This document shows, piece by piece, positions 1-64,000 of a DNA stretch of 64,000 nt. The stretch spans positions 960,001-1,024,000 of the forward strand of contig OZ250183.1 of the NCBI GenBank assembly GCA_965238225.1, read 5' to 3'. How positions within the stretch are numbered: the first letter of the stretch is position 1; every line of letters starts with the position of its first letter. Below the pieces are notes generated by a model, which saw nothing but the letters and a program-made list of their open reading frames with translations, was not told the DNA's origin and made no database searches. The stretch comes from Gammaproteobacteria bacterium (GTDB lineage: Bacteria > Pseudomonadota > Gammaproteobacteria > Eutrophobiales > Eutrophobiaceae). Position numbers and translations under genes: made by a program.

Positions 1-644
1 TAACGTGCCGCTTTAGATACTGATTGTTCTATTGCTTTGCCTAATTCAGGAGTTATTGCCCGCTCAACCATCACCTGCTCGCAACCAATTAATTCGCCAG
101 TTTCTTCGAAGATACAGGTAGCACCATTTTTGACCAATTTATCGAAACATTTGCCCACAGCAGGGTTGGCAGATATTCCGCTGGTACCATCAGATCCGCC
201 ACAAATGGTGCCAACGACCAGTTCATCCAAGTTCATATTAACTTGTTTAACATTGGCAATTTCAGATAATATTTTTTTGACAGATATAAGGCCAGCATCG
301 ATGGTTTTTTTGGTTCCTCCAGTTTTCTGAATGATCAGAGTTTCAACCGGTCGACCGCTATCTCGGATAATTTGATGAAGAGATTCACGATCAAAACCTT
401 CACATCCTAATGACATCAGTAACACACCGCCAACATTCGAATGAGTACAAAGTGCTTTCATGATTTTTAATGCATAGTCATTAGGAAAACAACCAGGGAA
501 ACCGATTAAATGTACTGAAGGATCATTGCTCTGGGTAACTATTGATCGTGCGACATGATGGGCGCATTCAACCAAATATACGACGATAGTGACATTGCGA
601 ATGCCTTTTTTATTGTCTTTTCGGAGAAAACCTTTCACATGCAT
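1..644 (-). CDS. UxaA/GarD-family sugar-acid dehydratase, large subunit (5' part; runs off the window start)
   Basis: Not in the ORF track. Manual translation from ATG at 644 gives MHVKGFLRKDNKKGIRNVTIVVYLVECAHHVAR...GFPGCFP...HSNVGGVLLMSLGCEGF...GTICGGSDGTSGISANPAVG, typical of the altronate dehydratase family. Confidence 0.9.
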   Translation of the reverse strand, partial: MHVKGFLRKDNKKGIRNVTIVVYLVECAHHVARSIVTQSNDPSVHLIGFPGCFPNDYALKIMKALCTHSNVGGVLLMSLGCEGFDRESLHQIIRDSGRPVETLIIQKTGGTKKTIDAGLISVKKILSEIANVKQVNMNLDELVVGTICGGSDGTSGISANPAVGKCFDKLVKNGATCIFEETGELIGCEQVMVERAITPELGKAIEQSVSKAAR

Positions 645-663
645 GTTCCTATTTTAAATCTTG

Positions 664-960
664 CTAATTCTCCAGCAGTTTTTCGCGCGTGTGTGGGGAT
701 ATGTAATCACTCTTCATGTTGTTAAAGTGAATATGTTCACCCGGCTGAATATCCTGCAGGGCAGAACCAATAGCGACACCGTACTTAATAACTTTATCCC
801 CTTGTTTGATATTACGTCGAGACACCTTGTGACCAAGGTCTATTTCATTTATCAGCACTAGTTTCTCATTTTCAATGCTAATATTTTCACCCGCCTTGGA
901 ATATTGACAACATACTAATACGTTATCGTTTGGGTGTAGCAGAATAAATTTACTTCGCAT
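664..960 (-). CDS. SAF-domain small subunit of a split UxaA-family dehydratase
   Basis: LLHPNDNVLV...GHKVSRRNIKQGDKVIKYGVAIGSA...IQPGEHIHFNN SAF motif; lies directly upstream of the large subunit. Confidence 0.9.
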   Translation of the reverse strand: MRSKFILLHPNDNVLVCCQYSKAGENISIENEKLVLINEIDLGHKVSRRNIKQGDKVIKYGVAIGSALQDIQPGEHIHFNNMKSDYISPHTREKLLEN

Positions 961-1011
961 TCAACGACTTGTTTCTATAATTTGTTATGTTTGCCAGCCT
1001 CGATCAAAGGA

Positions 1012-1848
1012 TCAAAGACTATAAAAAGTCTGAGCATTATGACCTAGAATACGAATTTGTTCATCCACGCCTAACGACTGTATAAACCGATCCACCATAT
1101 TGTACCACGAGCGGTAATTAGAAGACATATTCACAACCGGCCAATCACTGCCCCACATTAGTCTTTTTGCTCCGAAGCTGTCCAACAGATGCTGCATATA
1201 GGGTTCTATTACCTCGTATGATGGATTATCTCCAGTTTCGGTCAAAAGACCAGACAGCTTGCAGTAAGCATTGGTGTCACTGGCAATCAAACTAATGTTA
1301 TCCGCCCAAGGTTGAAAGGAGTTGTTGAAAATTTCTGGTTTGGCACCATGATCAATGACAACCTTCAGGTTTGGATGACGACGCAATAAGGCGTGCAGAT
1401 TTTGTATGTGTTGAGGTTTTATCAGCGCATCAAATGTTAGCCCCAGATCGGTCAATTTATCGTAGATGAGTTGTAATTCAGGGAGTAGCATCCATTCTGG
1501 ATCAGCAATGTCCTGTATCATTGGGCGAATACCTAGGAAAAAAGAATGTTCCGATAATTGTTCGATATTAGATATTGCGGTCTTCTTTTCTAAGTCAACC
1601 CAACCTACAACGCCCGCTATGAAATCCGTTTCTTCAGCCAATTCTAACAGATAAAAGGTTTCTTCAAGAGTCGGTGCAGCCTGCACTAGGATAGTTTTAT
1701 TAATTCCAGCCTGCTTCAGATGAGGTAGTAAGTCGGATGGCTGAAAGTTCTTGTACAAGGTTGTCAGTTTTTCTGTCAACCAGCCGTAATCACCACGACT
1801 TATCTGCCAGAAATGTTGATGACTGTCAATACATACTGAATGCGGCAC
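1012..1848 (-). CDS. Amidohydrolase_2 family sugar lactonase (L-fuconolactonase-like)
   Basis: IDSHQHFW, VIDHGAKP, YCKLSGL and RLMWGSDWPV motifs; operon context. Confidence 0.85.
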   Translation of the reverse strand: MPHSVCIDSHQHFWQISRGDYGWLTEKLTTLYKNFQPSDLLPHLKQAGINKTILVQAAPTLEETFYLLELAEETDFIAGVVGWVDLEKKTAISNIEQLSEHSFFLGIRPMIQDIADPEWMLLPELQLIYDKLTDLGLTFDALIKPQHIQNLHALLRRHPNLKVVIDHGAKPEIFNNSFQPWADNISLIASDTNAYCKLSGLLTETGDNPSYEVIEPYMQHLLDSFGAKRLMWGSDWPVVNMSSNYRSWYNMVDRFIQSLGVDEQIRILGHNAQTFYSL

Positions 1849-1852
1849 CCAC

Positions 1853-2890
1853 TCAATCTCCTTCTACCGGCACAGGCGCGGACGGATGCAATAACTCACC
1901 GTCCTTGAGTGCCTGCCAAAATTCTGCTGGGATGGAGTATGTGAATAATTCCAGTGTTTGTTTAACCCTTTGGGGTTTACCCATGCCGACAGTCACGTTG
2001 ACGACGCTGGGATGGGCGAGAGGAAATTGTAATGCCGCTGCGGCTAAAGGAATCTGATAGCTGTCACAGATTAATTCGATTTGACGGATGCGGTCAATAA
2101 TCTCTGCCGAAGCTGGCTCATAATCGTAGTGAAGAGGTTTTTCGGATTTGCTGCCTAGAGCAAGAATTCCAGAATTATAGACACCGCCTGCAATGACAGA
2201 GGATTTTCGAGATTCGCATTTAGGCAGGAAAGTATCAAGCGCTTTTTGTTCAAGCAAGGTATATCGTCCAGCCAATAAGAAACAATCAAAATCCCCGTAT
2301 TCCATTGCCTCTTCACAAACCTCATACTCGTTCACACCAAGACCAAAAGCACGTATTTGACCAGAAGAACGTAATTCATCTAATGCTTTATACCCGCTGT
2401 TCATGGCTATCTTAAACAGATTCGCGTGATCTTTACCATGGGTTAGCTTGCCAATATCGTGCATGTAAATGATATCGATACGACTTAACCCAAGACGTTG
2501 CAGGCTGTCTTCAAAAGAGCGCATAATACCGTCATAACTATAGTCATATACTGCCTCAAAAGGCATAGCGGAATAATAAGCACACCGGCCAATATTTTCA
2601 TCGACTGGTGCACAGGGCGCTAACATGCGTCCAACCTTGGTGGACAGGATAAAGCTCTTTCGATCTTGCTGTCGCAATACATCGCCAACCCTTCTCTCGC
2701 TAAGACCGAAGCCATAGTAGGGAGCTGTATCTATGTAGCTCAGACCACTATCAAGCGCGCAACGCACTGTTTCCCTAGCATCTTCATCGCTTACTGGATG
2801 ATACAGGTTACCCAAAGTGGCGCAGCCGAGTCCCAGCGTTACAATGTCAAGATCGGTACTGCCAATTTTTCGAGTGCTCAGGTTCTGCAT
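1853..2890 (-). CDS. Aldo/keto reductase, D-threo-aldose (L-fucose/D-arabinose) 1-dehydrogenase-like
   Basis: GLGCATLGNLY, DTAPYYGFGLSERRVG, LSTKVGR, YDYSYDGIMRSFEDSLQRLG, LLAGRYTLLEQ. Confidence 0.85.
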   Translation of the reverse strand: MQNLSTRKIGSTDLDIVTLGLGCATLGNLYHPVSDEDARETVRCALDSGLSYIDTAPYYGFGLSERRVGDVLRQQDRKSFILSTKVGRMLAPCAPVDENIGRCAYYSAMPFEAVYDYSYDGIMRSFEDSLQRLGLSRIDIIYMHDIGKLTHGKDHANLFKIAMNSGYKALDELRSSGQIRAFGLGVNEYEVCEEAMEYGDFDCFLLAGRYTLLEQKALDTFLPKCESRKSSVIAGGVYNSGILALGSKSEKPLHYDYEPASAEIIDRIRQIELICDSYQIPLAAAALQFPLAHPSVVNVTVGMGKPQRVKQTLELFTYSIPAEFWQALKDGELLHPSAPVPVEGD

Positions 2891-2902
2891 AGTAAAATTT
2901 AT

Positions 2903-2914
2903 GTTGTATATGTG
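2903..2914. promoter_or_regulatory. Candidate GntR/FadR-type operator site (GTTGTATATGTG) upstream of the AKR operon
   Basis: Shares a GTTG(T/C)RTA core with sites at 3347-3358, 5509-5520 and 5527-5539. Confidence 0.4.
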
Positions 2915-2942
2915 AAATCATGTAATAATATCAGAGGGCTGT

Positions 2943-2968
2943 CAATCAGCAAACGCAATCAGCAAACG
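2943..2968. repeat. Perfect 13-bp tandem duplication (CAATCAGCAAACG)x2
   Basis: Read directly from the sequence. Confidence 0.9.
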
Positions 2969-3346
2969 TAAAGATGATAGCTGTTTTTTTTACTGTTTTA
3001 ACCGTTCAATTTAATTGTTAGATTTTATTGGTGTTTGCTGAAGCGTCTCGACAAATTAGAATGTTCGAGGAACATTTAAGCAACTGGAAAGCATTTAGAT
3101 TGTCTAAAGCAAAAATAAGCACTATTATCAAAGGAGTTCGTAAATAGGGATTTGAAAAAATTAAAAGCCTGCAAGTACAAGGCGTTATTGGTATCGGTTG
3201 TCCCGTCTTTAATTTTTTTCGGTGAGATTATTGCAGCATTAGTGACCCCTTTTCCTGAACATTTGGATGGTTCTCAATAGTGTTAATTTTGCTGCAGCCA
3301 AGGAAAATACTCGGTAAAGTCGCGCAATCAATTCCTGTAGAACTCG

Positions 3347-3358
3347 GATATACACAAC
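3347..3358. promoter_or_regulatory. Candidate operator site upstream of fucU (reverse complement GTTGTGTATATC)
   Basis: Similar to the other three sites in the locus. Confidence 0.4.
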
Positions 3359-3398
3359 CAGATAAACTGATGTATTTATTTTTAAAGATGCAAAAAGA

Positions 3399-3836
3399 AT
3401 GTTAAAAAATGTCGATCCGATATTAGGACCTGACTTGCTTCAAGTATTGCGGGCAATGGGTCATGGGGATGAAATTGCCATTGTTGATGCTAATCATCCT
3501 GCTGAAACACGGGCAAAACGATTAATCAGAATGGATGGTCTCACCGCGACAAGAACGCTGGAAGCAATATTATCACTGTTACCATTGGATACTTTTGCAG
3601 AAACACCGGTACATACCATGCAGGCAGTAGATGCGCCAGATGAGATACCTGAAATTGTTACTGATTTTCAAGACATTGTTGCAAAGCGATCAGATGCAAC
3701 AATCAAATTTGGTGCGTTAGAGCGATTTGTTTTTTATGATCGTGTTTCTGCAGCATTTGCAGTTATAGCAACTGGCGAGCAACGTTTATATGGCAATATC
3801 ATCCTGAAAAAGGGCATTATTGAGCCTGATAAGTGA
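3399..3836 (+). CDS. fucU: RbsD/FucU family sugar mutarotase
   Basis: MLKNVDPILGPDLLQVLRAMGHGDEIAIVDANHP...LERFVFYDR...VIATGEQRLYGNIILKKG. Confidence 0.9.
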   Translation: MLKNVDPILGPDLLQVLRAMGHGDEIAIVDANHPAETRAKRLIRMDGLTATRTLEAILSLLPLDTFAETPVHTMQAVDAPDEIPEIVTDFQDIVAKRSDATIKFGALERFVFYDRVSAAFAVIATGEQRLYGNIILKKGIIEPDK

Positions 3837-3916
3837 TTTGTAACTACTATTTAGACAAGGTAAGCAGTCTAGTTAACTTACATACCATTTAAAGTAGTGA
3901 AATAGGAATACAGTTT

Positions 3917-5053
3917 ATGACAAAGTTTAATGGTCTTGGTATGACACTGGGGAACCTGTCCCGTTTATCATCTGCGAAATCACGTTCTATCTCACCTGAA
4001 AATTTTACTGGTGAATCTGGAAAAGGCGGGATGGCGACCGAGGGGACTGGAGCTTCAGCAGCAAGGGAGCTTGGTCAGGGCTGGAAAATATCACCATCGG
4101 TTGAACTTGCGCCTGGTGTTGATTTTACTTTAGCCGATATTCAGACAGGTGGCGCAATTCAGCAGATATGGATTACATCAATGGGGACTAAAAAACGTGA
4201 CCTCATTTTGCGCATGTACTGGGATGATCAAAAACAGCCATCAGTGGAAGTACCGATTGGAGATTTTTTTTGTTGTGGATTGGAACATTACGCCCACGTG
4301 TCCTCATTACCTGTGTGTGTCAATCCAGGTTTGGCATTTAGCTGTTTCTGGGAAATGCCTTATCGGAGTAACGCTAGAATCACCTTAGAAAACCGAGATC
4401 CAAGCCAATCTGCGACGGTGTATTACCAGATCAATTATACAGAAACAGAGGTGCCAAAAGACTGCGCCTATTTCCACGCACAGTTTCGTCGTACTAATCC
4501 AGTACCTTACAAGGGATTACATGTGCTGCTTGATGGTGTGCAGGGCAGGGGGCACTATGTAGGCACCTATATGGTTTGGGGGGTTCATAATTCTGGTTGG
4601 TGGGGCGAAGGTGAGATTAAGTTCTTCATTGACGACGACACGGATTTCCCAACGATCTGCGGCACGGGAACCGAGGATTATTTTCTAGGTTCGCATAATT
4701 TTGATGTTGGCACTGCAAAAGCAGAAAATGGGTATCCGAACGCCTATTCAGAATACTCGACAGCTTATGCGGGCGTCCCAGAAATACGGCGCCCGGATGG
4801 TGTTTATCAGTCTCAACTACGCTTTGGAATGTATCGTTGGCATATTCCAGATCCCATTCGCTTTGCGAAAAAACTCGACGTAACTATCCAAGCTCTGGGT
4901 TGGCGAGACTTCTGCAACTGGGGCGGGGACATCAAACAGCGGCGGTATCTACCCTTGCAGGACGATCTCTCATCTGTAGTTTTCTGGTATCAGACCTTGC
5001 CGACCGCTATTTTTCCTGAATTACCTGACCGAGATACTCTGGAACTGAACTAA
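3917..5053 (+). CDS. DUF2961 / glycoside hydrolase family 172 (alpha-D-arabinofuranosidase/alpha-D-fructofuranosidase-like), no signal peptide
   Basis: SRSISPENFTGESGKGGMA, LRMYWDD...PSVEVPIGDFF, YFHAQFRR, GWWGEGE...GTGTEDYF, YRWHIPDPIRF. Confidence 0.88.
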   Translation: MTKFNGLGMTLGNLSRLSSAKSRSISPENFTGESGKGGMATEGTGASAARELGQGWKISPSVELAPGVDFTLADIQTGGAIQQIWITSMGTKKRDLILRMYWDDQKQPSVEVPIGDFFCCGLEHYAHVSSLPVCVNPGLAFSCFWEMPYRSNARITLENRDPSQSATVYYQINYTETEVPKDCAYFHAQFRRTNPVPYKGLHVLLDGVQGRGHYVGTYMVWGVHNSGWWGEGEIKFFIDDDTDFPTICGTGTEDYFLGSHNFDVGTAKAENGYPNAYSEYSTAYAGVPEIRRPDGVYQSQLRFGMYRWHIPDPIRFAKKLDVTIQALGWRDFCNWGGDIKQRRYLPLQDDLSSVVFWYQTLPTAIFPELPDRDTLELN

Positions 5054-5170
5054 ATCTGGATTCAGTTCTCGCTGCCAAAGATCAATGCGCGGTCTCACAA
5101 ACCACCACATGCATGTCAAGCTGCTTCCTTAGAGTATCAAATACTGATTGGCGTATTTGTAACCTGCCAA

Positions 5171-5484
5171 GGATCGTGTGGTCATTCCTTAGTTTTCGAG
5201 CGCCAGTCCTTCAGGCAAACCTAAAGCGCGAGATTCTTGCAGTTGATCCAGAACGCACTAAGCGCATAACCTAGAGTTAATAGACAGATTTGCGTTCTGT
5301 CCTGCACAAACGCAGGGGCATAGTCATCGACAATTTTAATACCCGAAAGCGTTGCCTATCTGCCAACCGGTCAGATATAAAATTCAGGGACTATAACGTT
5401 CATTGGACTTGCCCAATACCGACCAGAATATGCAACCGAATCGGTCTTTTTTATTTCTTCGCGTGCACTTACATCCCAAACTTA
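5171..5484 (-). mobile_element. Degenerate IS3-family transposase (OrfB integrase core) relic
   Basis: Minus-strand fragments across stops and frameshifts: FGM*VHAKK*KRPIR / NER / *SLNFISDRLADRQRFRVLK / IVDDY / LDQLQESRALGLPEGLALEN. These resemble the IS3 consensus LQVRTKKRKK...NERWSxDFVSDQLADGRRFRVLNIVDDYSREC...LDQL..RGLP...DNG. Confidence 0.75.
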
Positions 5485-5508
5485 TAGGGGCAAGATCACA
5501 TACATTTA

Positions 5509-5556
5509 TGTATATACAACAATGATGTTGCATACACAATATTGCTATGGTACTCT
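5509..5556 (+). promoter_or_regulatory. Sigma-70-like promoter of the TonB-dependent receptor, with two candidate operators at and just upstream of the -35
   Basis: TTGCAT(5528-5533)-17 nt-TACTCT(5551-5556) with TG extension. Palindrome TGTATATACA (5509-5518) lies just upstream, and GTTGCATACACAA (5527-5539) overlaps the -35. Confidence 0.5.
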
Positions 5557-5608
5557 GGCGTAGCGTTCGATGCTAATAGTGATTACTGTAATTCGTTAGC
5601 TATCCTTA

Positions 5609-5634
5609 GTTAATAGTGTTTGTTAATAGTGTTT
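5609..5634. repeat. Perfect 13-bp tandem duplication (GTTAATAGTGTTT)x2
   Basis: Read directly from the sequence. Confidence 0.9.
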
Positions 5635-5691
5635 AGGATACAGCTTTTATTTTGTTATCTTATAAATTAATGTATTGGGGGATTTAGTCCA

Positions 5692-8559
5692 ATGATGAAA
5701 CTTCAGTTAGAAAAACCGTTATTTGCAGTTCTTGTCACGCTACTTATAGGCACCGCGCCTGTATTTGCGCAAGAAGAGCCTTCGAAAGAAAAGGCACAGG
5801 AAGAAGAAGTAGTAGTAAGGGGCATTAGGCAATCGGTAGAAGAATCTCTTAATATCAAACAGGATGCGACAAATTTTGTTGATGCTATTAGCTCAGAAGA
5901 CATTGGCAAATTACCGGATCAAAACGTCGCAGAAGCTCTACAGCGTGTAGCTGGTGTTGCGATTCAGCGTAGCCGAGGTGAAGGTGATTTTATTTCAATA
6001 CGCGGATTAGGTCCAGATTTTGTCCGCGGTACCGTAAATGGCCATTCCCTTTTAAGTGCTACAGAAGCGGTTGACCCGATTTTCAATGGTAATTTTATAA
6101 CCAGCACTGGTCGTGCAACCAATTTCGATATTCTCCCATCCGAAATTGTTAAGACCTTGGAGGTTTTCAAATCATCATCGGCTAAGCATGTTGAAGGTGC
6201 TATTGGCGGCAGCGTCAATGTAGTAACGCTTGATCGTTTGGCTTCAGACGACACTTATGTTGCCTCTACGACCGGATCATACCGACGTTTTAACGAAGAG
6301 TTCGATCCATCCGTTGCTGGTGTAGGCAGCTGGACAAACGAAGCCGGTGACCTGAGCGGGCTGTTATCAATTTCCCATAATACACGTAATATTCGGGAAG
6401 ATTTCTCTCGTATGTTTGGTTGGTTTCCTTCTTTTGGTATAGTAGATACTATGTTGGATACCGACAATGATGGTGTCGCTGATACTGCGCCTTCAGCAGT
6501 ACCATTTCCCTTGTCCAATAATGCCGAGGTCTATGATGAAGATAGGCAGCGCAATACCCTAGTAGGTACCATTACATGGCAACAGTCCGACAATACAGAT
6601 ATCGTTCTTGATATGCTTTACAGTAAGCGCAATGTGGATGAATCGCATTCTAACCTGATTTTTCTACCTATCATCCGACATGGACCTGCTGCGGATAATG
6701 GTAATGATCTGGCATCAAGCACGGTTAATACCGATGGCAGTATCCAAGTCAGGGATCTTCTAACCAATGGTGCTTTTTCTACGCTTCCTACCACTCTCCG
6801 ACCGGAATTGACTACTGATCTGCAGGATTATGAGGATTCATTGCTGTCTTTTTCTATTAACATGGCTAAGCGTATCGATGTTTGGACACTTACGGCGGAT
6901 GCAAGTTACTCGAAGGCGGAAGGCAAAAATAGATTTGATAGAGTCAGGATCGATGGCGATAACGGTACGTTCGCATTCAATACCACCATTGGCGATGATG
7001 GGTTTGACATTACACAGACAAACCAAAATGGCACTGCCAGCAATCTGGGAAATCCTGGGAATTTTGTGATATCCGTTTTCGATGATCGTTCTGCTACCAA
7101 CGAAGATGAGGAAGTTGCCTTACAATTTGATATAGAGAGGGCAATAAATAGTGATGTTTTCTCATCTCTCAGTTTTGGCGGGCGCTATAGAACCCGTGAA
7201 AAAAATGTTGAGCGTGCCACCAACGGTAACGGTATTTCCGTTACAGGTGCCGATATTACATTGGCATCTGCTGGTAGTTACTTGACGGGCGCAGATAATT
7301 TTCTAGATGGTACTTGGAACGGCACTATTGACTATTCCAGCTTGGTCTTTCCGGGCAACGCAGCGGCAAGGGCTGCGCTAGCAAGTTATATGGCGACCAA
7401 TAATTTATCGACGGCGCTTAGCGCGGATCCCTTCGGCACCTTCAGCATAACAGAGGACACCTTAGCGGCTTATGTGCAGATTGATCTAGATGGCGCAATT
7501 GGCAGTGTAAATTATGTTGGTGATATTGGTTTTCGAGTAGTATTAACAGATACTATTATTGGAGGCAATGATGCGGAGTTCCGTATTACGGATACTGGCG
7601 GAACGGATACGACTGTTTTTGATACTTTAACCACAGGTGAGGCCACGCCTATTGAGTTCGAAGAATCGTATACAAATGTGCTGCCGAGCATGAATTTTCG
7701 TTTCGAGTTAATAGAGGAGTTATTCCTTCGCGTCTCTGCGTCGAGAACTTTAACACGACCGACATTTAATAACCTAGCGCCAGCTTTTCAAATCAATGCG
7801 AATTCATCTACCAATTTGAATGGAGATAACTATGCGGTTTCTTTGTCAGCAGGTAACCCAGATTTGAGACCATATGATTCCGAGAATTATGACATTGGTA
7901 TCGAGTGGTATTTTGCAGAAAGTAGTGCGGCGTATCTCGGTCTGTTCCACAAAGAGATAGATAATTTTATTGCTGTGACTACCAGCAATGATGTCTCAAC
8001 ATTGGCAGGCAAATCAATACGGGCGATTGGTGTAGAACAGGACGGTACGTCTGCGCCAATTAATATTGACCAGGTGAGCCAGCCGAGTAACCAAGGTAAA
8101 GCCGATATTACTGGTCTTGAAATGGGTTATCAGCAAGCATTTGACAATGGCTTTGGGTTTATCGGAAACATAACCTTGGCCGAGAGTTCAGCTAAACTTA
8201 TTACAACAAATGATGATATTCGTTTTCCTGGTGTGTCTGATATGAGCTATAACCTAACTGGATATTTTGAAAGAGGTCCATTTTCCTCACGCGTTTCTTG
8301 GAGTTATCGTGGTGAATATTTAATTGTCCCTGATGCTATCGGTTTTGGAGGTCAAATATTTCAAGATGGTTATGGTCAGCTTGACGCAACAACAAGCTAC
8401 CAGCTATCAGACAGCCTGACTTTATTTGCAAATGCTGTCAATCTAACTGATGAAACTGCGAAACAATATCAGGTCTTGCCGAATGGGATTGGCTCAAGAT
8501 TCCACTCAAATGCAATAGTCGGTCCACGTTTCGCAATTGGGATCAGAGCTTATTACTAA
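5692..8559 (+). CDS. TonB-dependent receptor (Xanthomonas/Caulobacter carbohydrate-uptake type)
   Basis: Signal peptide, TonB box EEVVVRGIR, plug VDAISSEDIGKLPDQNVAEALQRVAGV, AGNPDLRPY, aromatic C-terminus. Confidence 0.93.
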   Translation: MMKLQLEKPLFAVLVTLLIGTAPVFAQEEPSKEKAQEEEVVVRGIRQSVEESLNIKQDATNFVDAISSEDIGKLPDQNVAEALQRVAGVAIQRSRGEGDFISIRGLGPDFVRGTVNGHSLLSATEAVDPIFNGNFITSTGRATNFDILPSEIVKTLEVFKSSSAKHVEGAIGGSVNVVTLDRLASDDTYVASTTGSYRRFNEEFDPSVAGVGSWTNEAGDLSGLLSISHNTRNIREDFSRMFGWFPSFGIVDTMLDTDNDGVADTAPSAVPFPLSNNAEVYDEDRQRNTLVGTITWQQSDNTDIVLDMLYSKRNVDESHSNLIFLPIIRHGPAADNGNDLASSTVNTDGSIQVRDLLTNGAFSTLPTTLRPELTTDLQDYEDSLLSFSINMAKRIDVWTLTADASYSKAEGKNRFDRVRIDGDNGTFAFNTTIGDDGFDITQTNQNGTASNLGNPGNFVISVFDDRSATNEDEEVALQFDIERAINSDVFSSLSFGGRYRTREKNVERATNGNGISVTGADITLASAGSYLTGADNFLDGTWNGTIDYSSLVFPGNAAARAALASYMATNNLSTALSADPFGTFSITEDTLAAYVQIDLDGAIGSVNYVGDIGFRVVLTDTIIGGNDAEFRITDTGGTDTTVFDTLTTGEATPIEFEESYTNVLPSMNFRFELIEELFLRVSASRTLTRPTFNNLAPAFQINANSSTNLNGDNYAVSLSAGNPDLRPYDSENYDIGIEWYFAESSAAYLGLFHKEIDNFIAVTTSNDVSTLAGKSIRAIGVEQDGTSAPINIDQVSQPSNQGKADITGLEMGYQQAFDNGFGFIGNITLAESSAKLITTNDDIRFPGVSDMSYNLTGYFERGPFSSRVSWSYRGEYLIVPDAIGFGGQIFQDGYGQLDATTSYQLSDSLTLFANAVNLTDETAKQYQVLPNGIGSRFHSNAIVGPRFAIGIRAYY

Positions 8560-8600
8560 AAAAGCTCGGCCTATTGTTTCTCCCGCGTTAGGAAGCTAAA

Positions 8601-8652
8601 AGACAAGCGCGCTTTTTTGCCCCCGCCCATATCACAAAAAAGCGCTGTGTCT
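8601..8652 (+). other. Intercistronic stem-loop after the TBDR gene
   Basis: GCGCTTTTTTG (8609-8619) pairs with CAAAAAAGCGC (8635-8645); no downstream U-tract. Confidence 0.55.
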
Positions 8653-8742
8653 CTCTTCATGCCTGCCGTGTGCCCCGTGTGCGTGTAGTCGTGTTCTTCG
8701 GTATGAGTTACGCATTAATAGTCTTCATTAATTTCCCTGATA

Positions 8743-10101
8743 TTGGTATTCGTTGTGAACGTTAAGTTAAGTGTTAAAGAGAAAGTTGGTTTTAGCTTAG
8801 GCGATATGGCTGGCAATTTTGTTTATCAATCTGTTGTCCTTTTATTAGCGTACTATTATACCGAATTCTATGGTCTTGATGCTGCCGTTGTTGCGAGTAT
8901 ATTTTTGTTTGTTCGGATATTTGATGCAGTGACAGACCCTGTAATGGGGATCATAGTTGACAGAACCAATTCTCGGTGGGGTAAGTATCGACCCTATTTA
9001 TTATTCTTGTGTGTCCCATATGCCGTGATGTCCATTTTGGTCTTCACGGTTCCTGATTTCGAGGTTCAAGGCAAGATTATATATGCTTATGTCACCTATA
9101 GCATGTTAATGGTTCTGTTCACTGCTACAAACATTCCCTATTTTGCGCTAGGAAGTGTGATGACCGCAGATCCTGCGGAACGTATCTCTCTAAACTCATA
9201 TCGTTTTGTGGCAGCGACTGGCGGAGGTCTTGTTGTCACGGCATTACTGATTCCAATGGCAGATTATCTGGGGCAGGGGAATAAGGCGATGGGTTATCAG
9301 TTGGCAATGATGGTTATGGCAGTTATCTCTGTCGTGTTGTTCTTGATTTGTTTTAGCTCGACAAAGGAGCGGGTGAAACCGACTAATACTGGATATAGGA
9401 ATTTTAAGAATGATATAAAACAGGTTTTTCAAAACGATCAATGGAGATTATTAGGGTTAGCGGTTTTTGTCATGGTAACTGCACAAACGATAAAAGCCAC
9501 GATCAGTATTTATTACATAACTTATTATGTTGAAGATGCATCCAAGATGGTTTCCCTATTTCTTTCTCTATGGATGATTGGCGGTATGTTTGGCAGTGCT
9601 TTGTCCAGCAAATTGACTCAGATAATATGTAAAAAACGATCTTGGGTTATGTTATGCGTGATCAGTGCAATTTTATCGTCTATGACATTTTTAATTGCAC
9701 CACAATATTTTATTGCTGTTCTGGTTATGCAATTTTTTGTGGGATTTTTCAACCAAATGATGGCACCATTAATATTTTCCACTATGGCGGAAGTGACTGA
9801 TTACGGTGAATTACAAAATAATCGTCGACTGGATGGGCTGATATCATCATTTACGCTATTTACTTTAAAAATGGGGCTAGCTGTAGGTGGTGCGATAGCT
9901 GTATATTTATTATCCGTTTATGGCTATCAGAGTGGAGGGGTTGAACAATCCTCAGAAACAATAAATGGTATGTTGATGATATTTACATTGATCCCAGCCG
10001 TTGGTTTTCTAATTACGGCCGGCATTATACAGGTTATGAAATTAGACAGTAAGACTGTGCAGGAAAACGCATCTTTATTACAGGCACTCAGGGTAGGTTG
10101 A
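8743..10101 (+). CDS. GPH-family (glycoside-pentoside-hexuronide:cation symporter) MFS transporter
   Basis: LSVKEKVGFSLGD, RIFDAVTDPVMGIIVDRTNSRWGKYRPY, about 12 hydrophobic segments; start may be GTG 8755. Confidence 0.92.
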   Translation: MVFVVNVKLSVKEKVGFSLGDMAGNFVYQSVVLLLAYYYTEFYGLDAAVVASIFLFVRIFDAVTDPVMGIIVDRTNSRWGKYRPYLLFLCVPYAVMSILVFTVPDFEVQGKIIYAYVTYSMLMVLFTATNIPYFALGSVMTADPAERISLNSYRFVAATGGGLVVTALLIPMADYLGQGNKAMGYQLAMMVMAVISVVLFLICFSSTKERVKPTNTGYRNFKNDIKQVFQNDQWRLLGLAVFVMVTAQTIKATISIYYITYYVEDASKMVSLFLSLWMIGGMFGSALSSKLTQIICKKRSWVMLCVISAILSSMTFLIAPQYFIAVLVMQFFVGFFNQMMAPLIFSTMAEVTDYGELQNNRRLDGLISSFTLFTLKMGLAVGGAIAVYLLSVYGYQSGGVEQSSETINGMLMIFTLIPAVGFLITAGIIQVMKLDSKTVQENASLLQALRVG

Positions 10102-10114
10102 CTATCTAGAATCC

Positions 10115-11263
10115 ATGAGACTCAGTGATTGTCATAATATCAACGATATGCGCAAATTCGCTAAGCAGCGGTTGCCAGCACCTGTATTTCATTACATAGA
10201 CGGTGCTGCTGATGACGAAGTGACCTATCGACGGAACACACAGGCGTTTGAAGACTGTGATTTAGTTCCCAACGTGTTAACAGGAGTAGAGAATATTGAT
10301 GTGTCAACTACTGTTATGGGACGCAAAATTGATATGCCTTTCTTTCTCTCGCCAACTGCGTTACAAAGACTTTTTCACCATGAAGGTGAACGTGCAGTAG
10401 GGCGCGCCGCTGAGAAATTTAATATTTACTTCGGCCTATCATCACTTGGGACGGTCAGCATAGAAGAAATTGGCAGCCTGATTAAAACGCCTAAATTTTT
10501 CCAACTCTATGCGCATAAAGATAAGGGTCTGACAGAAAATATGATCGAACGCTGTAAGGATGCAAAATTTGATGCTTTAGTCTTAACTGTTGATACGATT
10601 GTCAGTGGTAATCGTGAGCGAGATTTATATACCGGGTTTACAAGCCCGGTTAAGTTAACATTGGGCAGTTTATTCAGTTTTGCGACTCACCCAAATTGGA
10701 CTTTGAATTATTTTTTACGTGATAAATTTGAGTTGTCTCAAATAAAAGACTACCTTGATGAAGGAACCAGCATACCACTGTCAATTGCAGAGTATCTTAA
10801 TACGATGCTTGATCAATCAATAGACTGGAAAGCGGCTGAAGAGATCAATAAAAATTGGGGAGGCCATTTTTGTATCAAAGGTATTATGTCGGCAGAAGAC
10901 GCTAAACACGCAGTAGACATAGGGGCAACGGCAATTATGGTGTCTAACCACGGAGGCAGACAACTTGATGGCTCAAGGACTCCGTTTGAACAACTTGCCG
11001 AAGTCGTCGATGCGGTCGGAGATAAAGTTGATGTTATCTGCGACGGAGGCATCCGAAGAGGCACGCATGTACTTAAAGCACTATCAGTTGGTGCAAAAGC
11101 ATGTTCGGGCGGTAGAATGTATTTATATGCACTCTCTGCATTTGGTGAAGCTGGTGTTGATCGCCTGCTCAATCTCATGAAAAATGAGATTGAACGAGGC
11201 ATGAAATTGATGGGTTGTAAATCGGTAAATGAGTTAAGTCGTCATGCTCTACGGTTTCGATAA
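10115..11263 (+). CDS. lldD: FMN-dependent alpha-hydroxy-acid dehydrogenase (L-lactate dehydrogenase/glycolate oxidase family)
   Basis: FHYIDGAADDE, VSNHGGRQLDG, DGGIRRGTHVLKAL; substrate not certain. Confidence 0.85.
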   Translation: MRLSDCHNINDMRKFAKQRLPAPVFHYIDGAADDEVTYRRNTQAFEDCDLVPNVLTGVENIDVSTTVMGRKIDMPFFLSPTALQRLFHHEGERAVGRAAEKFNIYFGLSSLGTVSIEEIGSLIKTPKFFQLYAHKDKGLTENMIERCKDAKFDALVLTVDTIVSGNRERDLYTGFTSPVKLTLGSLFSFATHPNWTLNYFLRDKFELSQIKDYLDEGTSIPLSIAEYLNTMLDQSIDWKAAEEINKNWGGHFCIKGIMSAEDAKHAVDIGATAIMVSNHGGRQLDGSRTPFEQLAEVVDAVGDKVDVICDGGIRRGTHVLKALSVGAKACSGGRMYLYALSAFGEAGVDRLLNLMKNEIERGMKLMGCKSVNELSRHALRFR

Positions 11264-11477
11264 GTAGTATTTAGATGTCAATTTCACGCCTAGCACTGCA
11301 AGTTTATTTTATACCCGGCTACAGGGTTGATGGGCGGTTTTGCACAATCTGATTTACGGTATTAACTTAACGCTCTTTCTCCGCGCCAACGTTCATTAGT
11401 CTCTATTTTTTCAATGCCTATGCATTTATTGATAGGTATTAAGCAGACAATATTAATCAGGGGTTTATATTTTAATT

Positions 11478-12128
11478 TTAGTTATTATGTTTTTTTCTGT
11501 GTTTTTCTGCAATCAATTCATCCATTTCTTTTTTTCGTTGATTTATGATGGAGCTAAAGGTTAGGGCACTTTGAGGGATATGTTCAAAATATTCAGTTAA
11601 CTTATTGTATTGAATCTGCAATAGCTGAGTTGTTTTCAGAGTGCGGACGTAAGCAGTTCTTGCTTCACCTGAAAAATAGCCCATTTCCCCTATAGAATCA
11701 CCAGTGCCGACTTTTGCAATGAAAATTTCTTCTCCGTTATTATCCACATGGAAAACTTCGGCAAGCCCGTAGGCAATCACAAACAAAGAAGCATCTTTTT
11801 CTCCTTGAATGATAAAAGTTTCATTGGGCAGATAACTTACTTCCGTAAAATATTTGCTTAGCGTAGCAAGCTCCATGGGTGACGATTCCGAGAAGATGGG
11901 GCATGCCGCTAATCTATCAATGCGTTGTTTTCGCAGACTGTTGTCGAGTTCCTCTTGGGTTATTATGGACTCTTTCACAAGCAGCTCTCCAATGCGCAGG
12001 CTTTTTTTGTCACCCACAAATGAAGAATTCATTTGTTTTTCGACCACATTATTTATCGCGCCCTTGGATAATAGAAGATATTCTCCAAGTTTAAACTCGC
12101 CTGTTCTGTCTAGATCATTGTCTGCCAA
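11478..12128 (-). CDS. MshEN-like motif plus cyclic-nucleotide-binding domain protein
   Basis: RIGELLVKESIITQEELDNSLRKQ followed by a cNMP domain with GEMG...RTA phosphate-binding cassette; no HTH. Confidence 0.8.
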   Translation of the reverse strand: MADNDLDRTGEFKLGEYLLLSKGAINNVVEKQMNSSFVGDKKSLRIGELLVKESIITQEELDNSLRKQRIDRLAACPIFSESSPMELATLSKYFTEVSYLPNETFIIQGEKDASLFVIAYGLAEVFHVDNNGEEIFIAKVGTGDSIGEMGYFSGEARTAYVRTLKTTQLLQIQYNKLTEYFEHIPQSALTFSSIINQRKKEMDELIAEKHRKKHNN

Positions 12129-12406
12129 AGCATTTGTTCTCTAAAATAATTCATTTTTTCGTAAAATCAGACCTTTGTAAGGTTAAAGTTTAGGTGAAAT
12201 TTATCAGTCAATCAATATTTTTTTGAGGTAAATATCTCTCATTTTAAACTAACTCAGTCCGAACATAACTCCGAGTATAACCATTTTCATGCAGGAGTAT
12301 AGCTATTCTTATGCAATAGTATCGCAAGGAGGCTACATATTTGTCTCATATATAACTGAATTCATGTTAATTTTGACATTAAATTTGATGTCAAGGAGAC
12401 CGCACT

Positions 12407-13036
12407 ATGTTTAACTAGGTAAAAAATTAGAAATTCTGGCTGCTGGCGAGGCTTTGCCTAGACATCAAGAAAAAATGGTCGTGATAAATAAGCATTTTGT
12501 TAATAACACACCAATACAAAAACCATTTCCAGACGGTATGAAGATAGCCATATTTGGTTTAGGCTGTTTTTGGGGTGCTGAGAGGATATTCTGGCAAGTT
12601 GATAGTGTGTATTCAACAGCGGTGGGGTATTCCGGTGGGTTTCACAATCAACCCAATATATAAAGAGCTATGTACTGGAATGACAGGCCACAACGAAGTT
12701 GTACGTGTTATTTATGACCCAAGGAAAATAAACTATGAATCTTTGCTTAAGATTTTTTGGGAATCGCATGACCCAACGCAAGGTATGCGACAGAATAATG
12801 ATATCGGGACACAATATCGTTCAGCTATCTATACTTGTGAAGATAAAGATTTGATTATAGCAGAAAAATCAGCAACAGAATATCAACAAGCATTATTTGA
12901 AGCTGGTCATGGAAAAATAACCACGGAGATTTTGCCTGCTTCTGAATTTTATTATGCTGAAGATTATCATCAGCAATATCTTGCCAAAAATCCAACAGGG
13001 TACTGTGGTTTAGGTGGTTTAGGTATTTGCTACTGA
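12407..13036 (+). pseudogene. msrA: Peptide methionine sulfoxide reductase A with two frameshifts
   Basis: RBS AGGAG, then ATG TTT AAC TAG (one base missing; MFxLGKKLEIL expected). GCFWGAE motif present. +1 shift near 12637-12642 before [20 protein letters not shown]. Ends [12 protein letters not shown]. Confidence 0.85.
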
Positions 13037-13144
13037 ATCTTTTACCACGGTTCAACTAACCCTTAGTATTAATGCTAAATTATGCCTTTAAATTAAGATG
13101 AACTTCAAACCAGAGAACTAAAATTTTTAATAACGCATATAAAA

Positions 13145-13405
13145 ATGAAACCAAAAAACATTAGAATAATATTTTTTACATGCGTAGCGTTGATGTTAAG
13201 CGATGTAATGGCTCTTGAAATCACCATTGAACAAGGCGTGGAAAATCCAATCCCTGTTGCTATCGTCCCCTTTGCCTAGTCACAAGTAACAATGCCACCT
13301 GATGATCTGTCAGAAATAATTGCAGGGGATCTTAGGCGCAGCGCACGCTTTGAGATAGTGGACTTTAAAGACTTGCCACAATACCCAACTTTATTGGGTT
13401 CATAA
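13145..13405 (+). pseudogene. tolB: N-terminal fragment of TolB with internal stop
   Basis: Signal peptide + ALEITIEQGVENPIPVAIVPFA*SQVTMPPDDLSEIIAGDLRRSARF; TAG at 13277; beta-propeller half absent. Confidence 0.8.
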
Positions 13406-14111
13406 GAAACATGGCGCTTGTCTCTAAACTTTATTCTTTGAAACCTTGCTATTGTCAGGTTTTTTCGATGTCTTTGGATTCAATGATTTTTTCTGTGATA
13501 AGTTTTCTTGTCATGATGTATTGTAGACAAACGGGCATCATGCTGTCAGATGAGGTTCTTATATACTTTATTTTATTCATACATTAGTCTCGCGTTTTAT
13601 TTAATAAAAAATAATATAGATGAGCGATGGATAAAGCCTGAAAACAATAGATTTATCGTTAATCATTATAAAAACAGATGTTTGTGAAAACGTGCTGTCT
13701 TCACTATACTTGGGAACCTTTTTTGCATCCTGAACTAGCATATTGACTACTTTAAACCCCCTTATGGATTGGTTTTGTTAGTTTGTTTTGGTGTATTTGC
13801 AGATCATCAGAAAAAATAAATCAAGTAAAAATATTTAGATTTTTTATAGTTGATGGAAATATTTACATTAATTTTATTAAAAATATTTGCTTAATTTTAA
13901 TTGTGCAAACTATTAAAAAATATAATTATTTTGAATATTGTTATACAATGATATAATGACAAATGATTAGAATAGGCTTTATAATCAATAGGATATAGCC
14001 TAAATGAATGGTTTTGTGTCATAATCCCGCGACAAGGTTTTTAATGCTGAATGTAAGGCTGGCTTCTTAAATCTGCAAAAAACAGAAAATGTGATATTTG
14101 GAGTGATGCAA

Positions 14112-14567
14112 ATGAAGTATATCCTGATTATTGTCTTAGCCTTGATAATAGCTACAGTGGCATTTATTTTTATATGGTTTGATGACAGCGAGGATATTGT
14201 GGTGAGTGCGCCTGTTTTTAGGACTGAAACAGTGCAAGATGTAGCGAATGAAGATGAAATCTCTCAAGATAAATACTATGTAGAGATTAAGGTTGAATAT
14301 AAGAAACTGGAAAAGGCAAGAAAGAATCTGGGTAGAAGATTAGCGCGCATTAAGGGTGTTATGTGGAATATGGAATTACCTGCCAAAGAAACAGAGGAAA
14401 TAGTGCGCAAGATGAGGAAAGCTTATATGCTTTTGAAAACAAAAAAACTTCTTGGTGCATTTTCAGGTTTAGAAAGCATCAGTAATGAGGTGGCACGTAT
14501 AGAGTATGCGTATCAAGGTCTGGAAGGTGTGGTTGAAAGAATTAAAATTGCAAAATTAGCATCTTAA
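14112..14567 (+). CDS. Hypothetical protein with N-terminal membrane anchor and helical C-terminal region
   Basis: GGAG RBS 8 nt before ATG 14112; hydrophobic N-terminus. Confidence 0.7.
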   Translation: MKYILIIVLALIIATVAFIFIWFDDSEDIVVSAPVFRTETVQDVANEDEISQDKYYVEIKVEYKKLEKARKNLGRRLARIKGVMWNMELPAKETEEIVRKMRKAYMLLKTKKLLGAFSGLESISNEVARIEYAYQGLEGVVERIKIAKLAS

Positions 14568-14575
14568 ATTCAAAT

Positions 14576-15868
14576 CTATATTTTTACAGTCACGACATTC
14601 TCACCATTTTTATTTACGGACGTTGCCCTAGTTTTTTGTATTGTATTTGTGAGGATTTCGTCGGAATCAACATCAATCTGCGCACGCACAAAATTCGCAG
14701 TATAACCAAAATATCTGGTTAATTCTGTTTGTTCTATTTTCGAGCCTCTTTCCCACAGAATTTGCAGCGTTTTATTGATATGTTTTTGCAGGTAGGCTCT
14801 TTTCATTTTTGCCGTTAATTGATGAAGCTCAACGCTGCGCATTTTTTTTACATTTTTATCAACTTGATTAGGTAATCCAGCAGCTTTTGTGTCCTCGCGC
14901 TTAGAATAACTAAAGATATGTATGTGTGAGAATTCCACGGCACTGATATATTCTATACTTTCCCGCCATTCTTTTTCCGTTTCACCAGGAAATCCTACGA
15001 TTACATCGGTAGTGATATTAAAATCGGAAATCTCGCTTCGTGCGTACTCTATCAATCTTTTAAAGTCGTCCGTTTTGCAACGGCGAGACATTCTTTTTAA
15101 AACACTATCACTGCCACTTTGTAAGGGTAAATGCATATGTGGCATTAACCTTGGATTTGAAAATAATTCAAAGAATTTATCTGGTATGTCCCAAGGCTCA
15201 ATTGAAGCTAATCTGAGCCTTGGTAAGTCAGTCTCACTGAGTATTGCTCTAATTAACTCATAAAGATTACTATTGATATCATTACCATAGCCGCCGACGT
15301 GAACACCTGTGAGTACCGCTTCATGGACGCCTTGCATGGTTAAATTATTTATCTCAGAAACAATTTCTACAATTGCTCGGCTACGCTCATTGCCTCGCGC
15401 AATAGTCACTACACAATAGGTGCAACGGTGACGACAACCATCTTGTATTTTAATAAAGGCACGTTGGCGCCCACGTTCAAATAATGATGTCTTGCCAGGA
15501 ATCGTTGCGTCCGATGACATAGTCAGAAGACATAATTCTTGTGTGGTAATATCAACTAGATTTTCTTTGTCCTGATTTGAGATTACCAAATCAATCCCTT
15601 CAATTTCATTTGCAATTTCCTGATTCAGGCTACTGTAGCAGCCACTAACGACAAGCTTTGCAGTAGGATTATTTCGGTGTGTGCGTCGTATCAACTGTCT
15701 TGATTTACGCACCGCATCTTGGGTGACTGCACAGGTATTGATAATAACGACATCGGCTTGCTCTGATTTTTTTGTGATGGTATGGCCTTTAGAAATAAAA
15801 CCGCCAGCCCAGCTTTGCAGCTCGGCTTCGTTTAGTCTACAGCCCAGCGTGGTTAAATGTACTTGCAC
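14576..15868 (-). CDS. mtaB: tRNA t6A37 methylthiotransferase
   Basis: TLGCRLN, INTCAVT, radical SAM CRHRCTYC, GVHVGGYG. Confidence 0.9.
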   Translation of the reverse strand: MQVHLTTLGCRLNEAELQSWAGGFISKGHTITKKSEQADVVIINTCAVTQDAVRKSRQLIRRTHRNNPTAKLVVSGCYSSLNQEIANEIEGIDLVISNQDKENLVDITTQELCLLTMSSDATIPGKTSLFERGRQRAFIKIQDGCRHRCTYCVVTIARGNERSRAIVEIVSEINNLTMQGVHEAVLTGVHVGGYGNDINSNLYELIRAILSETDLPRLRLASIEPWDIPDKFFELFSNPRLMPHMHLPLQSGSDSVLKRMSRRCKTDDFKRLIEYARSEISDFNITTDVIVGFPGETEKEWRESIEYISAVEFSHIHIFSYSKREDTKAAGLPNQVDKNVKKMRSVELHQLTAKMKRAYLQKHINKTLQILWERGSKIEQTELTRYFGYTANFVRAQIDVDSDEILTNTIQKTRATSVNKNGENVVTVKI

Positions 15869-15871
15869 GAG

Positions 15872-16819
15872 TTATATTCCGTAAGTGTTTAAAGTAAAGA
15901 GATGTTTTTCAACGCATATCGGCAGCATGTCGAGATTATAACCACCTTCGAGCACAGAAATAATTCGTTTGTCTGAATATTGTTCGGCTTTTTCCATGAC
16001 TCGTTCTGTCATCCATGTATAAAAATCTGCGCTCAAATTCACTTGCCCAAGAGGATCGTCAATATGTGCATCAAAACCTGCAGAGATGATAATAGCTTCT
16101 GGTTTGAATGTATCTATCTTAGGCAGGATTTTATCTTTGAAGGCCAATTTGTAGTCATTATCATTTGCTCCTGCAGGCATGGGGCAATTAAGCGTTAAAC
16201 CTGCTCCTTTGCCTATACCTGTTTCGCTGTAGGCGCCTGTTCCTGGATAGAAAGGGTATTGATGCGTGCTGATATAAAGTACGGAAGGGTCTGACTCGAA
16301 GCTGTGTTGTGTGCCATTACCGTGATGCACGTCCCAATCAAGGATTAAGATTTTATCCAGTTGGTGTTGCTTCTGTAGATATTTAGCAAGGATGGCGACA
16401 TTATTAAAAAGACAAAAACCAAGCGCCCTGTCTTGTTCGGCATGGTGCCCAGGAGGTCTGATCAGCGCCAAACCGTTATTTATCTCTTTGCTGATAACTT
16501 TATTAGCTATTTCAAGCACGGCGCCTGCTGCCATAAGTGCAATCTCGTACGACCGCGCAGATACACTGACATCCATTGAATCAAGAAAATTATTACCAGC
16601 AAGACATGTTGCTTTTGCACGTTTTATATAATCAAAATTGTGAATTGATTCAATCCATTTTAGTTCAGCCGTTTTAGGCGCTAAATGTGTGAGTGAATTA
16701 AACCAGGGTTGTTGTTTTAGGTGCCGTACAGAAATATCCAAACGCTCGCTACACTCCGGATGCCCAAGGCTGGTTTTATGTTGAAGAAACACAGGATCGT
16801 AAAGTAAACCAGTGGTCAT
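15872..16819 (-). CDS. Histone deacetylase family protein
   Basis: RPPGHHA, GFCLFNN, DWDVHHGNGTQ, SAGFDAH, LEGGY. Confidence 0.93.
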   Translation of the reverse strand: MTTGLLYDPVFLQHKTSLGHPECSERLDISVRHLKQQPWFNSLTHLAPKTAELKWIESIHNFDYIKRAKATCLAGNNFLDSMDVSVSARSYEIALMAAGAVLEIANKVISKEINNGLALIRPPGHHAEQDRALGFCLFNNVAILAKYLQKQHQLDKILILDWDVHHGNGTQHSFESDPSVLYISTHQYPFYPGTGAYSETGIGKGAGLTLNCPMPAGANDNDYKLAFKDKILPKIDTFKPEAIIISAGFDAHIDDPLGQVNLSADFYTWMTERVMEKAEQYSDKRIISVLEGGYNLDMLPICVEKHLFTLNTYGI

Positions 16820-17077
16820 AAAATTTATACCAACCTTTTTTTTGAAAATTTAGCTCTTGGAGTCCAGACAGAAAATCAGAGTAAGACGTAACTCTCAGCG
16901 AATAACTGTTTCTCATTTTTCTGAGATTTACATTTGGCAAGTAGTTGGGATATGCATCCAATCACAAATTAGCTAAGTCTCTTGATTATGCTTTCTGTGT
17001 ATCCTACGGTTTTGTTGCATCACCACGCTATTAGTGTTGCAGGTATTTTATAAGTTTTTGTCATCTCTCAAAGTAAT

Positions 17078-19225
17078 TTACATATCGACTAAAATATTTT
17101 CTTGTTTAATTTTCAATGCTTGAAGCGCAGAAGGATTAGAGTTTTGCAATTGGATTAGATCATTTAGAATACGAGCAGTCTCTTGTAACAGAATGTCATG
17201 AGGTTTTTCTTTACCATCTTCTTCCTCAAGCTCATCAATTTCCAGTGAGCCATTTCTTTGTGGAAGTGGAGAAAGTCCCTGAGCGATCCTTAATTTGTTC
17301 TCAAGCTCATGCTTCATATCCAGCATATTTTCACGCTCGATTTCCCTTTTGCTCCTTTTTAGGGAAATTGTTTTCTTATTATTATTCGCTTTAATAAATT
17401 CTAATTGCTCTAGAAGCAGTTCAAAAATTTTATCAGAACTTAAACGTTTTTCGTGTAAAAATATTATATTGTCATAAAAATTTTCTAGTGAAACCATTTT
17501 TACATAGTTTGCTGGCTTAATTTTATCCCAAGACAAAGCATTACCCAATGATCGTTCCCCGGAATTCTCTATATCTATCGCTGTGGGAAATACAATATCA
17601 GGGATAACACCTTTATTTTGAGTGCTGTTTCCACTGACACGGAAAAACTGAGCGATCGTTGATTTAAGTTTACCGTGGTCTTTTTGGGGATTTCTAATAA
17701 AATTATTGATATCAGTAATATTTTGTACAGTCCCCTTACCAAAAGTTGGTTCACCGACGATAATGCCACGTTGATAATCCTGAATAGCACCTGCAAAGAT
17801 TTCTGAAGCAGAGGCACTGTTTCTATCGACGAACACCGCCAAAGAACCTGCATAAAAAAGATCGGGGTCAGGATCATTATTAATGTTAATCTCCCCTGAT
17901 AAATTTTTTGTTTGTACTACAGGGCCTGCTTCAATAAAGAGACCTGTCATTGCAAGTGCTTCGGAGAGAGAGCCACCACCATTGCCGCGTAGATCAATAA
18001 TGATGCCATCAACGCTTTCTTTATTGAGGTCTGTAATAAGCTTACGAACATCCTTGCTGGTGCTTCTAAAATCAGAGTCGCCTTTAGCTTGAGCTGCAAA
18101 ATCTACATAGAAAGTAGGGATATCAATAACGCCAATTTTTTTATTTATATCAGGTAGATCAATCAAGGTTGATTTTGATGCAGACTCTTCAAGTTTTATC
18201 TTGTTTCTAGTTAGTGTGATAACTTTACTCAGGTCTTCGGTAGCTGATTTCCTAGGAATGATTTCAAGTCGTAGTACAGTATCTTTTGGGCCACGAATAA
18301 GCGCAACAACATCATCAAGTCGCCAACCAACAATATCAATAATTTCACCATTATATCCTTGCCCAACACCGATTATTTTATCTTTACTGTGTAATTTTTT
18401 GCTTAGGTCTGCTGGTCCGCCAGGGACAATCTTATGGATAAACGTATAATCATCTTCACTTTTTAAGACAGCACCGATTCCCTCCAAGGAAAGCCGCATG
18501 CTGATATCAAAATTTTCGGAAGCTCTGGGTGAAAAATAAGCAGTATGTGGATCTATGGATGTTGTGTAAGAATTAATGAAACTTTGAAATATATCATTTG
18601 AATTAAATTGAAATATGTTTGTGTAAATCCTGTTATATCGTTTCTTCAAAGAATCTTTTACTTCTTTTTCTGTTTTTCCCTTGCCGGATAATAAGAGATT
18701 AAGCACATCGTTTTTTACGATCTTTCGCCAAAGTTTATTTAATTCTTTAGGATTTTTAGCCCATAGAGATTCATGACGGTAAAACACATAGTCTTCATCA
18801 ATTTCAAAATCAAATTCATTTTCTAATTCTAAAATTGCAAAATTCACCCGATCTTCAACTCTCTTTCTATAGATTTTGAAAATATCAAAAGCAGGGTCTA
18901 ACTTAGATGTAAGCAGGGCATCGTCTAGTTTATATCGGTATTTTGAAATATTCTGTATATCTTCATCCAGAAAGAATTTTCGATTTGGATCCAAGCTATC
19001 TATATAGATATCAAATATTAATGAAGATAAAATATTGTCAACAGGTTTTTTGCGATAATGGTAGTTATTGATTAGGGATGTAATTATCTTTGTGACTTTG
19101 ATATGTTCTTCAGCAGGGGTTAGATCTGATGAGAGAACTAGTGATACTTCAGAACAGACGTTAGCACAGAAAAAGACTAAGAAGAATGTCAAAATTAATG
19201 TAATGGATGGCGAGGGCTTTTTCAT
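17078..19225 (-). CDS. prc: C-terminal processing (tail-specific) protease
   Basis: DPHTAYFSP, PDZ LEGIGAVL, DLRGNGGG, SASASEIFAGAIQDY, GKGTVQ. Confidence 0.95.
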   Translation of the reverse strand: MKKPSPSITLILTFFLVFFCANVCSEVSLVLSSDLTPAEEHIKVTKIITSLINNYHYRKKPVDNILSSLIFDIYIDSLDPNRKFFLDEDIQNISKYRYKLDDALLTSKLDPAFDIFKIYRKRVEDRVNFAILELENEFDFEIDEDYVFYRHESLWAKNPKELNKLWRKIVKNDVLNLLLSGKGKTEKEVKDSLKKRYNRIYTNIFQFNSNDIFQSFINSYTTSIDPHTAYFSPRASENFDISMRLSLEGIGAVLKSEDDYTFIHKIVPGGPADLSKKLHSKDKIIGVGQGYNGEIIDIVGWRLDDVVALIRGPKDTVLRLEIIPRKSATEDLSKVITLTRNKIKLEESASKSTLIDLPDINKKIGVIDIPTFYVDFAAQAKGDSDFRSTSKDVRKLITDLNKESVDGIIIDLRGNGGGSLSEALAMTGLFIEAGPVVQTKNLSGEININNDPDPDLFYAGSLAVFVDRNSASASEIFAGAIQDYQRGIIVGEPTFGKGTVQNITDINNFIRNPQKDHGKLKSTIAQFFRVSGNSTQNKGVIPDIVFPTAIDIENSGERSLGNALSWDKIKPANYVKMVSLENFYDNIIFLHEKRLSSDKIFELLLEQLEFIKANNNKKTISLKRSKREIERENMLDMKHELENKLRIAQGLSPLPQRNGSLEIDELEEEDGKEKPHDILLQETARILNDLIQLQNSNPSALQALKIKQENILVDM

Positions 19226-19391
19226 TAATAGTTTGAAATTAATAAATTTAAATTGATTTAAAAATCTTATTTAATTAAATAGAGCTGTTCCATAGCATGT
19301 GCATTATATCTTAATTTTTCTTATAGTACTGGTAGTTTTTAGCTGTTATTTCTGATCGATGACTACATAACGATTATTATTTTGACGATTG

Positions 19392-19850
19392 TTATTTAGT
19401 GACAGGCTGTTTTTCTTTATTTAATTTTTCTATGCGTTCGTTAAGCTCTGCAGCTTTTCTATTATTTCCCCCAAGAAATATGGGCGCTTGTTTATAGTAT
19501 TTTGCAAGATCTGTGAGTGCAGCGATATTGTTTGCATCTAATTCAATGGCATGTTCAAGGGATTCTCTTGAATCTTTAGCCAGATTTATAGCCTCTAACC
19601 ATCCGGATATCTCCGCAAGTTCTCCATAAGTTTTTGCAAGCCAGTGGTGATAACGTGAATCATTAGATGACAGGCTGATTGCTTTTAAAAATTTATCTGC
19701 AGCAGCTTCAAATTTATTGTTTTCGTACAAGATCTGACCTTGTTTAAAATTTTCTTCTGCAACAGAATCATGCAGTACTTCTTCGTTAGCTAAACTGCTG
19801 GAAATTGCCAATAAGATATATGTTATGACTGCAAGGTACGTTAACTTCAT
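19392..19850 (-). CDS. Exported TPR protein
   Basis: Signal peptide from MKLTYLAV (ATG 19850; ORF track extends to 19964); TPR-like helices. Confidence 0.75.
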   Translation of the reverse strand: MKLTYLAVITYILLAISSSLANEEVLHDSVAEENFKQGQILYENNKFEAAADKFLKAISLSSNDSRYHHWLAKTYGELAEISGWLEAINLAKDSRESLEHAIELDANNIAALTDLAKYYKQAPIFLGGNNRKAAELNERIEKLNKEKQPVTK

Positions 19851-20093
19851 GTTATTAAATAACGGTCTCAAGGATAGCCTTAGCGATAATCTCAAGTAGC
19901 TAAATTTCTTAATGAGTTCTTTGTGATGAAATTTTAATGGACAATACATTTCTTTAGACATCATTATACCTTAATTAATATAAATCAATTCTATATCAAA
20001 CACCAAAATAGAAGCAGATCCAATAAATCTCGTTCACAATACGATCTCATAGATGATCCCTGACAGGACATAAATTTTCCATAAAGGCTGGCG

Positions 20094-20747
20094 TTATAAT
20101 GCGCCAGCATCCCGCAATGCACTTGCTAAGCTAGAGGCTATTTCCTGATATCCCATTTTGTTGGGGTGAACTATATCTGATTTCATAGAAGTATTTGACA
20201 ATACATCCGCTATAAGGTTCGGGATGAAAATTACATCACTGCTTTCTGCGATATTGGTATATAGTTTTGCGGACTTAAGAAATAATCCAAGTTTAGGCAC
20301 GCCAAGCAGAATTGTTGAGATATTTTTATTTTTAGCTAGTGTGATCATCTGCCGAATATTTTTTTCTGTCTCAGCAAGGTCATACTTTTTTAAAATGTCA
20401 TTACCGCCATGACAAAGAATCAATAAATCTGGTTGATGTTTATCAAGGAATTTTGGTAAGCGTTGCAGCCCATGTATAGACAATTCTCCAAGCACGCCAG
20501 CATTAATGACTTTGCGATTGACCAAGGTTTCCAAGATAGCGGGATAGCTTTCATTCTTCTTTGCGCCAGTACCAAACGTTAGACTATCCCCAAAAGCGAG
20601 AATAACGGCATCATCAGGTAGTTTAGCAAGCTGTTGTTGCGAGTCACCACAGGCGGTCGGTAGTAGCAGAAATAATAAATAGTAAGCTAAGCTGCAGGAA
20701 TGTCCGAGCGAAGCTCTTCGTAAAAAGAAACTCATTTTTAAATTCAT
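20094..20747 (-). CDS. GDSL/SGNH arylesterase (TesA-like), possibly a lipoprotein
   Basis: AFGDSLTFG, INAGVLGE, GGND, DIVHPN; lipobox-like PTAC. Confidence 0.9.
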   Translation of the reverse strand: MNLKMSFFLRRASLGHSCSLAYYLLFLLLPTACGDSQQQLAKLPDDAVILAFGDSLTFGTGAKKNESYPAILETLVNRKVINAGVLGELSIHGLQRLPKFLDKHQPDLLILCHGGNDILKKYDLAETEKNIRQMITLAKNKNISTILLGVPKLGLFLKSAKLYTNIAESSDVIFIPNLIADVLSNTSMKSDIVHPNKMGYQEIASSLASALRDAGAL

Positions 20748-20846
20748 TAATATGATTACCCAAAGCAGAAAGTAATGTTATAGCGCGACAAGTTATTTTT
20801 ATCCTTAATGAAGGAATGAATAATTTAAGAAACTAATAATTTTTTA

Positions 20847-21848
20847 TTAAATTAACTGTGTTTCCTCTATCGCAGTTTGAACAACCTCAATTCCAGCTCC
20901 TTTTTTATAAGCATTTTCACTAATATGTCGACGATAAGCGCGAGCACCGTACTGACCTGAATATAAACCAAGGATATGACGAGTTATATGCCCAAGATAA
21001 ATACCTTGATCTAGATTTATTTGAATATATTCCATAAATCTTTCCAAGATTTCATTGCGTGTGAGTAGCGGAATTTCGTTAGCAAATAATGTTTGTTCAA
21101 GCTCTGCTAGAAGATAAGGGTTTTGATAAGCTACGCGACCAACCATAACACCATCGATATGTTTATATTGTTCCATAATTGAATTTTGCATCGTGAAACC
21201 ACCATTAATAATAAAATCAAGTTCAGGAAAATCTTTTTTCAGCTGATAAACTGTTTCATATTGCAACGGCGGTACTTCGCGATTTTCTTTTGGACTCAGG
21301 CCATTTAACCAAGCTTTACGCGCATGAATAATAAAAGTATTACAACCTGCTTCTTTTACGTAGCGGACAAACATAGCCAATTCTTCATAACTATCTTGAT
21401 AGTCAATGCCAGTTCGCGTTTTGACTGTTACAGGAATACTCACCTGTTGTGACATTCTGGAAATACCTTCAGCAACAAGTTCTGGCTCTGCCATTAAACA
21501 AGCGCCAAAGCGCCCTGATTGTACCCTGTCACTGGGACAGCCGATATTGAGATTTATTTCATCATATCCAGCATCTTCTGCAATCATGGCACAAGTTGTA
21601 AGCGCGTCAGAGTCGCTGCCACCCAATTGGATGGCTAATGGATATTCATCAGCGCTATGTTCAAGAAGGTGCTGTCTGTCACCGTGGATAAGCGCGTCAG
21701 TCGTTATCATTTCGGTGTAAAGCAGAGCATGTGGTGAGATAATGCGCATAAAATAACGAAAATGCCTATCGGTATGATTCATCATTGGCGCGACGGTTAA
21801 TTTTCTATTTAATCTTGATGACATGAGTTTTAGTGTTTGTTTGGTCAA
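20847..21848 (-). CDS. dusA: tRNA-dihydrouridine(20/20a) synthase
   Basis: VAPMM..TDRHFRY, NLNIGCPSDRVQSGRFGACLM, HARKAWLNGLSPKENRE; start may be 21824. Confidence 0.95.
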   Translation of the reverse strand: MTKQTLKLMSSRLNRKLTVAPMMNHTDRHFRYFMRIISPHALLYTEMITTDALIHGDRQHLLEHSADEYPLAIQLGGSDSDALTTCAMIAEDAGYDEINLNIGCPSDRVQSGRFGACLMAEPELVAEGISRMSQQVSIPVTVKTRTGIDYQDSYEELAMFVRYVKEAGCNTFIIHARKAWLNGLSPKENREVPPLQYETVYQLKKDFPELDFIINGGFTMQNSIMEQYKHIDGVMVGRVAYQNPYLLAELEQTLFANEIPLLTRNEILERFMEYIQINLDQGIYLGHITRHILGLYSGQYGARAYRRHISENAYKKGAGIEVVQTAIEETQLI

Positions 21849-21901
21849 ATGTGTATTTTAAATAAAAAATATATTCAGAAATGGTGCAGTGATTATTTGT
21901 A

Positions 21902-24565
21902 TTACGAAAGAGCTTTAACAATAAGGTTTGTTAAGCATTCAAACTTAGCCGAATCCATAATAGGTTTATTTTTTTTGTCGGTGATGAAAAAAATATCTTC
22001 AACACGTGAACCATAAGTAGCAATCTTTGCCCCATGCAAACGAACATCACGCTTAGCTAGAGCAACACCAATTTGAGATAGCAATCCAAATCTATCCGAT
22101 GCAATTACTTCCATTACTGTTCTATTATTTTTATTATCTTGTGTGAATTTGACAGTTGTTGGAATAGAGAATATTTTTTGTTTTCGTGTTCGTGGATATG
22201 GTAAATATTGAGAATATTGTTCCAGCTGCGACAGTGTTTCATTAAGTTTACTTATAATATCTTCCCTATGATTTTTCTCTTTAATTGCTCTGCCTGATTT
22301 ATCCAGAATGATATAGGTATCCAGTGTGTATCCATGTATTGATGTTATGATTCTAGCGTCAACAATAGTCAGTCCAAGTTGAGCCAACATATGTGTTGTT
22401 GCCGAAAAAATATTATCCTGATCTTTCATGTATACAAAAATTTCTGTGCCTCCTCGAGCAGTTTGTTGACGAGTTTTAATCAAGGGATATTTTTTTTGTG
22501 TATTATTTGCGATGGATTTAGCGTGCCATGCTATTTCATCCGGCAAATAGCGAATAAAGTAATCTTCACCCAGAGACATCCAGAGCTTGTCAATATCAAA
22601 TTTTGATTTGATTCGATCGCTAATGAGCTCCAGTGTAGAGTGTTTGGTTTTTTTGATACGGTCTTTTCTATTAAACGGATTTTCCAGACCACGCCTAAGC
22701 GCACGTGCCGTCTCACTATATAGCTTATTAAACAATGAATCTTTCCATGCATTCCAGAGCCCAGGGTTAGTGCCATTGACATCAGCAACAGTCAGCAGAT
22801 ACAGATAATTCAAGTGCTCCAGATCGCCTATTTTTATTGTGAATTTATTGATGACTTCCGGGTCGTTAATATCTTCACGCTGTGCCGTTTTTGACAAGAT
22901 CAAATGATTTTCAACCAGCCAGCCAACAAGATCTGTGTCGTATGTGCTTAGACTGTGTTGCTTACAAAAATCAACAGCATCTTTTATGCCTAATTTGCTA
23001 TGGTCTCCTTGTCGACCTTTAGCAATATCGTGGAACAAACCAGAAAGATAGAGCAGCTCTTGTTTCGGCAATTTTTTTAAAATTTCATGACACAGCGGAT
23101 AAGTATCAGCATATTCTGGCAATTCAAAATGTCGCATATTTTGAACTACAAAAAGAATATGTTCATCAACACTGTAAACATGGAATAGATCAAATTGCAT
23201 TTGTCCTTCAATTCGACCAAAGGCTGGCAGGTATTTACTGAGTATGCCGTAACGATGCATGCGTCGAAGTTCATGACCAACATATCGTGGTTGTCTAATG
23301 ATTTCCATGAACAGGCTTTTGTTACGAATATCGGCCCTAAATTTGTCATCAATCAAATAGGAATATTTCCAAATCAAGCGAATGGTATTCGCTCGAATAT
23401 TTTTGATTGACAAAATTTGCTGTTTAAGTAGGAATATCTCTAATAATGCAAAGGGATACCGTTTAAATACTTTATCATGACAAACTTCGATACAATTATT
23501 ACGGATTTGAAAACGTTTATTGATAGGTTTTATTTTTTCTTTACGTGTCGGATAAATAATCACCTCATGGAAATTCTGCAAAAACAGTTCGTTTAGACGG
23601 CGTAACTCGCGCACCATCTGGTAATACAATTTCATGAATTGCTCAACACCGCTATTATCTTTCGTGCGAAAGCCAAAGATTTGTGCCATGTGACGTTGTT
23701 GATCAAATGAAAGTCTGTCGTCACACCGACCCATTAAATTGTGTAGAGCGTAGCGAATGCGCCAGAGAAATGTTTGGCCTGTTTCCAGCCTTGAATGTTC
23801 TTCGTTAGTCAAAAAATCATGCTTAACCAGATCATGCAGCTTCTCAATACCAAAATGTCGTTTAGCGATCCAGCCAATCATTTGGATATCTCTTAGCCCT
23901 CCAGGACTTTCTTTGATGTTTGGTTCTAGATTATGTTCAGTATTGGCATATTTTTTATGGCGTTCGATTTGTTCTTGCAGCTTGGCCTTAAAAAATTTCT
24001 TGCTTGGCCAGATTTTTTTTGGTCCAGTCAATTTACGCATGGAATCAAATAATTTTTGGTCGCCCTCCAAAAGACGTGCTTCCATCATATTTGTGGTTAC
24101 GGCAATGTCAGATTTTCCTTCAGAGATACAATCTTTTATGGTGCGGACACTTTGTCCAACCTCAAGACCTATATCCCACAAAAAAGTCAGGAACTTCTGA
24201 ATTTGTTCATTTGTTTCTTTGTTACTTCTGTATTTCTCAAGAATGAGCAGATCAATATCAGATGCAGGATGTAGTTCATTTCTGCCATAACCGCCCACCG
24301 CTAATAAAGTCAGATCTTTGCAACTTATCATAGACTGCCAAGCATGTATCAGAAGCTGGTCGATAAATTCTGCACGTTTATGTACGAGATCTACAACAGT
24401 TCTTCCTTTATCAAACGCATCGTTTAATGCCTGAGATCCTTCTTGTAAGGTATTTTTAAAAACACTGACTGGGGATGTGCTGGATAATAATTCTTCTGCG
24501 AAGTAATCGCTTCTGAATAAAAATATTTCTTCTTTGGAGTCTTTTTGCGTGCTAATAGATATCAA
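21902..24565 (-). CDS. glnD: PII uridylyltransferase/uridylyl-removing enzyme
   Basis: AVGGYGR.ELHPASDIDL, EPNIKESPGGLRD, HD domain, ACT domains; adjacent to map. Confidence 0.96.
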   Translation of the reverse strand: MISISTQKDSKEEIFLFRSDYFAEELLSSTSPVSVFKNTLQEGSQALNDAFDKGRTVVDLVHKRAEFIDQLLIHAWQSMISCKDLTLLAVGGYGRNELHPASDIDLLILEKYRSNKETNEQIQKFLTFLWDIGLEVGQSVRTIKDCISEGKSDIAVTTNMMEARLLEGDQKLFDSMRKLTGPKKIWPSKKFFKAKLQEQIERHKKYANTEHNLEPNIKESPGGLRDIQMIGWIAKRHFGIEKLHDLVKHDFLTNEEHSRLETGQTFLWRIRYALHNLMGRCDDRLSFDQQRHMAQIFGFRTKDNSGVEQFMKLYYQMVRELRRLNELFLQNFHEVIIYPTRKEKIKPINKRFQIRNNCIEVCHDKVFKRYPFALLEIFLLKQQILSIKNIRANTIRLIWKYSYLIDDKFRADIRNKSLFMEIIRQPRYVGHELRRMHRYGILSKYLPAFGRIEGQMQFDLFHVYSVDEHILFVVQNMRHFELPEYADTYPLCHEILKKLPKQELLYLSGLFHDIAKGRQGDHSKLGIKDAVDFCKQHSLSTYDTDLVGWLVENHLILSKTAQREDINDPEVINKFTIKIGDLEHLNYLYLLTVADVNGTNPGLWNAWKDSLFNKLYSETARALRRGLENPFNRKDRIKKTKHSTLELISDRIKSKFDIDKLWMSLGEDYFIRYLPDEIAWHAKSIANNTQKKYPLIKTRQQTARGGTEIFVYMKDQDNIFSATTHMLAQLGLTIVDARIITSIHGYTLDTYIILDKSGRAIKEKNHREDIISKLNETLSQLEQYSQYLPYPRTRKQKIFSIPTTVKFTQDNKNNRTVMEVIASDRFGLLSQIGVALAKRDVRLHGAKIATYGSRVEDIFFITDKKNKPIMDSAKFECLTNLIVKALS

Positions 24566-24567
24566 AA

Positions 24568-25335
24568 TTAAAAATCTTCTTCATCTCGTTTGGTTAAGAC
24601 TTCATATCCATCAGCAGTTACAAGAATGGTATGTTCCCATTGCGCAGAAAGGTTCCGGTCTCTGGTGACGACAGTCCATTCGTCGGGTAATAATTTAACA
24701 TGGCGTTTGCCGATATTAATCATTGGCTCAATAGTAAATGTCATACCTTTTTCGATGATTAACCCGGTATCTTTGCGTCCATAGTGTAGCACCTGAGGGT
24801 CTTCATGGAATGCTTTGCCAATGCCGTGGCCGCAATATTCGCGAACGATTGAATAATTATTGCTTTCTGCATATTGCTGAATCGCATAGCCAATATCTCC
24901 AAGACGTGTGCCAGGCTTCACCATTTCAATGCCCAATTTCATGCATTCATAAGTGATGTTTGTCAGTCTTTTGGCCTTGATTGAAGGTTCTCCAACAAAG
25001 AACATCTTGCTGGTATCTCCATGATATTCATTTTTGATGACTGTGATATCGATATTTATGATGTCCTTATTTTTCAGTTTCTTGTTTCCAGGGATGCCGT
25101 GACAAACAACATGATTCACTGAGGTGCAAATAGATTTTGGGAATCCCCGATAATTTAAGGGGGCAGGGATCGCATTTAGTTCATTAACGATATAATCGTG
25201 ACAGATACGATCTAGTTCATTGGTCGTAATTCCTTCACAGACATGAGGTTTTACCATTTGCAGAACATTCGCTGCCAAATGGCCTGCAATACGCATTTTT
25301 TCGATTTCTTCTGGTGTTTTAATAGTGATGGTCAT
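24568..25335 (-). CDS. map: Methionine aminopeptidase type I
   Basis: CTSVNHVVCHGIP, GHGIG, FTIEPMIN, SAQWEHT. Confidence 0.97.
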   Translation of the reverse strand: MTITIKTPEEIEKMRIAGHLAANVLQMVKPHVCEGITTNELDRICHDYIVNELNAIPAPLNYRGFPKSICTSVNHVVCHGIPGNKKLKNKDIINIDITVIKNEYHGDTSKMFFVGEPSIKAKRLTNITYECMKLGIEMVKPGTRLGDIGYAIQQYAESNNYSIVREYCGHGIGKAFHEDPQVLHYGRKDTGLIIEKGMTFTIEPMINIGKRHVKLLPDEWTVVTRDRNLSAQWEHTILVTADGYEVLTKRDEEDF

Positions 25336-25429
25336 AGGTTATCTCTGGATATGTCCTGTAAACAAGCTGAGCGATTGTTGTCAATAGTCTTCTATGTTAT
25401 AAAACACCTATAGTTTTGCAAATTAATGT

Positions 25430-25502
25430 CACACGCACAACTGCAACTATGTATTGGGTGCCTGACAAGGTTGGTGCATAGTGTGTGCGGAGGCGTAACC
25501 CT
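25430..25502 (+). ncRNA. rpsB leader (t44 / S2 autoregulatory element)
   Basis: CACACGCAC...TGGGTGCC...GG...GTGTGCGGAGGCGTAACCC matches the gammaproteobacterial S2 leader; extended -10 TGTTATAAA near 25395-25403. Confidence 0.8.
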
Positions 25503-25518
25503 AATTGGAGAGATTATA

Positions 25519-26604
25519 ATGTCAAACGTTACCATGCGTGAAATGCTGGAGGCTGGTGTTCATTTTGGCCATCAGGCTCGTTACTGGAACCCCAAGATGG
25601 CACCGTATTTGTTCGGCCAGCGTAACAAGATTCACATCATCAACCTTGAACTATCCTTGCCGATGTATTGCGAAGCCGTTAATTTTTTGGGTAAATTGGC
25701 TGCCAAACAAGGCAAGATCATGTTCGTTGGGACTAAGCGTACTGCTCAAAATGTGATTCAGGAAGAGGCTCTTCGTTGTGGCATGCCTTTTGTAAATCGT
25801 CGTTGGTTAGGCGGATTATTGACGAACTACCAAACGGTCAAGAAATCTATTAATAGAATGAACAGCTTGGAGGTTAAGGAGACAGACGGTACATTGGAAA
25901 AAATGACCAAAAAAGACCAGCTCAGGCATAAAAGAGAATTGGAGAAGCTATCGCGCGGTCTTTCCGGGATTAGGGATATGAATGGTTTGCCAGATGCCTT
26001 ATTTATTGTTGATGTAGGTTATGAAAATATTGCAGTAAGTGAAGCTAAGAAATTGGGCATTCCAGTCGTAGGCGTTGTTGATAGCAATAATAGTTTGGAT
26101 AATGTTGATTACATTATTCCTGGTAATGACGATGCAGTTCGTTCTATTCGTCTATACGCCAAAGGTATTGCTGATGCGATACTTGATAGTCGTGCAGCAG
26201 CACAGATGGGCACAGCCAAGGAGGATGATTTTGTTGAGCTGGATGATCTTGGTCAACCAATCATTCGGGAAGTTGCAGATAAAACGACAAACAAAGAGCC
26301 TGCGACCATAAAAAAGATCACTAAGAAAATAATAGAAAAAGTTTCAACTGATTCAAACACGCCTTCTGATAAAATAACCAAAGAAACCAAAGAAGTTGCA
26401 GTATCTGCTGAAGCAGCAGTAATTAAGAAAAAAGTAATCAAGAAAAAAGTGATCAAGAAAAAGGTGAGCAAGAAAAAAGTGATCAAGAAAAACGTGATCA
26501 AGAAAAAGGTGAGCAAGAAAAAAGTGATCAAGAAAAAAACTAAAAAACAGTTTGCTAAAAAAATTACTAAAGCCGAAAAAACCAAAGAAGGTGAGGGAGA
26601 ATAA
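25519..26604 (+). CDS. rpsB: 30S ribosomal protein S2 with long Lys-rich C-terminal extension
   Basis: [19 protein letters not shown]...PGNDDA; GGAG RBS before ATG 25519. Confidence 0.97.
26419..26538 (+). repeat. Eight 15-bp coding tandem repeats (GTGATCAAGAAAAAA consensus) encoding V(I/S)KK(K/N)
   Basis: [40 protein letters not shown]. Confidence 0.95.
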
Positions 26605-26607
26605 AAA

Positions 26608-28228
<1,621 letters not shown>

Positions 28229-28261
28229 GCTATTCGAGTAAAACTTAAAGAGAAAATTCCA

Positions 28262-28819
28262 ATGATTGACGATATATATAAAGATGCTGTTAAGCGCATG
28301 CTCAAGAGCTTGGAGGTGCTTAAACAGGAGTTAAGCAAAATACATACAGGTCGTGCACACACCAGTCTTCTGGATCACATTATGGTTAGTTTTTATGGCA
28401 CTAATACCCCCTTAAAACAGGTGGCAAACATTGGTATACAAGATGCACGAACTTTAAGTGTGACTGCCTTTGACAAAAACGTCATTCCGGATATCGAAAA
28501 AGCAATTATGAGTGCGGATATTGGATTAAATCCTGTCACTGCAGGTGAAGTAATTCGTGTTCCACTGCCTTTACTTACTGAAGATAGGCGTAAAGAATTG
28601 ATTCGAGTAGTGCGCAGAGAGGCAGAAAAAGGAAAGATTGCAATACGTAATATTCGACGTGATGCAAACCACGCCTGTAAGGAGCTTCTTAAAGGGAAAG
28701 AAATCTCAAAGGACGAAGATCGAGCTGCTGAAGACAAGATTCAGAAATTGACTGATAGCAATATTCATGAACTTGATAAGTTTTTGACAGATAAAGAAAA
28801 GGAAATGATAGAAATTTGA
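28262..28819 (+). CDS. frr: Ribosome recycling factor
   Basis: [20 protein letters not shown]; synteny. Confidence 0.96.
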
Positions 28820-28858
28820 CTGGCATATTACATGGATATGCTAACAAATTATTATTAA

Positions 28859-29611
28859 ATGACCAGTAAACATGTATTGCGTAGTAACAGAGGTGGCTCA
28901 CCAAAGCATATTGCCATTATTATGGATGGTAATGGTCGCTGGGCAAAACAGAAAGATTTACCAAGAATTGCAGGTCATAAGGCAGGTGTTGCAACACTAC
29001 AGAAGATCGTTAATTTTAGTGTCAAAGAGGGTATAGAAATATTGACGGTCTACGCTTTCAGTAGCGAAAACTGGAAAAGACCAAGCGGTGAAATATCCGT
29101 GTTGATGGAGTTATTCAATACGTCCCTGCAAAAACACCTTCAAGAACTTCATGATAATAATGTCAGGCTTCGCTTCATTGGTAATTTGTCTGTCTTTTCT
29201 GAAAAACTTCGCCAATTAATGACTGATACAAAAAATATGACGACAAATAATGCAGGTCTGGAATTAGTCATTGCCGTGAACTATGGGGGGAGATGGGATA
29301 TCACTAATGCCTTTAAAACCCTCAATCAAAAAATCAGTAACAAAGAGCTAAAGCCAGAGGATATTTGTGAAGACTTAATTGGTAAATTTATGTGTCTTTC
29401 TGATCTTGCAGATCCAGATCTTTTTATCCGCACAGGTGGTGAAATGCGAATCAGCAATTATCTCCTTTGGCAGTTAGCGTATACTGAATTTTATTTTGAT
29501 GATTGTTTATGGCCAGATTTTGACACAATAAATTTGGAAAAAGCTCTAGAATGGTACGCTGGACGAGAAAGAAGATTCGGGCGCACCAGCAAGCAAATAG
29601 AACATGATTAA
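28859..29611 (+). CDS. uppS: Undecaprenyl diphosphate synthase
   Basis: HIAIIMDGNGRWA, YAFSSENWKRP, IRTGGEMRISNYLLWQ. Confidence 0.96.
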   Translation: MTSKHVLRSNRGGSPKHIAIIMDGNGRWAKQKDLPRIAGHKAGVATLQKIVNFSVKEGIEILTVYAFSSENWKRPSGEISVLMELFNTSLQKHLQELHDNNVRLRFIGNLSVFSEKLRQLMTDTKNMTTNNAGLELVIAVNYGGRWDITNAFKTLNQKISNKELKPEDICEDLIGKFMCLSDLADPDLFIRTGGEMRISNYLLWQLAYTEFYFDDCLWPDFDTINLEKALEWYAGRERRFGRTSKQIEHD

Positions 29612-30449
29612 ACAACGTGTGATAACAGCAATCATACTGGCAAGTGTGATGATAAGCGCAGTTATTTTTTTGTCCACAGAAAAGCTCGCTTTCATATTTA
29701 TTGCAATTGTCTGCGTGGCTGCGTGGGAATGGGCTTCTTGTGCTGGCTTATATACCATGTCTCAAAAAATTATCTCTTTCTTATTCATTTTTTTATCTTT
29801 AATGGCTTGTATGTATCTTCTTGATACACAGTGGATTCTTATAGTGATAGCTTGCGGTATTGTGTGGTGGTTTGTGGCTATGTTTCTGGTGGTTCGCTAC
29901 CAGATAAATAAAAACATTAATATATCATCAAAGTTTCTTAAAATCATGATGGGCGGTGTCATCCTTGTCCCTGCTTGGTTGAGTTTAATTTTGATTCACT
30001 CTGGTAAAGTTGGATCTTCTCTGGCGGATGTATCTGGCACATCGTTAATGCTATTTTTATTTTTTCTTATATGGTTGTCTGACAGTGCAGCATATTTCTC
30101 AGGTAGAAAATTTGGCAATAAAAAACTTGTAAGTAACGTGAGCCCTGGTAAAAGTTGGGAGGGTGTATATGGTGCCCTGTCTGCCTCATTATTATTTCCC
30201 ATTATCTATGCGTTTTATACAGATATGAACTTTATAACCACTATTTATTTTATTTTACTGGCCTTGATTACAGTGAGTTTCTCAATTTTAGGTGATTTGA
30301 CAGAAAGTATGTTCAAGCGGATGGCCAAGATTAAAGACAGTAGCAATATTTTGCCCGGACACGGTGGCGTACTAGACCGTATCGATAGCCTCACATCTTC
30401 TGCGCCTGTATTTTTTGCAGGTCTATGGGCAATGGAAAAGATTTTATGA
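29604..30449 (+). CDS. cdsA: Phosphatidate cytidylyltransferase
   Basis: [18 protein letters not shown]...[19 protein letters not shown]. Confidence 0.95.
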
Positions 30450-31630
30450 TTGGGCTAACGTTACTGGGTGCGACAGGAAGTATCGGCATCAGTACTTTAG
30501 ACGTGGTCTCTCGCCACAAAGATAAATATGAGATTATTGCGCTGACTGCAAATCAAAATATTGAATTGCTTATCGAGCAGTGTGAAACATGGCAACCAAA
30601 ATATGCTGTTATTGCTGATCATGATCTTGCAGAATCATTAAGCAACGGTTTAAAAGAGAAAGGTTTAGATATAGAAGTATTGTCTGGGTCAGAAGGCTTA
30701 CGGACTGTTGCTGTTTTGGCAGAAGTAGATTATGTCATGGCCGCTATTGTTGGTGCAGCGGGGCTATTGCCAACACTTGCAGCAGCAGAAGCTGGGAAAC
30801 GGGTGTTATTGGCTAACAAAGAATCATTAGTCATGTCTGGAAAATTATTTATGGATACCGTACACGAATCTGGCGCTTCCTTGTTGCCAATAGACAGTGA
30901 GCACAATGCTATTTTTCAGAGCATGCCGATAAATTATCAAGACGGTTTGTCAAAGACTGGCGTTGAAAAAATACTTCTAACTGCATCAGGAGGGCCATTT
31001 AGAACAACTCCTCTTGATGAATTAAAGAAAGTCACGCCCAAACAAGCGTGCGCACATCCAAATTGGGATATGGGTAGAAAAATTTCAGTAGATTCTGCAA
31101 CAATGATGAATAAAGGCCTTGAAGTTATTGAAGCGTGTTGGTTATTTGACACAAGTCCGGAGAAAATACAAATTGTTTTGCATCCACAGAGTGTTATTCA
31201 TTCTTTGGTTCAATATATCGATGGCTCTGTTTTAGCTCAATTGGGAAATCCTGATATGAGAATACCTATTGCACATGCTCTTTCTTGGCCTGAACGTATT
31301 GATTCGGGTGTTGAATCACTTGATTTATTTGATGTAGCGCATCTTGATTTTGAAATTCCAGATATTGATAGATTTCCCTGTTTGAAACTGGCAAGCGAAG
31401 CAATGACAGCAGGAGGCACATCAACTGTAATATTAAATGCTGCAAATGAAGTTGCGGTTGAAGCATTTTTAAATAACCAGATAAGATTTACAGGGATACC
31501 TGAGTTGATAAAGGCAGCCTTGGAAAATATCTCCAAGGTTGAAGCAGATTCAATTGAGACTGTGTTGGCTGTTGACGTTGAAGCGCGTCTGTTTGCTAAT
31601 CAATATATTAAAGATGCACTTTCCTTGTGA
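30446..31630 (+). CDS. dxr: 1-deoxy-D-xylulose-5-phosphate reductoisomerase
   Basis: [40 protein letters not shown]; ATGA overlap with cdsA. Confidence 0.96.
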
Positions 31631-32982
31631 TCTCTTTTTTGCAACATCTTTCTGCATTTATTTTCGCCTTGGGAATTTTAGTAATTTTCCATGAATTTGG
31701 TCATTTTTGGGCTGCACAAAAATGTGGTGTCAAAATTTTAAGGTTTTCAGTTGGATTCGGTAAGCCTTTATGGTCAAAGCGAATAGGCAAGGATAAATTT
31801 GAATTAGTTATTGCAGCGTTGCCTTTAGGCGGTTACGTTAAGATGTTGGACGAACGAGAAGGAGATGTTGCAGAGTCCGAGCTTGACCGTACGTTCAATA
31901 GAAAATCATTAGCTCAACGAACAGCTATCGTTCTAGCGGGTCCTGTTTTTAATTTTATCTTTGCTATTGTTGCATTTTGGTTCATGTTTATGATTGGTTT
32001 AACTGGTCTTAAGCCTATTGTCGGTGAAGTAAAAAAGGAGTCCATAGCATACATGGCTGGGTTCAACGAAGGGGTTGAAATTATTGCTGTTAATAGCAAA
32101 GAGACAAAAACTTGGACAATGGTCATTGATAGCCTTGTAAGAAAAATTATTAATGCTGACAAAATAGATATTACAGTTCGAGATGGGTCGATTGTTAAAA
32201 CACTGAATATTAATCTAAAAAATTTATCAATCGATGATGTAGCAGAGCAGGGCTTGTTAAATAACATTGGCATAATACCCATGAAATTTAAAATACCTGC
32301 CATCATAGGCAGCGTGTATTCTGGCTTGCCTGCAGATAAGGCAGGCCTAGTTTTTGGAGATTTGATTGTTTCTGCAAATAATGAAGCAATAAAGGATTGG
32401 GAGGAATGGGTCAAGTATGTGCAAACTCATGCAAAGCAAAAAATAAATGTAGAAATAAAAAGAGGTGATGAATATTTAACTCTTGAACTTATTCCGGATG
32501 AGAAAATAAAAAATAATGGTGTGGTCATAGGTTTTATTGGTGCTGGCGGTAAATCAATTGAAGAAATGTTTGGTAAGGAGTCATATGCATTTTTACCGGC
32601 TTTTTTAAGAGGTCTTGAAAAGACATGGGACATGTCGTGGCTAACGTTACGCATGCTTGGTAAGATAATTACAGGTCAGGCATCCGTTAAAAATTTGAGT
32701 GGCCCGATAAGCATTGCACAATATGCAGGCGATTCAGCTAAAGGTGGTATTGCCGCATTTTTATGGTTTCTTGGCATTGTTAGTGTTAGCTTGGCTGTCC
32801 TGAATCTATTGCCTATACCACTGCTTGATGGAGGGCATTTGCTGTATTATACATTTGAATTTTTTAAAGGTAGCGAAGTATCAGAATCAATACAAATTAT
32901 CGGCCAACAAATTGGGGGCACATTATTGCTGAGCCTTATGATACTTGTGTTTTATAACGATATAGCACGACTCATTGGGTAA
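31627..32982 (+). CDS. rseP: RIP metalloprotease RseP
   Basis: HEFGH, PDZ domains, [12 protein letters not shown]. Confidence 0.96.
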
Positions 32983-33023
32983 AACATACCTTCGATATGA
33001 AAAATATATGAAAAAATAAACAT

Positions 33024-35324
33024 ATGAAAAATTTAATAAAGAAATTACTTTATATAATATTCGCATGTTTATCCATGCAAATGAACACTTATGCTGTCCA
33101 GGAATTTATTATTGAGGACATTCGTGTTGAAGGTTTACAGAGAATAACGCCAGGGACTGTATTCAATTATTTGCCTATAAAAGTTGGCGATACCTTCAAT
33201 GACTCCAAATCTAGCGAATCTGCCAAGGCATTATTTGAAACTGGATTTTTTGAAGATATTAAATTGGAACGTGACGGAGGAGTTTTGATCTTTGTTTTGA
33301 AAGAACGTCCTTCGATTGGCAGCATCACCTTAAATGGTAATGAAGATGTCACAAGTGATGATTTGCTGGATAGTTTAAAGCAGATTAATTTTTCTGAAGG
33401 TCGCGCCTTTGATCATTCTCAGTTAGAAAAATTAGAGCGAGAACTAACAAGGCAATATAATTCCTTGGGAAAATATTCTGCTAAAATAGAATCAATAATT
33501 ACTGAATTGGATGATAATCGTGTTGCGATAACAATTAATATTTCTGAAGGCGTTGTTGCAAAAATTAAGAAAATAAATATTGTGGGCAATAAGGTTTATA
33601 AAGAAAAAGAGTTATTAGAACTATTCAAGCTAAGCGCATCATCGTTATTTTCATTTTATACTAATAAAGATCAATATTCCCGTCAGAAATTAAGTGCAGA
33701 TCTGGAATCTCTTCATTCACATTATCTGAATAATGGTTATATTAAGTTTAATATTGATTCTACACAGGTCTCTATCACGCCAGATAAAAAAAATATTTAC
33801 ATTACTATTAATATCTCTGAAGAAGAATTATTTACCATTTCTGAAGTCAGCTTAGTAGGTAATTTTGTGTTGCCTGAAGAAGAAATTGCTGATCTGATAA
33901 GTGTCAGGAAAGGAGATATATTTTCGCGTAAACAATTAACAAACAGCAGCAATGCTTTAAGCGCCCGCTTGGGAAATGATGGCTATACTTTTGCTAATGT
34001 CAATTCAATTCCTGAAATTAATGATGAAAATCATACTGTTAAAGTAAAATTCTTTGTTGACCCAAGTAAACGTGTTTATGTAAGAAGGATTATTTTTAGT
34101 GGCAATGCTAAAACGCGAGACGAGATACTCAGACGTGAAATGCGGCAGCAGGAAAGCAGCTGGATTACTACAGAAAAAGTAGAACGAGGCAAAATTAGAT
34201 TACAAAGACTGGGATTTTTTGAAGAAGTGAATGTTGAGACTCCGGCAGTGTTGGGGACTACGGATCAGGTCGATGTCCATTACACGGTAGCAGAAAGACC
34301 TTCGGGAAATCTATCTTTAGGCCTTGGATTCTCACAAACAGCTGGTTTAACATTGCAAACATCAATTACTCAAAACAATTTTCTTGGAAGTGGTAAAAGA
34401 GCCAGTTTCATATTCAATAATAGCGACATAAATAGACAGTTTGGGTTTGCTTACACCAATCCATATTACACTGAAGATGGTGTGAGCAGGAGTCTGAATG
34501 CTTTATACAAGAAAACAGACAGTGTGAATGCTAATGTGACCGCTTTTGATAGTCAGACCTTGAGGGTTGGCGTAGGTTTTAGTATCCCTATTACTGAATT
34601 TAACACCTTTCATACGTCAATTGGCTATGAGAATAGTCAAATTGACACAACAACCAGTTCAGCTGCACAAGTGCTAGATTTTATCGCTGCTAATGGAGAT
34701 AATGCTAATATATTAAGATGGAGTAACAGCCTGTCATTTGATACGCGTAATAAGGTAATTTTACCTGATAAAGGCGTGTTGCATCGTATTAGCGCTGAAT
34801 TGACTATCCCCTCATTTGGGGATTCTCTGCAGTTTTACAAGGCCAGTTACAAGACACAATGGTTTACTCCAATATATGAAGATTATATATTTTCCTTAAA
34901 GGGCGATATTAGCTTTGGCGATTCGTATGGCGATACCGATAACTTACCATTTTTTGAGAATTTTTACGCAGGCGGCCCTAGAACTGTTCGTGGGTATAAA
35001 GAGAATACATTGGGCGCTCTTGATTCGCTTGGCAGGCCATTAGGCGGTAATTTCAAGCTGATAGCTGGCGCTAATATCATAGTACCAGTACCATTTTTTA
35101 AAGATAATCAATCAGTAAGACTCTCGGTTTTTTTTGATGCTGGTAATGTCTATAATTTAAATGAGGAGGATTTTGATATTGGCGAGCTAAGGTACTCGGT
35201 TGGGCTGAGTGGTATTTGGGTTTCGCCATTTGGCTTAGTTAGTGCTAGTATTGCACGACCGATTGCTAATCAGGAAAATGATCAAATTCAGAATTTCCAG
35301 TTTACATTTGGGACTTCTTTTTAA
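33024..35324 (+). CDS. bamA: Outer membrane protein assembly factor BamA
   Basis: POTRA DIRVEGLQRI, VRGY motif, C-terminal FQFTFGTSF. Confidence 0.97.
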   Translation: MKNLIKKLLYIIFACLSMQMNTYAVQEFIIEDIRVEGLQRITPGTVFNYLPIKVGDTFNDSKSSESAKALFETGFFEDIKLERDGGVLIFVLKERPSIGSITLNGNEDVTSDDLLDSLKQINFSEGRAFDHSQLEKLERELTRQYNSLGKYSAKIESIITELDDNRVAITINISEGVVAKIKKINIVGNKVYKEKELLELFKLSASSLFSFYTNKDQYSRQKLSADLESLHSHYLNNGYIKFNIDSTQVSITPDKKNIYITINISEEELFTISEVSLVGNFVLPEEEIADLISVRKGDIFSRKQLTNSSNALSARLGNDGYTFANVNSIPEINDENHTVKVKFFVDPSKRVYVRRIIFSGNAKTRDEILRREMRQQESSWITTEKVERGKIRLQRLGFFEEVNVETPAVLGTTDQVDVHYTVAERPSGNLSLGLGFSQTAGLTLQTSITQNNFLGSGKRASFIFNNSDINRQFGFAYTNPYYTEDGVSRSLNALYKKTDSVNANVTAFDSQTLRVGVGFSIPITEFNTFHTSIGYENSQIDTTTSSAAQVLDFIAANGDNANILRWSNSLSFDTRNKVILPDKGVLHRISAELTIPSFGDSLQFYKASYKTQWFTPIYEDYIFSLKGDISFGDSYGDTDNLPFFENFYAGGPRTVRGYKENTLGALDSLGRPLGGNFKLIAGANIIVPVPFFKDNQSVRLSVFFDAGNVYNLNEEDFDIGELRYSVGLSGIWVSPFGLVSASIARPIANQENDQIQNFQFTFGTSF

Positions 35325-35348
35325 TACAAAAAATATGGAGCAGGAATT

Positions 35349-35864
35349 TTGAGAAATATTAAAATAATTCTTCTAATAAATTATCTTTTATCAATGTTAG
35401 GCATGAACAGCGTTTTTGCGGAAGATTTTAAAATTGGCACAGTAAGTACAATCAGCATTCTTGAGCAGTCACCGCAGGCAGTATCAGCAGATGCGTTGAT
35501 TAAGAAAGAATTTTCTTCAAGAGACAGAGATCTGGTTGCGAAACAGAAAGAAGTCAAGTCAATGGAAGATCGTTTTACAAAAGACAAAGCCATTATGACA
35601 GAGTCAGAAATCAAAAAACTTGAAAGAGATATTATAAATGCACGCAGAGATTTAAAAAGAAAGCAAGATGAATTTCGTGAAGATGTAAATTTTAGGTTTA
35701 ACGAGGAAAGAGCAAAAATACAGAAAGAAATATTTGATGCAATTCAGACTGTCGCTAAAGAAAATAACTACGACCTCGTACTGTTTGATGGTGTTGCCTA
35801 CGCAAGCCCAAAAACAGATTTGAGTGATGAGATTATTACCTACTTGAAAAAGAAGAAAAAATAA
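35349..35864 (+). CDS. skp: Periplasmic chaperone Skp/OmpH
   Basis: Signal peptide, KIGTV, YDLVL; between bamA and lpxD. Confidence 0.92.
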   Translation: MRNIKIILLINYLLSMLGMNSVFAEDFKIGTVSTISILEQSPQAVSADALIKKEFSSRDRDLVAKQKEVKSMEDRFTKDKAIMTESEIKKLERDIINARRDLKRKQDEFREDVNFRFNEERAKIQKEIFDAIQTVAKENNYDLVLFDGVAYASPKTDLSDEIITYLKKKKK

Positions 35865-35897
35865 AAATAATGAAAGCAAATAAAAAAATTGAAAATT

Positions 35898-36920
35898 ATG
35901 ACTACTGCCCTTGCTATTCCACTTGGGAAGATAGCTGATCATATCGGCGCAGAATTACATGGTGACTCGGAATGTATCATTAATGGTCTTGCTGCATTAC
36001 ATTCGGCCGAATCAGGCCACGTAAGTTTTTTATCAAGTCGTAGATACTATCGTTATCTGAAGCATACAAAGGCATCAGCAGTCATCATCGTAAGAAAAGA
36101 TTTGGATAAATGTCCTGTATCTGCTTTAGTGGTGGATGATCCATATTTGGCCTATGTTGATGTCATTAATTTATTTCATCCAAAGCCTGAAATTATTTCT
36201 GGAATACATCCGTCAGCGGCTATTAGCCCGTCAGCAAAAATAGATAGTTCGGTATTTATTGGAGCAAATGTTGTTATAGAAGACAACGTAGTGATTGAAT
36301 CAGGAACCTTTATAGATTCCGGTTGCGTAATAAAGCCTAATGTCACTATTGCCTCAAATACATATTTGTATCCTAATGTAGTATTGTGCGATTCTGCATC
36401 AATTGGTAATAGAGTGATATTACATCCCGGTGTAATTATAGGTTCTGACGGTTTTGGTATTGTCAAAAATAAAAATCTCTGGACTAAAATTCCGCAGATA
36501 GGCACGGTCGTTATTGGAGATGATGTTGAAATTGGTGCAAATACTACAATCGATCGAGGCGCGCTTGGCAATACAGTGATAGAACAAGACGTGAAAATAG
36601 ATAATCAGGTACAAGTTGCCCATAACGTCCATATAGGAGCGCATACAGCGATTGCTGGGTGCGCTGGTATCGCAGGTAGTACAATAATAGGTAAGCATTG
36701 TACAATAGGCGGTGCATCAACAATTAATGGGCATCTTGAGATAGTAGATAATGTTACCATTGGAGGAAATTCTGCTGTTGCTAATTCTATAAAATTAGCT
36801 GGCGTGTATTCATCTGCAATACCTGTGACTGAAGCAAAACTTTGGAGAAAGATTATTGTGAGAATAAAAAATTTGGATAGATTGAGTCGAAAAATTACAA
36901 AACTTGAAAAAAAACAATAG
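35898..36920 (+). CDS. lpxD: UDP-3-O-acylglucosamine N-acyltransferase
   Basis: Hexapeptide repeats, IGSDGFG, KIDNQVQVAHNV. Confidence 0.96.
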   Translation: MTTALAIPLGKIADHIGAELHGDSECIINGLAALHSAESGHVSFLSSRRYYRYLKHTKASAVIIVRKDLDKCPVSALVVDDPYLAYVDVINLFHPKPEIISGIHPSAAISPSAKIDSSVFIGANVVIEDNVVIESGTFIDSGCVIKPNVTIASNTYLYPNVVLCDSASIGNRVILHPGVIIGSDGFGIVKNKNLWTKIPQIGTVVIGDDVEIGANTTIDRGALGNTVIEQDVKIDNQVQVAHNVHIGAHTAIAGCAGIAGSTIIGKHCTIGGASTINGHLEIVDNVTIGGNSAVANSIKLAGVYSSAIPVTEAKLWRKIIVRIKNLDRLSRKITKLEKKQ

Positions 36921-36939
36921 ATAAAGAGGCAGTGTTACT

Positions 36940-37383
36940 ATGAATACATTAAATATCCATGAGATTAAAAAAATTCTACCTCATCGGTATCCATTTTTGC
37001 TGGTTGATAGTGTATCTGCGTATGAATCTGGAGACTCATTAACCGCAATTAAAAATGTAACTTTTAATGAGCCTTGTTTTCAGGGGCATTTTCCTAAAAA
37101 ACCTATCTTTCCTGGCGTGTTAATTATTGAGGCGATGGCGCAAGCTTCAGCACTCTTAGGCTGGCTTTCCATGAAAAAAAAACCGGAAGCTGAAAAAATC
37201 TATTATCTGATTGGCGTAAATAATGTACGGTTTAAGAAAATAGTACAGCCAGGCGATCAACTTATCCTTAATGTAAAATTTGTTAAAGTGAAAAAAGATT
37301 TATGGAAATTCATAGTGACATCAACTGTTGATGACAAAATGATTTCTTCTGCTGAAATATTAACAAGTTCTGCGGATCAATAA
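36940..37383 (+). CDS. fabZ: 3-hydroxyacyl-ACP dehydratase
   Basis: LPHRYPFLLVD, FQGHFP..PIFPGVLIIEAMAQ. Confidence 0.97.
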   Translation: MNTLNIHEIKKILPHRYPFLLVDSVSAYESGDSLTAIKNVTFNEPCFQGHFPKKPIFPGVLIIEAMAQASALLGWLSMKKKPEAEKIYYLIGVNNVRFKKIVQPGDQLILNVKFVKVKKDLWKFIVTSTVDDKMISSAEILTSSADQ

Positions 37384-37385
37384 CA

Positions 37386-38159
37386 TTGATTGACAAACAC
37401 GCTGCTGTCGATGCGCAAGCAGTGATTGGAGACAATGTCTCCATTGGGGCTTATTCGATTATTGGTGCAGGCGTTATTATCGGCGATGATACTTGGGTAG
37501 GTTCTCATGTCGTTATTAAAGGTCCTACTACAATTGGACGATCTAACAAAATTTACCAGTTCTCTTCAATCGGAGATGATCCGCAAGATAAAAAATACAG
37601 TGACAAAGAACAGTCAACTTTGGAGATTGGTGAGAGAAATCTTATTCGAGAATATTGTTCTATAAATAGAGGTACGGAAGGAGGTGGAGGTAAAACAGTG
37701 ATTGGCAATGATAACTGGATAATGGCCTCTGTTCATATTGCTCACGATTGCCTTGTGGCTAATAATACCGTGTTTGCAAATAACACCACTCTGGGAGGAC
37801 ATGTATGTATCGATGATTATGTGATACTTGGCGGGTTCTCTGGTGTGCATCAGTTCTGCCGTATCGGAAAACATTGTTTTGTTGCCCCTTATTCTGCTGT
37901 GAGCAAAGATATCCCACCTTTTTTGATGATTTCAGGTGATAGGGCAAAACCGAACGGTCTTAACCGTGAGGGTTTGAAGCGCCATGGGTTTACAAATAAA
38001 ACAATAGATTTGCTACGCAATGCGTATAAAATTGTTTATCGCAAAGGTTTGACAAAGAGTATAGCTATAGAAACACTTGCCGAATTTACCTTACAATCCG
38101 ATGCCGTTAGAGAATTTTCTGACTTTGTAGAAAAATCCACACGCGGGATTGCACGCTAA
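37386..38159 (+). CDS. lpxA: UDP-N-acetylglucosamine acyltransferase
   Basis: Hexapeptide repeats, HIAHDC, VHQFCRIG, GLNREGLKR. Confidence 0.96.
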   Translation: MIDKHAAVDAQAVIGDNVSIGAYSIIGAGVIIGDDTWVGSHVVIKGPTTIGRSNKIYQFSSIGDDPQDKKYSDKEQSTLEIGERNLIREYCSINRGTEGGGGKTVIGNDNWIMASVHIAHDCLVANNTVFANNTTLGGHVCIDDYVILGGFSGVHQFCRIGKHCFVAPYSAVSKDIPPFLMISGDRAKPNGLNREGLKRHGFTNKTIDLLRNAYKIVYRKGLTKSIAIETLAEFTLQSDAVREFSDFVEKSTRGIAR

Positions 38160-38219
38160 TTTAATTTTGTTTTACCCTAGGCGGTTCAATTTCTTACATA
38201 ATATTCTAGAAAATTTATT

Positions 38220-39356
38220 ATGCTCCGAATAGGTATAGTAGCAGGCGAAGCGTCTGGCGATCTTCTGGGCGCTCAATTAATAAGAGATCTAAAAAAAAAA
38301 TACTCTGATATTGAGCTTGTTGGTATTGGAGGGAAACATCTTATTGAAGACGGATGTCAAAGCCTGTTTAACATAGAAAGGTTATCGGTAACTGGAATAT
38401 CAGAGGCTCTTGGTCGGTGCTTCGAATTACTCAGTATTCGTAGCAAATTAATCAAATATTTCATTGATAATCCCCCTGATGTCTTTATTGGAATTGATGC
38501 GCCTGATTTTAATTTAACTTTAGAAGAAAAATTACGTAGTAAGGGGATTAAAACAGTACATTATGTTAGTCCCTCCATTTGGGCATGGCGGGAAAGCCGA
38601 TTAGAAAAAATATCACGTGCAGCTGATCTTATGTTAGTGCTATTCTCGTTTGAATTACCTTGCTACGAAAAAAATAACATAACTGCCAAATTAGTTGGAC
38701 ACCCGCTTGTCACACAAATGCACGAGGCATTTACCGGCAATGATCTAAGAGATGTGCTTTCTTTGCCTAAAGACAAGACTATTATCGCCTTGATGCCGGG
38801 AAGCCGTCAAAACGAATTAAAACAGCTTGTAGAAATATTTTTGCGTACAGCAGTACTGTGTCAGAAACAACATGAAGATATTTATTTTGTCACTAATTTA
38901 ATTGATGAATATTCCAAAGAATTTTTCATAAATGCGATCAATAAAATCTGCCCAGAATTACCTATTTCAATTTTTATAGGAAATTCAATACAAGCAATAC
39001 AAGCAAGCGATATTTTATTATTAGCCTCCGGGACGATCACTTTAGAAGCAATGTTATTAGGAAAACCAATGGTTGTCGCTTATAAAACCTCATGGATAAG
39101 CTACCAGATACTTAGAAGGTTAATATATACTCCCTATGTCGCATTACCTAATTTATTGTCTGGCAAATTTCTTGTGCCCGAATGTATACAATATGACTGC
39201 ACGCCGGAGAAGCTTGTTGTAGAATTATCAACATGGCTAAATGATAAAAATGCCGTCAAGAAATTAAAAAATAATTTCAATTCTATTCATAAAGAGATGA
39301 TGAAACAAAAGAATAATTCAGCTGCGGATGCAGTTATTGAGTTACTAATGAAATAA
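38220..39356 (+). CDS. lpxB: Lipid-A-disaccharide synthase
   Basis: AGEASGDLLGA, IDAPDFN, YVSPSIWAWR, MPGSR. Confidence 0.96.
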   Translation: MLRIGIVAGEASGDLLGAQLIRDLKKKYSDIELVGIGGKHLIEDGCQSLFNIERLSVTGISEALGRCFELLSIRSKLIKYFIDNPPDVFIGIDAPDFNLTLEEKLRSKGIKTVHYVSPSIWAWRESRLEKISRAADLMLVLFSFELPCYEKNNITAKLVGHPLVTQMHEAFTGNDLRDVLSLPKDKTIIALMPGSRQNELKQLVEIFLRTAVLCQKQHEDIYFVTNLIDEYSKEFFINAINKICPELPISIFIGNSIQAIQASDILLLASGTITLEAMLLGKPMVVAYKTSWISYQILRRLIYTPYVALPNLLSGKFLVPECIQYDCTPEKLVVELSTWLNDKNAVKKLKNNFNSIHKEMMKQKNNSAADAVIELLMK

Positions 39357-39362
39357 AATTAA

Positions 39363-39953
39363 GTGGATACAATCATTATAGATAATAATATAATTGTAGC
39401 CGGAGTTGATGAGGTAGGAAGAGGATCACTTGCCGGCCCCGTTATCTCTGCTGCTGTCATTTTGGATCCTGAAAATCCAATCAAAGGTTTAATGGATTCA
39501 AAGAAAATAACTGCGAAGAAACGTAGCTTATTAGCGATTGAAATTAAAGAGAAAGCAATATCATGGTCTTTTGGACGCGCAGAGCATGATGAAATTGATG
39601 CTATCAACATATTGCAAGCGAGCTTATTATCAATGAAAAGGGCAATTAAATCACTAACTGTAGAGCCAGAGATGGTTCTTGTTGATGGGATGTACTGCCC
39701 AGATATTAATTATAAAGTGGAAGCTATCATTAAAGGCGATAATAAAATCCCGGCAATATCAGCAGCGTCAATTATTGCTAAAGTTGCCAGAGATAACGAA
39801 ATGATTGCATTAGATAATGAGTATCATGGTTATGGCTTTCCACAACACAAAGGTTATCCCACGAAAATGCATATCAATGCATTGAATGAACTTGGAGCTT
39901 CTTTTATACATAGAAAAAGTTTTTCCACAGTAAAAAATATCTTAAACAAATAA
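39363..39953 (+). CDS. rnhB: Ribonuclease HII
   Basis: AGVDEVGRG, DSKK, AASIIAKVARD. Confidence 0.96.
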   Translation: MDTIIIDNNIIVAGVDEVGRGSLAGPVISAAVILDPENPIKGLMDSKKITAKKRSLLAIEIKEKAISWSFGRAEHDEIDAINILQASLLSMKRAIKSLTVEPEMVLVDGMYCPDINYKVEAIIKGDNKIPAISAASIIAKVARDNEMIALDNEYHGYGFPQHKGYPTKMHINALNELGASFIHRKSFSTVKNILNK

Positions 39954-39960
39954 ATAAAAT

Positions 39961-42900
39961 TTGAGAAATTTTGTGATAGATAGTTTTGTGCATTTGCATA
40001 TTCATTCAGAGTACTCACTTGAAGATGGCCTAATTAGAATAAAAGATCTTGTTGACAAGGTTTATAAATACGAGATGCCAGCTGCCGCACTCACTGAACA
40101 AGGAAATTTTTTCTCTGCTTTAAAATACTATCGTGCTGCCCATAAGATAGGCGTTAAGCCAATTATTGGTGTTGATCTTCGCGTAATCGAGAATGACAAT
40201 TATTTACAGTCCACTGCATTAGTATTGTTGTGTCAAAATTATCAAGGATATAAAAATTTAAATCATTTAATTACACGTAGTTATCAAGAAGGGCAGTATC
40301 AAGGCATTGCATTTGTCCAAAAATCCTGGATAGAAAACTATTCTGAACATTTAATTGCTCTTTCTGGTGCGCAACAGGGTGATATTGGCCAAGCATTACT
40401 TGCGGGAAATTATAATCATGCAAAAACTCTTCTAAGTGGGTGGCAAATGATATTCCCAGACAGATTTTATTTGGAGCTGCAAAGAACAAATCATCCAGGG
40501 GAGGATAATTATATCTATTCTGCTGTTGAGTTAGCGGCTGAACTAAACGCACCCGTCGTTGCGACAAACAATGTCAGATTCTTATCGGAAGAAGAATTTG
40601 AAGCGCATGAAGCTCGCGTATGTATACATCAAGGTTATACCTTGGGGGATTCAAGACGATCAAATCTTTATAGTCCTGCGCAATATTTTTGTTCCAGTGA
40701 AGAGATGATCGAATTATTTGCTGATATACCAGAAGCCATAGAAAATACAGTTGAGATTGCCAAACGCTGTAATCTTGAATTGATTTTAGGTGAAAATTAT
40801 TTACCTGATTTCCCTGTTCCGTCCGGATTTAACCAGAACGAATGGCTCGTTCATCAGGCCAAGCAAGGGTTAGGACAGAGATTGGTGATTGAGGATGATG
40901 AAAAACTTCATGAAATTCAAGAGAGTTATCAGGAAAGACTGGAGTTAGAGCTTGATGTAATTGTAGAGATGGAGTTTTCTGGATATTTTCTTATTGTAGC
41001 AGATTTTATTCAATGGGCAAAAGACAATGCTATTCCGGTAGGCCCTGGCCGTGGTTCAGGTGCAGGATCTTTAGTTGCGTATGTGCTTGGTATTACCGAA
41101 CTTGACCCTCTTCAATATGATCTACTATTCGAACGTTTTTTAAACCCAGAGCGTGTGTCTCTTCCAGATTTTGATATCGACTTCTGTATGGAAAGACGAG
41201 ATGACGTTATTGATTATGTTGCACATCGATATGGTCGTGACCATGTCTCTCAGATTATTACATACGGCAGCATGACCGCCAAAGCGGTGGTTAGAGATGT
41301 GGGGCGTGTATTAGGCTATCCCTATGGTTTTGTTGATCAAATAGCAAAATTAATCCCTTTTGACCTTAGCATGACACTAGATCGCGCCTTAGAAGAAGTT
41401 GAACTCAAAAAACGCTATAAAAATGAAGATGAGGTGAAAGTTTTAATTGATCTTGCGAAAAAGCTTGAAGGATTGTCACGAAATGCAGGCCGACATGCAG
41501 GTGGCATTGTGATTTCACCAAAACCATTGACAGATTTTATGCCTCTTTACTGTGAGCAAGGATCAAACTCACCTGTATCACAATTTGATATGGGTGATGT
41601 TGAAGAAATTGGTTTAGTTAAATTTGATTTTCTCGGATTAAGAACGCTGACGATTATTGATTGGGCAATACACGATATTAATCGCATGAGAAGCGAAGAA
41701 GAAAAATCGCCAATTGATATAAATCATATTCCGCTTGATGATGAAAATACCTATGAATTAATTCGCAGGAATCAGACAACAGCTATTTTTCAGCTTGAGT
41801 CTGATGGCATAAAGAAATTAATCAAGCGCTTACAACCAGACAGTTTTGATGATTTAATTGCATTGGTTGCCTTGTATAGGCCAGGACCTTTGCAATCAGG
41901 GATGGTAGATGACTATATTAACTGTAAACATGGTAAGGAAATCAAATATCCTCATCCTAAGCTTGAGGATATATTAAAATCGACAAATGGCGTGATCTTG
42001 TATCAAGAACAAGTGATGCAGATTGCACAAATCTTGGCTGGATATACATTAGGTTCTGCAGATTTACTCAGGAGAGCTATGGGTAAGAAAAAACCAGAAG
42101 AGATGGCCAAGCAGAGGATAATTTTTACAGAAGGTGCAGTTAAAAATGGTGTTGAAGAAAGAGTCGCAAGAGGTATTTTCAACTTAATGGAAAAATTTTC
42201 TGGTTATGGATTCAATAAATCACATTCAGCTGCCTACGCATTGATTGCTTATCAAACAGCTTGGCTAAAAACGCATTACCCGGCATATTTTATGTCAGCA
42301 GTGTTGTCATCTGACATGGATAATACCGATAAAATTGTTATGTTGCGTGACGAAGTTAAATCAATGAATCTGAAACTAAAAGCGCCATCAATTAATTATA
42401 GTTACTATAAATTTTCAGTTGAAAATGAGGACACTATCAGGTTTGGTCTTGGCGCGATCAAAGGCATTGGAAGAGCTGCCATCGACAATATTATTGAGAA
42501 TAGAAAAGAAAATGGAAAATTTATTGATTTATTTGATTTATGTCGTCGAGTCGATCTAAGAAAAATTAATAGACGCGTTCTAGAGTCTATGATTCGTTCA
42601 AGTGCGATAGATGAACTAGGCCCAAGTCGTAGCAGCATATATATAAGTTTGAATAAGGCGATTCAAATAGCAGATCAATCAAGTAGAAATAAGCGCAGCG
42701 GGCAAGATGATTTATTTGGTTTGTTTACTGATACTGATGATAAGGAAGATCATAATTTTGAATTTCTGGAAGCTGTTGATTGGTCAGATGATGAAAGACT
42801 AACTGGAGAAAAAGAGACATTAGGGTTTTATTTGCAAGGCCATCCCATTATCAAATATGAGTCTGAACTTGAAGGTTTGATAAGCGCTATATTAAAAAAT

Positions 42901-43416
42901 ATTAAAATAGGAAATAATGTGCGTGTCGCAGGGTATATCCACAGAATGAGGATTCGATCAGGAAGTCGTGGAAAAATGGCAGAAGTGTTGCTTGATGATA
43001 GATCTGCTCGTGCTAATGTGACGGTGTATTCAAATGTATTTAAAAAGTACAGCAATGAACTGGTTAAAGATCAATTGGTTATTGTCGATGGCGAGGTTGT
43101 AGAGGATGATTTTTTTACGAGTGGTCTTTCAATTATCGCCAATGATATTCATACGCTGCCACAATTGAGAAATCGAGCAGAATTGAGGTTAAAATTAGGG
43201 CATCAAAGAGATTTCCGTTCTGAGATAAATTATTTGAAGGAGACACTGTCTCCCTATTGTAGTGGCACCAGCAGTGTCAGTGTAGAATATAGTAATGATA
43301 AAGGGCAATGCAGGTTAGCGCTTGGTGATGATTGGAAAGTGAACGTTGCTGATACTCTGCTGGATTCTCTAAGAAGCCATCTTGGTACAGATAATGTATT
43401 TCTGGATTATCAGTAG
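39961..43416 (+). CDS. dnaE: DNA polymerase III alpha subunit
   Basis: HLHIHSEYSL, GPGRGSGAGS, PDFDIDF, GYGFNKSHSAAY; no intein-sized insert seen; start may be GTG 39973. Confidence 0.98.
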   Translation: MRNFVIDSFVHLHIHSEYSLEDGLIRIKDLVDKVYKYEMPAAALTEQGNFFSALKYYRAAHKIGVKPIIGVDLRVIENDNYLQSTALVLLCQNYQGYKNLNHLITRSYQEGQYQGIAFVQKSWIENYSEHLIALSGAQQGDIGQALLAGNYNHAKTLLSGWQMIFPDRFYLELQRTNHPGEDNYIYSAVELAAELNAPVVATNNVRFLSEEEFEAHEARVCIHQGYTLGDSRRSNLYSPAQYFCSSEEMIELFADIPEAIENTVEIAKRCNLELILGENYLPDFPVPSGFNQNEWLVHQAKQGLGQRLVIEDDEKLHEIQESYQERLELELDVIVEMEFSGYFLIVADFIQWAKDNAIPVGPGRGSGAGSLVAYVLGITELDPLQYDLLFERFLNPERVSLPDFDIDFCMERRDDVIDYVAHRYGRDHVSQIITYGSMTAKAVVRDVGRVLGYPYGFVDQIAKLIPFDLSMTLDRALEEVELKKRYKNEDEVKVLIDLAKKLEGLSRNAGRHAGGIVISPKPLTDFMPLYCEQGSNSPVSQFDMGDVEEIGLVKFDFLGLRTLTIIDWAIHDINRMRSEEEKSPIDINHIPLDDENTYELIRRNQTTAIFQLESDGIKKLIKRLQPDSFDDLIALVALYRPGPLQSGMVDDYINCKHGKEIKYPHPKLEDILKSTNGVILYQEQVMQIAQILAGYTLGSADLLRRAMGKKKPEEMAKQRIIFTEGAVKNGVEERVARGIFNLMEKFSGYGFNKSHSAAYALIAYQTAWLKTHYPAYFMSAVLSSDMDNTDKIVMLRDEVKSMNLKLKAPSINYSYYKFSVENEDTIRFGLGAIKGIGRAAIDNIIENRKENGKFIDLFDLCRRVDLRKINRRVLESMIRSSAIDELGPSRSSIYISLNKAIQIADQSSRNKRSGQDDLFGLFTDTDDKEDHNFEFLEAVDWSDDERLTGEKETLGFYLQGHPIIKYESELEGLISAILKNIKIGNNVRVAGYIHRMRIRSGSRGKMAEVLLDDRSARANVTVYSNVFKKYSNELVKDQLVIVDGEVVEDDFFTSGLSIIANDIHTLPQLRNRAELRLKLGHQRDFRSEINYLKETLSPYCSGTSSVSVEYSNDKGQCRLALGDDWKVNVADTLLDSLRSHLGTDNVFLDYQ

Positions 43417-43469
43417 TTATGTCAGGTATCATGTAAATAAAATTAATAAATATCAAGATAAATTAAACA

Positions 43470-44420
43470 ATGAATTTTCTGGATTTTGAACAACCAATAG
43501 TAGAGATCGATGAAAAGATTGAAGCGTTGAGGCATGTCGACAACGACTCGGAAATAAATATCAGCGAAGAGATTAACCGTCTACAAAAACAAAGTGACAA
43601 TCTAACCGAATCTATATTCTCTTCTTTATCTGCTTGGCAGTATTCCCAGATTGCAAGGCATCCGCAAAGACCATACACCATGGACTACATTGAGAGAATT
43701 TTTACAGATTTTGTGGAATTGCATGGTGATCGAAATTTTGCTGATGATCCTGCAATTATTTGCGGTATTGCTCGTTTGGAAGATATGCCCGTTGCAATTA
43801 TTGGACATCAAAAAGGACGAGATACCACTGATAGGATTCACAGGAATTATGGCATGCCTAAGCCTGAAGGATACCGTAAGGCATTACGAATCATGAAGCT
43901 TGCGGAACGATTCAAATTACCTGTACTAACATTTATTGATACACCGGGAGCCCATCCAGGCATTGGCGCTGAAAAACGGGGTCAAAGCGAGGCGATTGCA
44001 AGAAATTTAATGGCGATGACAATTTTAAAAACTCCGATTATATCTACTGTTATTGGAGAAGGTGGTTCAGGAGGTGCTTTGGCGATTGGTGTAGCAGATA
44101 AACTATTGATGATGAAATATAGTACTTATTCAGTTATTTCTCCAGAGGGGTGTGCATCTATATTATGGAAAAGCGCTGATAAGGCGGAGCAGGCTGCAAA
44201 GGCAATGGGAATTACTGTTAATGATTTGCAAAAACTTGGTTTGATCGATGAAATTATTGATGAACCACTTGGTGCAGCACATCGAGATTATGACAAAACA
44301 GCAAAAAATTTTAAGAAAGCATTGGTTTTGACAGTGAAAGAACTAAAAGAAAATACTGTAGATGATCTGATTAACAAAAGACAAAGCAGGATCAGAGAAT
44401 ATGGGTATTTTAATACTTAG
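43470..44420 (+). CDS. accA: Acetyl-CoA carboxylase carboxyltransferase alpha
   Basis: [38 protein letters not shown]. Confidence 0.97.
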
Positions 44421-44474
44421 ATATTTTTTTTCTTTAAATTATCTTAATTTTAATATGAGTTCTTATACCTTTTA

Positions 44475-45830
44475 GTGTTTCAAGAAAATAAATTATCTTT
44501 CCAAATAAAAATAAAAAATACGCTATCTGAATATCCAGATACCAATACATGCTGGATTGCATATAGCGGCGGACTGGATTCGCATGTACTTTTACATGTA
44601 TTAGCAAGCATTCAAAATGAAATTAAACCAAAATTAATTGCTGTGCATATTAATCATGGATTGAGCAATAATGCTATATTATGGGAGCAACATTGCCACA
44701 GAATCTGTGAAAATTATGCGATTGAATTCCAAGTTTTTTCTATCGAGAAACCTCATAAAAACGATAAAGGCACAGAAGCATTTGCCAGAGAAAAGCGTTA
44801 TGAAGTGTTTTGTAATTTGATGAAAAATTTTGATTTATTATTCACAGCACATCACATGAATGATCAGGTAGAAACAATATTTTTACAATTAATGAGAGGA
44901 TCTGGTCCAGATGGTTTGGCTGGAATGCCGCAGGCGAGAGAATTTTCAAAAGGATTTTTAGTAAGACCTTTGCTCGATTATTGCAGAGAAGAAATTCATG
45001 ATTATGCGTTAAAAAACTCATTGAGTTGGATAGAAGATGAGAGTAATAAATCAAATCAATATGATCGAAATTTCTTAAGAAATATAATAATTCCGGAATT
45101 ATCTACACGTTGGCTAGGCGCATTAAAGACTGTACAACGTGCAGCAAAACATCAAGCTGATGCAGTAAATCTTATAAATGAAATTTCAAGAAATGATTTA
45201 GAGGATATCTGTGAGAGCGAATATATAAAAATTTGCATACCTAAATTTAATCACCTATCTCATGTGAGGAAAAAAAATACCCTCAGAGCATGGATTAAAA
45301 AAAATAAACTAAAAATACCAAACGCTAAGATTATTGAGAAAATAATCACAGAAGTTATCCATGCCGGTATTGATAGAAACCCCTGCATTACTTGGGAAGG
45401 CGCAGAGGTAAGGCGTTATCGTGGATATTTATATATCATAAAATCACTTCCAGATAATAATCTTTGTATGAATAGACCCTGGAATCTTAAAGATTCGCTT
45501 GAATTAACATCTGGTTCTTTAAGAGCCACACATGGAAAAGGCAATGGCATCAAAAAAGATATTTTATTAAATGATACTGTCGAAATTAGGTATAGACAGG
45601 GGGGGGAGAAAATAAGACCGTTTGGACGTGTAAAAACGCACAGGCTAAAAAAATTATTTCAAGAGCAAGGCGTGCTTCCTTGGCTGCGCCACCGTATCCC
45701 TTTAATTTTTTATAAAAATGAATTGATTGCTGTGGCTGATTTATGGATTGAGCATCAATATGCGGCATCAGATTCAGAGCCCTCATGGCAAATCATCTGG
45801 CAATGGACAGATGGTTTACAGGCATTATAA
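44475..45830 (+). CDS. tilS: tRNA(Ile)-lysidine synthetase
   Basis: AYSGGLDS PP-loop, TAHHMNDQVET, DESN...RNFLR. Confidence 0.95.
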   Translation: MFQENKLSFQIKIKNTLSEYPDTNTCWIAYSGGLDSHVLLHVLASIQNEIKPKLIAVHINHGLSNNAILWEQHCHRICENYAIEFQVFSIEKPHKNDKGTEAFAREKRYEVFCNLMKNFDLLFTAHHMNDQVETIFLQLMRGSGPDGLAGMPQAREFSKGFLVRPLLDYCREEIHDYALKNSLSWIEDESNKSNQYDRNFLRNIIIPELSTRWLGALKTVQRAAKHQADAVNLINEISRNDLEDICESEYIKICIPKFNHLSHVRKKNTLRAWIKKNKLKIPNAKIIEKIITEVIHAGIDRNPCITWEGAEVRRYRGYLYIIKSLPDNNLCMNRPWNLKDSLELTSGSLRATHGKGNGIKKDILLNDTVEIRYRQGGEKIRPFGRVKTHRLKKLFQEQGVLPWLRHRIPLIFYKNELIAVADLWIEHQYAASDSEPSWQIIWQWTDGLQAL

Positions 45831-45860
45831 TCTAAGCGGTGATAAGAGCGACAATACAAA

Positions 45861-47009
45861 ATGCCTGAAGAACAATCATTACAACAACTCTTAAACCAGC
45901 GCGATCAATACCATCAACGTGAGGAATGGGATGAGTTAATCGCTGTATGTCCAAGAATCATAGGTCATAGAAATGTCACAAACCCTATAAAAGCAGAGAC
46001 TTTTTTCTTGCGTGGCCTTGCTTATACAGAAACAGACAACCATGAGAAAACCAAGGCAGAATATGACTATAAGCGATGCAGCAACAGGCGACCATCACTG
46101 ACTTCGACCAAGCGATTCACTTAGATCCAGATGATGCTAAGGCCTTTTATAATCGTGGCAACGCTTATGCAGAAACAGGCGACTATTACCAAGCCATCAC
46201 TGACTACGACCAAGCGATTCAATTAGATCCAGATGATGCTCACGCCTTTAATAATCGTGGCCTTGCTTATGCAGAAACAGGCGACTATGAGCAAGCCATT
46301 GCTGACTTCGACCAAGCGATTCAATTAATCCAGAATGCTAACGCCTTTAATAATCGTGGCCTTGCTTATGGAAAAAAGGATTTTGAACAAGATTCAATTA
46401 AATCCAGATGATGCAAGAATATGCTCACGCCTTTTATAATCGTGGCCTTGCTTACCGAGCACAAGGTAAAGAATCCAAGAGCCCAAGAATTAGATCCGAC
46501 TATTATTGCACAGGAATCCACAAAAGACGTTAAAAAAGAAGTAAAAGACGTTGGGAAAAAAACAGAAGAAACTCAAGATTTCCAAAACATTTTAGAGGAT
46601 TTAAAAGAAGCATATGATGCAATGAGGAAAAAGTGGTTTTTGGCTGGTATTTATTATGGTTCTGCTAACTATTGCTGTGCTTGTATTAACTATATTCCCT
46701 ATATTCTCAATGTTAGAAGGAAAAAAACTTGCTGAATTATACCCAATCTATATCTTTTTTTCAGTCATTACCTTCTTGGTTATCCGTCAATATACCAACG
46801 CCAAACAACTCTACATTGAGGCGCAAAACCGCTTGGCTATGGTAAAAATGCTCGCACACATCAATGCTCAAAAAGAAAACACAGAAAACAAACAATATTT
46901 TTTACCAGCACTGGTTGAGGCCATCGTTTATTCCACCAGAAAAGAGCGAACTGGGAACGCTGCATCTCTCTTAGAGCAATTGATGAAACTATTGAAACCC
47001 AAAAACTAA
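45861..47009 (+). pseudogene. Frameshifted TPR-repeat / coiled-coil / two-TM protein (four ORF pieces)
   Basis: Pieces 45861-46124, 46076-46411, 46421-46735 and 46656-47009 join into AFYNRGxAY...YxQAIxDFDQAIQLDPDDA repeats followed by TM segments. Confidence 0.75.
46011..46460 (+). repeat. Degenerate 102-bp TPR tandem array
   Basis: Anchor CGTGGC(CTT/AAC)GCTTA at 46011, 46154, 46256, 46355 and 46441 (spacings 143, 102, 99, 86). Confidence 0.9.
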
Positions 47010-47027
47010 TACCGCCACGCCACCCTC

Positions 47028-47612
47028 TTACTCTGTAATAATAACCCTAGTATCTATATTGATAAATTTTTTTAAATTATCAATTTCTTCATTTGTCATG
47101 GCGATGCAACCTTGTGTCCAATTTAACGAATTATGAATAGAAAGTTTTTGATTAGTGACTGTCCCTAAGCCATGTATGCCAATATAACCTCCTAATTTTG
47201 TATCTTGCGGCGGAATCTCGCCATCTTTTATTGCCTTTGAGATATTTTTGAATTCATTTGCGGTGATAATTTTATTCTTATAACCGTACCAAGCATCTAA
47301 CAGATTAGGGTAATCAATCTGCATAAAATAATAAAATTTACTGTCATCTTTGAAATTAATAATCTTATATACACCTGAAGGTGTTTTTTTGTCTCCCAAT
47401 ATTCTTTTTGTACCTTTACCTCCACTTCCGTAGGCAATACGGATTTTTTTAATTACTTGTTCGCCGTTCATAATTTTGAGTTCTTGAGAGGATTTTGAAA
47501 TGATTAGATCGTATTGATCCTTAACAGCTAAAACATTATTGCATAGCAGTAACAAAAAGCTAACAAGTATGTATTGATGAAAAGTATTAATTCGCACTAT
47601 TATTTTATACAT
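47028..47612 (-). CDS. L,D-transpeptidase (YkuD-fold) family protein
   Basis: GDKKTPSGVY, GGYIGIHG...NWTQGCIAM catalytic His/Cys. Confidence 0.9.
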   Translation of the reverse strand: MYKIIVRINTFHQYILVSFLLLLCNNVLAVKDQYDLIISKSSQELKIMNGEQVIKKIRIAYGSGGKGTKRILGDKKTPSGVYKIINFKDDSKFYYFMQIDYPNLLDAWYGYKNKIITANEFKNISKAIKDGEIPPQDTKLGGYIGIHGLGTVTNQKLSIHNSLNWTQGCIAMTNEEIDNLKKFINIDTRVIITE

Positions 47613-47853
47613 TCGACAACACAGTGATTAATTTTTCTGCAAATTGTACATTAGCGTATTTTATCCGAGGAAAGAGCAAATATGGTATAATTAAAATATT
47701 AAAAATCTTGTTATAATTACTATATATTCTTAAGTGCTTGCTTAAATTTTTGATTGAGTTTTAATGTGCGTTGTAAATTTATGGCACTTTAGTTTTTGTT
47801 ATTACTTTGGTTAATGTAGTCTTGAGCGGTGCAATTGTAGCAGAGTAATTTGA

Positions 47854-48396
47854 ATGGCAGAAAATCAAGAAAGATATAATTTTACTGCAATTGTCTTGCA
47901 TTGGCTGATGGCAATTTTGTTGCTCATTTTATTTTGCTTGGGTTGGTATATGATAGATTTACCAAAAGGGAGCGAGGAAAGAAGCTGGTTTTTTGCTTTA
48001 CATAAATCAATTGGACTGACAATGGCTTTACTGGTATTTATCAGGATAGTATGGCGTTTTACACATACGTCTCCGAAATTGCCAGAAAACATTTCACAAT
48101 TTAAACAAAAATTGGCTGGATTAACTCATGTCTTATTATATGTGGCAATGATTATACAGCCCTTGTCGGGTTATATATCTTCATCATTTAGCGGATACAA
48201 AACAAAAATATGGGGTGTACCTCTTCCTCATTGGGGATGGAAATCACCTGAGCTAAATGGAATTTTTACAGATATTCATGTAGCCAGCTCAATTGCGTTG
48301 CTATGTCTTGTGACGCTACATCTAAGCGGCATAGTCGTGCATATATACGAGGGAGATAGGCATATTCTAAGAAGAATGATTCCTGACAAACAATAA
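47854..48396 (+). CDS. Cytochrome b561 (CybB/YceJ family)
   Basis: RYN..AIVLHWLMA, HKSIGL, four heme-ligand His, four TM segments. Confidence 0.9.
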   Translation: MAENQERYNFTAIVLHWLMAILLLILFCLGWYMIDLPKGSEERSWFFALHKSIGLTMALLVFIRIVWRFTHTSPKLPENISQFKQKLAGLTHVLLYVAMIIQPLSGYISSSFSGYKTKIWGVPLPHWGWKSPELNGIFTDIHVASSIALLCLVTLHLSGIVVHIYEGDRHILRRMIPDKQ

Positions 48397-48740
48397 AATA
48401 CTAAACGCAGAGACTTCCTATCTGTAGCCAGATTTATTAATAATACGCCTATCATAAGGTGAAAACTATGGATATAAAGATTATTTGTACCCATCCTTAA
48501 CTTACAATATGTAATAAAAATTACTTATTGTTGCTATATATTGTTACTTAAAAGTATAGGCACATGTCCTTATACTATGCTGCACCTTATTTCATTGTAG
48601 TTGTTCTTAAATAAAATTAATTTACAGGACTGGTACAGGCAGAGATTCTCGTCTCAAATGAGGCAAATCTTAAATTTATGGATAACAACAAGTAAAGAAA
48701 TTGGCTATTATAAACCAATAAAACAGCATGCTGATAAATC

Positions 48741-50219
48741 TTGATGGTAAAAATATATTTAAATTCCTTACGCAAACTTCTATTGGCTCAAGAAATAACA
48801 TTTTTGTTGTTATTGGCGCTTACCGGTCTATTGGGCGGTCTATCTGTATATTTTTGGCAGCAAAATTCAGCCGAATCGGTTCGGCTCAATAATTTGAGTT
48901 ATGTCACAGAGCAAATTCGCAGTGAGTTATTTCAGCAAATTCAGATAGCTATTCGAGCCAGACTGCTTGAAGATGTGCGTTCCTTGGAGTTATATGGCAG
49001 CTATTCTAGGCGGATAGACAAAGATTTTAACAAACTAAAAAGTGGTGCAATTTCTAGGGAAGAAGATACAGCTATTCAAGGGTTGCACGTATCCTATCGG
49101 GAGATACAAAAAGACATGAATATAATTTTTTCTGATCCTTATGCAATTAGCCCGCAAGTTCAGATGAAAATTATTGATCCACGATTTTCCGAGCGAATGA
49201 TAGGTCGGTTTGAAGGTAAGCACAGCAAGCTGAAACATATGTTAGCGGAAAAACACAATGTGCTGAATCAGAAATTAGAGATATGGTCAAAATACGCGCC
49301 TGCCGTCATCACTATCCCTTTATTACTGGCATTTTTTCTGGTTATTTATGCAAGGACAACTTTCCGCGAGGAGTTTCTCAAGCCTATTTCTGAAATAATT
49401 TTAAGCGCTAGACGTATTCGTGTTGGGCATCTTGAAACAAAAATACCAGAACAAGGAGTGGAAGAGCTTAAAGATTTAGCAGGTGCTATTAATAAAATGA
49501 CGCATGATCTACAAAGCAGCCAAGCTGCCCTTGTAGAAAGTGAAAAACAGGCAGCACTAGGTGCGTTGGTACCAGTTGTTGCTCATAATATTCGTAATCC
49601 TCTGGCTAGTATTAGAGCAACAGCACAATTAATGAATAGCTCCGAAAATAATAAGGATTCAATAGAAAGTAAAAATGAGATTATAAAAACAATAGACAGA
49701 TTAAATCGTTGGGTTGACGCATTGGTATCCTACCTGCATCCATTAAAACCAAATTATAGACCTATTTTAGCGAGCGAAATGCTTAATGCTGTGATTGATT
49801 TATTAAAACAAAAATTAGAAGATAAACAAATTAAATTAGATAGAGTAGGGTGGGATAATGACTTAAGACTTAATGTTGATCCGGATTTAATGGAACAGGC
49901 ACTTTATGCATTGATGACAAACGCAATTGATGCTTCTGCAAAAATGTCTACATTAACAATTTCTATTATTAAAAAAGATATCGAGCTTGAATTATCAATT
50001 CAGGATCAAGGCGCAGGTTTGCCGTTTGATCCAAAACCCAATAAATTAACACCGGGTTCAAGCACAAAAAGTTTTGGCACCGGATTGGGCATTCCTATTG
50101 CTTTTAAAATTTGTCAGGAACATGCTTGGAAGCTTCGGTTCAACTCTACTTATAAAGATGAAGAGAAAACAGGAACAATTGTAACAATTACTGCCCCAAT
50201 CAGAGTGATTGAAGATTAA
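48741..50219 (+). CDS. Membrane sensor histidine kinase with HAMP domain
   Basis: Two TM segments, HAMP, H-box VAHNIRNPL, NAIDA, DQGAG, GTGLG. Confidence 0.9.
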   Translation: MMVKIYLNSLRKLLLAQEITFLLLLALTGLLGGLSVYFWQQNSAESVRLNNLSYVTEQIRSELFQQIQIAIRARLLEDVRSLELYGSYSRRIDKDFNKLKSGAISREEDTAIQGLHVSYREIQKDMNIIFSDPYAISPQVQMKIIDPRFSERMIGRFEGKHSKLKHMLAEKHNVLNQKLEIWSKYAPAVITIPLLLAFFLVIYARTTFREEFLKPISEIILSARRIRVGHLETKIPEQGVEELKDLAGAINKMTHDLQSSQAALVESEKQAALGALVPVVAHNIRNPLASIRATAQLMNSSENNKDSIESKNEIIKTIDRLNRWVDALVSYLHPLKPNYRPILASEMLNAVIDLLKQKLEDKQIKLDRVGWDNDLRLNVDPDLMEQALYALMTNAIDASAKMSTLTISIIKKDIELELSIQDQGAGLPFDPKPNKLTPGSSTKSFGTGLGIPIAFKICQEHAWKLRFNSTYKDEEKTGTIVTITAPIRVIED

Positions 50220-51676
50220 TGAATAAAACTCAACCAGCAGTAACCTCCATGGAAGTGCCAGCTTTAGAAAAACAGGTGCTAATCGTGGAAGACGAGATTG
50301 TATTTGCAAAAGCGGTTAAAAAACAGCTGCAAAGAGCGGGTTACAAAAGCGAAATAGCCGGCGACTTGAATACAGCAATGGAAAAGTTTGAATCACATAT
50401 CCCTCAACTTGTGTTGCTTGATATGCGCCTTCCCGATGGATCCGGGCTGGATTTTCTTGAGGCAATTAAAAAAAGAAACGATTTAGATACGGCAGTTCTG
50501 GTGATGTCTGCATACGGCGAACTTGAAGATGCCGTTTCTGCGATGAAGTTGGGCGCATCAGACTATCTGAAAAAACCAGTGGATATGGATGAGTTATTAA
50601 TCAGTATTGAAAGAGTGTTGAGTAAAAACGCACTTGAAACAAAACTGACTTATTCAAGCAAACGTGAACGTAATGCGCATGAAACAATCAAATTCATAGG
50701 CGAGTGCCCGGAAATAATCTCGATAAAACAACAAATAGAACAAATAGCTCGCTTAGCACGAGCATCAAATACAGCGCCCCCAACAGTTTTTATTTTTGGT
50801 GAAACAGGCACGGGCAAAGATGTTGCTGCGAGATTATTGCACGATAGTACAACACTCAGTGATAAACCTTTTGTGCAAATAGATTGTGCCTCATTACCAA
50901 AAGATTTAATTGAGGCAGAGTTGTTTGGCCACGAAAAAGGTGCGTTTACAGATGCGCATGCAGCACAGGCTGGTCTAATAGAAGCAGCTGAAGATGGCAT
51001 CTTATTTATAGATGAAATCGGGGAATTGTCACTGGATTTGCAATCCAAATTTCTAGCGATCCTAGAAAGAAGATTGATGCGGCGTATCGGTACGAGTAAG
51101 GAATTACCTGTTCGCTCATGGTTTATTGCTGCAACTAACAGGAATATCGAAGAGCTGATAGAAAAAGGAGAATTTAGGTTAGACTTATATCATCGTCTGA
51201 ATGTTTTAAGTATAGAAATACCACCATTAAGAACACGTGGTAACGATATTATTCTTTTAGCAAAATATTTTGTTGAACAAACAACGCGACGTTATAATTT
51301 TAAAAATATAATCTTAAGTGACGAAGTAGTAGAAACGCTAATGGAGTATTTATGGCCAGGTAACGTACGCGAGATGAAACATTTAATAGAGAGAGCTATT
51401 TTGTTAAATGATGGCGATAAGATCTCCGTGGAATCTTTAGACATAACAAATAAAATAGCACCCAAAAATATAGATCAAAAATATATAGACCGATTAAGCG
51501 CAAGACAATCGCAAGTGAAGGACGTAAAGATCAAGGATATGACTTTAGAATCAGCAGAATACACACTGATTGTTCAGGCTCTGGATAAAGCTAACGGGAA
51601 TGTATCCAAAGCAGCCAGAGATCTGGATATTACCCGCATGGCACTAAGATACAGAATGAAAAAATACAATTTATAA
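50219..51676 (+). CDS. Sigma-54-dependent response regulator (NtrC/AtoC family bEBP)
   Basis: REC domain, GETGTGKD, ELFGHEKGAFTDA, FIDEIGE, WPGNVRE, Fis-type HTH. Confidence 0.95.
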   Translation: MNKTQPAVTSMEVPALEKQVLIVEDEIVFAKAVKKQLQRAGYKSEIAGDLNTAMEKFESHIPQLVLLDMRLPDGSGLDFLEAIKKRNDLDTAVLVMSAYGELEDAVSAMKLGASDYLKKPVDMDELLISIERVLSKNALETKLTYSSKRERNAHETIKFIGECPEIISIKQQIEQIARLARASNTAPPTVFIFGETGTGKDVAARLLHDSTTLSDKPFVQIDCASLPKDLIEAELFGHEKGAFTDAHAAQAGLIEAAEDGILFIDEIGELSLDLQSKFLAILERRLMRRIGTSKELPVRSWFIAATNRNIEELIEKGEFRLDLYHRLNVLSIEIPPLRTRGNDIILLAKYFVEQTTRRYNFKNIILSDEVVETLMEYLWPGNVREMKHLIERAILLNDGDKISVESLDITNKIAPKNIDQKYIDRLSARQSQVKDVKIKDMTLESAEYTLIVQALDKANGNVSKAARDLDITRMALRYRMKKYNL

Positions 51677-51709
51677 AAATGCTGTTACCATTCAATATTA
51701 AAAATCATT

Positions 51710-51741
51710 AAGTTGGAGATAAACAAAGTTGGAGATAAACA
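51710..51741. repeat. Perfect 16-bp tandem duplication (AAGTTGGAGATAAACA)x2
   Basis: Read directly from the sequence. Confidence 0.9.
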
Positions 51742-51773
51742 ATTTCTACTTAACGCAAATAGGTATTTAAAAA

Positions 51774-52184
51774 ATGGCTAAAATTAATATGAAAACTAAT
51801 CTGAATGTTACACCTGATAAACTCTGGAAATTAATCGGTGGTTTTAACGCTTTACCTGATTGGCATCCGGCAGTTGAAAAAAGCCACCTTGAAGAAGGAG
51901 GGAGTATGCGTCGTCTAAGCCTGCATGATGGAGGTACGATCGTAGAAAAACTGACGCAACTTGATGATAAGGAGCGCGTTTATAGCTATTCAATTATTGA
52001 TAGTCCATTGCCTGTTGCAAATTATGAGTCAACAATTCGTGTGAAAGATGATAACGAAGGTAACACTACAGTAGAGTGGTGTAGTGAATTTGATGCTAAA
52101 GGTGCAACAGAAAGTGAAGCGATGGATGCTATCTCTGGTATATATCAAGCTGGTTTTGACAATTTGAAAAAAATGTTTGGCTGA
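51774..52184 (+). CDS. SRPBCC (Polyketide_cyc2 / MxaD-like) protein
   Basis: LWKLIGGFNALPDWHPAV...RRLSL.DGG.IVEKL...YSYSIIDSPLPVANYESTIRV...GIYQAGFDNLK. Confidence 0.85.
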   Translation: MAKINMKTNLNVTPDKLWKLIGGFNALPDWHPAVEKSHLEEGGSMRRLSLHDGGTIVEKLTQLDDKERVYSYSIIDSPLPVANYESTIRVKDDNEGNTTVEWCSEFDAKGATESEAMDAISGIYQAGFDNLKKMFG

Positions 52185-52234
52185 AAATAAATTACATAAT
52201 CAGGAACAACAAAAGAACTCCCTAGGGTTTAGTG

Positions 52235-53578
52235 TCAATGTAACTTTACTCTGATTTTTGTTTTGCGCGTTAATAAGTTGGATAAAGTCGAAAGTCCTGC
52301 GCTTATCAGACCATGCAGAGCAATTTTGTGCATCTTATATAGGGAGATATAAATGATTCTGGCTATGACTCCCTCGATCATTACCGTTTTTGACAGCTTG
52401 GAGAGGTGACCCATCAAGCTACCAACAGTTTTGTAATTGCTTATATTCACTAATGAGCCAATATCGACATATTTGTACTCAGGAAGAGGTGTCTCGCCTT
52501 TTAAACGTTTGCATAAAGTTTTAACCAACATTGTTGCTTGTTGATTCGCTGCCTGCGCTCTGGGTGGTACAGTTTCGATATGGTCAGTTTTTTTATTTTC
52601 CATAGGACAAGCGGCACAATCTCCGAATGCAAAAATATTTTCATCCAGCGTTGATTGTAATGTCGGTTTTACTATGATCTGATTGATTTTATTAGTCTCA
52701 AGACCATCAAGATCTTTGAGGAAATCCGGTGCTTTGATGCCCGCAACCCATACCTTGATTTCTGCGGGAATAAATTTACCATTCTCTGTTTTGAAGCCTG
52801 TGGCAGTGGCTTCTGTTATTCTTTGATTAATACATAATTTGATATTGATATCTTCGAGTATCTTATGTGTTTTATCAGACAGTTTTTTTGGTAGCTGAGG
52901 CAGGATGCGATGAGATGCTTCTACAATAATAATTGTTACATCAGTATTCGGTTTAATTTGTTCAAAACCGAATTCAGGCAGTTGCTGAGCAGTACTGTGT
53001 AATTCTGCTGATAATTCAATACCTGTTGCGCCTGCACCTGCAATAGCGATATGTAATTGTCCGTCACGTAGTGTTTCTTTTTGTGTGTGGGCGGTATAAA
53101 AACACTTAAACAAATGTTGATGGAAACGATTAGCTTCTTTTTGTGTATCCAGAAACATACAGTGCTCTCGAACACCCGGCACATCAAAATCATTGGCGGT
53201 GCTACCAACAGCAATCACCAAGGTGTCGTAGTGAAATGTTCGACGTGGAATATATTCATTTCCTTCTTCATCCAAAGTCGGAGCCAGACTGATTTCCTGT
53301 TTCTTGCGATCCAGTTTATCCATTCTCCCTAGGCAAAATTGGAAATGATGCCAGTACCCTTGACTGAGGTAGCCTACTTCATCTTCGTAGGAATTGAGTG
53401 ATCCTGCTGCGACTTCGTGCAACAAGGGTTTCCATAGATGCGTCAGGGTACAATCGACCAAGGTGATTATAGCCTTTTTCTTTTTGCCCAGTTTATTTCC
53501 GAGTTTGGTTGCAAGCTCCAGTCCGCCGGCACCGCCGCCAACAATAATGATATGATGAAGACGTTTGCCTGCATGCAT
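52235..53578 (-). CDS. ndh: Type II NADH dehydrogenase
   Basis: IIIVGGGAGGLELAT, HLWKPLLHEVAAG, GAGATGIELSAEL, VPPRAQAA. The ATG CAT GCA GGC start reads on the minus strand at 53578, although the ORF track labels it +. Confidence 0.93.
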   Translation of the reverse strand: MHAGKRLHHIIIVGGGAGGLELATKLGNKLGKKKKAIITLVDCTLTHLWKPLLHEVAAGSLNSYEDEVGYLSQGYWHHFQFCLGRMDKLDRKKQEISLAPTLDEEGNEYIPRRTFHYDTLVIAVGSTANDFDVPGVREHCMFLDTQKEANRFHQHLFKCFYTAHTQKETLRDGQLHIAIAGAGATGIELSAELHSTAQQLPEFGFEQIKPNTDVTIIIVEASHRILPQLPKKLSDKTHKILEDINIKLCINQRITEATATGFKTENGKFIPAEIKVWVAGIKAPDFLKDLDGLETNKINQIIVKPTLQSTLDENIFAFGDCAACPMENKKTDHIETVPPRAQAANQQATMLVKTLCKRLKGETPLPEYKYVDIGSLVNISNYKTVGSLMGHLSKLSKTVMIEGVIARIIYISLYKMHKIALHGLISAGLSTLSNLLTRKTKIRVKLH

Positions 53579-53691
53579 TATAAGAATAATCCTGTATATT
53601 TTACGAATGGCTCCAAATAGACCGTATAATAACGTTTATTTGGGTTGTATATAACGAAAAGATTAAAACAAAAGCAAGGTAATAAATGAAA

Positions 53692-53955
53692 ATGGATGAG
53701 AAAACACAAACAGAACTAGAAGCTGCCACTTTCAGGCATCTCGTGGGATTTCTACAGGAAAAAGTAGAGGTTACAGAATATTGATCTAATGAATTTGCTG
53801 GTTTTTGTAGAAACTGCCTATCTAAATGGTATTTAGCCGCAGCGAAAGAGCGGGGCATTGGGCTGGGTTACGAAGAAGCTCATAGAGATAATCTACGGCA
53901 TACCCTATGCTGAATGGTCAAAGATAAATATCAAAAAGACACCAGCCAAAAATGA
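53692..53955 (+). pseudogene. DUF1244 family protein, multiply frameshifted
   Basis: MDEKTQTELEAATFRHLV...EV/QNIDLMN/AGFCRNCLSKWY...EEA/EIIYGIPYAEW/KDKYQK; at least four indels needed to restore the family consensus. Confidence 0.8.
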
Positions 53956-54207
53956 CCTGAGTCTATTCTTTTTTAAGTATAATTAATGATAGCTTTGAGT
54001 GACTTGATTGTGAGATTAACAGGGATATGAGGCTAATAAGGGATGAATGGAAATTCAGGAAATAAATAATCCTGTTTTTTATGGTTGATACATCTAAATT
54101 TTTTTTGTTAGTTTTTGTTAGATTTATGAGTAATAATGTTATATTCTTCTGTCGCTTCTGATAATTGCTACATCCTTGTAATCTCTGAGTAATAATATTT
54201 TACGAAA

Positions 54208-55464
54208 ATGAAAATACTCATTATCGATGACTCTAAAGAGTTTAGAGCGCTGGTGCGTTTGTATCTTCTTAAAGAAATGGAAGACGTTGAACTGGTCGAG
54301 TATGCAGTAGAGGGTATTGGTAAGCCTGCTGATGATTATCAATGGTCAGATTATGACATTCTATTGCTTGATTATAATCTTGGTGGCGATGAAGACGGCT
54401 TTGACTGGCTGCAAAAATTTCAGCACAAAGATGGGTTTCCTCCGACAATTGTTTTAACTGCAGAAGGTGACGAATACATTGCCGTGAAAGCAATAAAGCT
54501 AGGTGCTGCAGATTATATTAATAAAGCTGATATCACTCCTAAACTTCTGGTAGACGCTATTCGCAGTGTCATATACTTTGCTTCTGAAAGCACTGATATA
54601 CGAAAAGCAGACATTAAGAATGTTTCCGAAGTTGTTGAAAAAATTTACCGCAAAGATCATGGGGACATTACATCTGACAGACTGGTTTTTGGCTACAAGA
54701 TAGTCCGAAAAATAGACCAGGGGTCTATGTCCAAGGTCTATTTGGTAGAGCGTGAAAATTCTGAACAGATTTTTGCGCTAAAAGTACTGGATATAAAAAA
54801 TTCATCGGGATATTCAGTAGTTGAAAGGTTTGTGCTTGAAGCTGAGTTAATTTCAGCTCTGGATTCTCCATTTGTTGTAAAGATATATGAGCATGGATTA
54901 ACTGATGATTATGGTTTTATTGTTATGGAATTCCTCTCTCGCGGCGATTTAAAACAACGGATGGATGCGTACATTTCGCCTGAATCAGCAGTGACCTACC
55001 TGATGCAGATTGCCAGTGGGCTGGATGCAATTCATGAAGCTGGAATCATGCATAGAGATTTAAAACCTGCAAATATTATGTTCCGCGGAGATGATAGTTT
55101 GGTATTGGCTGATTTTGGAATTTCAAAAAAAATTGACTCAAACAAGCAGCTAACAACAATGGGTCAAGTCATGGGCACGCCTAACTATATGAGTCCCGAG
55201 CAAGGAGAGGGAAAGGTAGTTGATATACGAACAGATTTGTATAGCGCAGGTATAATATTTTACAAATTATTAACCGGAGAAAGACCATTTATCGCAGCCG
55301 ATCCCGTTTCATTGATATATAAACATGTGCATGAAAAAATTCCACGACTGGCTGAACATCTAGAAAGATTTCAGGAAATTATAGAGAAACTAATGGCAAA
55401 AAAACCTAAAGACAGGTATTCGTCAGCCAGAGAATTAATGCAAGCGTTGAAACCTTTTGAGTAA
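54208..55464 (+). CDS. Receiver domain fused to a Hanks-type Ser/Thr protein kinase
   Basis: MKILIIDDS...LLLDY...VLTA...DYINK, then ALKVL, HRDLKPAN, DFG, GTPNYMSPEQ, DLYSAG. Confidence 0.92.
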   Translation: MKILIIDDSKEFRALVRLYLLKEMEDVELVEYAVEGIGKPADDYQWSDYDILLLDYNLGGDEDGFDWLQKFQHKDGFPPTIVLTAEGDEYIAVKAIKLGAADYINKADITPKLLVDAIRSVIYFASESTDIRKADIKNVSEVVEKIYRKDHGDITSDRLVFGYKIVRKIDQGSMSKVYLVERENSEQIFALKVLDIKNSSGYSVVERFVLEAELISALDSPFVVKIYEHGLTDDYGFIVMEFLSRGDLKQRMDAYISPESAVTYLMQIASGLDAIHEAGIMHRDLKPANIMFRGDDSLVLADFGISKKIDSNKQLTTMGQVMGTPNYMSPEQGEGKVVDIRTDLYSAGIIFYKLLTGERPFIAADPVSLIYKHVHEKIPRLAEHLERFQEIIEKLMAKKPKDRYSSARELMQALKPFE

Positions 55465-55559
55465 TGAAAATATTTTAATAAATAACTGAATGGAAATTAA
55501 TGAGGAAGAAAGACTAGGTCTTACTGTGAGATATTTATAGCGCTTTGTAAGACTTGCAT

Positions 55560-55588
55560 AAAAAAGGAACCTTAAAGGTTCCTTTTTT
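55560..55588. terminator. Bidirectional intrinsic terminator between the kinase gene and pqqA
   Basis: AAAAAAGGAACC-TTAAA-GGTTCCTTTTTT. Confidence 0.88.
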
Positions 55589-55608
55589 GTTTGAATCAAT
55601 AATTCAAA

Positions 55609-55683
55609 TTATTTATTGTTGATGTACATTGTGACTTCAAAACCAAAACGAATGTCACTGTATTCTGGTGTATCCCATTTCAT
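55609..55683 (-). CDS. pqqA: PQQ precursor peptide PqqA (24 aa)
   Basis: MKWDTPEYSDIRFGFEVTMYINNK*, with the GFEVTMY Glu-x3-Tyr core and an AGAGGG RBS; below the ORF-track size cutoff. Confidence 0.95.
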   Translation of the reverse strand: MKWDTPEYSDIRFGFEVTMYINNK

Positions 55684-55765
55684 GATATTACCCTCTTTAG
55701 GTTATGTCTAACTATAGTTTTTTACAGCTGTTGGATTTAATCACTTAAACCTACCACTACAATGA

Positions 55766-55782
55766 TGCAGATATTATGCCAA
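55766..55782 (-). promoter_or_regulatory. Sigma-54 (-24/-12) promoter of pqqA
   Basis: Minus strand TTGGCATAATATCTGCA: GG-N10-GC with TGGCA and TGCA flanks. Confidence 0.65.
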
Positions 55783-55865
55783 TTTTATAAAAAATTTAAA
55801 TTTAATTTAAATACAATTAGTTACAATATCATTTGAGCAAGGAACTTTAATAATTGTCTATTGTT

Positions 55866-55922
55866 TGGTTCAGATATTGGTTCATTTTAACCATCACAAC
55901 CAATATTGAACCCAATATTGAA
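55866..55922. promoter_or_regulatory. Candidate bEBP upstream activating sequences
   Basis: Dyad TGGTT-CATTTT-AACCA (55878-55893), inverted pair ATATTGGTT/AACCAATAT, and tandem CCAATATTGAA. Confidence 0.4.
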
Positions 55923-55928
55923 TCTAGA

Positions 55929-56909
55929 TCAGTCATCAATTGCGACGCCCCATGGGAATTTGCCAACCGGGATGGTTTTGATTACTTCATTAGTGGAAGT
56001 CTTGATAACAGATACGGTGCCGCTCACACCATCTGTACTGAATACACGGCGACCATCTTTTGTAATCGCCAAACCCCAGACACGTTTGCCCACAGGGATA
56101 GCCTTGATGACTTTAAGTGTATTGGCATCCATTAACCAGACAATATTTGAACGACCTCCAGCAACATAGATGTGTCTTTCATCTTTGCTTAGAATGACAT
56201 CCTTAGGTTTACTCTTGGTGTCTTCCAGTTGTACGCGTTTTAGAATTTTTACATTTTCCATATCAATCTTGACGATTTCACCAGTAATTTCAGCAGTGGC
56301 ATAGGCAATTTTATTATTTTTTGTAAAGACTGCAGCGCGTGGTCTTGATCCCACCAAGATATTATCGGTGATAATATTTCTGGGCGCTGCAATCACATGC
56401 AACATATTGCTTGATTCGCTAGTGACAATGACTTTGCTGCCATCTGGCGAGATGGCGACACCTTCTGGCTCAAGCCCAACCTGAATTTCATCAATCAAAT
56501 CACCAGTTTTTGGATTGTAGACGGTTACCTTTGCATCATCTTCATTAGAAATATAGATGTTGCCATTAGGATGAACCGCAAATGTTTCTGGATCAGAACC
56601 AGATTTAAATTTTCTAAGTATCTTCAGTGATTTCGGATCAAATACAGCAATCAGGTTTTCTTCGCTTACAGCAACATAGACTTCAGCGCCATCAGGTGAG
56701 ATGCCGATGCCGCGAGGACGTTCACCGATAGCAATTTCACTTTCAATTTCCAGTGTTTCACTGTTAATAACACTGACTGTATTACTTTTTTCGTTGGTGA
56801 TAAAAATCCTGCCTGTTGGTTTTGCATGAATCGTTTGTGACATAAAAATACATAAGAATACCCATGTTATTATCCATAATCGTTTTTTAGCTAAAAAATA
56901 ATATTGCAT
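55929..56909 (-). CDS. YVTN-type beta-propeller protein of the PQQ-catabolism-associated type
   Basis: Signal peptide; IFITNEKSNTVSVI, GERPRGI, SGSDPETF, VGLEPEGVAISPDG, VGKRVWGL, VGKFPWGV. Confidence 0.85.
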   Translation of the reverse strand: MQYYFLAKKRLWIITWVFLCIFMSQTIHAKPTGRIFITNEKSNTVSVINSETLEIESEIAIGERPRGIGISPDGAEVYVAVSEENLIAVFDPKSLKILRKFKSGSDPETFAVHPNGNIYISNEDDAKVTVYNPKTGDLIDEIQVGLEPEGVAISPDGSKVIVTSESSNMLHVIAAPRNIITDNILVGSRPRAAVFTKNNKIAYATAEITGEIVKIDMENVKILKRVQLEDTKSKPKDVILSKDERHIYVAGGRSNIVWLMDANTLKVIKAIPVGKRVWGLAITKDGRRVFSTDGVSGTVSVIKTSTNEVIKTIPVGKFPWGVAIDD

Positions 56910-56942
56910 TAATGTTCTCCTAAGGCATTCATTAATCTATTG

Positions 56943-57770
56943 TTATTTTGCACAGTTTAAAAGACCTAAGCTATCCAATACGGGGGGCTTGGCAACACCA
57001 CGGACGGGTGCCTCGGCGACAATTTTATCTTTTTCAATCAGTAAGATTAATTGTCTTAATTGTCCTGTTTCCCGAAAATTCATATCACTGCCTTTTTGAC
57101 CATCAAAAGAAAGATTTGTTTTTAAATGGGCAAGCATGTTTTTTGCATTGCTGATATTTTCCCTAGCAACTGAATCAGATGTCATTTTCACCGCAGCCCA
57201 TCCTGCCCAGGCATCGCTGTCCATAGTGCTGTGCTGTGCCTTTTTGAACCGCTTATTCAAATCTCTTGCAGCAAATTTCACAAACGTTCCATGCCACGCA
57301 CGCGCATTCGCATTCGAGTTTGGCTTTTTCTGTTGCCATTGCACAACCGCATCTTCTCGCATGCGGGCACTTGGTGTGATGTGTAAAGCATTTGCAAGAC
57401 AAGCCGCCCTTAAACTATCATCATCAAGATTCAGATTAAAGATGGTAATCTCTGGCAGATGATCGCTGATTTTTTTAAATGTCTCTACATCAACAGCGGT
57501 TAACACAGCAATATATTTGTTGTAGTCATGATTTAGTGCGTGAGCAGGAGAGATAATATCGAGATGATAATTTTGCCCAAGGAACTGACCTTGCAGCTTG
57601 GCTTCTTGAAGCCCCTGATAAACGCCAAGCAGAGCACTGTGTTCTGGTTCTCCAATATAGGCAAAATTAATCTCAATTGTTTTGGCAAACACCCAAAAAG
57701 AGCTCAAAAACGAGAGCGTGATACTGGTAAGCAGAATAATAATATTTTTCTTTGGTATTAACTTTAGCAT
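56943..57770 (-). CDS. Periplasmic binding protein-like, PQQ-dependent alcohol dehydrogenase system type
   Basis: Signal peptide; DDSLRAAC...LHITPS, AWH...FAARDLNKRF, WAGWAAVK, FDGQKG...FR..GQLRQ, LDSLG. Confidence 0.7.
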   Translation of the reverse strand: MLKLIPKKNIIILLTSITLSFLSSFWVFAKTIEINFAYIGEPEHSALLGVYQGLQEAKLQGQFLGQNYHLDIISPAHALNHDYNKYIAVLTAVDVETFKKISDHLPEITIFNLNLDDDSLRAACLANALHITPSARMREDAVVQWQQKKPNSNANARAWHGTFVKFAARDLNKRFKKAQHSTMDSDAWAGWAAVKMTSDSVARENISNAKNMLAHLKTNLSFDGQKGSDMNFRETGQLRQLILLIEKDKIVAEAPVRGVAKPPVLDSLGLLNCAK

Positions 57771-57971
57771 TAAGAGAAATCATCTTGATTGATTTTGTTA
57801 ATCATAAACTATTTTTTACTGATAGTATTCTAGCTTCAAGCGCCCATGATCTTCTTTGTCAAAATTTTGCGTCACTGGTTTTGTTTGTGTTTGTAAAAAG
57901 CTCGAACCGTTTAGTCTGCATAGCCTACGTATTGCCTATATCCTCGTGTATTCATACATATCTTTCTGCTA

Positions 57972-58094
57972 CCCTATCAAAAGAACGGATTCGCAAGCTG
58001 GCAAGCCTATCCTTGAACCCGTTATGGATGCACTTTTGCATTCAAAAATGTTGTAGAAAACACAAAAAATGAGTTTTTAAGCAGTTTGATAGGG
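57972..58094. other. Multi-hairpin element closed by a 10-bp inverted repeat (ncRNA or MITE candidate)
   Basis: CCCTATCAAA / TTTGATAGGG enclosing three hairpins. Confidence 0.4.
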
Positions 58095-58231
58095 CTTATC
58101 ATCGTGGCGGCGGATGATGCGCAGATGCGCTCAATCCTGACGTTTAATCTTATTTGACTTATATTTTTTGTATACAAAGAGACGTTTTAAGTAAAAAAGT
58201 CACGAATGTGGTAAAAATACAGAAAATGTAG

Positions 58232-58260
58232 TTGCAATGAGTAAGTAGGTTTTGTATATT
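58232..58260 (+). promoter_or_regulatory. Sigma-70 promoter for the porin gene
   Basis: TTGCAA-17 nt-TATATT followed by a GC-rich discriminator GCCGCCC. Confidence 0.6.
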
Positions 58261-58522
58261 GCCGCCCGTCTTTAAATTTTAAGGCACTTATTATTAGGAG
58301 TGACCTTTAAAGGTTTGATACTCGAAAAGGTCTTGTTTCTACGATGTTTAAGCAAGGCTTGGAATTTTCGGACTTCATAATTTTGTAGGTTTAGAATGTT
58401 TGAATTTGGAGTTTTTGGGTTCTGAAGTTTTTTCAAAGAGTCTCAAACTGGAGGGGTCAAGTTTTTTTATTATCATGCATGAAAGTTTTTAAACATAAAT
58501 ATTTCTGAGGAGGAATATTATA

Positions 58523-59713
58523 GTGAATAAATTTAAACTATTGAGAAGTACCGTACTGCTTGCTATGGCTGGTATGCTATCTCTATCGCAAGCGACCATG
58601 GCTGAGGTGAATATCTCAGGCTGGGCAAATGAAGGCGTTACCTACTATGATGACGGCGCGAGCAATGACATAGTACAAATCAGTGACAACGGTACCACGC
58701 TCGGTACGCGTATCACCTTTTCCGGGTCAACCAAGGTCGCTTCAGACTTAACCGCAGGCTTTGAAGTCATCGTAGAACCATCATCTACAGGTGCGCTTTT
58801 GGGGTTTGGTTCTACTAACGGTCTAAATGACAATGCAAACGCTCATGATATTGGCGTTTTAGGCAATAGTGTCAATATCGGCGGTAGTTGGGGCAAGGTG
58901 ACTGTAGGGCTACAAAGTATGCCGACAGACAACATCGCTGTACTGGAAGATCCTTCATTGACCTTATGGTCTAGTATTTCTCCGGTGTTCCGTGGTAACA
59001 GTGTGCCCATCCAAGGTTTGGGTGCTGGCGCATCTAAAGGAACATGGGGCGGTTTCATGCAATGTTTGGGTGTTCCAGGCCTAGGCATTGGTATTGATTG
59101 TAATGGTATTTACCGCAGCGGTGTGCGTTATGACCTGCCTGCTTTAGGTCCTATAAGTGTTGCTGTTGGTGCTGCCAATGACGATATCTATGATGTCTCT
59201 GGCAAATTCAAAGGCACGTCAGGCCGCATAACCAGCCAGATCGCCATTGGCTATTCTATCAACCAAGGCGGGGGTGGTTCTAATGTTGGTGGTAGCGAAG
59301 CCTCAACATTTCAAGTCCAAGCAGGCTTGAGTGACTTTGGAGAATCAGGTTTATTCGGTTCTATTGCCTACCAGGCTGAAGAATCTAATGACGCAGCTGC
59401 TAACTCAGGCGATGCTACCGATGCTTGGTGGTTAAAGGTTGGCGTTAAAAAGCCTTGGGTTGCTGCAGGCGACACCTCATTCTCATTTAATTATGGCATA
59501 TACAGTGATCAATTTGGCGGTGCAGCTGACAGCATTACAGGTTCTGAGGTTGAACGCATCGGAGTTTCTGTGGATCAGTACTTTGGCAGTAACTTGATTA
59601 TCTACGGTATCTGGGAGCAATTAAGTTTAGATGTTGAGGGTGCTGACACAGCGCTTTACAGCGGTGCTGAAGACCTTGATCTCTTCACCTTAGGCGCAAC
59701 ATACTTCTTCTAA
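58523..59713 (+). CDS. Outer membrane porin
   Basis: GAGGAGG RBS, signal peptide, EVNISGWAN, GSWGKVTVG, amphipathic strands, C-terminal GATYFF. Confidence 0.88.
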   Translation: MNKFKLLRSTVLLAMAGMLSLSQATMAEVNISGWANEGVTYYDDGASNDIVQISDNGTTLGTRITFSGSTKVASDLTAGFEVIVEPSSTGALLGFGSTNGLNDNANAHDIGVLGNSVNIGGSWGKVTVGLQSMPTDNIAVLEDPSLTLWSSISPVFRGNSVPIQGLGAGASKGTWGGFMQCLGVPGLGIGIDCNGIYRSGVRYDLPALGPISVAVGAANDDIYDVSGKFKGTSGRITSQIAIGYSINQGGGGSNVGGSEASTFQVQAGLSDFGESGLFGSIAYQAEESNDAAANSGDATDAWWLKVGVKKPWVAAGDTSFSFNYGIYSDQFGGAADSITGSEVERIGVSVDQYFGSNLIIYGIWEQLSLDVEGADTALYSGAEDLDLFTLGATYFF

Positions 59714-59769
59714 AGGATTATCTATGGAAGTTGTTATCTCTTAAAAATAAAGCGCAGATTTGTCTGCTG

Positions 59770-59799
59770 AAAAAGGGTCTCTTCTGAGGCCTTTTTTTT
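59770..59799 (+). terminator. Intrinsic terminator after the porin gene
   Basis: AAAAAGGGTCTC-TTCT-GAGGCCTTTTTTTT. Confidence 0.85.
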
Positions 59800-60354
59800 G
59801 CCTGTAATTTCTCTAAATAAGCATCGACTTCTATTCCTGCTTCTACAATAGTAGATATGCTCTTTTTCTAAACGTACACTAACAATACAATACAAACGAT
59901 GGTAATAATCCCCTGTTTTACATATTTACCCCTGCTAATTTAGCTGCGCATCTTGCTGTAATTCCTACAGCAAAGTCGTTCTATCAACCTATCTTGTTTT
60001 GATTTACTTAAAACGACTCTTTCTTATTCTGACCTCTTATAGTACATTAAGCACTTATCTGGGTCAGTCTCAAAAATTATTTACAAAAAATAATTTTATG
60101 AAATCTTACTAAAATTTTAGTCCGCTAAAACCATAGCTTATTAAAATTCTGGTCTACTTTAAAGTTGGTGTATTGTGGGTTTTTTATAAAATGATTGAGC
60201 TTACAAACGACTGAGCATTACCGATAATGATAAAAACAGCATCTTTGGTTGTAGACTTCGCACTTATTTTAGAAATATTTTAAGTTAAATATAGCTTCAG
60301 TTCTATAGATTAAGCTATTTTCAGTAAGGATAAAAACAAGGTTAAAATCTCCCG

Positions 60355-61308
60355 ATGACGAAATCATATAAAAATCAATTAACTATATTAACATCTACAT
60401 TCTTGTTAATTTTTTGTCATTCAGTTTTTGCCATAAATTTCTTTAGCGATGATGAGGCGTTTATTTGGAAATCAGGTCTTAATTTATATTTTAAGCACGC
60501 AGAGCAAGACAGTTCTAAATATGGAAAAAGTGACCATCCGGCAGACTTAAATAGAAAAGATTTAGCAAACGCCTTGCATACATTAGAATTTACTGAAAAG
60601 AATTTTTTATCAGAAGCTACGGTAAGAAAAGTTTTTTCAGTATCACAAATAAACCTACTTACTAAGCAAATTGAAAAAGGCTTAAAAAATGCAAAGCCTG
60701 AACAAGATATTGTCTTTGTCATGGCAGGAGGTTCCCGCAAGCTACTTATATTAAGCAAGAAAAATTTTGTTGCCGGTCGTGTGTTTTTTAAAGATGGCAA
60801 ACTTAATATTATTATCGGTGAATACGACAAAGATAGAAATGACGCATTTGAAAAACAATATGACCCATCTGGTAGAGCCGCCATCCCTTACTTTTTTAAT
60901 CATGGTAAGCGCTCTGAGAGTTCTAAGCGTTTTGACAATGATCTTATAGCGACCGCCGGGGTTGAAAATAGAAATTTTGGCAAAAAATCACGCAAAGACT
61001 GGTTAATCATTGATATAAAAATTGCAGCAAAGACTCGCATTGCCAAGCTAAATACAAAAAATAATTATTCAAGAAACCAAGATGTGCAATCACAGATTGA
61101 CGCTGAAAAATTCGCAAAAGAGCGGCGAGAAATGCGTGCACAGATGGCGCGTATGCGTAAAGAGATGAAGGAAGCCAATCTAAATTCAGGATCATCTTCA
61201 GAAACTGCCGAAGCAAGGATTGTGACATTAAACGAACTTTTGGGAAAAAAATTGATTACTCAAAGAGAATACGATAGCAAACGTCAAGAAATTTTAAATG
61301 ATCTATAA
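60355..61308 (+). CDS. Exported hypothetical protein with coiled coil and C-terminal SHOCT-like domain
   Basis: Signal peptide; C-terminus ARIVTLNELLGKKLITQREYDSKRQEILNDL. Confidence 0.75.
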   Translation: MTKSYKNQLTILTSTFLLIFCHSVFAINFFSDDEAFIWKSGLNLYFKHAEQDSSKYGKSDHPADLNRKDLANALHTLEFTEKNFLSEATVRKVFSVSQINLLTKQIEKGLKNAKPEQDIVFVMAGGSRKLLILSKKNFVAGRVFFKDGKLNIIIGEYDKDRNDAFEKQYDPSGRAAIPYFFNHGKRSESSKRFDNDLIATAGVENRNFGKKSRKDWLIIDIKIAAKTRIAKLNTKNNYSRNQDVQSQIDAEKFAKERREMRAQMARMRKEMKEANLNSGSSSETAEARIVTLNELLGKKLITQREYDSKRQEILNDL

Positions 61309-61531
61309 TAACCTCTATAGCAGACAAATAAATGAAATTAAATCAATAAGGACAAATGAATTAAGCCAGATAAATAAAGCCAAACAAATAAGATGTCCTT
61401 GTATCTTTTTTATGAAGATGGATAGCTTAACTAATTATTAAATGCAATATGTTTCAGTTAAAAATCAATACCCAATTCTTAGTTCTTAATCCTTAATTCT
61501 GTATCTAGACAGACTGATTAATCATAAAATT

Positions 61532-62521
61532 TTGAACGCACTCTACCCTGAACTGGAACCCTTCGCGACGGACGTTCTTGAGTTAGATGATGGACATTTT
61601 GTCTATTTTGAGCAATCTGGAAATAATGCAGGACTTCCTATTATTTTTTTTCATGGCGGCCCTGGTTCTGGGTGCAATGAAAACCATCGCCGCTATTTCA
61701 ACCCTGATAAATACAGAATAATTATTTTTGATCAACGAGCTTGCAATCGTTCGAAGCCAAACGGTTGTGTTGAACATAATTCTACGCAAGATATTCTCAA
61801 TGATGTTGAATTAATCCGCAATAAACTCAATATAAAAAAATTGCTTTTATTTGGCGGCTCATGGGGCGCGACTTTAGCACTACTTTATGCAGAAAAGTTC
61901 CCACAGAACGTGTCAGGCATTATATTGCGCGGAACATTTTTAGCGAGACAATGTGATTTTGACTGGTTTATCAGTGAGAAATTAAACAGCGTTCACAGTA
62001 TCTTTCCTGATTACTGGAATGAGTATATAAATTCTTTTGAAGAACATGATAACGCTTACCGCTTGGATGGTTTACATGAAAAAATATTCTCAAACTCTTA
62101 CGAAACACAATTAAAAGCAGCCAAGGCATGGTCATTATGGGCTGGCAGGGTCGTAACCCATAGTTTACATCTGGATGAAGCGTATCAATTAGATCTGAAC
62201 GATAAAGAAGATGAATTAAAGTTAATTAATGAAGTAAGAATTGAGATGCATTATGCAAAAAATTATTATTTCATTAATAAAAACCAAATCCTTGATAACA
62301 TTTCAGAAATACCAGATATACCAGTCACTATCATACACGGACGTAAAGATTTGACTTGTCTGCCAGAATCTTCCTGGTCAGTGCATCAGTCTCTTTTGCA
62401 TTCAGGTTTTTCAAACTCGAAACTTGTTTTTGTTTGTGATGCCGGTCATTTAGCGAGTGAACCCTCAATGATTGATGCATTAATTGTCGCAACAGATGAA
62501 ATGGCAGACAGTATTTTATGA
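61532..62521 (+). CDS. pip: Proline iminopeptidase
   Basis: LYPELEPF, HGGPGSG, FGGSWG, GIILRG. Confidence 0.93.
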   Translation: MNALYPELEPFATDVLELDDGHFVYFEQSGNNAGLPIIFFHGGPGSGCNENHRRYFNPDKYRIIIFDQRACNRSKPNGCVEHNSTQDILNDVELIRNKLNIKKLLLFGGSWGATLALLYAEKFPQNVSGIILRGTFLARQCDFDWFISEKLNSVHSIFPDYWNEYINSFEEHDNAYRLDGLHEKIFSNSYETQLKAAKAWSLWAGRVVTHSLHLDEAYQLDLNDKEDELKLINEVRIEMHYAKNYYFINKNQILDNISEIPDIPVTIIHGRKDLTCLPESSWSVHQSLLHSGFSNSKLVFVCDAGHLASEPSMIDALIVATDEMADSIL

Positions 62522-63339
62522 ACTTTGCAGATATAAAAAACCCATTAATCATGGGTATCTTGAATGTTACTCCAGATAGCTTTTCTGACGGTGGTCAATT
62601 TGACGAAACCAAAAAAGCCACTCAACATGCATTAGATATGATGTACGAAGGGGCTGATATTATTGATGTTGGTGGTGAATCAACAAGACCTGGTTCTGGC
62701 CGAGTTGATGCCAAACAACAAATCTCGCGTGTCAGTGACGTTATAAAATCAATCAAGGAAATCGCGCTGGAAGAAATAGAGATAAGCATTGACACCACTT
62801 TATCCAAAGTTGCTGAAGCAGCGATTGATGCTGGCGCATCAATGATAAATGATGTTTCGTCTGGCACAGATGATCCGCAAATGCTTGAGTTAGCGGCAGA
62901 TAAAGATGCCTCCATTATTTTAATGCACATGCAAGGCAGGCCTCAAACAATGCAGGTAAAACCTGTGTACGATGATGTGGTTGAAGATATCCGAGCGTAC
63001 TTATTGGAAAAGGCAGCAGAAGCGATTAACGTAGGCGTAAAACATGAAAATATTGCAATTGATCCTGGTATTGGGTTTGGCAAAACACAAAAACATAATA
63101 TGCAATTAATCACTAAACTGGATCGTTTTGTTGATACTGGCTTGCCAGTTTTACTTGGAGCCAGCAGAAAAAGATTTATGAGCGCAATCTGTGAAGGAGT
63201 TCAAGCTCATGAACTGATCGGCGCAACATGCGCAACAACGGTTCTAGGTATTAATGCTGGAGTGCAAGTGTTCAGAGTGCACGATGTTCGAGCAAATCGT
63301 CAAGCTGCTGATGTTGCATATGCTCTTAAAAATCATTAA
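62518..63339 (+). CDS. folP: Dihydropteroate synthase
   Basis: MGILNVTPDSFSDGG, DVGGESTRPG, DPGIGFGK, GASRKRF, RVHDV. Confidence 0.97.
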   Translation: MNFADIKNPLIMGILNVTPDSFSDGGQFDETKKATQHALDMMYEGADIIDVGGESTRPGSGRVDAKQQISRVSDVIKSIKEIALEEIEISIDTTLSKVAEAAIDAGASMINDVSSGTDDPQMLELAADKDASIILMHMQGRPQTMQVKPVYDDVVEDIRAYLLEKAAEAINVGVKHENIAIDPGIGFGKTQKHNMQLITKLDRFVDTGLPVLLGASRKRFMSAICEGVQAHELIGATCATTVLGINAGVQVFRVHDVRANRQAADVAYALKNH

Positions 63340-64000
63340 ACTAATTCTAGTTTATTTTCATTTTTAATGATTTTCTTTGAATTTTTCATGTTGCGAAAAA
63401 TTAGGGGCTGCTCTTTTATGTCGACATCTTGTTCATTAGCCGCAATTTTTCCTATTCTTTCAATATCATCCAGCAATGCCTGATGATGTGGTGATTTATC
63501 ACAGACCGGATCAGCATTAGCAGCATCACCAGTCATCATAAACGCCTGACAACGACACCCACCAAAATCTTTTTCTTTTTCCGGACACGAACGACAAGGC
63601 TCTTTCATCCAGTCAAAACCACGAAAGTGGTTAAAGCTAGGTGAATCATTCCAGAGTTCTTCAATGCTCAAATCTTTAACATTGGGAAATTCAATGGGCA
63701 GCTGTCCAGCTTCATGGCAAGGTAGCGCCGTACCATCTGGTGCGATGGTCAGGAAGATTGCCCCCCAACCATTCATGCAAGGTTTAGGGCGGTTTTCAAA
63801 GTAATCCGGGATTACATAAATGATCTTGGATTTCCCCTTCAGCTTCTTTTGATATTCTATGGCAATTTTTTCAGCTTCAGCTAATTGTTCGCGGGTGGGG
63901 AGTAAGTAATCAACATTGATGCGCGACCAGCCGTAATATTGGGCGCTGGCAAGTTCAACATAATCTGCATTTAACTCAACGGTCATATCAAGTATATCGC
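63336..64000 (-). CDS. pqqE: PqqA peptide cyclase, radical SAM/SPASM (3' part; starts beyond the window)
   Basis: QYYGW, YVIPDY..RPKPCMNGWG, LPCH, CRSCPEKEKDFGGCRCQA, DPVCDKSPHH; stop overlaps the folP stop. Confidence 0.95.
   Translation of the reverse strand, partial: DILDMTVELNADYVELASAQYYGWSRINVDYLLPTREQLAEAEKIAIEYQKKLKGKSKIIYVIPDYFENRPKPCMNGWGAIFLTIAPDGTALPCHEAGQLPIEFPNVKDLSIEELWNDSPSFNHFRGFDWMKEPCRSCPEKEKDFGGCRCQAFMMTGDAANADPVCDKSPHHQALLDDIERIGKIAANEQDVDIKEQPLIFRNMKNSKKIIKNENKLELV

Follow-up and report, generated by a model that had tools for sequence, protein, structure and literature searches.

A probable gene island for scavenging small alpha-D-arabinofuranosides, pairing a predicted cytoplasmic GH172 hydrolase with non-phosphorylative oxidation

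The left end of the DNA stretch analysed here (the window, 64,000 nucleotides) belongs to a gene island some 17 kb long (window positions about -4860 to 11263) that, at a probability of roughly 65% on the sequence evidence, was horizontally acquired and serves to scavenge small alpha-D-arabinofuranosides, most simply D-arabino-oligosaccharides. The earlier note had placed eight genes in one locus, and all of them lie where it put them, with strong family matches in profile searches that are far beyond chance. Its interpretation, in which a glycoside is imported and D-arabinofuranose (D-Araf) is released by GH172, mutarotated and oxidized, is the best-supported one, strengthened by the identity of the GH172 protein, the genes left of the window, recurrence of the design in Caulobacteraceae and a locus in a same-family relative. 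The parts of the island are known singly, and their combination is so far undescribed.

The locus has the status of an island and was not recovered from 10 same-genus genomes by genome comparison, and the stretch was found only in sequencing runs of the organism itself. The host is a bacterium with a small genome, and its genome sequence is complete. Directly observed gene content and order within the window are as follows.

3..644, minus strand: UxaA/GarD-type dehydratase, large subunit, N-terminal 214 of 398 aa (PF04295, 1e-25; PF20629, 4.5e-25)
664..960, minus strand: UxaA-type dehydratase, SAF small subunit, 98 aa (PF08666)
1012..1848, minus strand: Amidohydro_2 sugar lactonase, 278 aa (PF04909, 7e-43)
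1853..2890, minus strand: aldo-keto reductase (AKR), 345 aa (PF00248, 6e-44)
2891..3398, no strand: intergenic, divergent promoter region separating fucU from the AKR operon
3399..3836, plus strand: FucU/RbsD-family mutarotase/pyranase, 145 aa (PF05025, 7e-40)
3917..5053, plus strand: GH172 (DUF2961), 378 aa (PF11175, 6e-93, 311 bits against a cut-off of 27)
5054..5691, no strand: region upstream of the TBDR gene, 638 bases, with repeats
5692..8559, plus strand: TonB-dependent outer-membrane receptor (TBDR), 955 aa, signal peptide (TIGR01782)
8743..10101, plus strand: glycoside-pentoside-hexuronide:cation (GPH) symporter, 452 aa (PF13347, 2e-95)
10115..11263, plus strand: FMN-dependent alpha-hydroxy-acid dehydrogenase (LldD-like), 382 aa (PF01070, 3.5e-130)

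The GH172 protein, import genes and partner searches

The GH172 protein is a predicted cytoplasmic exo-alpha-D-arabinofuranosidase. Its family, which the earlier note had left to an HMM check, is confirmed by the PF11175 match listed above. Of the proteins with solved structures, the nearest relative is ExoMA1 (8IC8, E 3e-120; about 52% identity, 190/367 positions, counted by eye from the alignment), described in PMC10509167 as intracellular and strict for alpha-D-Araf, and reported there to have no signal sequence. The proposed cytoplasmic location holds as far as the sequence goes, as no hydrophobic leader is present at the N-terminus and residue 11 aligns to residue 4 of signal-less ExoMA1, where the alignment starts. 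The protein retains the acid/base glutamate E231, the nucleophile E253, D254 and W228 (roles as given in PMC8605356 and in section 13 of the 2026 preprint 10.64898/2026.08.13.744632), and both glutamates, D254 and both tryptophans are conserved in 80/80 GTDB GH172-orthologue loci. Asparagine is conserved in 69 of these 80 at the position of N261, the counterpart of ExoMA1 Asn253. At position 260 in the -1 subsite the window protein has His, compared with Trp in ExoMA1 and Tyr in 77/80 orthologues, and the pocket near C5 may differ because of this His.

The TBDR belongs to the TonB-Xanth-Caul subfamily (TIGR01782, 620 bits against a cut-off of 310) and has no match at E <= 1e-20 among 24 same-family genomes, while the symporter scores 370 bits against TIGR00792 (cut-off 231). 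Three direct copies of TAATAGTG lie upstream of the TBDR gene, at 5574, 5611 and 5624, and an Rfam search of 5054..5691 returned no family. The AKR-fucU intergenic region contains an inverted pair of the motif AATAGTG at 3120 (-) and 3276 (+); promoter-like sites in 2891..3398 do not exceed those of shuffled sequences.

The reported lack of a fucosidase in the visible part extends to the complete genome, where GH29 (PF01120) and the GH95 catalytic domain (PF22124) have no match, both profiles being matched in control genomes; there would thus be no route to bound fucose. Neither a GH116 beta-D-arabinofuranosidase nor a GH183 endo-D-arabinanase was matched in this genome, the GH183 blank being a weak one as that search matched no control genome either.

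Oxidative genes and the proposed pathway

The AKR is a candidate D-arabinose/L-fucose 1-dehydrogenase. Among solved structures it matches L-galactose dehydrogenases best (about 2e-25), and a D-arabinose/L-fucose dehydrogenase of AKR type has been characterized (PMC6336799, section 13). For FucU the best NCBIfam model is L-fucose mutarotase (115.8 bits, under the cut-off of 141), and for the lactonase it is L-fucono-1,5-lactonase (194.8 bits, under the 400-bit cut-off), the latter protein also matching the solved structure 4DLF at 5.5e-32. The UxaA-type dehydratase is split into two genes, a form also found in two of the loci discussed below (L004 and L100). Its large-subunit gene crosses the left edge of the window, ends 552 bases further left and matches galactarate dehydratase 6U7L at 1e-35, and its SAF subunit aligns to GarD model positions 3-78. 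According to PMC6336799, L-fuconate and L-galactonate are substrates of UxaA-type enzymes, the two-subunit L-fuconate form being assigned by gene context only (section 8).

The minus-strand operon comprises eight genes, the AKR gene first and the diketo-acid hydrolase gene last. The search to the left of the window that the earlier note had proposed recovered the expected catabolic genes, but no regulator gene lies within the island. These genes are given in coordinates of L001, the locus of the window extended leftward (window position + 15000).

L001 14423..13236, minus strand: KDP dehydratase (FAH-like, KdaD/XylX-type), 395 aa (structure matches)
L001 13189..11750, minus strand: aldehyde dehydrogenase (ALDH; NCBIfam match)
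L001 11732..11004, minus strand: SDR of L-KDF/D-KDP 4-dehydrogenase type (L-KDFDH match)
L001 11016..10141, minus strand: FAH-type diketo-acid hydrolase (8GSR match)

[quoted passage not shown] The KDP dehydratase matches 9KKT (1.4e-118), an entry without a functional name for which a literature search gave no paper, and the Sulfolobus solfataricus 2-keto-3-deoxy-D-arabinonate dehydratase 2Q18 (1.5e-21). The best NCBIfam models of the ALDH are alpha-ketoglutaric semialdehyde dehydrogenase and 2,5-dioxovalerate dehydrogenase, and this KDP dehydratase-ALDH branch suits a pentose rather than a hexose or 6-deoxyhexose. For the hydrolase, the match is 8GSR (9.5e-93). The SDR matches Herbaspirillum huttiense L-KDFDH (1.6e-84; PDB codes confirmed in PMC11199699) and retains the Trp that touches the C6 methyl of L-KDF in that enzyme, which prefers L-KDF over D-KDP 12-fold (PMC11199699). 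The alpha-hydroxy-acid dehydrogenase scores 320 and 292 bits against L-lactate dehydrogenase models, both under their cut-offs, and equivalog-level NCBIfam cut-offs are reached by none of the lactonase, FucU, ALDH, hydrolase and LldD-like proteins.

We infer the enzyme activities, the substrate and the co-regulation of the island genes from sequence. A glycoside would be carried over the outer membrane by the TBDR and over the inner membrane by the GPH symporter, and the GH172 enzyme, having no signal peptide, would cut terminal alpha-D-Araf off in the cytoplasm. The FucU-family protein would hasten conversion of the released furanose or anomer to the form used by the AKR, which would oxidize D-arabinose to a lactone; the lactonase would open this product and the two-subunit dehydratase would yield 2-keto-3-deoxy-D-pentonate (D-KDP). 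Two exits from D-KDP appear to be encoded in the minus-strand operon: Route II, leading to 2-oxoglutarate through the KDP dehydratase and ALDH, and Route III, leading to pyruvate and glycolate through the SDR 4-dehydrogenase and FAH-type hydrolase. The FMN-dependent dehydrogenase would have the role of using up what Route III yields besides pyruvate, namely glycolate or, from L-fucose, L-lactate. The catabolic enzymes probably also accept L-fucose; their types are published as promiscuous for this sugar, so that dual use may occur.

Recurrence of the design in other genomes

A neighbourhood survey, as the earlier note had suggested, indicates that the co-occurrence is real but confined to a minority of loci. 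With partner genes counted at >= 40% identity, FucU, AKR, lactonase or KDP dehydratase is present in 10 of 160 sampled GH172-orthologue loci and two or more of them in only 4; none of the 160 gave a homologue of the TBDR or the FMN dehydrogenase from the window. FucU homologues adjoin GH172 orthologues in L002, L004, L032, L100 and L113, and MFS_2 symporters lie close to them in L004, L030, L066, L100 and L113. The Caulobacteraceae MAG locus L004 contains a TBDR, a split UxaA and the series AKR-FucU-lactonase-KDP dehydratase-GH172, along with a GntR regulator, an MFS_2 symporter and an ALDH; Route III genes are absent from it, and its gene order is repeated in L100. The design of TBDR, MFS_2/GPH symporter, GH172, FucU and oxidative enzymes thus recurs independently in a Caulobacteraceae genome.

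In the same-family relative G012, homologues of the AKR (45%) and KDP dehydratase (51%) directly precede three secreted paralogues, whose family matches DUF4185 in 47/47 members. The AF2 model (pLDDT 91.9) has the endo-D-arabinanase EndoMA1 as its top match (3e-13; next 1.6e-6), which suggests that the paralogues are GH183-like endo-D-arabinanases. Genes for a DUF2961 (GH172) protein, a UxaA and an ALDH are also found no more than 20 kb away.

Rival readings and known systems

The island could instead be an L-fucose 'exploiter' module that oxidizes free L-fucose (or L-galactose) from other organisms through Route II/III to pyruvate and L-lactate, the lactate then being oxidized by the LldD-like enzyme, with GH172, KDP dehydratase and ALDH as passengers or a side activity. 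We regard this as unlikely. The best NCBIfam names (L-fucose mutarotase, L-fucono-1,5-lactonase, L-lactate dehydrogenase) suit it, although the fucose-named models all fall under their cut-offs. It also draws on the methyl-contacting Trp of the SDR and the L-KDF preference of L-KDFDH, on the context-based assignment of the two-subunit UxaA type to L-fuconate, and on the 'L-fucose degradation II' rule for fucose exploiters given in PMC13668718, under which the genes would fall. Yet three co-operonic genes, those for GH172, the KdaD/XylX-like dehydratase and the ALDH, find no explanation in it, and for transport the island has a GPH symporter of glycoside type and a TBDR rather than a fucose permease. 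Moreover, L004 pairs GH172 with Route II only, lacking the SDR and hydrolase needed for the L-fucose route, and G012 couples AKR and KDP dehydratase to the GH183-like arabinanases.

Two further readings concern the GH172 substrate. It is improbable that the enzyme acts on homomorphous furanosides, for example beta-L-fucofuranosides or beta-L-galactofuranosides, in a locus degrading an L-Fucf/L-Galf glycan. By stereochemical reasoning these share the ring stereochemistry of alpha-D-Araf, the downstream enzyme types take the L-fucose and L-galactose series (the AKR being nearest to solved L-galactose dehydrogenases, and UxaA types acting on L-fuconate and L-galactonate), and His260 differs from the Trp or Tyr of relatives; but L-Fucf and L-Galf glycans are very rare, a literature search found no GH172 with either activity, and the KDP dehydratase-ALDH branch is pentose-fitting. 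Action on alpha-D-fructofuranosides or difructose dianhydride I, with coincidental oxidative neighbours, is very improbable. The window protein does match alphaFFase1, the founding GH172 member (PMC8605356), at 4.7e-32, but the ExoMA1 match is better by nearly 90 orders of magnitude, and Asn261 stands where alphaFFase1 has Gly299, which leaves space for the fructose hydroxymethyl group that ExoMA1 Asn253 excludes (PMC10509167). The island also contains no fructose-handling gene.

Read as a D-arabinofuranoside system, the island resembles the D-arabinan locus of Microbacterium arabinogalactanolyticum (GH183 EndoMA1/2, GH172 ExoMA1, GH116 ExoMA2 and an ABC transporter, as described in PMC10509167) in its intracellular, signal-less ExoMA1-clade GH172 acting on imported oligosaccharides, with D-arabinose as the hydrolysis end product. 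It differs in having no GH183 or GH116 match in its genome (the former blank weak), in import by TBDR and GPH symporter rather than an ABC system, and in non-phosphorylative oxidation rather than isomerase and kinase. Dysgonomonas gadei PUL42 (PMC10115798; preprint 10.64898/2026.08.13.744632) is likewise Gram-negative, with GH172 exo-alpha-D-arabinofuranosidases and an 'L-fucose' enzyme described as handling D-arabinose. Its GH172 enzymes, however, are only distant relatives (8AH3, 3.6e-28), and it is a Bacteroidota PUL with endo-arabinanases, whereas the island has a lone cytoplasmic GH172 with an oxidative pathway, and its 183-base TBDR-symporter gap is too short for another gene.

In enzyme types and logic the island is like Routes II and III of H. 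huttiense and Paraburkholderia mimosarum (PMC6336799, PMC11199699), which share the AKR, UxaA/GarD-type dehydratase, FAH-type D-KDP dehydratase, ALDH, L-KDFDH-type SDR and diketo hydrolase. In the D-arabinose-induced cluster of PMC6336799, the AKR dehydrogenase, UxaA-type D-arabinonate dehydratase and FAH-type D-KDP dehydratase are characterized and Route III is described. Those clusters were reported for free monosaccharides, and what the D-arabinose pathway means physiologically was left open by the authors in section 13; in the island the pathway is accompanied by GH172, the FucU-family mutarotase, the TBDR, the GPH symporter and the alpha-hydroxy-acid dehydrogenase, and its dehydratase, unlike theirs, is two-subunit. 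Sulfolobus solfataricus also uses a FAH-superfamily D-KDP dehydratase (KdaD, 2Q18) followed by 2,5-dioxopentanoate dehydrogenase, but its dehydrogenase (MDR) and dehydratase (enolase) belong to other superfamilies (PMC6336799, section 13), and its pathway has neither a glycosidase nor an import module joined to it. If the D-arabinofuranoside reading of the island is true, this bacterium imports small D-Araf sugars, frees D-Araf inside the cell and oxidizes it without phosphorylation.

The island and its genome setting

The eight genes singled out earlier from the sequence alone (a TonB-dependent receptor (TBDR), GPH symporter, GH172 protein, FucU, aldo-keto reductase, lactonase, UxaA-family dehydratase and alpha-hydroxy-acid dehydrogenase) are all there, and none of their family matches can be put down to chance. 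They belong to an island of approximately 17 kb that reaches past the left edge of the window, in a source genome that is a single contig of 1,722,049 bases rated 100% complete. With 15 kb of leftward sequence added (L001, coordinates shifted by 15,000), the minus strand carries a tightly spaced operon of eight genes, from the aldo-keto reductase to a hydrolase. The earlier note had looked to this side for further sugar-acid genes and a regulator; the former are there (a predicted 2-keto-3-deoxy-D-pentonate (KDP) dehydratase, aldehyde dehydrogenase, SDR and hydrolase), whereas the island contains no regulator gene.

Features of the island, in window coordinates
2890..1853, minus strand: aldo-keto reductase (AKR; PF00248)
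1848..1012, minus strand: Amidohydro_2 lactonase (family match)
960..664, minus strand: small subunit of a UxaA/GarD-type dehydratase (SAF)
644.. past the window edge, minus strand: large subunit of the UxaA/GarD-type dehydratase, 398 aa (PF04295, PF20629)
Left of the window (L001), after the UxaA large subunit, minus strand: FAH-like protein, 395 aa (9KKT, KdaD 2Q18)
Left of the window (L001), minus strand: aldehyde dehydrogenase (ALDH), 479 aa (NCBIfam models)
Left of the window (L001), minus strand: SDR, 242 aa (8XWK)
Left of the window (L001), minus strand: FAH-family hydrolase, 291 aa (8GSR)
2891-3398: divergent promoter gap of 508 bases between the AKR operon and fucU
3399-3836, plus strand: FucU (RbsD_FucU Pfam)
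3917-5053, plus strand: DUF2961/GH172 (PF11175)
Between GH172 and the receptor gene: gap of 638 bases (gene positions)
5692-8559, plus strand: TonB-Xanth-Caul-type receptor (family match)
8743-10101, plus strand: GPH symporter (family match)
10115-11263, plus strand: FMN-dependent alpha-hydroxy-acid dehydrogenase (family match)

In the gap that separates fucU from the AKR operon, the TAATAGTG/AATAGTG motif forms an inverted pair (3120, minus strand; 3276, plus strand), and three direct copies lie upstream of the receptor gene (5574, 5611 and 5624, plus strand). With 80 copies of TAATAGTG in the genome, approximately 0.8 would be expected per 16.5 kb, and four fall in the two promoter gaps of the island. 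The motif is a candidate shared operator, the regulator of which would be encoded elsewhere. No riboswitch or other RNA was found upstream of the receptor gene, and promoter and terminator scans gave counts not above those of shuffles.

Several features mark the island as acquired. The flanking genes, for glycerate kinase and a cNMP-binding protein, are syntenic in four relatives, with 9-15 kb of unrelated genes between them. A search of ten same-genus genomes (63-100% complete) found the GH172, KDP dehydratase and receptor in none, and for the receptor 24 genomes of the same family likewise gave nothing at E <= 1e-20. At the left edge, a stretch of 1.7 kb (L001:8437-10140, genome 953437-955140) contains no open reading frame of at least 100 aa and matches no Pfam or Rfam family; positions 953521-954070 translate to decayed pieces (36-74% identity) of an ancestral gene of approximately 420 aa, the one positioned after glycerate kinase in other genomes of the genus. 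The stretch is a scar of the replacement that brought the island in. GC content is 0.428 in the island and 0.401 in the genome as a whole, which puts the island within the top 6.6% of 16-kb windows, and the genome has only three TBDR matches.

Positions 12000-64000 of the window, as sampled, encode MtaB, a tail-specific protease, GlnD, BamA, DnaE, TilS and a sigma-54 two-component pair; this core housekeeping content places the island in the core chromosome. The counterpart of the cNMP-binding protein (window 11478-12128) in a same-genus relative (G004:C1:2095175-2095786) has four in-frame stops and looks like a pseudogene. Elsewhere in the window organism's genome, a PQQ-dependent dehydrogenase of the methanol/ethanol family (G000:C1:1205357-1207060, minus strand) scores 654 bits against an equivalog cut-off of 480; the RuBisCO large subunit was not found in this genome, and no hexulose-phosphate synthase scored above cut-off. 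The four sequencing runs listed are all labelled with the species of the organism itself; two of these, both from a single sample, contain the stretch, and no RNA run containing it is among those listed. With sequencing runs of its own, the source organism appears to be an isolate.

A predicted arabinofuranosidase and a predicted oxidative pathway

The DUF2961/GH172 assignment proposed earlier was borne out by a profile search, in which the protein scores 311.1 bits with PF11175 (cut-off 27) and covers positions 2-235 of the 235 in the profile, and again on the genome. The best solved relative is the exo-alpha-D-arabinofuranosidase ExoMA1 (8IC8, 3e-120), at approximately 52% identity (about 190 of 367 positions, counted by eye); next come 4KQ7, the founding GH172 enzyme alphaFFase1 (7V1V) and 8AH3, near 1e-32. 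Alignment to solved relatives identifies E253 in GTGTEDYF as the nucleophile and E231 in WWGEG as the acid/base, roles held by E291 and E270 in alphaFFase1 (PMC8605356) and by E264 and E242 in Dg67, a GH172 of Dysgonomonas gadei (preprint 10.64898/2026.08.13.744632). D292 and W267 of alphaFFase1 align with D254 and W228, and all four positions (E253, E231, D254 and W228) are invariant in 80 of 80 GTDB orthologue loci. N261 aligns with Asn253 of ExoMA1, which is reported to block the 1-hydroxymethyl group of alpha-D-fructofuranose where alphaFFase1 has Gly299 (PMC10509167); 69 of the 80 orthologues have Asn here. The aromatic residue of the -1 subsite (W298 in alphaFFase1, W252 in ExoMA1) is not kept, being His260 in the window protein, and the 80 orthologues have Tyr (77), His (2) or Trp (1) at this position. 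Because alphaFFase1 W298A retained 16.5% of its activity on pNP-alpha-D-Araf (PMC8605356), we read His260 as variation and not as loss of function. ExoMA1 itself is described as an intracellular enzyme without a signal sequence that acts on imported arabino-oligosaccharides (PMC10509167). We predict from these alignments that the GH172 of the island is an ExoMA1-type enzyme acting on alpha-D-arabinofuranosides.

The other enzymes are of the types that make up a non-phosphorylative pathway described for D-arabinose (PMC6336799). There, an FAH-type KDP dehydratase, which has been characterized, leads to alpha-ketoglutaric semialdehyde (Route II), while a dehydrogenase and a hydrolase form a branch to pyruvate and glycolate (Route III; PMC6336799, Watanabe et al. 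2019); a Paraburkholderia mimosarum cluster of AKR, UxaA and KDP dehydratase is reported to be induced only by D-arabinose (PMC6336799). The island encodes all of the enzyme types in that report, together with a lactonase, FucU and an alpha-hydroxy-acid dehydrogenase. The best solved relatives of the AKR are L-galactose dehydrogenases (approximately 2e-25), and the characterized AKR-superfamily dehydrogenase (A19U_RS0129385) is reported to be equally good on D-arabinose and L-fucose (PMC6336799). The dehydratase of the island has two subunits of the UxaA/GarD superfamily (PF04295, PF20629 and SAF); the characterized D-arabinonate dehydratase C785_RS13685 is a single chain of UxaA/GarD type, and the heteromeric UxaA form has been assigned to L-fuconate by context only (both PMC6336799).

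For the FAH-like protein of 395 aa, database names are only the generic 'FAH family'. It matches 9KKT, which is listed without a functional name, at 1.4e-118, and the 2-keto-3-deoxy-D-arabinonate dehydratase KdaD of Sulfolobus (2Q18) at 1.5e-21; its closest relatives (65-71%) are on metagenome contigs and in a Gammaproteobacteria MAG, and the literature matches listed for 9KKT include no relevant paper. The ALDH scores best with models of alpha-ketoglutaric semialdehyde dehydrogenase and 2,5-dioxovalerate dehydrogenase, in both cases below the cut-off (558.9 bits against 770 for AlphKGSA_gudD). This pair, the putative KDP dehydratase and the ALDH, is what argues for a pentose.

Route III is represented by an SDR of L-KDFDH/BDH2 type and an FAH-type hydrolase. 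The SDR matches human DHRS6/BDH2 (4.4e-85) and the H. huttiense L-KDF 4-dehydrogenase 8XWK (1.6e-84), and its Trp240 aligns with the Trp of the final GGWS of L-KDFDH, the C-terminal hydrophobic residue for which a role is described, with PDB codes, in PMC11199699. The hydrolase matches the L-2,4-diketo-3-deoxyrhamnonate hydrolase 8GSR at 9.5e-93, with an NCBIfam score of 418.5 bits against a cut-off of 500. The alpha-hydroxy-acid dehydrogenase, which scores below cut-off for both lactate-dehydrogenase models, makes sense here because a 2-hydroxy acid is formed by Route III: D-arabinose would give glycolate, and L-fucose L-lactate. FucU passes the Pfam RbsD_FucU cut-off (137 against 25) but not that of the L-fucose mutarotase model PRK15420 (115.8 bits against 141), which places it at the level of the family only.

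Recurrence of the gene set in other genomes

One-genome-per-species (GTDB) contigs yielded at least 598 relatives of the GH172, and metagenome contigs at least 596. From each set the top 80 were kept, which come from many phyla and have 59-76% identity to the window protein, and their neighbours were queried by tblastn (E <= 1e-10, at least half of the query covered); only 42 of the 80 metagenome loci are 8 kb or longer.

Loci with a match to each island gene near a GH172 orthologue
FucU: GTDB 3/80, metagenome 2/80
AKR: GTDB 3/80, metagenome 1/80
Lactonase: GTDB 3/80, metagenome 4/80
KDP dehydratase: GTDB 4/80, metagenome 2/80
UxaA large subunit: GTDB 2/80, metagenome 1/80
UxaA small subunit: GTDB 1/80, metagenome 2/80
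ALDH: GTDB 1/80, metagenome 1/80
SDR: GTDB 3/80, metagenome 2/80
Hydrolase: GTDB 2/80, metagenome 2/80
GPH: GTDB 3/80, metagenome 2/80
TBDR: GTDB 0/80, metagenome 0/80
FMN dehydrogenase: GTDB 0/80, metagenome 0/80

Conserved co-occurrence of these genes, for which the earlier note had proposed a survey, holds in part: the link recurs, but in a minority, with at least one of FucU, AKR, lactonase and KDP dehydratase (at least 40% identity) in 10 of the 160 loci (L002, L004, L005, L022, L030, L032, L097, L100, L106 and L113) and two or more of them in four (L004, L032, L100 and L113). The link of GH172 to the pathway is real, yet most orthologues lie in unrelated contexts. Sequence clustering of the neighbours in the 80 orthologue loci gave no cluster common to more than seven loci. 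The 160 loci have 252 first neighbours, of which 119, drawn at random and coming from 97 loci, were assigned to Pfam families. The resulting tally was heterogeneous, led by ABC permease (6), AMP-binding (4, with AMP-binding_C likewise) and GH116/DUF608 (4), and included two each of AKR and Amidohydro_2.

One counterpart, L004 in a Caulobacteraceae MAG, has a TBDR and split UxaA, then AKR, FucU, lactonase, KDP dehydratase and GH172 in one direction, followed by a GntR/FCD regulator, PhyH dioxygenase, MFS_2 symporter and ALDH; Route III genes are absent from it. The metagenome locus L100 has the same gene order, and L066, from a Steroidobacteraceae MAG, carries a TBDR, MFS_2, PhyH and GH172. In L002, a MAG contig of 1,961 bases, GH172 is directly followed by FucU; at 76% identity this is the closest relative among the matches listed, no metagenome relative among them exceeding 67%.

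Two further observations concern these neighbourhoods. A PhyH Fe(II)/2-oxoglutarate dioxygenase (L004:11988-12752) occurs near the ExoMA1-type GH172 in 7 of 160 loci (L004, L100, L030, L066, L121, L112 and L122), several directly adjoining and with 55-85% identity among loci; it is also present in the G012 locus described below, after the GH183-like genes, and is missing from the island. The ExoMA1-type GH172 is itself unusually uniform and widespread among the best 160, being found in Bradyrhizobium, Caulobacteraceae, Armatimonadota, Chloroflexota, Planctomycetota, Verrucomicrobiota and others, mostly in loci without recognizable D-arabinan partner genes nearby.

Among 40 relatives of the window organism, a DUF2961 gene is found in G012 alone, a member of the same family but another genus. 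Its contig encodes a gluconolactonase-type lactonase, an enolase-type dehydratase, an HpcH aldolase, an AKR (45%) and a KDP dehydratase (51%). Immediately after the last two stand three tandem paralogues of 570 aa with signal peptides (L093:9852-15016, contig C10), and then PhyH, a second lactonase, an SDR, a BNR protein, the DUF2961 protein, a permease, a fused UxaA and an ALDH. The paralogues, 52-58% identical to each other, score 45-49 bits against DUF4185 as whole proteins (cut-off 39.5) and 25-31 bits as domains, with only the C-terminal 60 profile positions aligning, and neither sequence nor profile searches of the PDB gave a match. They have 503 homologues in the library (E <= 0.001), and all 47 members near full length that were aligned match DUF4185 and no other family. 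In a Foldseek search, the AF2 model built from these aligned sequences (pLDDT 91.9) is closest to the endo-D-arabinanase EndoMA1 (8IC1 and 8HHV, 3e-13), the next match being at 1.6e-6; a first model from a three-sequence alignment (pLDDT 30.4) was discarded. The paralogues belong to a divergent DUF4185/GH183 branch, and their confident model resembles EndoMA1. Within the family to which the window organism belongs, the G012 locus ties the route of AKR and KDP dehydratase to the breakdown of D-arabinan. Among the 160 loci, a GH183-like gene adjoins the ExoMA1-type GH172 in one (L056), a count obtained with queries of the G012 subfamily, which may miss canonical GH183.

D-arabinosides or free L-fucose as the substrate

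In the simplest mechanism, the island would serve to scavenge preformed alpha-D-arabinofuranosyl oligosaccharides or glycosides. Once imported, these would be hydrolysed in the cytoplasm by the ExoMA1-type GH172, and the released sugar would be oxidized to 2-oxoglutarate, or to pyruvate and glycolate. A D-arabinan utilization locus of the described type combines GH183, GH172 and GH116, whereas the window genome has GH172 and no match to GH116 (PF04685; the search responded in control genomes) or to GH183/DUF4185 (PF13810; the search responded in no control). The system thus lacks the full set for degrading arabinan, as would suit a scavenger of preformed oligosaccharides.

The chief competing reading is a pathway for free L-fucose. 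In its favour, the names of the best models lean to fucose, the dehydratase has two subunits, the SDR carries the Trp, and a rule quoted in PMC13668718 would call the gene set an L-fucose pathway. Such a pathway would leave the GH172, KDP dehydratase and ALDH unexplained, however, and would fit neither the Caulobacteraceae locus L004 nor G012. The absence of a fucosidase, remarked on earlier for the visible part, extends to the whole genome, in which neither GH29 nor GH95 has a match. Enzymes of these types are described in the literature as promiscuous, and use of both D-arabinose and L-fucose is therefore likely. In a bolder reading, to which we give a probability of roughly 40%, the island would be one example of a so far undescribed class of proteobacterial 'D-arabinoside scavenger' loci, composed of a TBDR, a GPH/MFS_2 symporter, a cytoplasmic ExoMA1-type GH172, a FucU-family protein and a kinase-free oxidative D-arabinose route.

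D-arabinan degradation by GH172 and GH183 has been described with phosphorylative use of D-arabinose in Actinomycetota and Bacteroidota, while the non-phosphorylative pathway was worked out on the free sugar, its physiological meaning being left open by the authors (PMC6336799). The text of PMC8812541, on 471 DUF2961 neighbourhoods, names carbohydrate enzymes, ABC transporters and FGGY kinases. Within the portions of the literature covered on GH172/DUF2961, D-arabinofuranosidase, D-arabinan and the oxidative D-arabinose route, GH172 is linked neither to the oxidative route nor, outside Bacteroidota, to a TBDR/GPH import module. The island joins these two literatures, as do the Caulobacteraceae counterpart and the GH183-bearing G012 locus, and together they suggest a source for the D-arabinose. 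The island also suggests, for Gram-negative bacteria without endo-arabinanases, a 'scavenger' living on D-arabinan fragments. As the gene set would pass the L-fucose rules quoted in PMC13668718, surveys of 'fucose exploiters' may include users of D-arabinose. Every enzyme of the island can be tested with published substrates, in an organism that is apparently an isolate.

If the scavenger reading is true, part of the 'L-fucose degradation II' reported in gene-rule surveys would be D-arabinose catabolism, and the FucU-family member would be a converter of D-arabinofuranose to the pyranose, or mutarotase, that does not serve fucose. [quoted passage not shown] The environment would also offer a common supply of free alpha-D-arabinofuranosyl oligosaccharides, derived from actinobacterial walls or from as yet undiscovered glycans, and this supply would be worth an acquired island of 17 kb even to a bacterium with a genome of 1.7 Mb.
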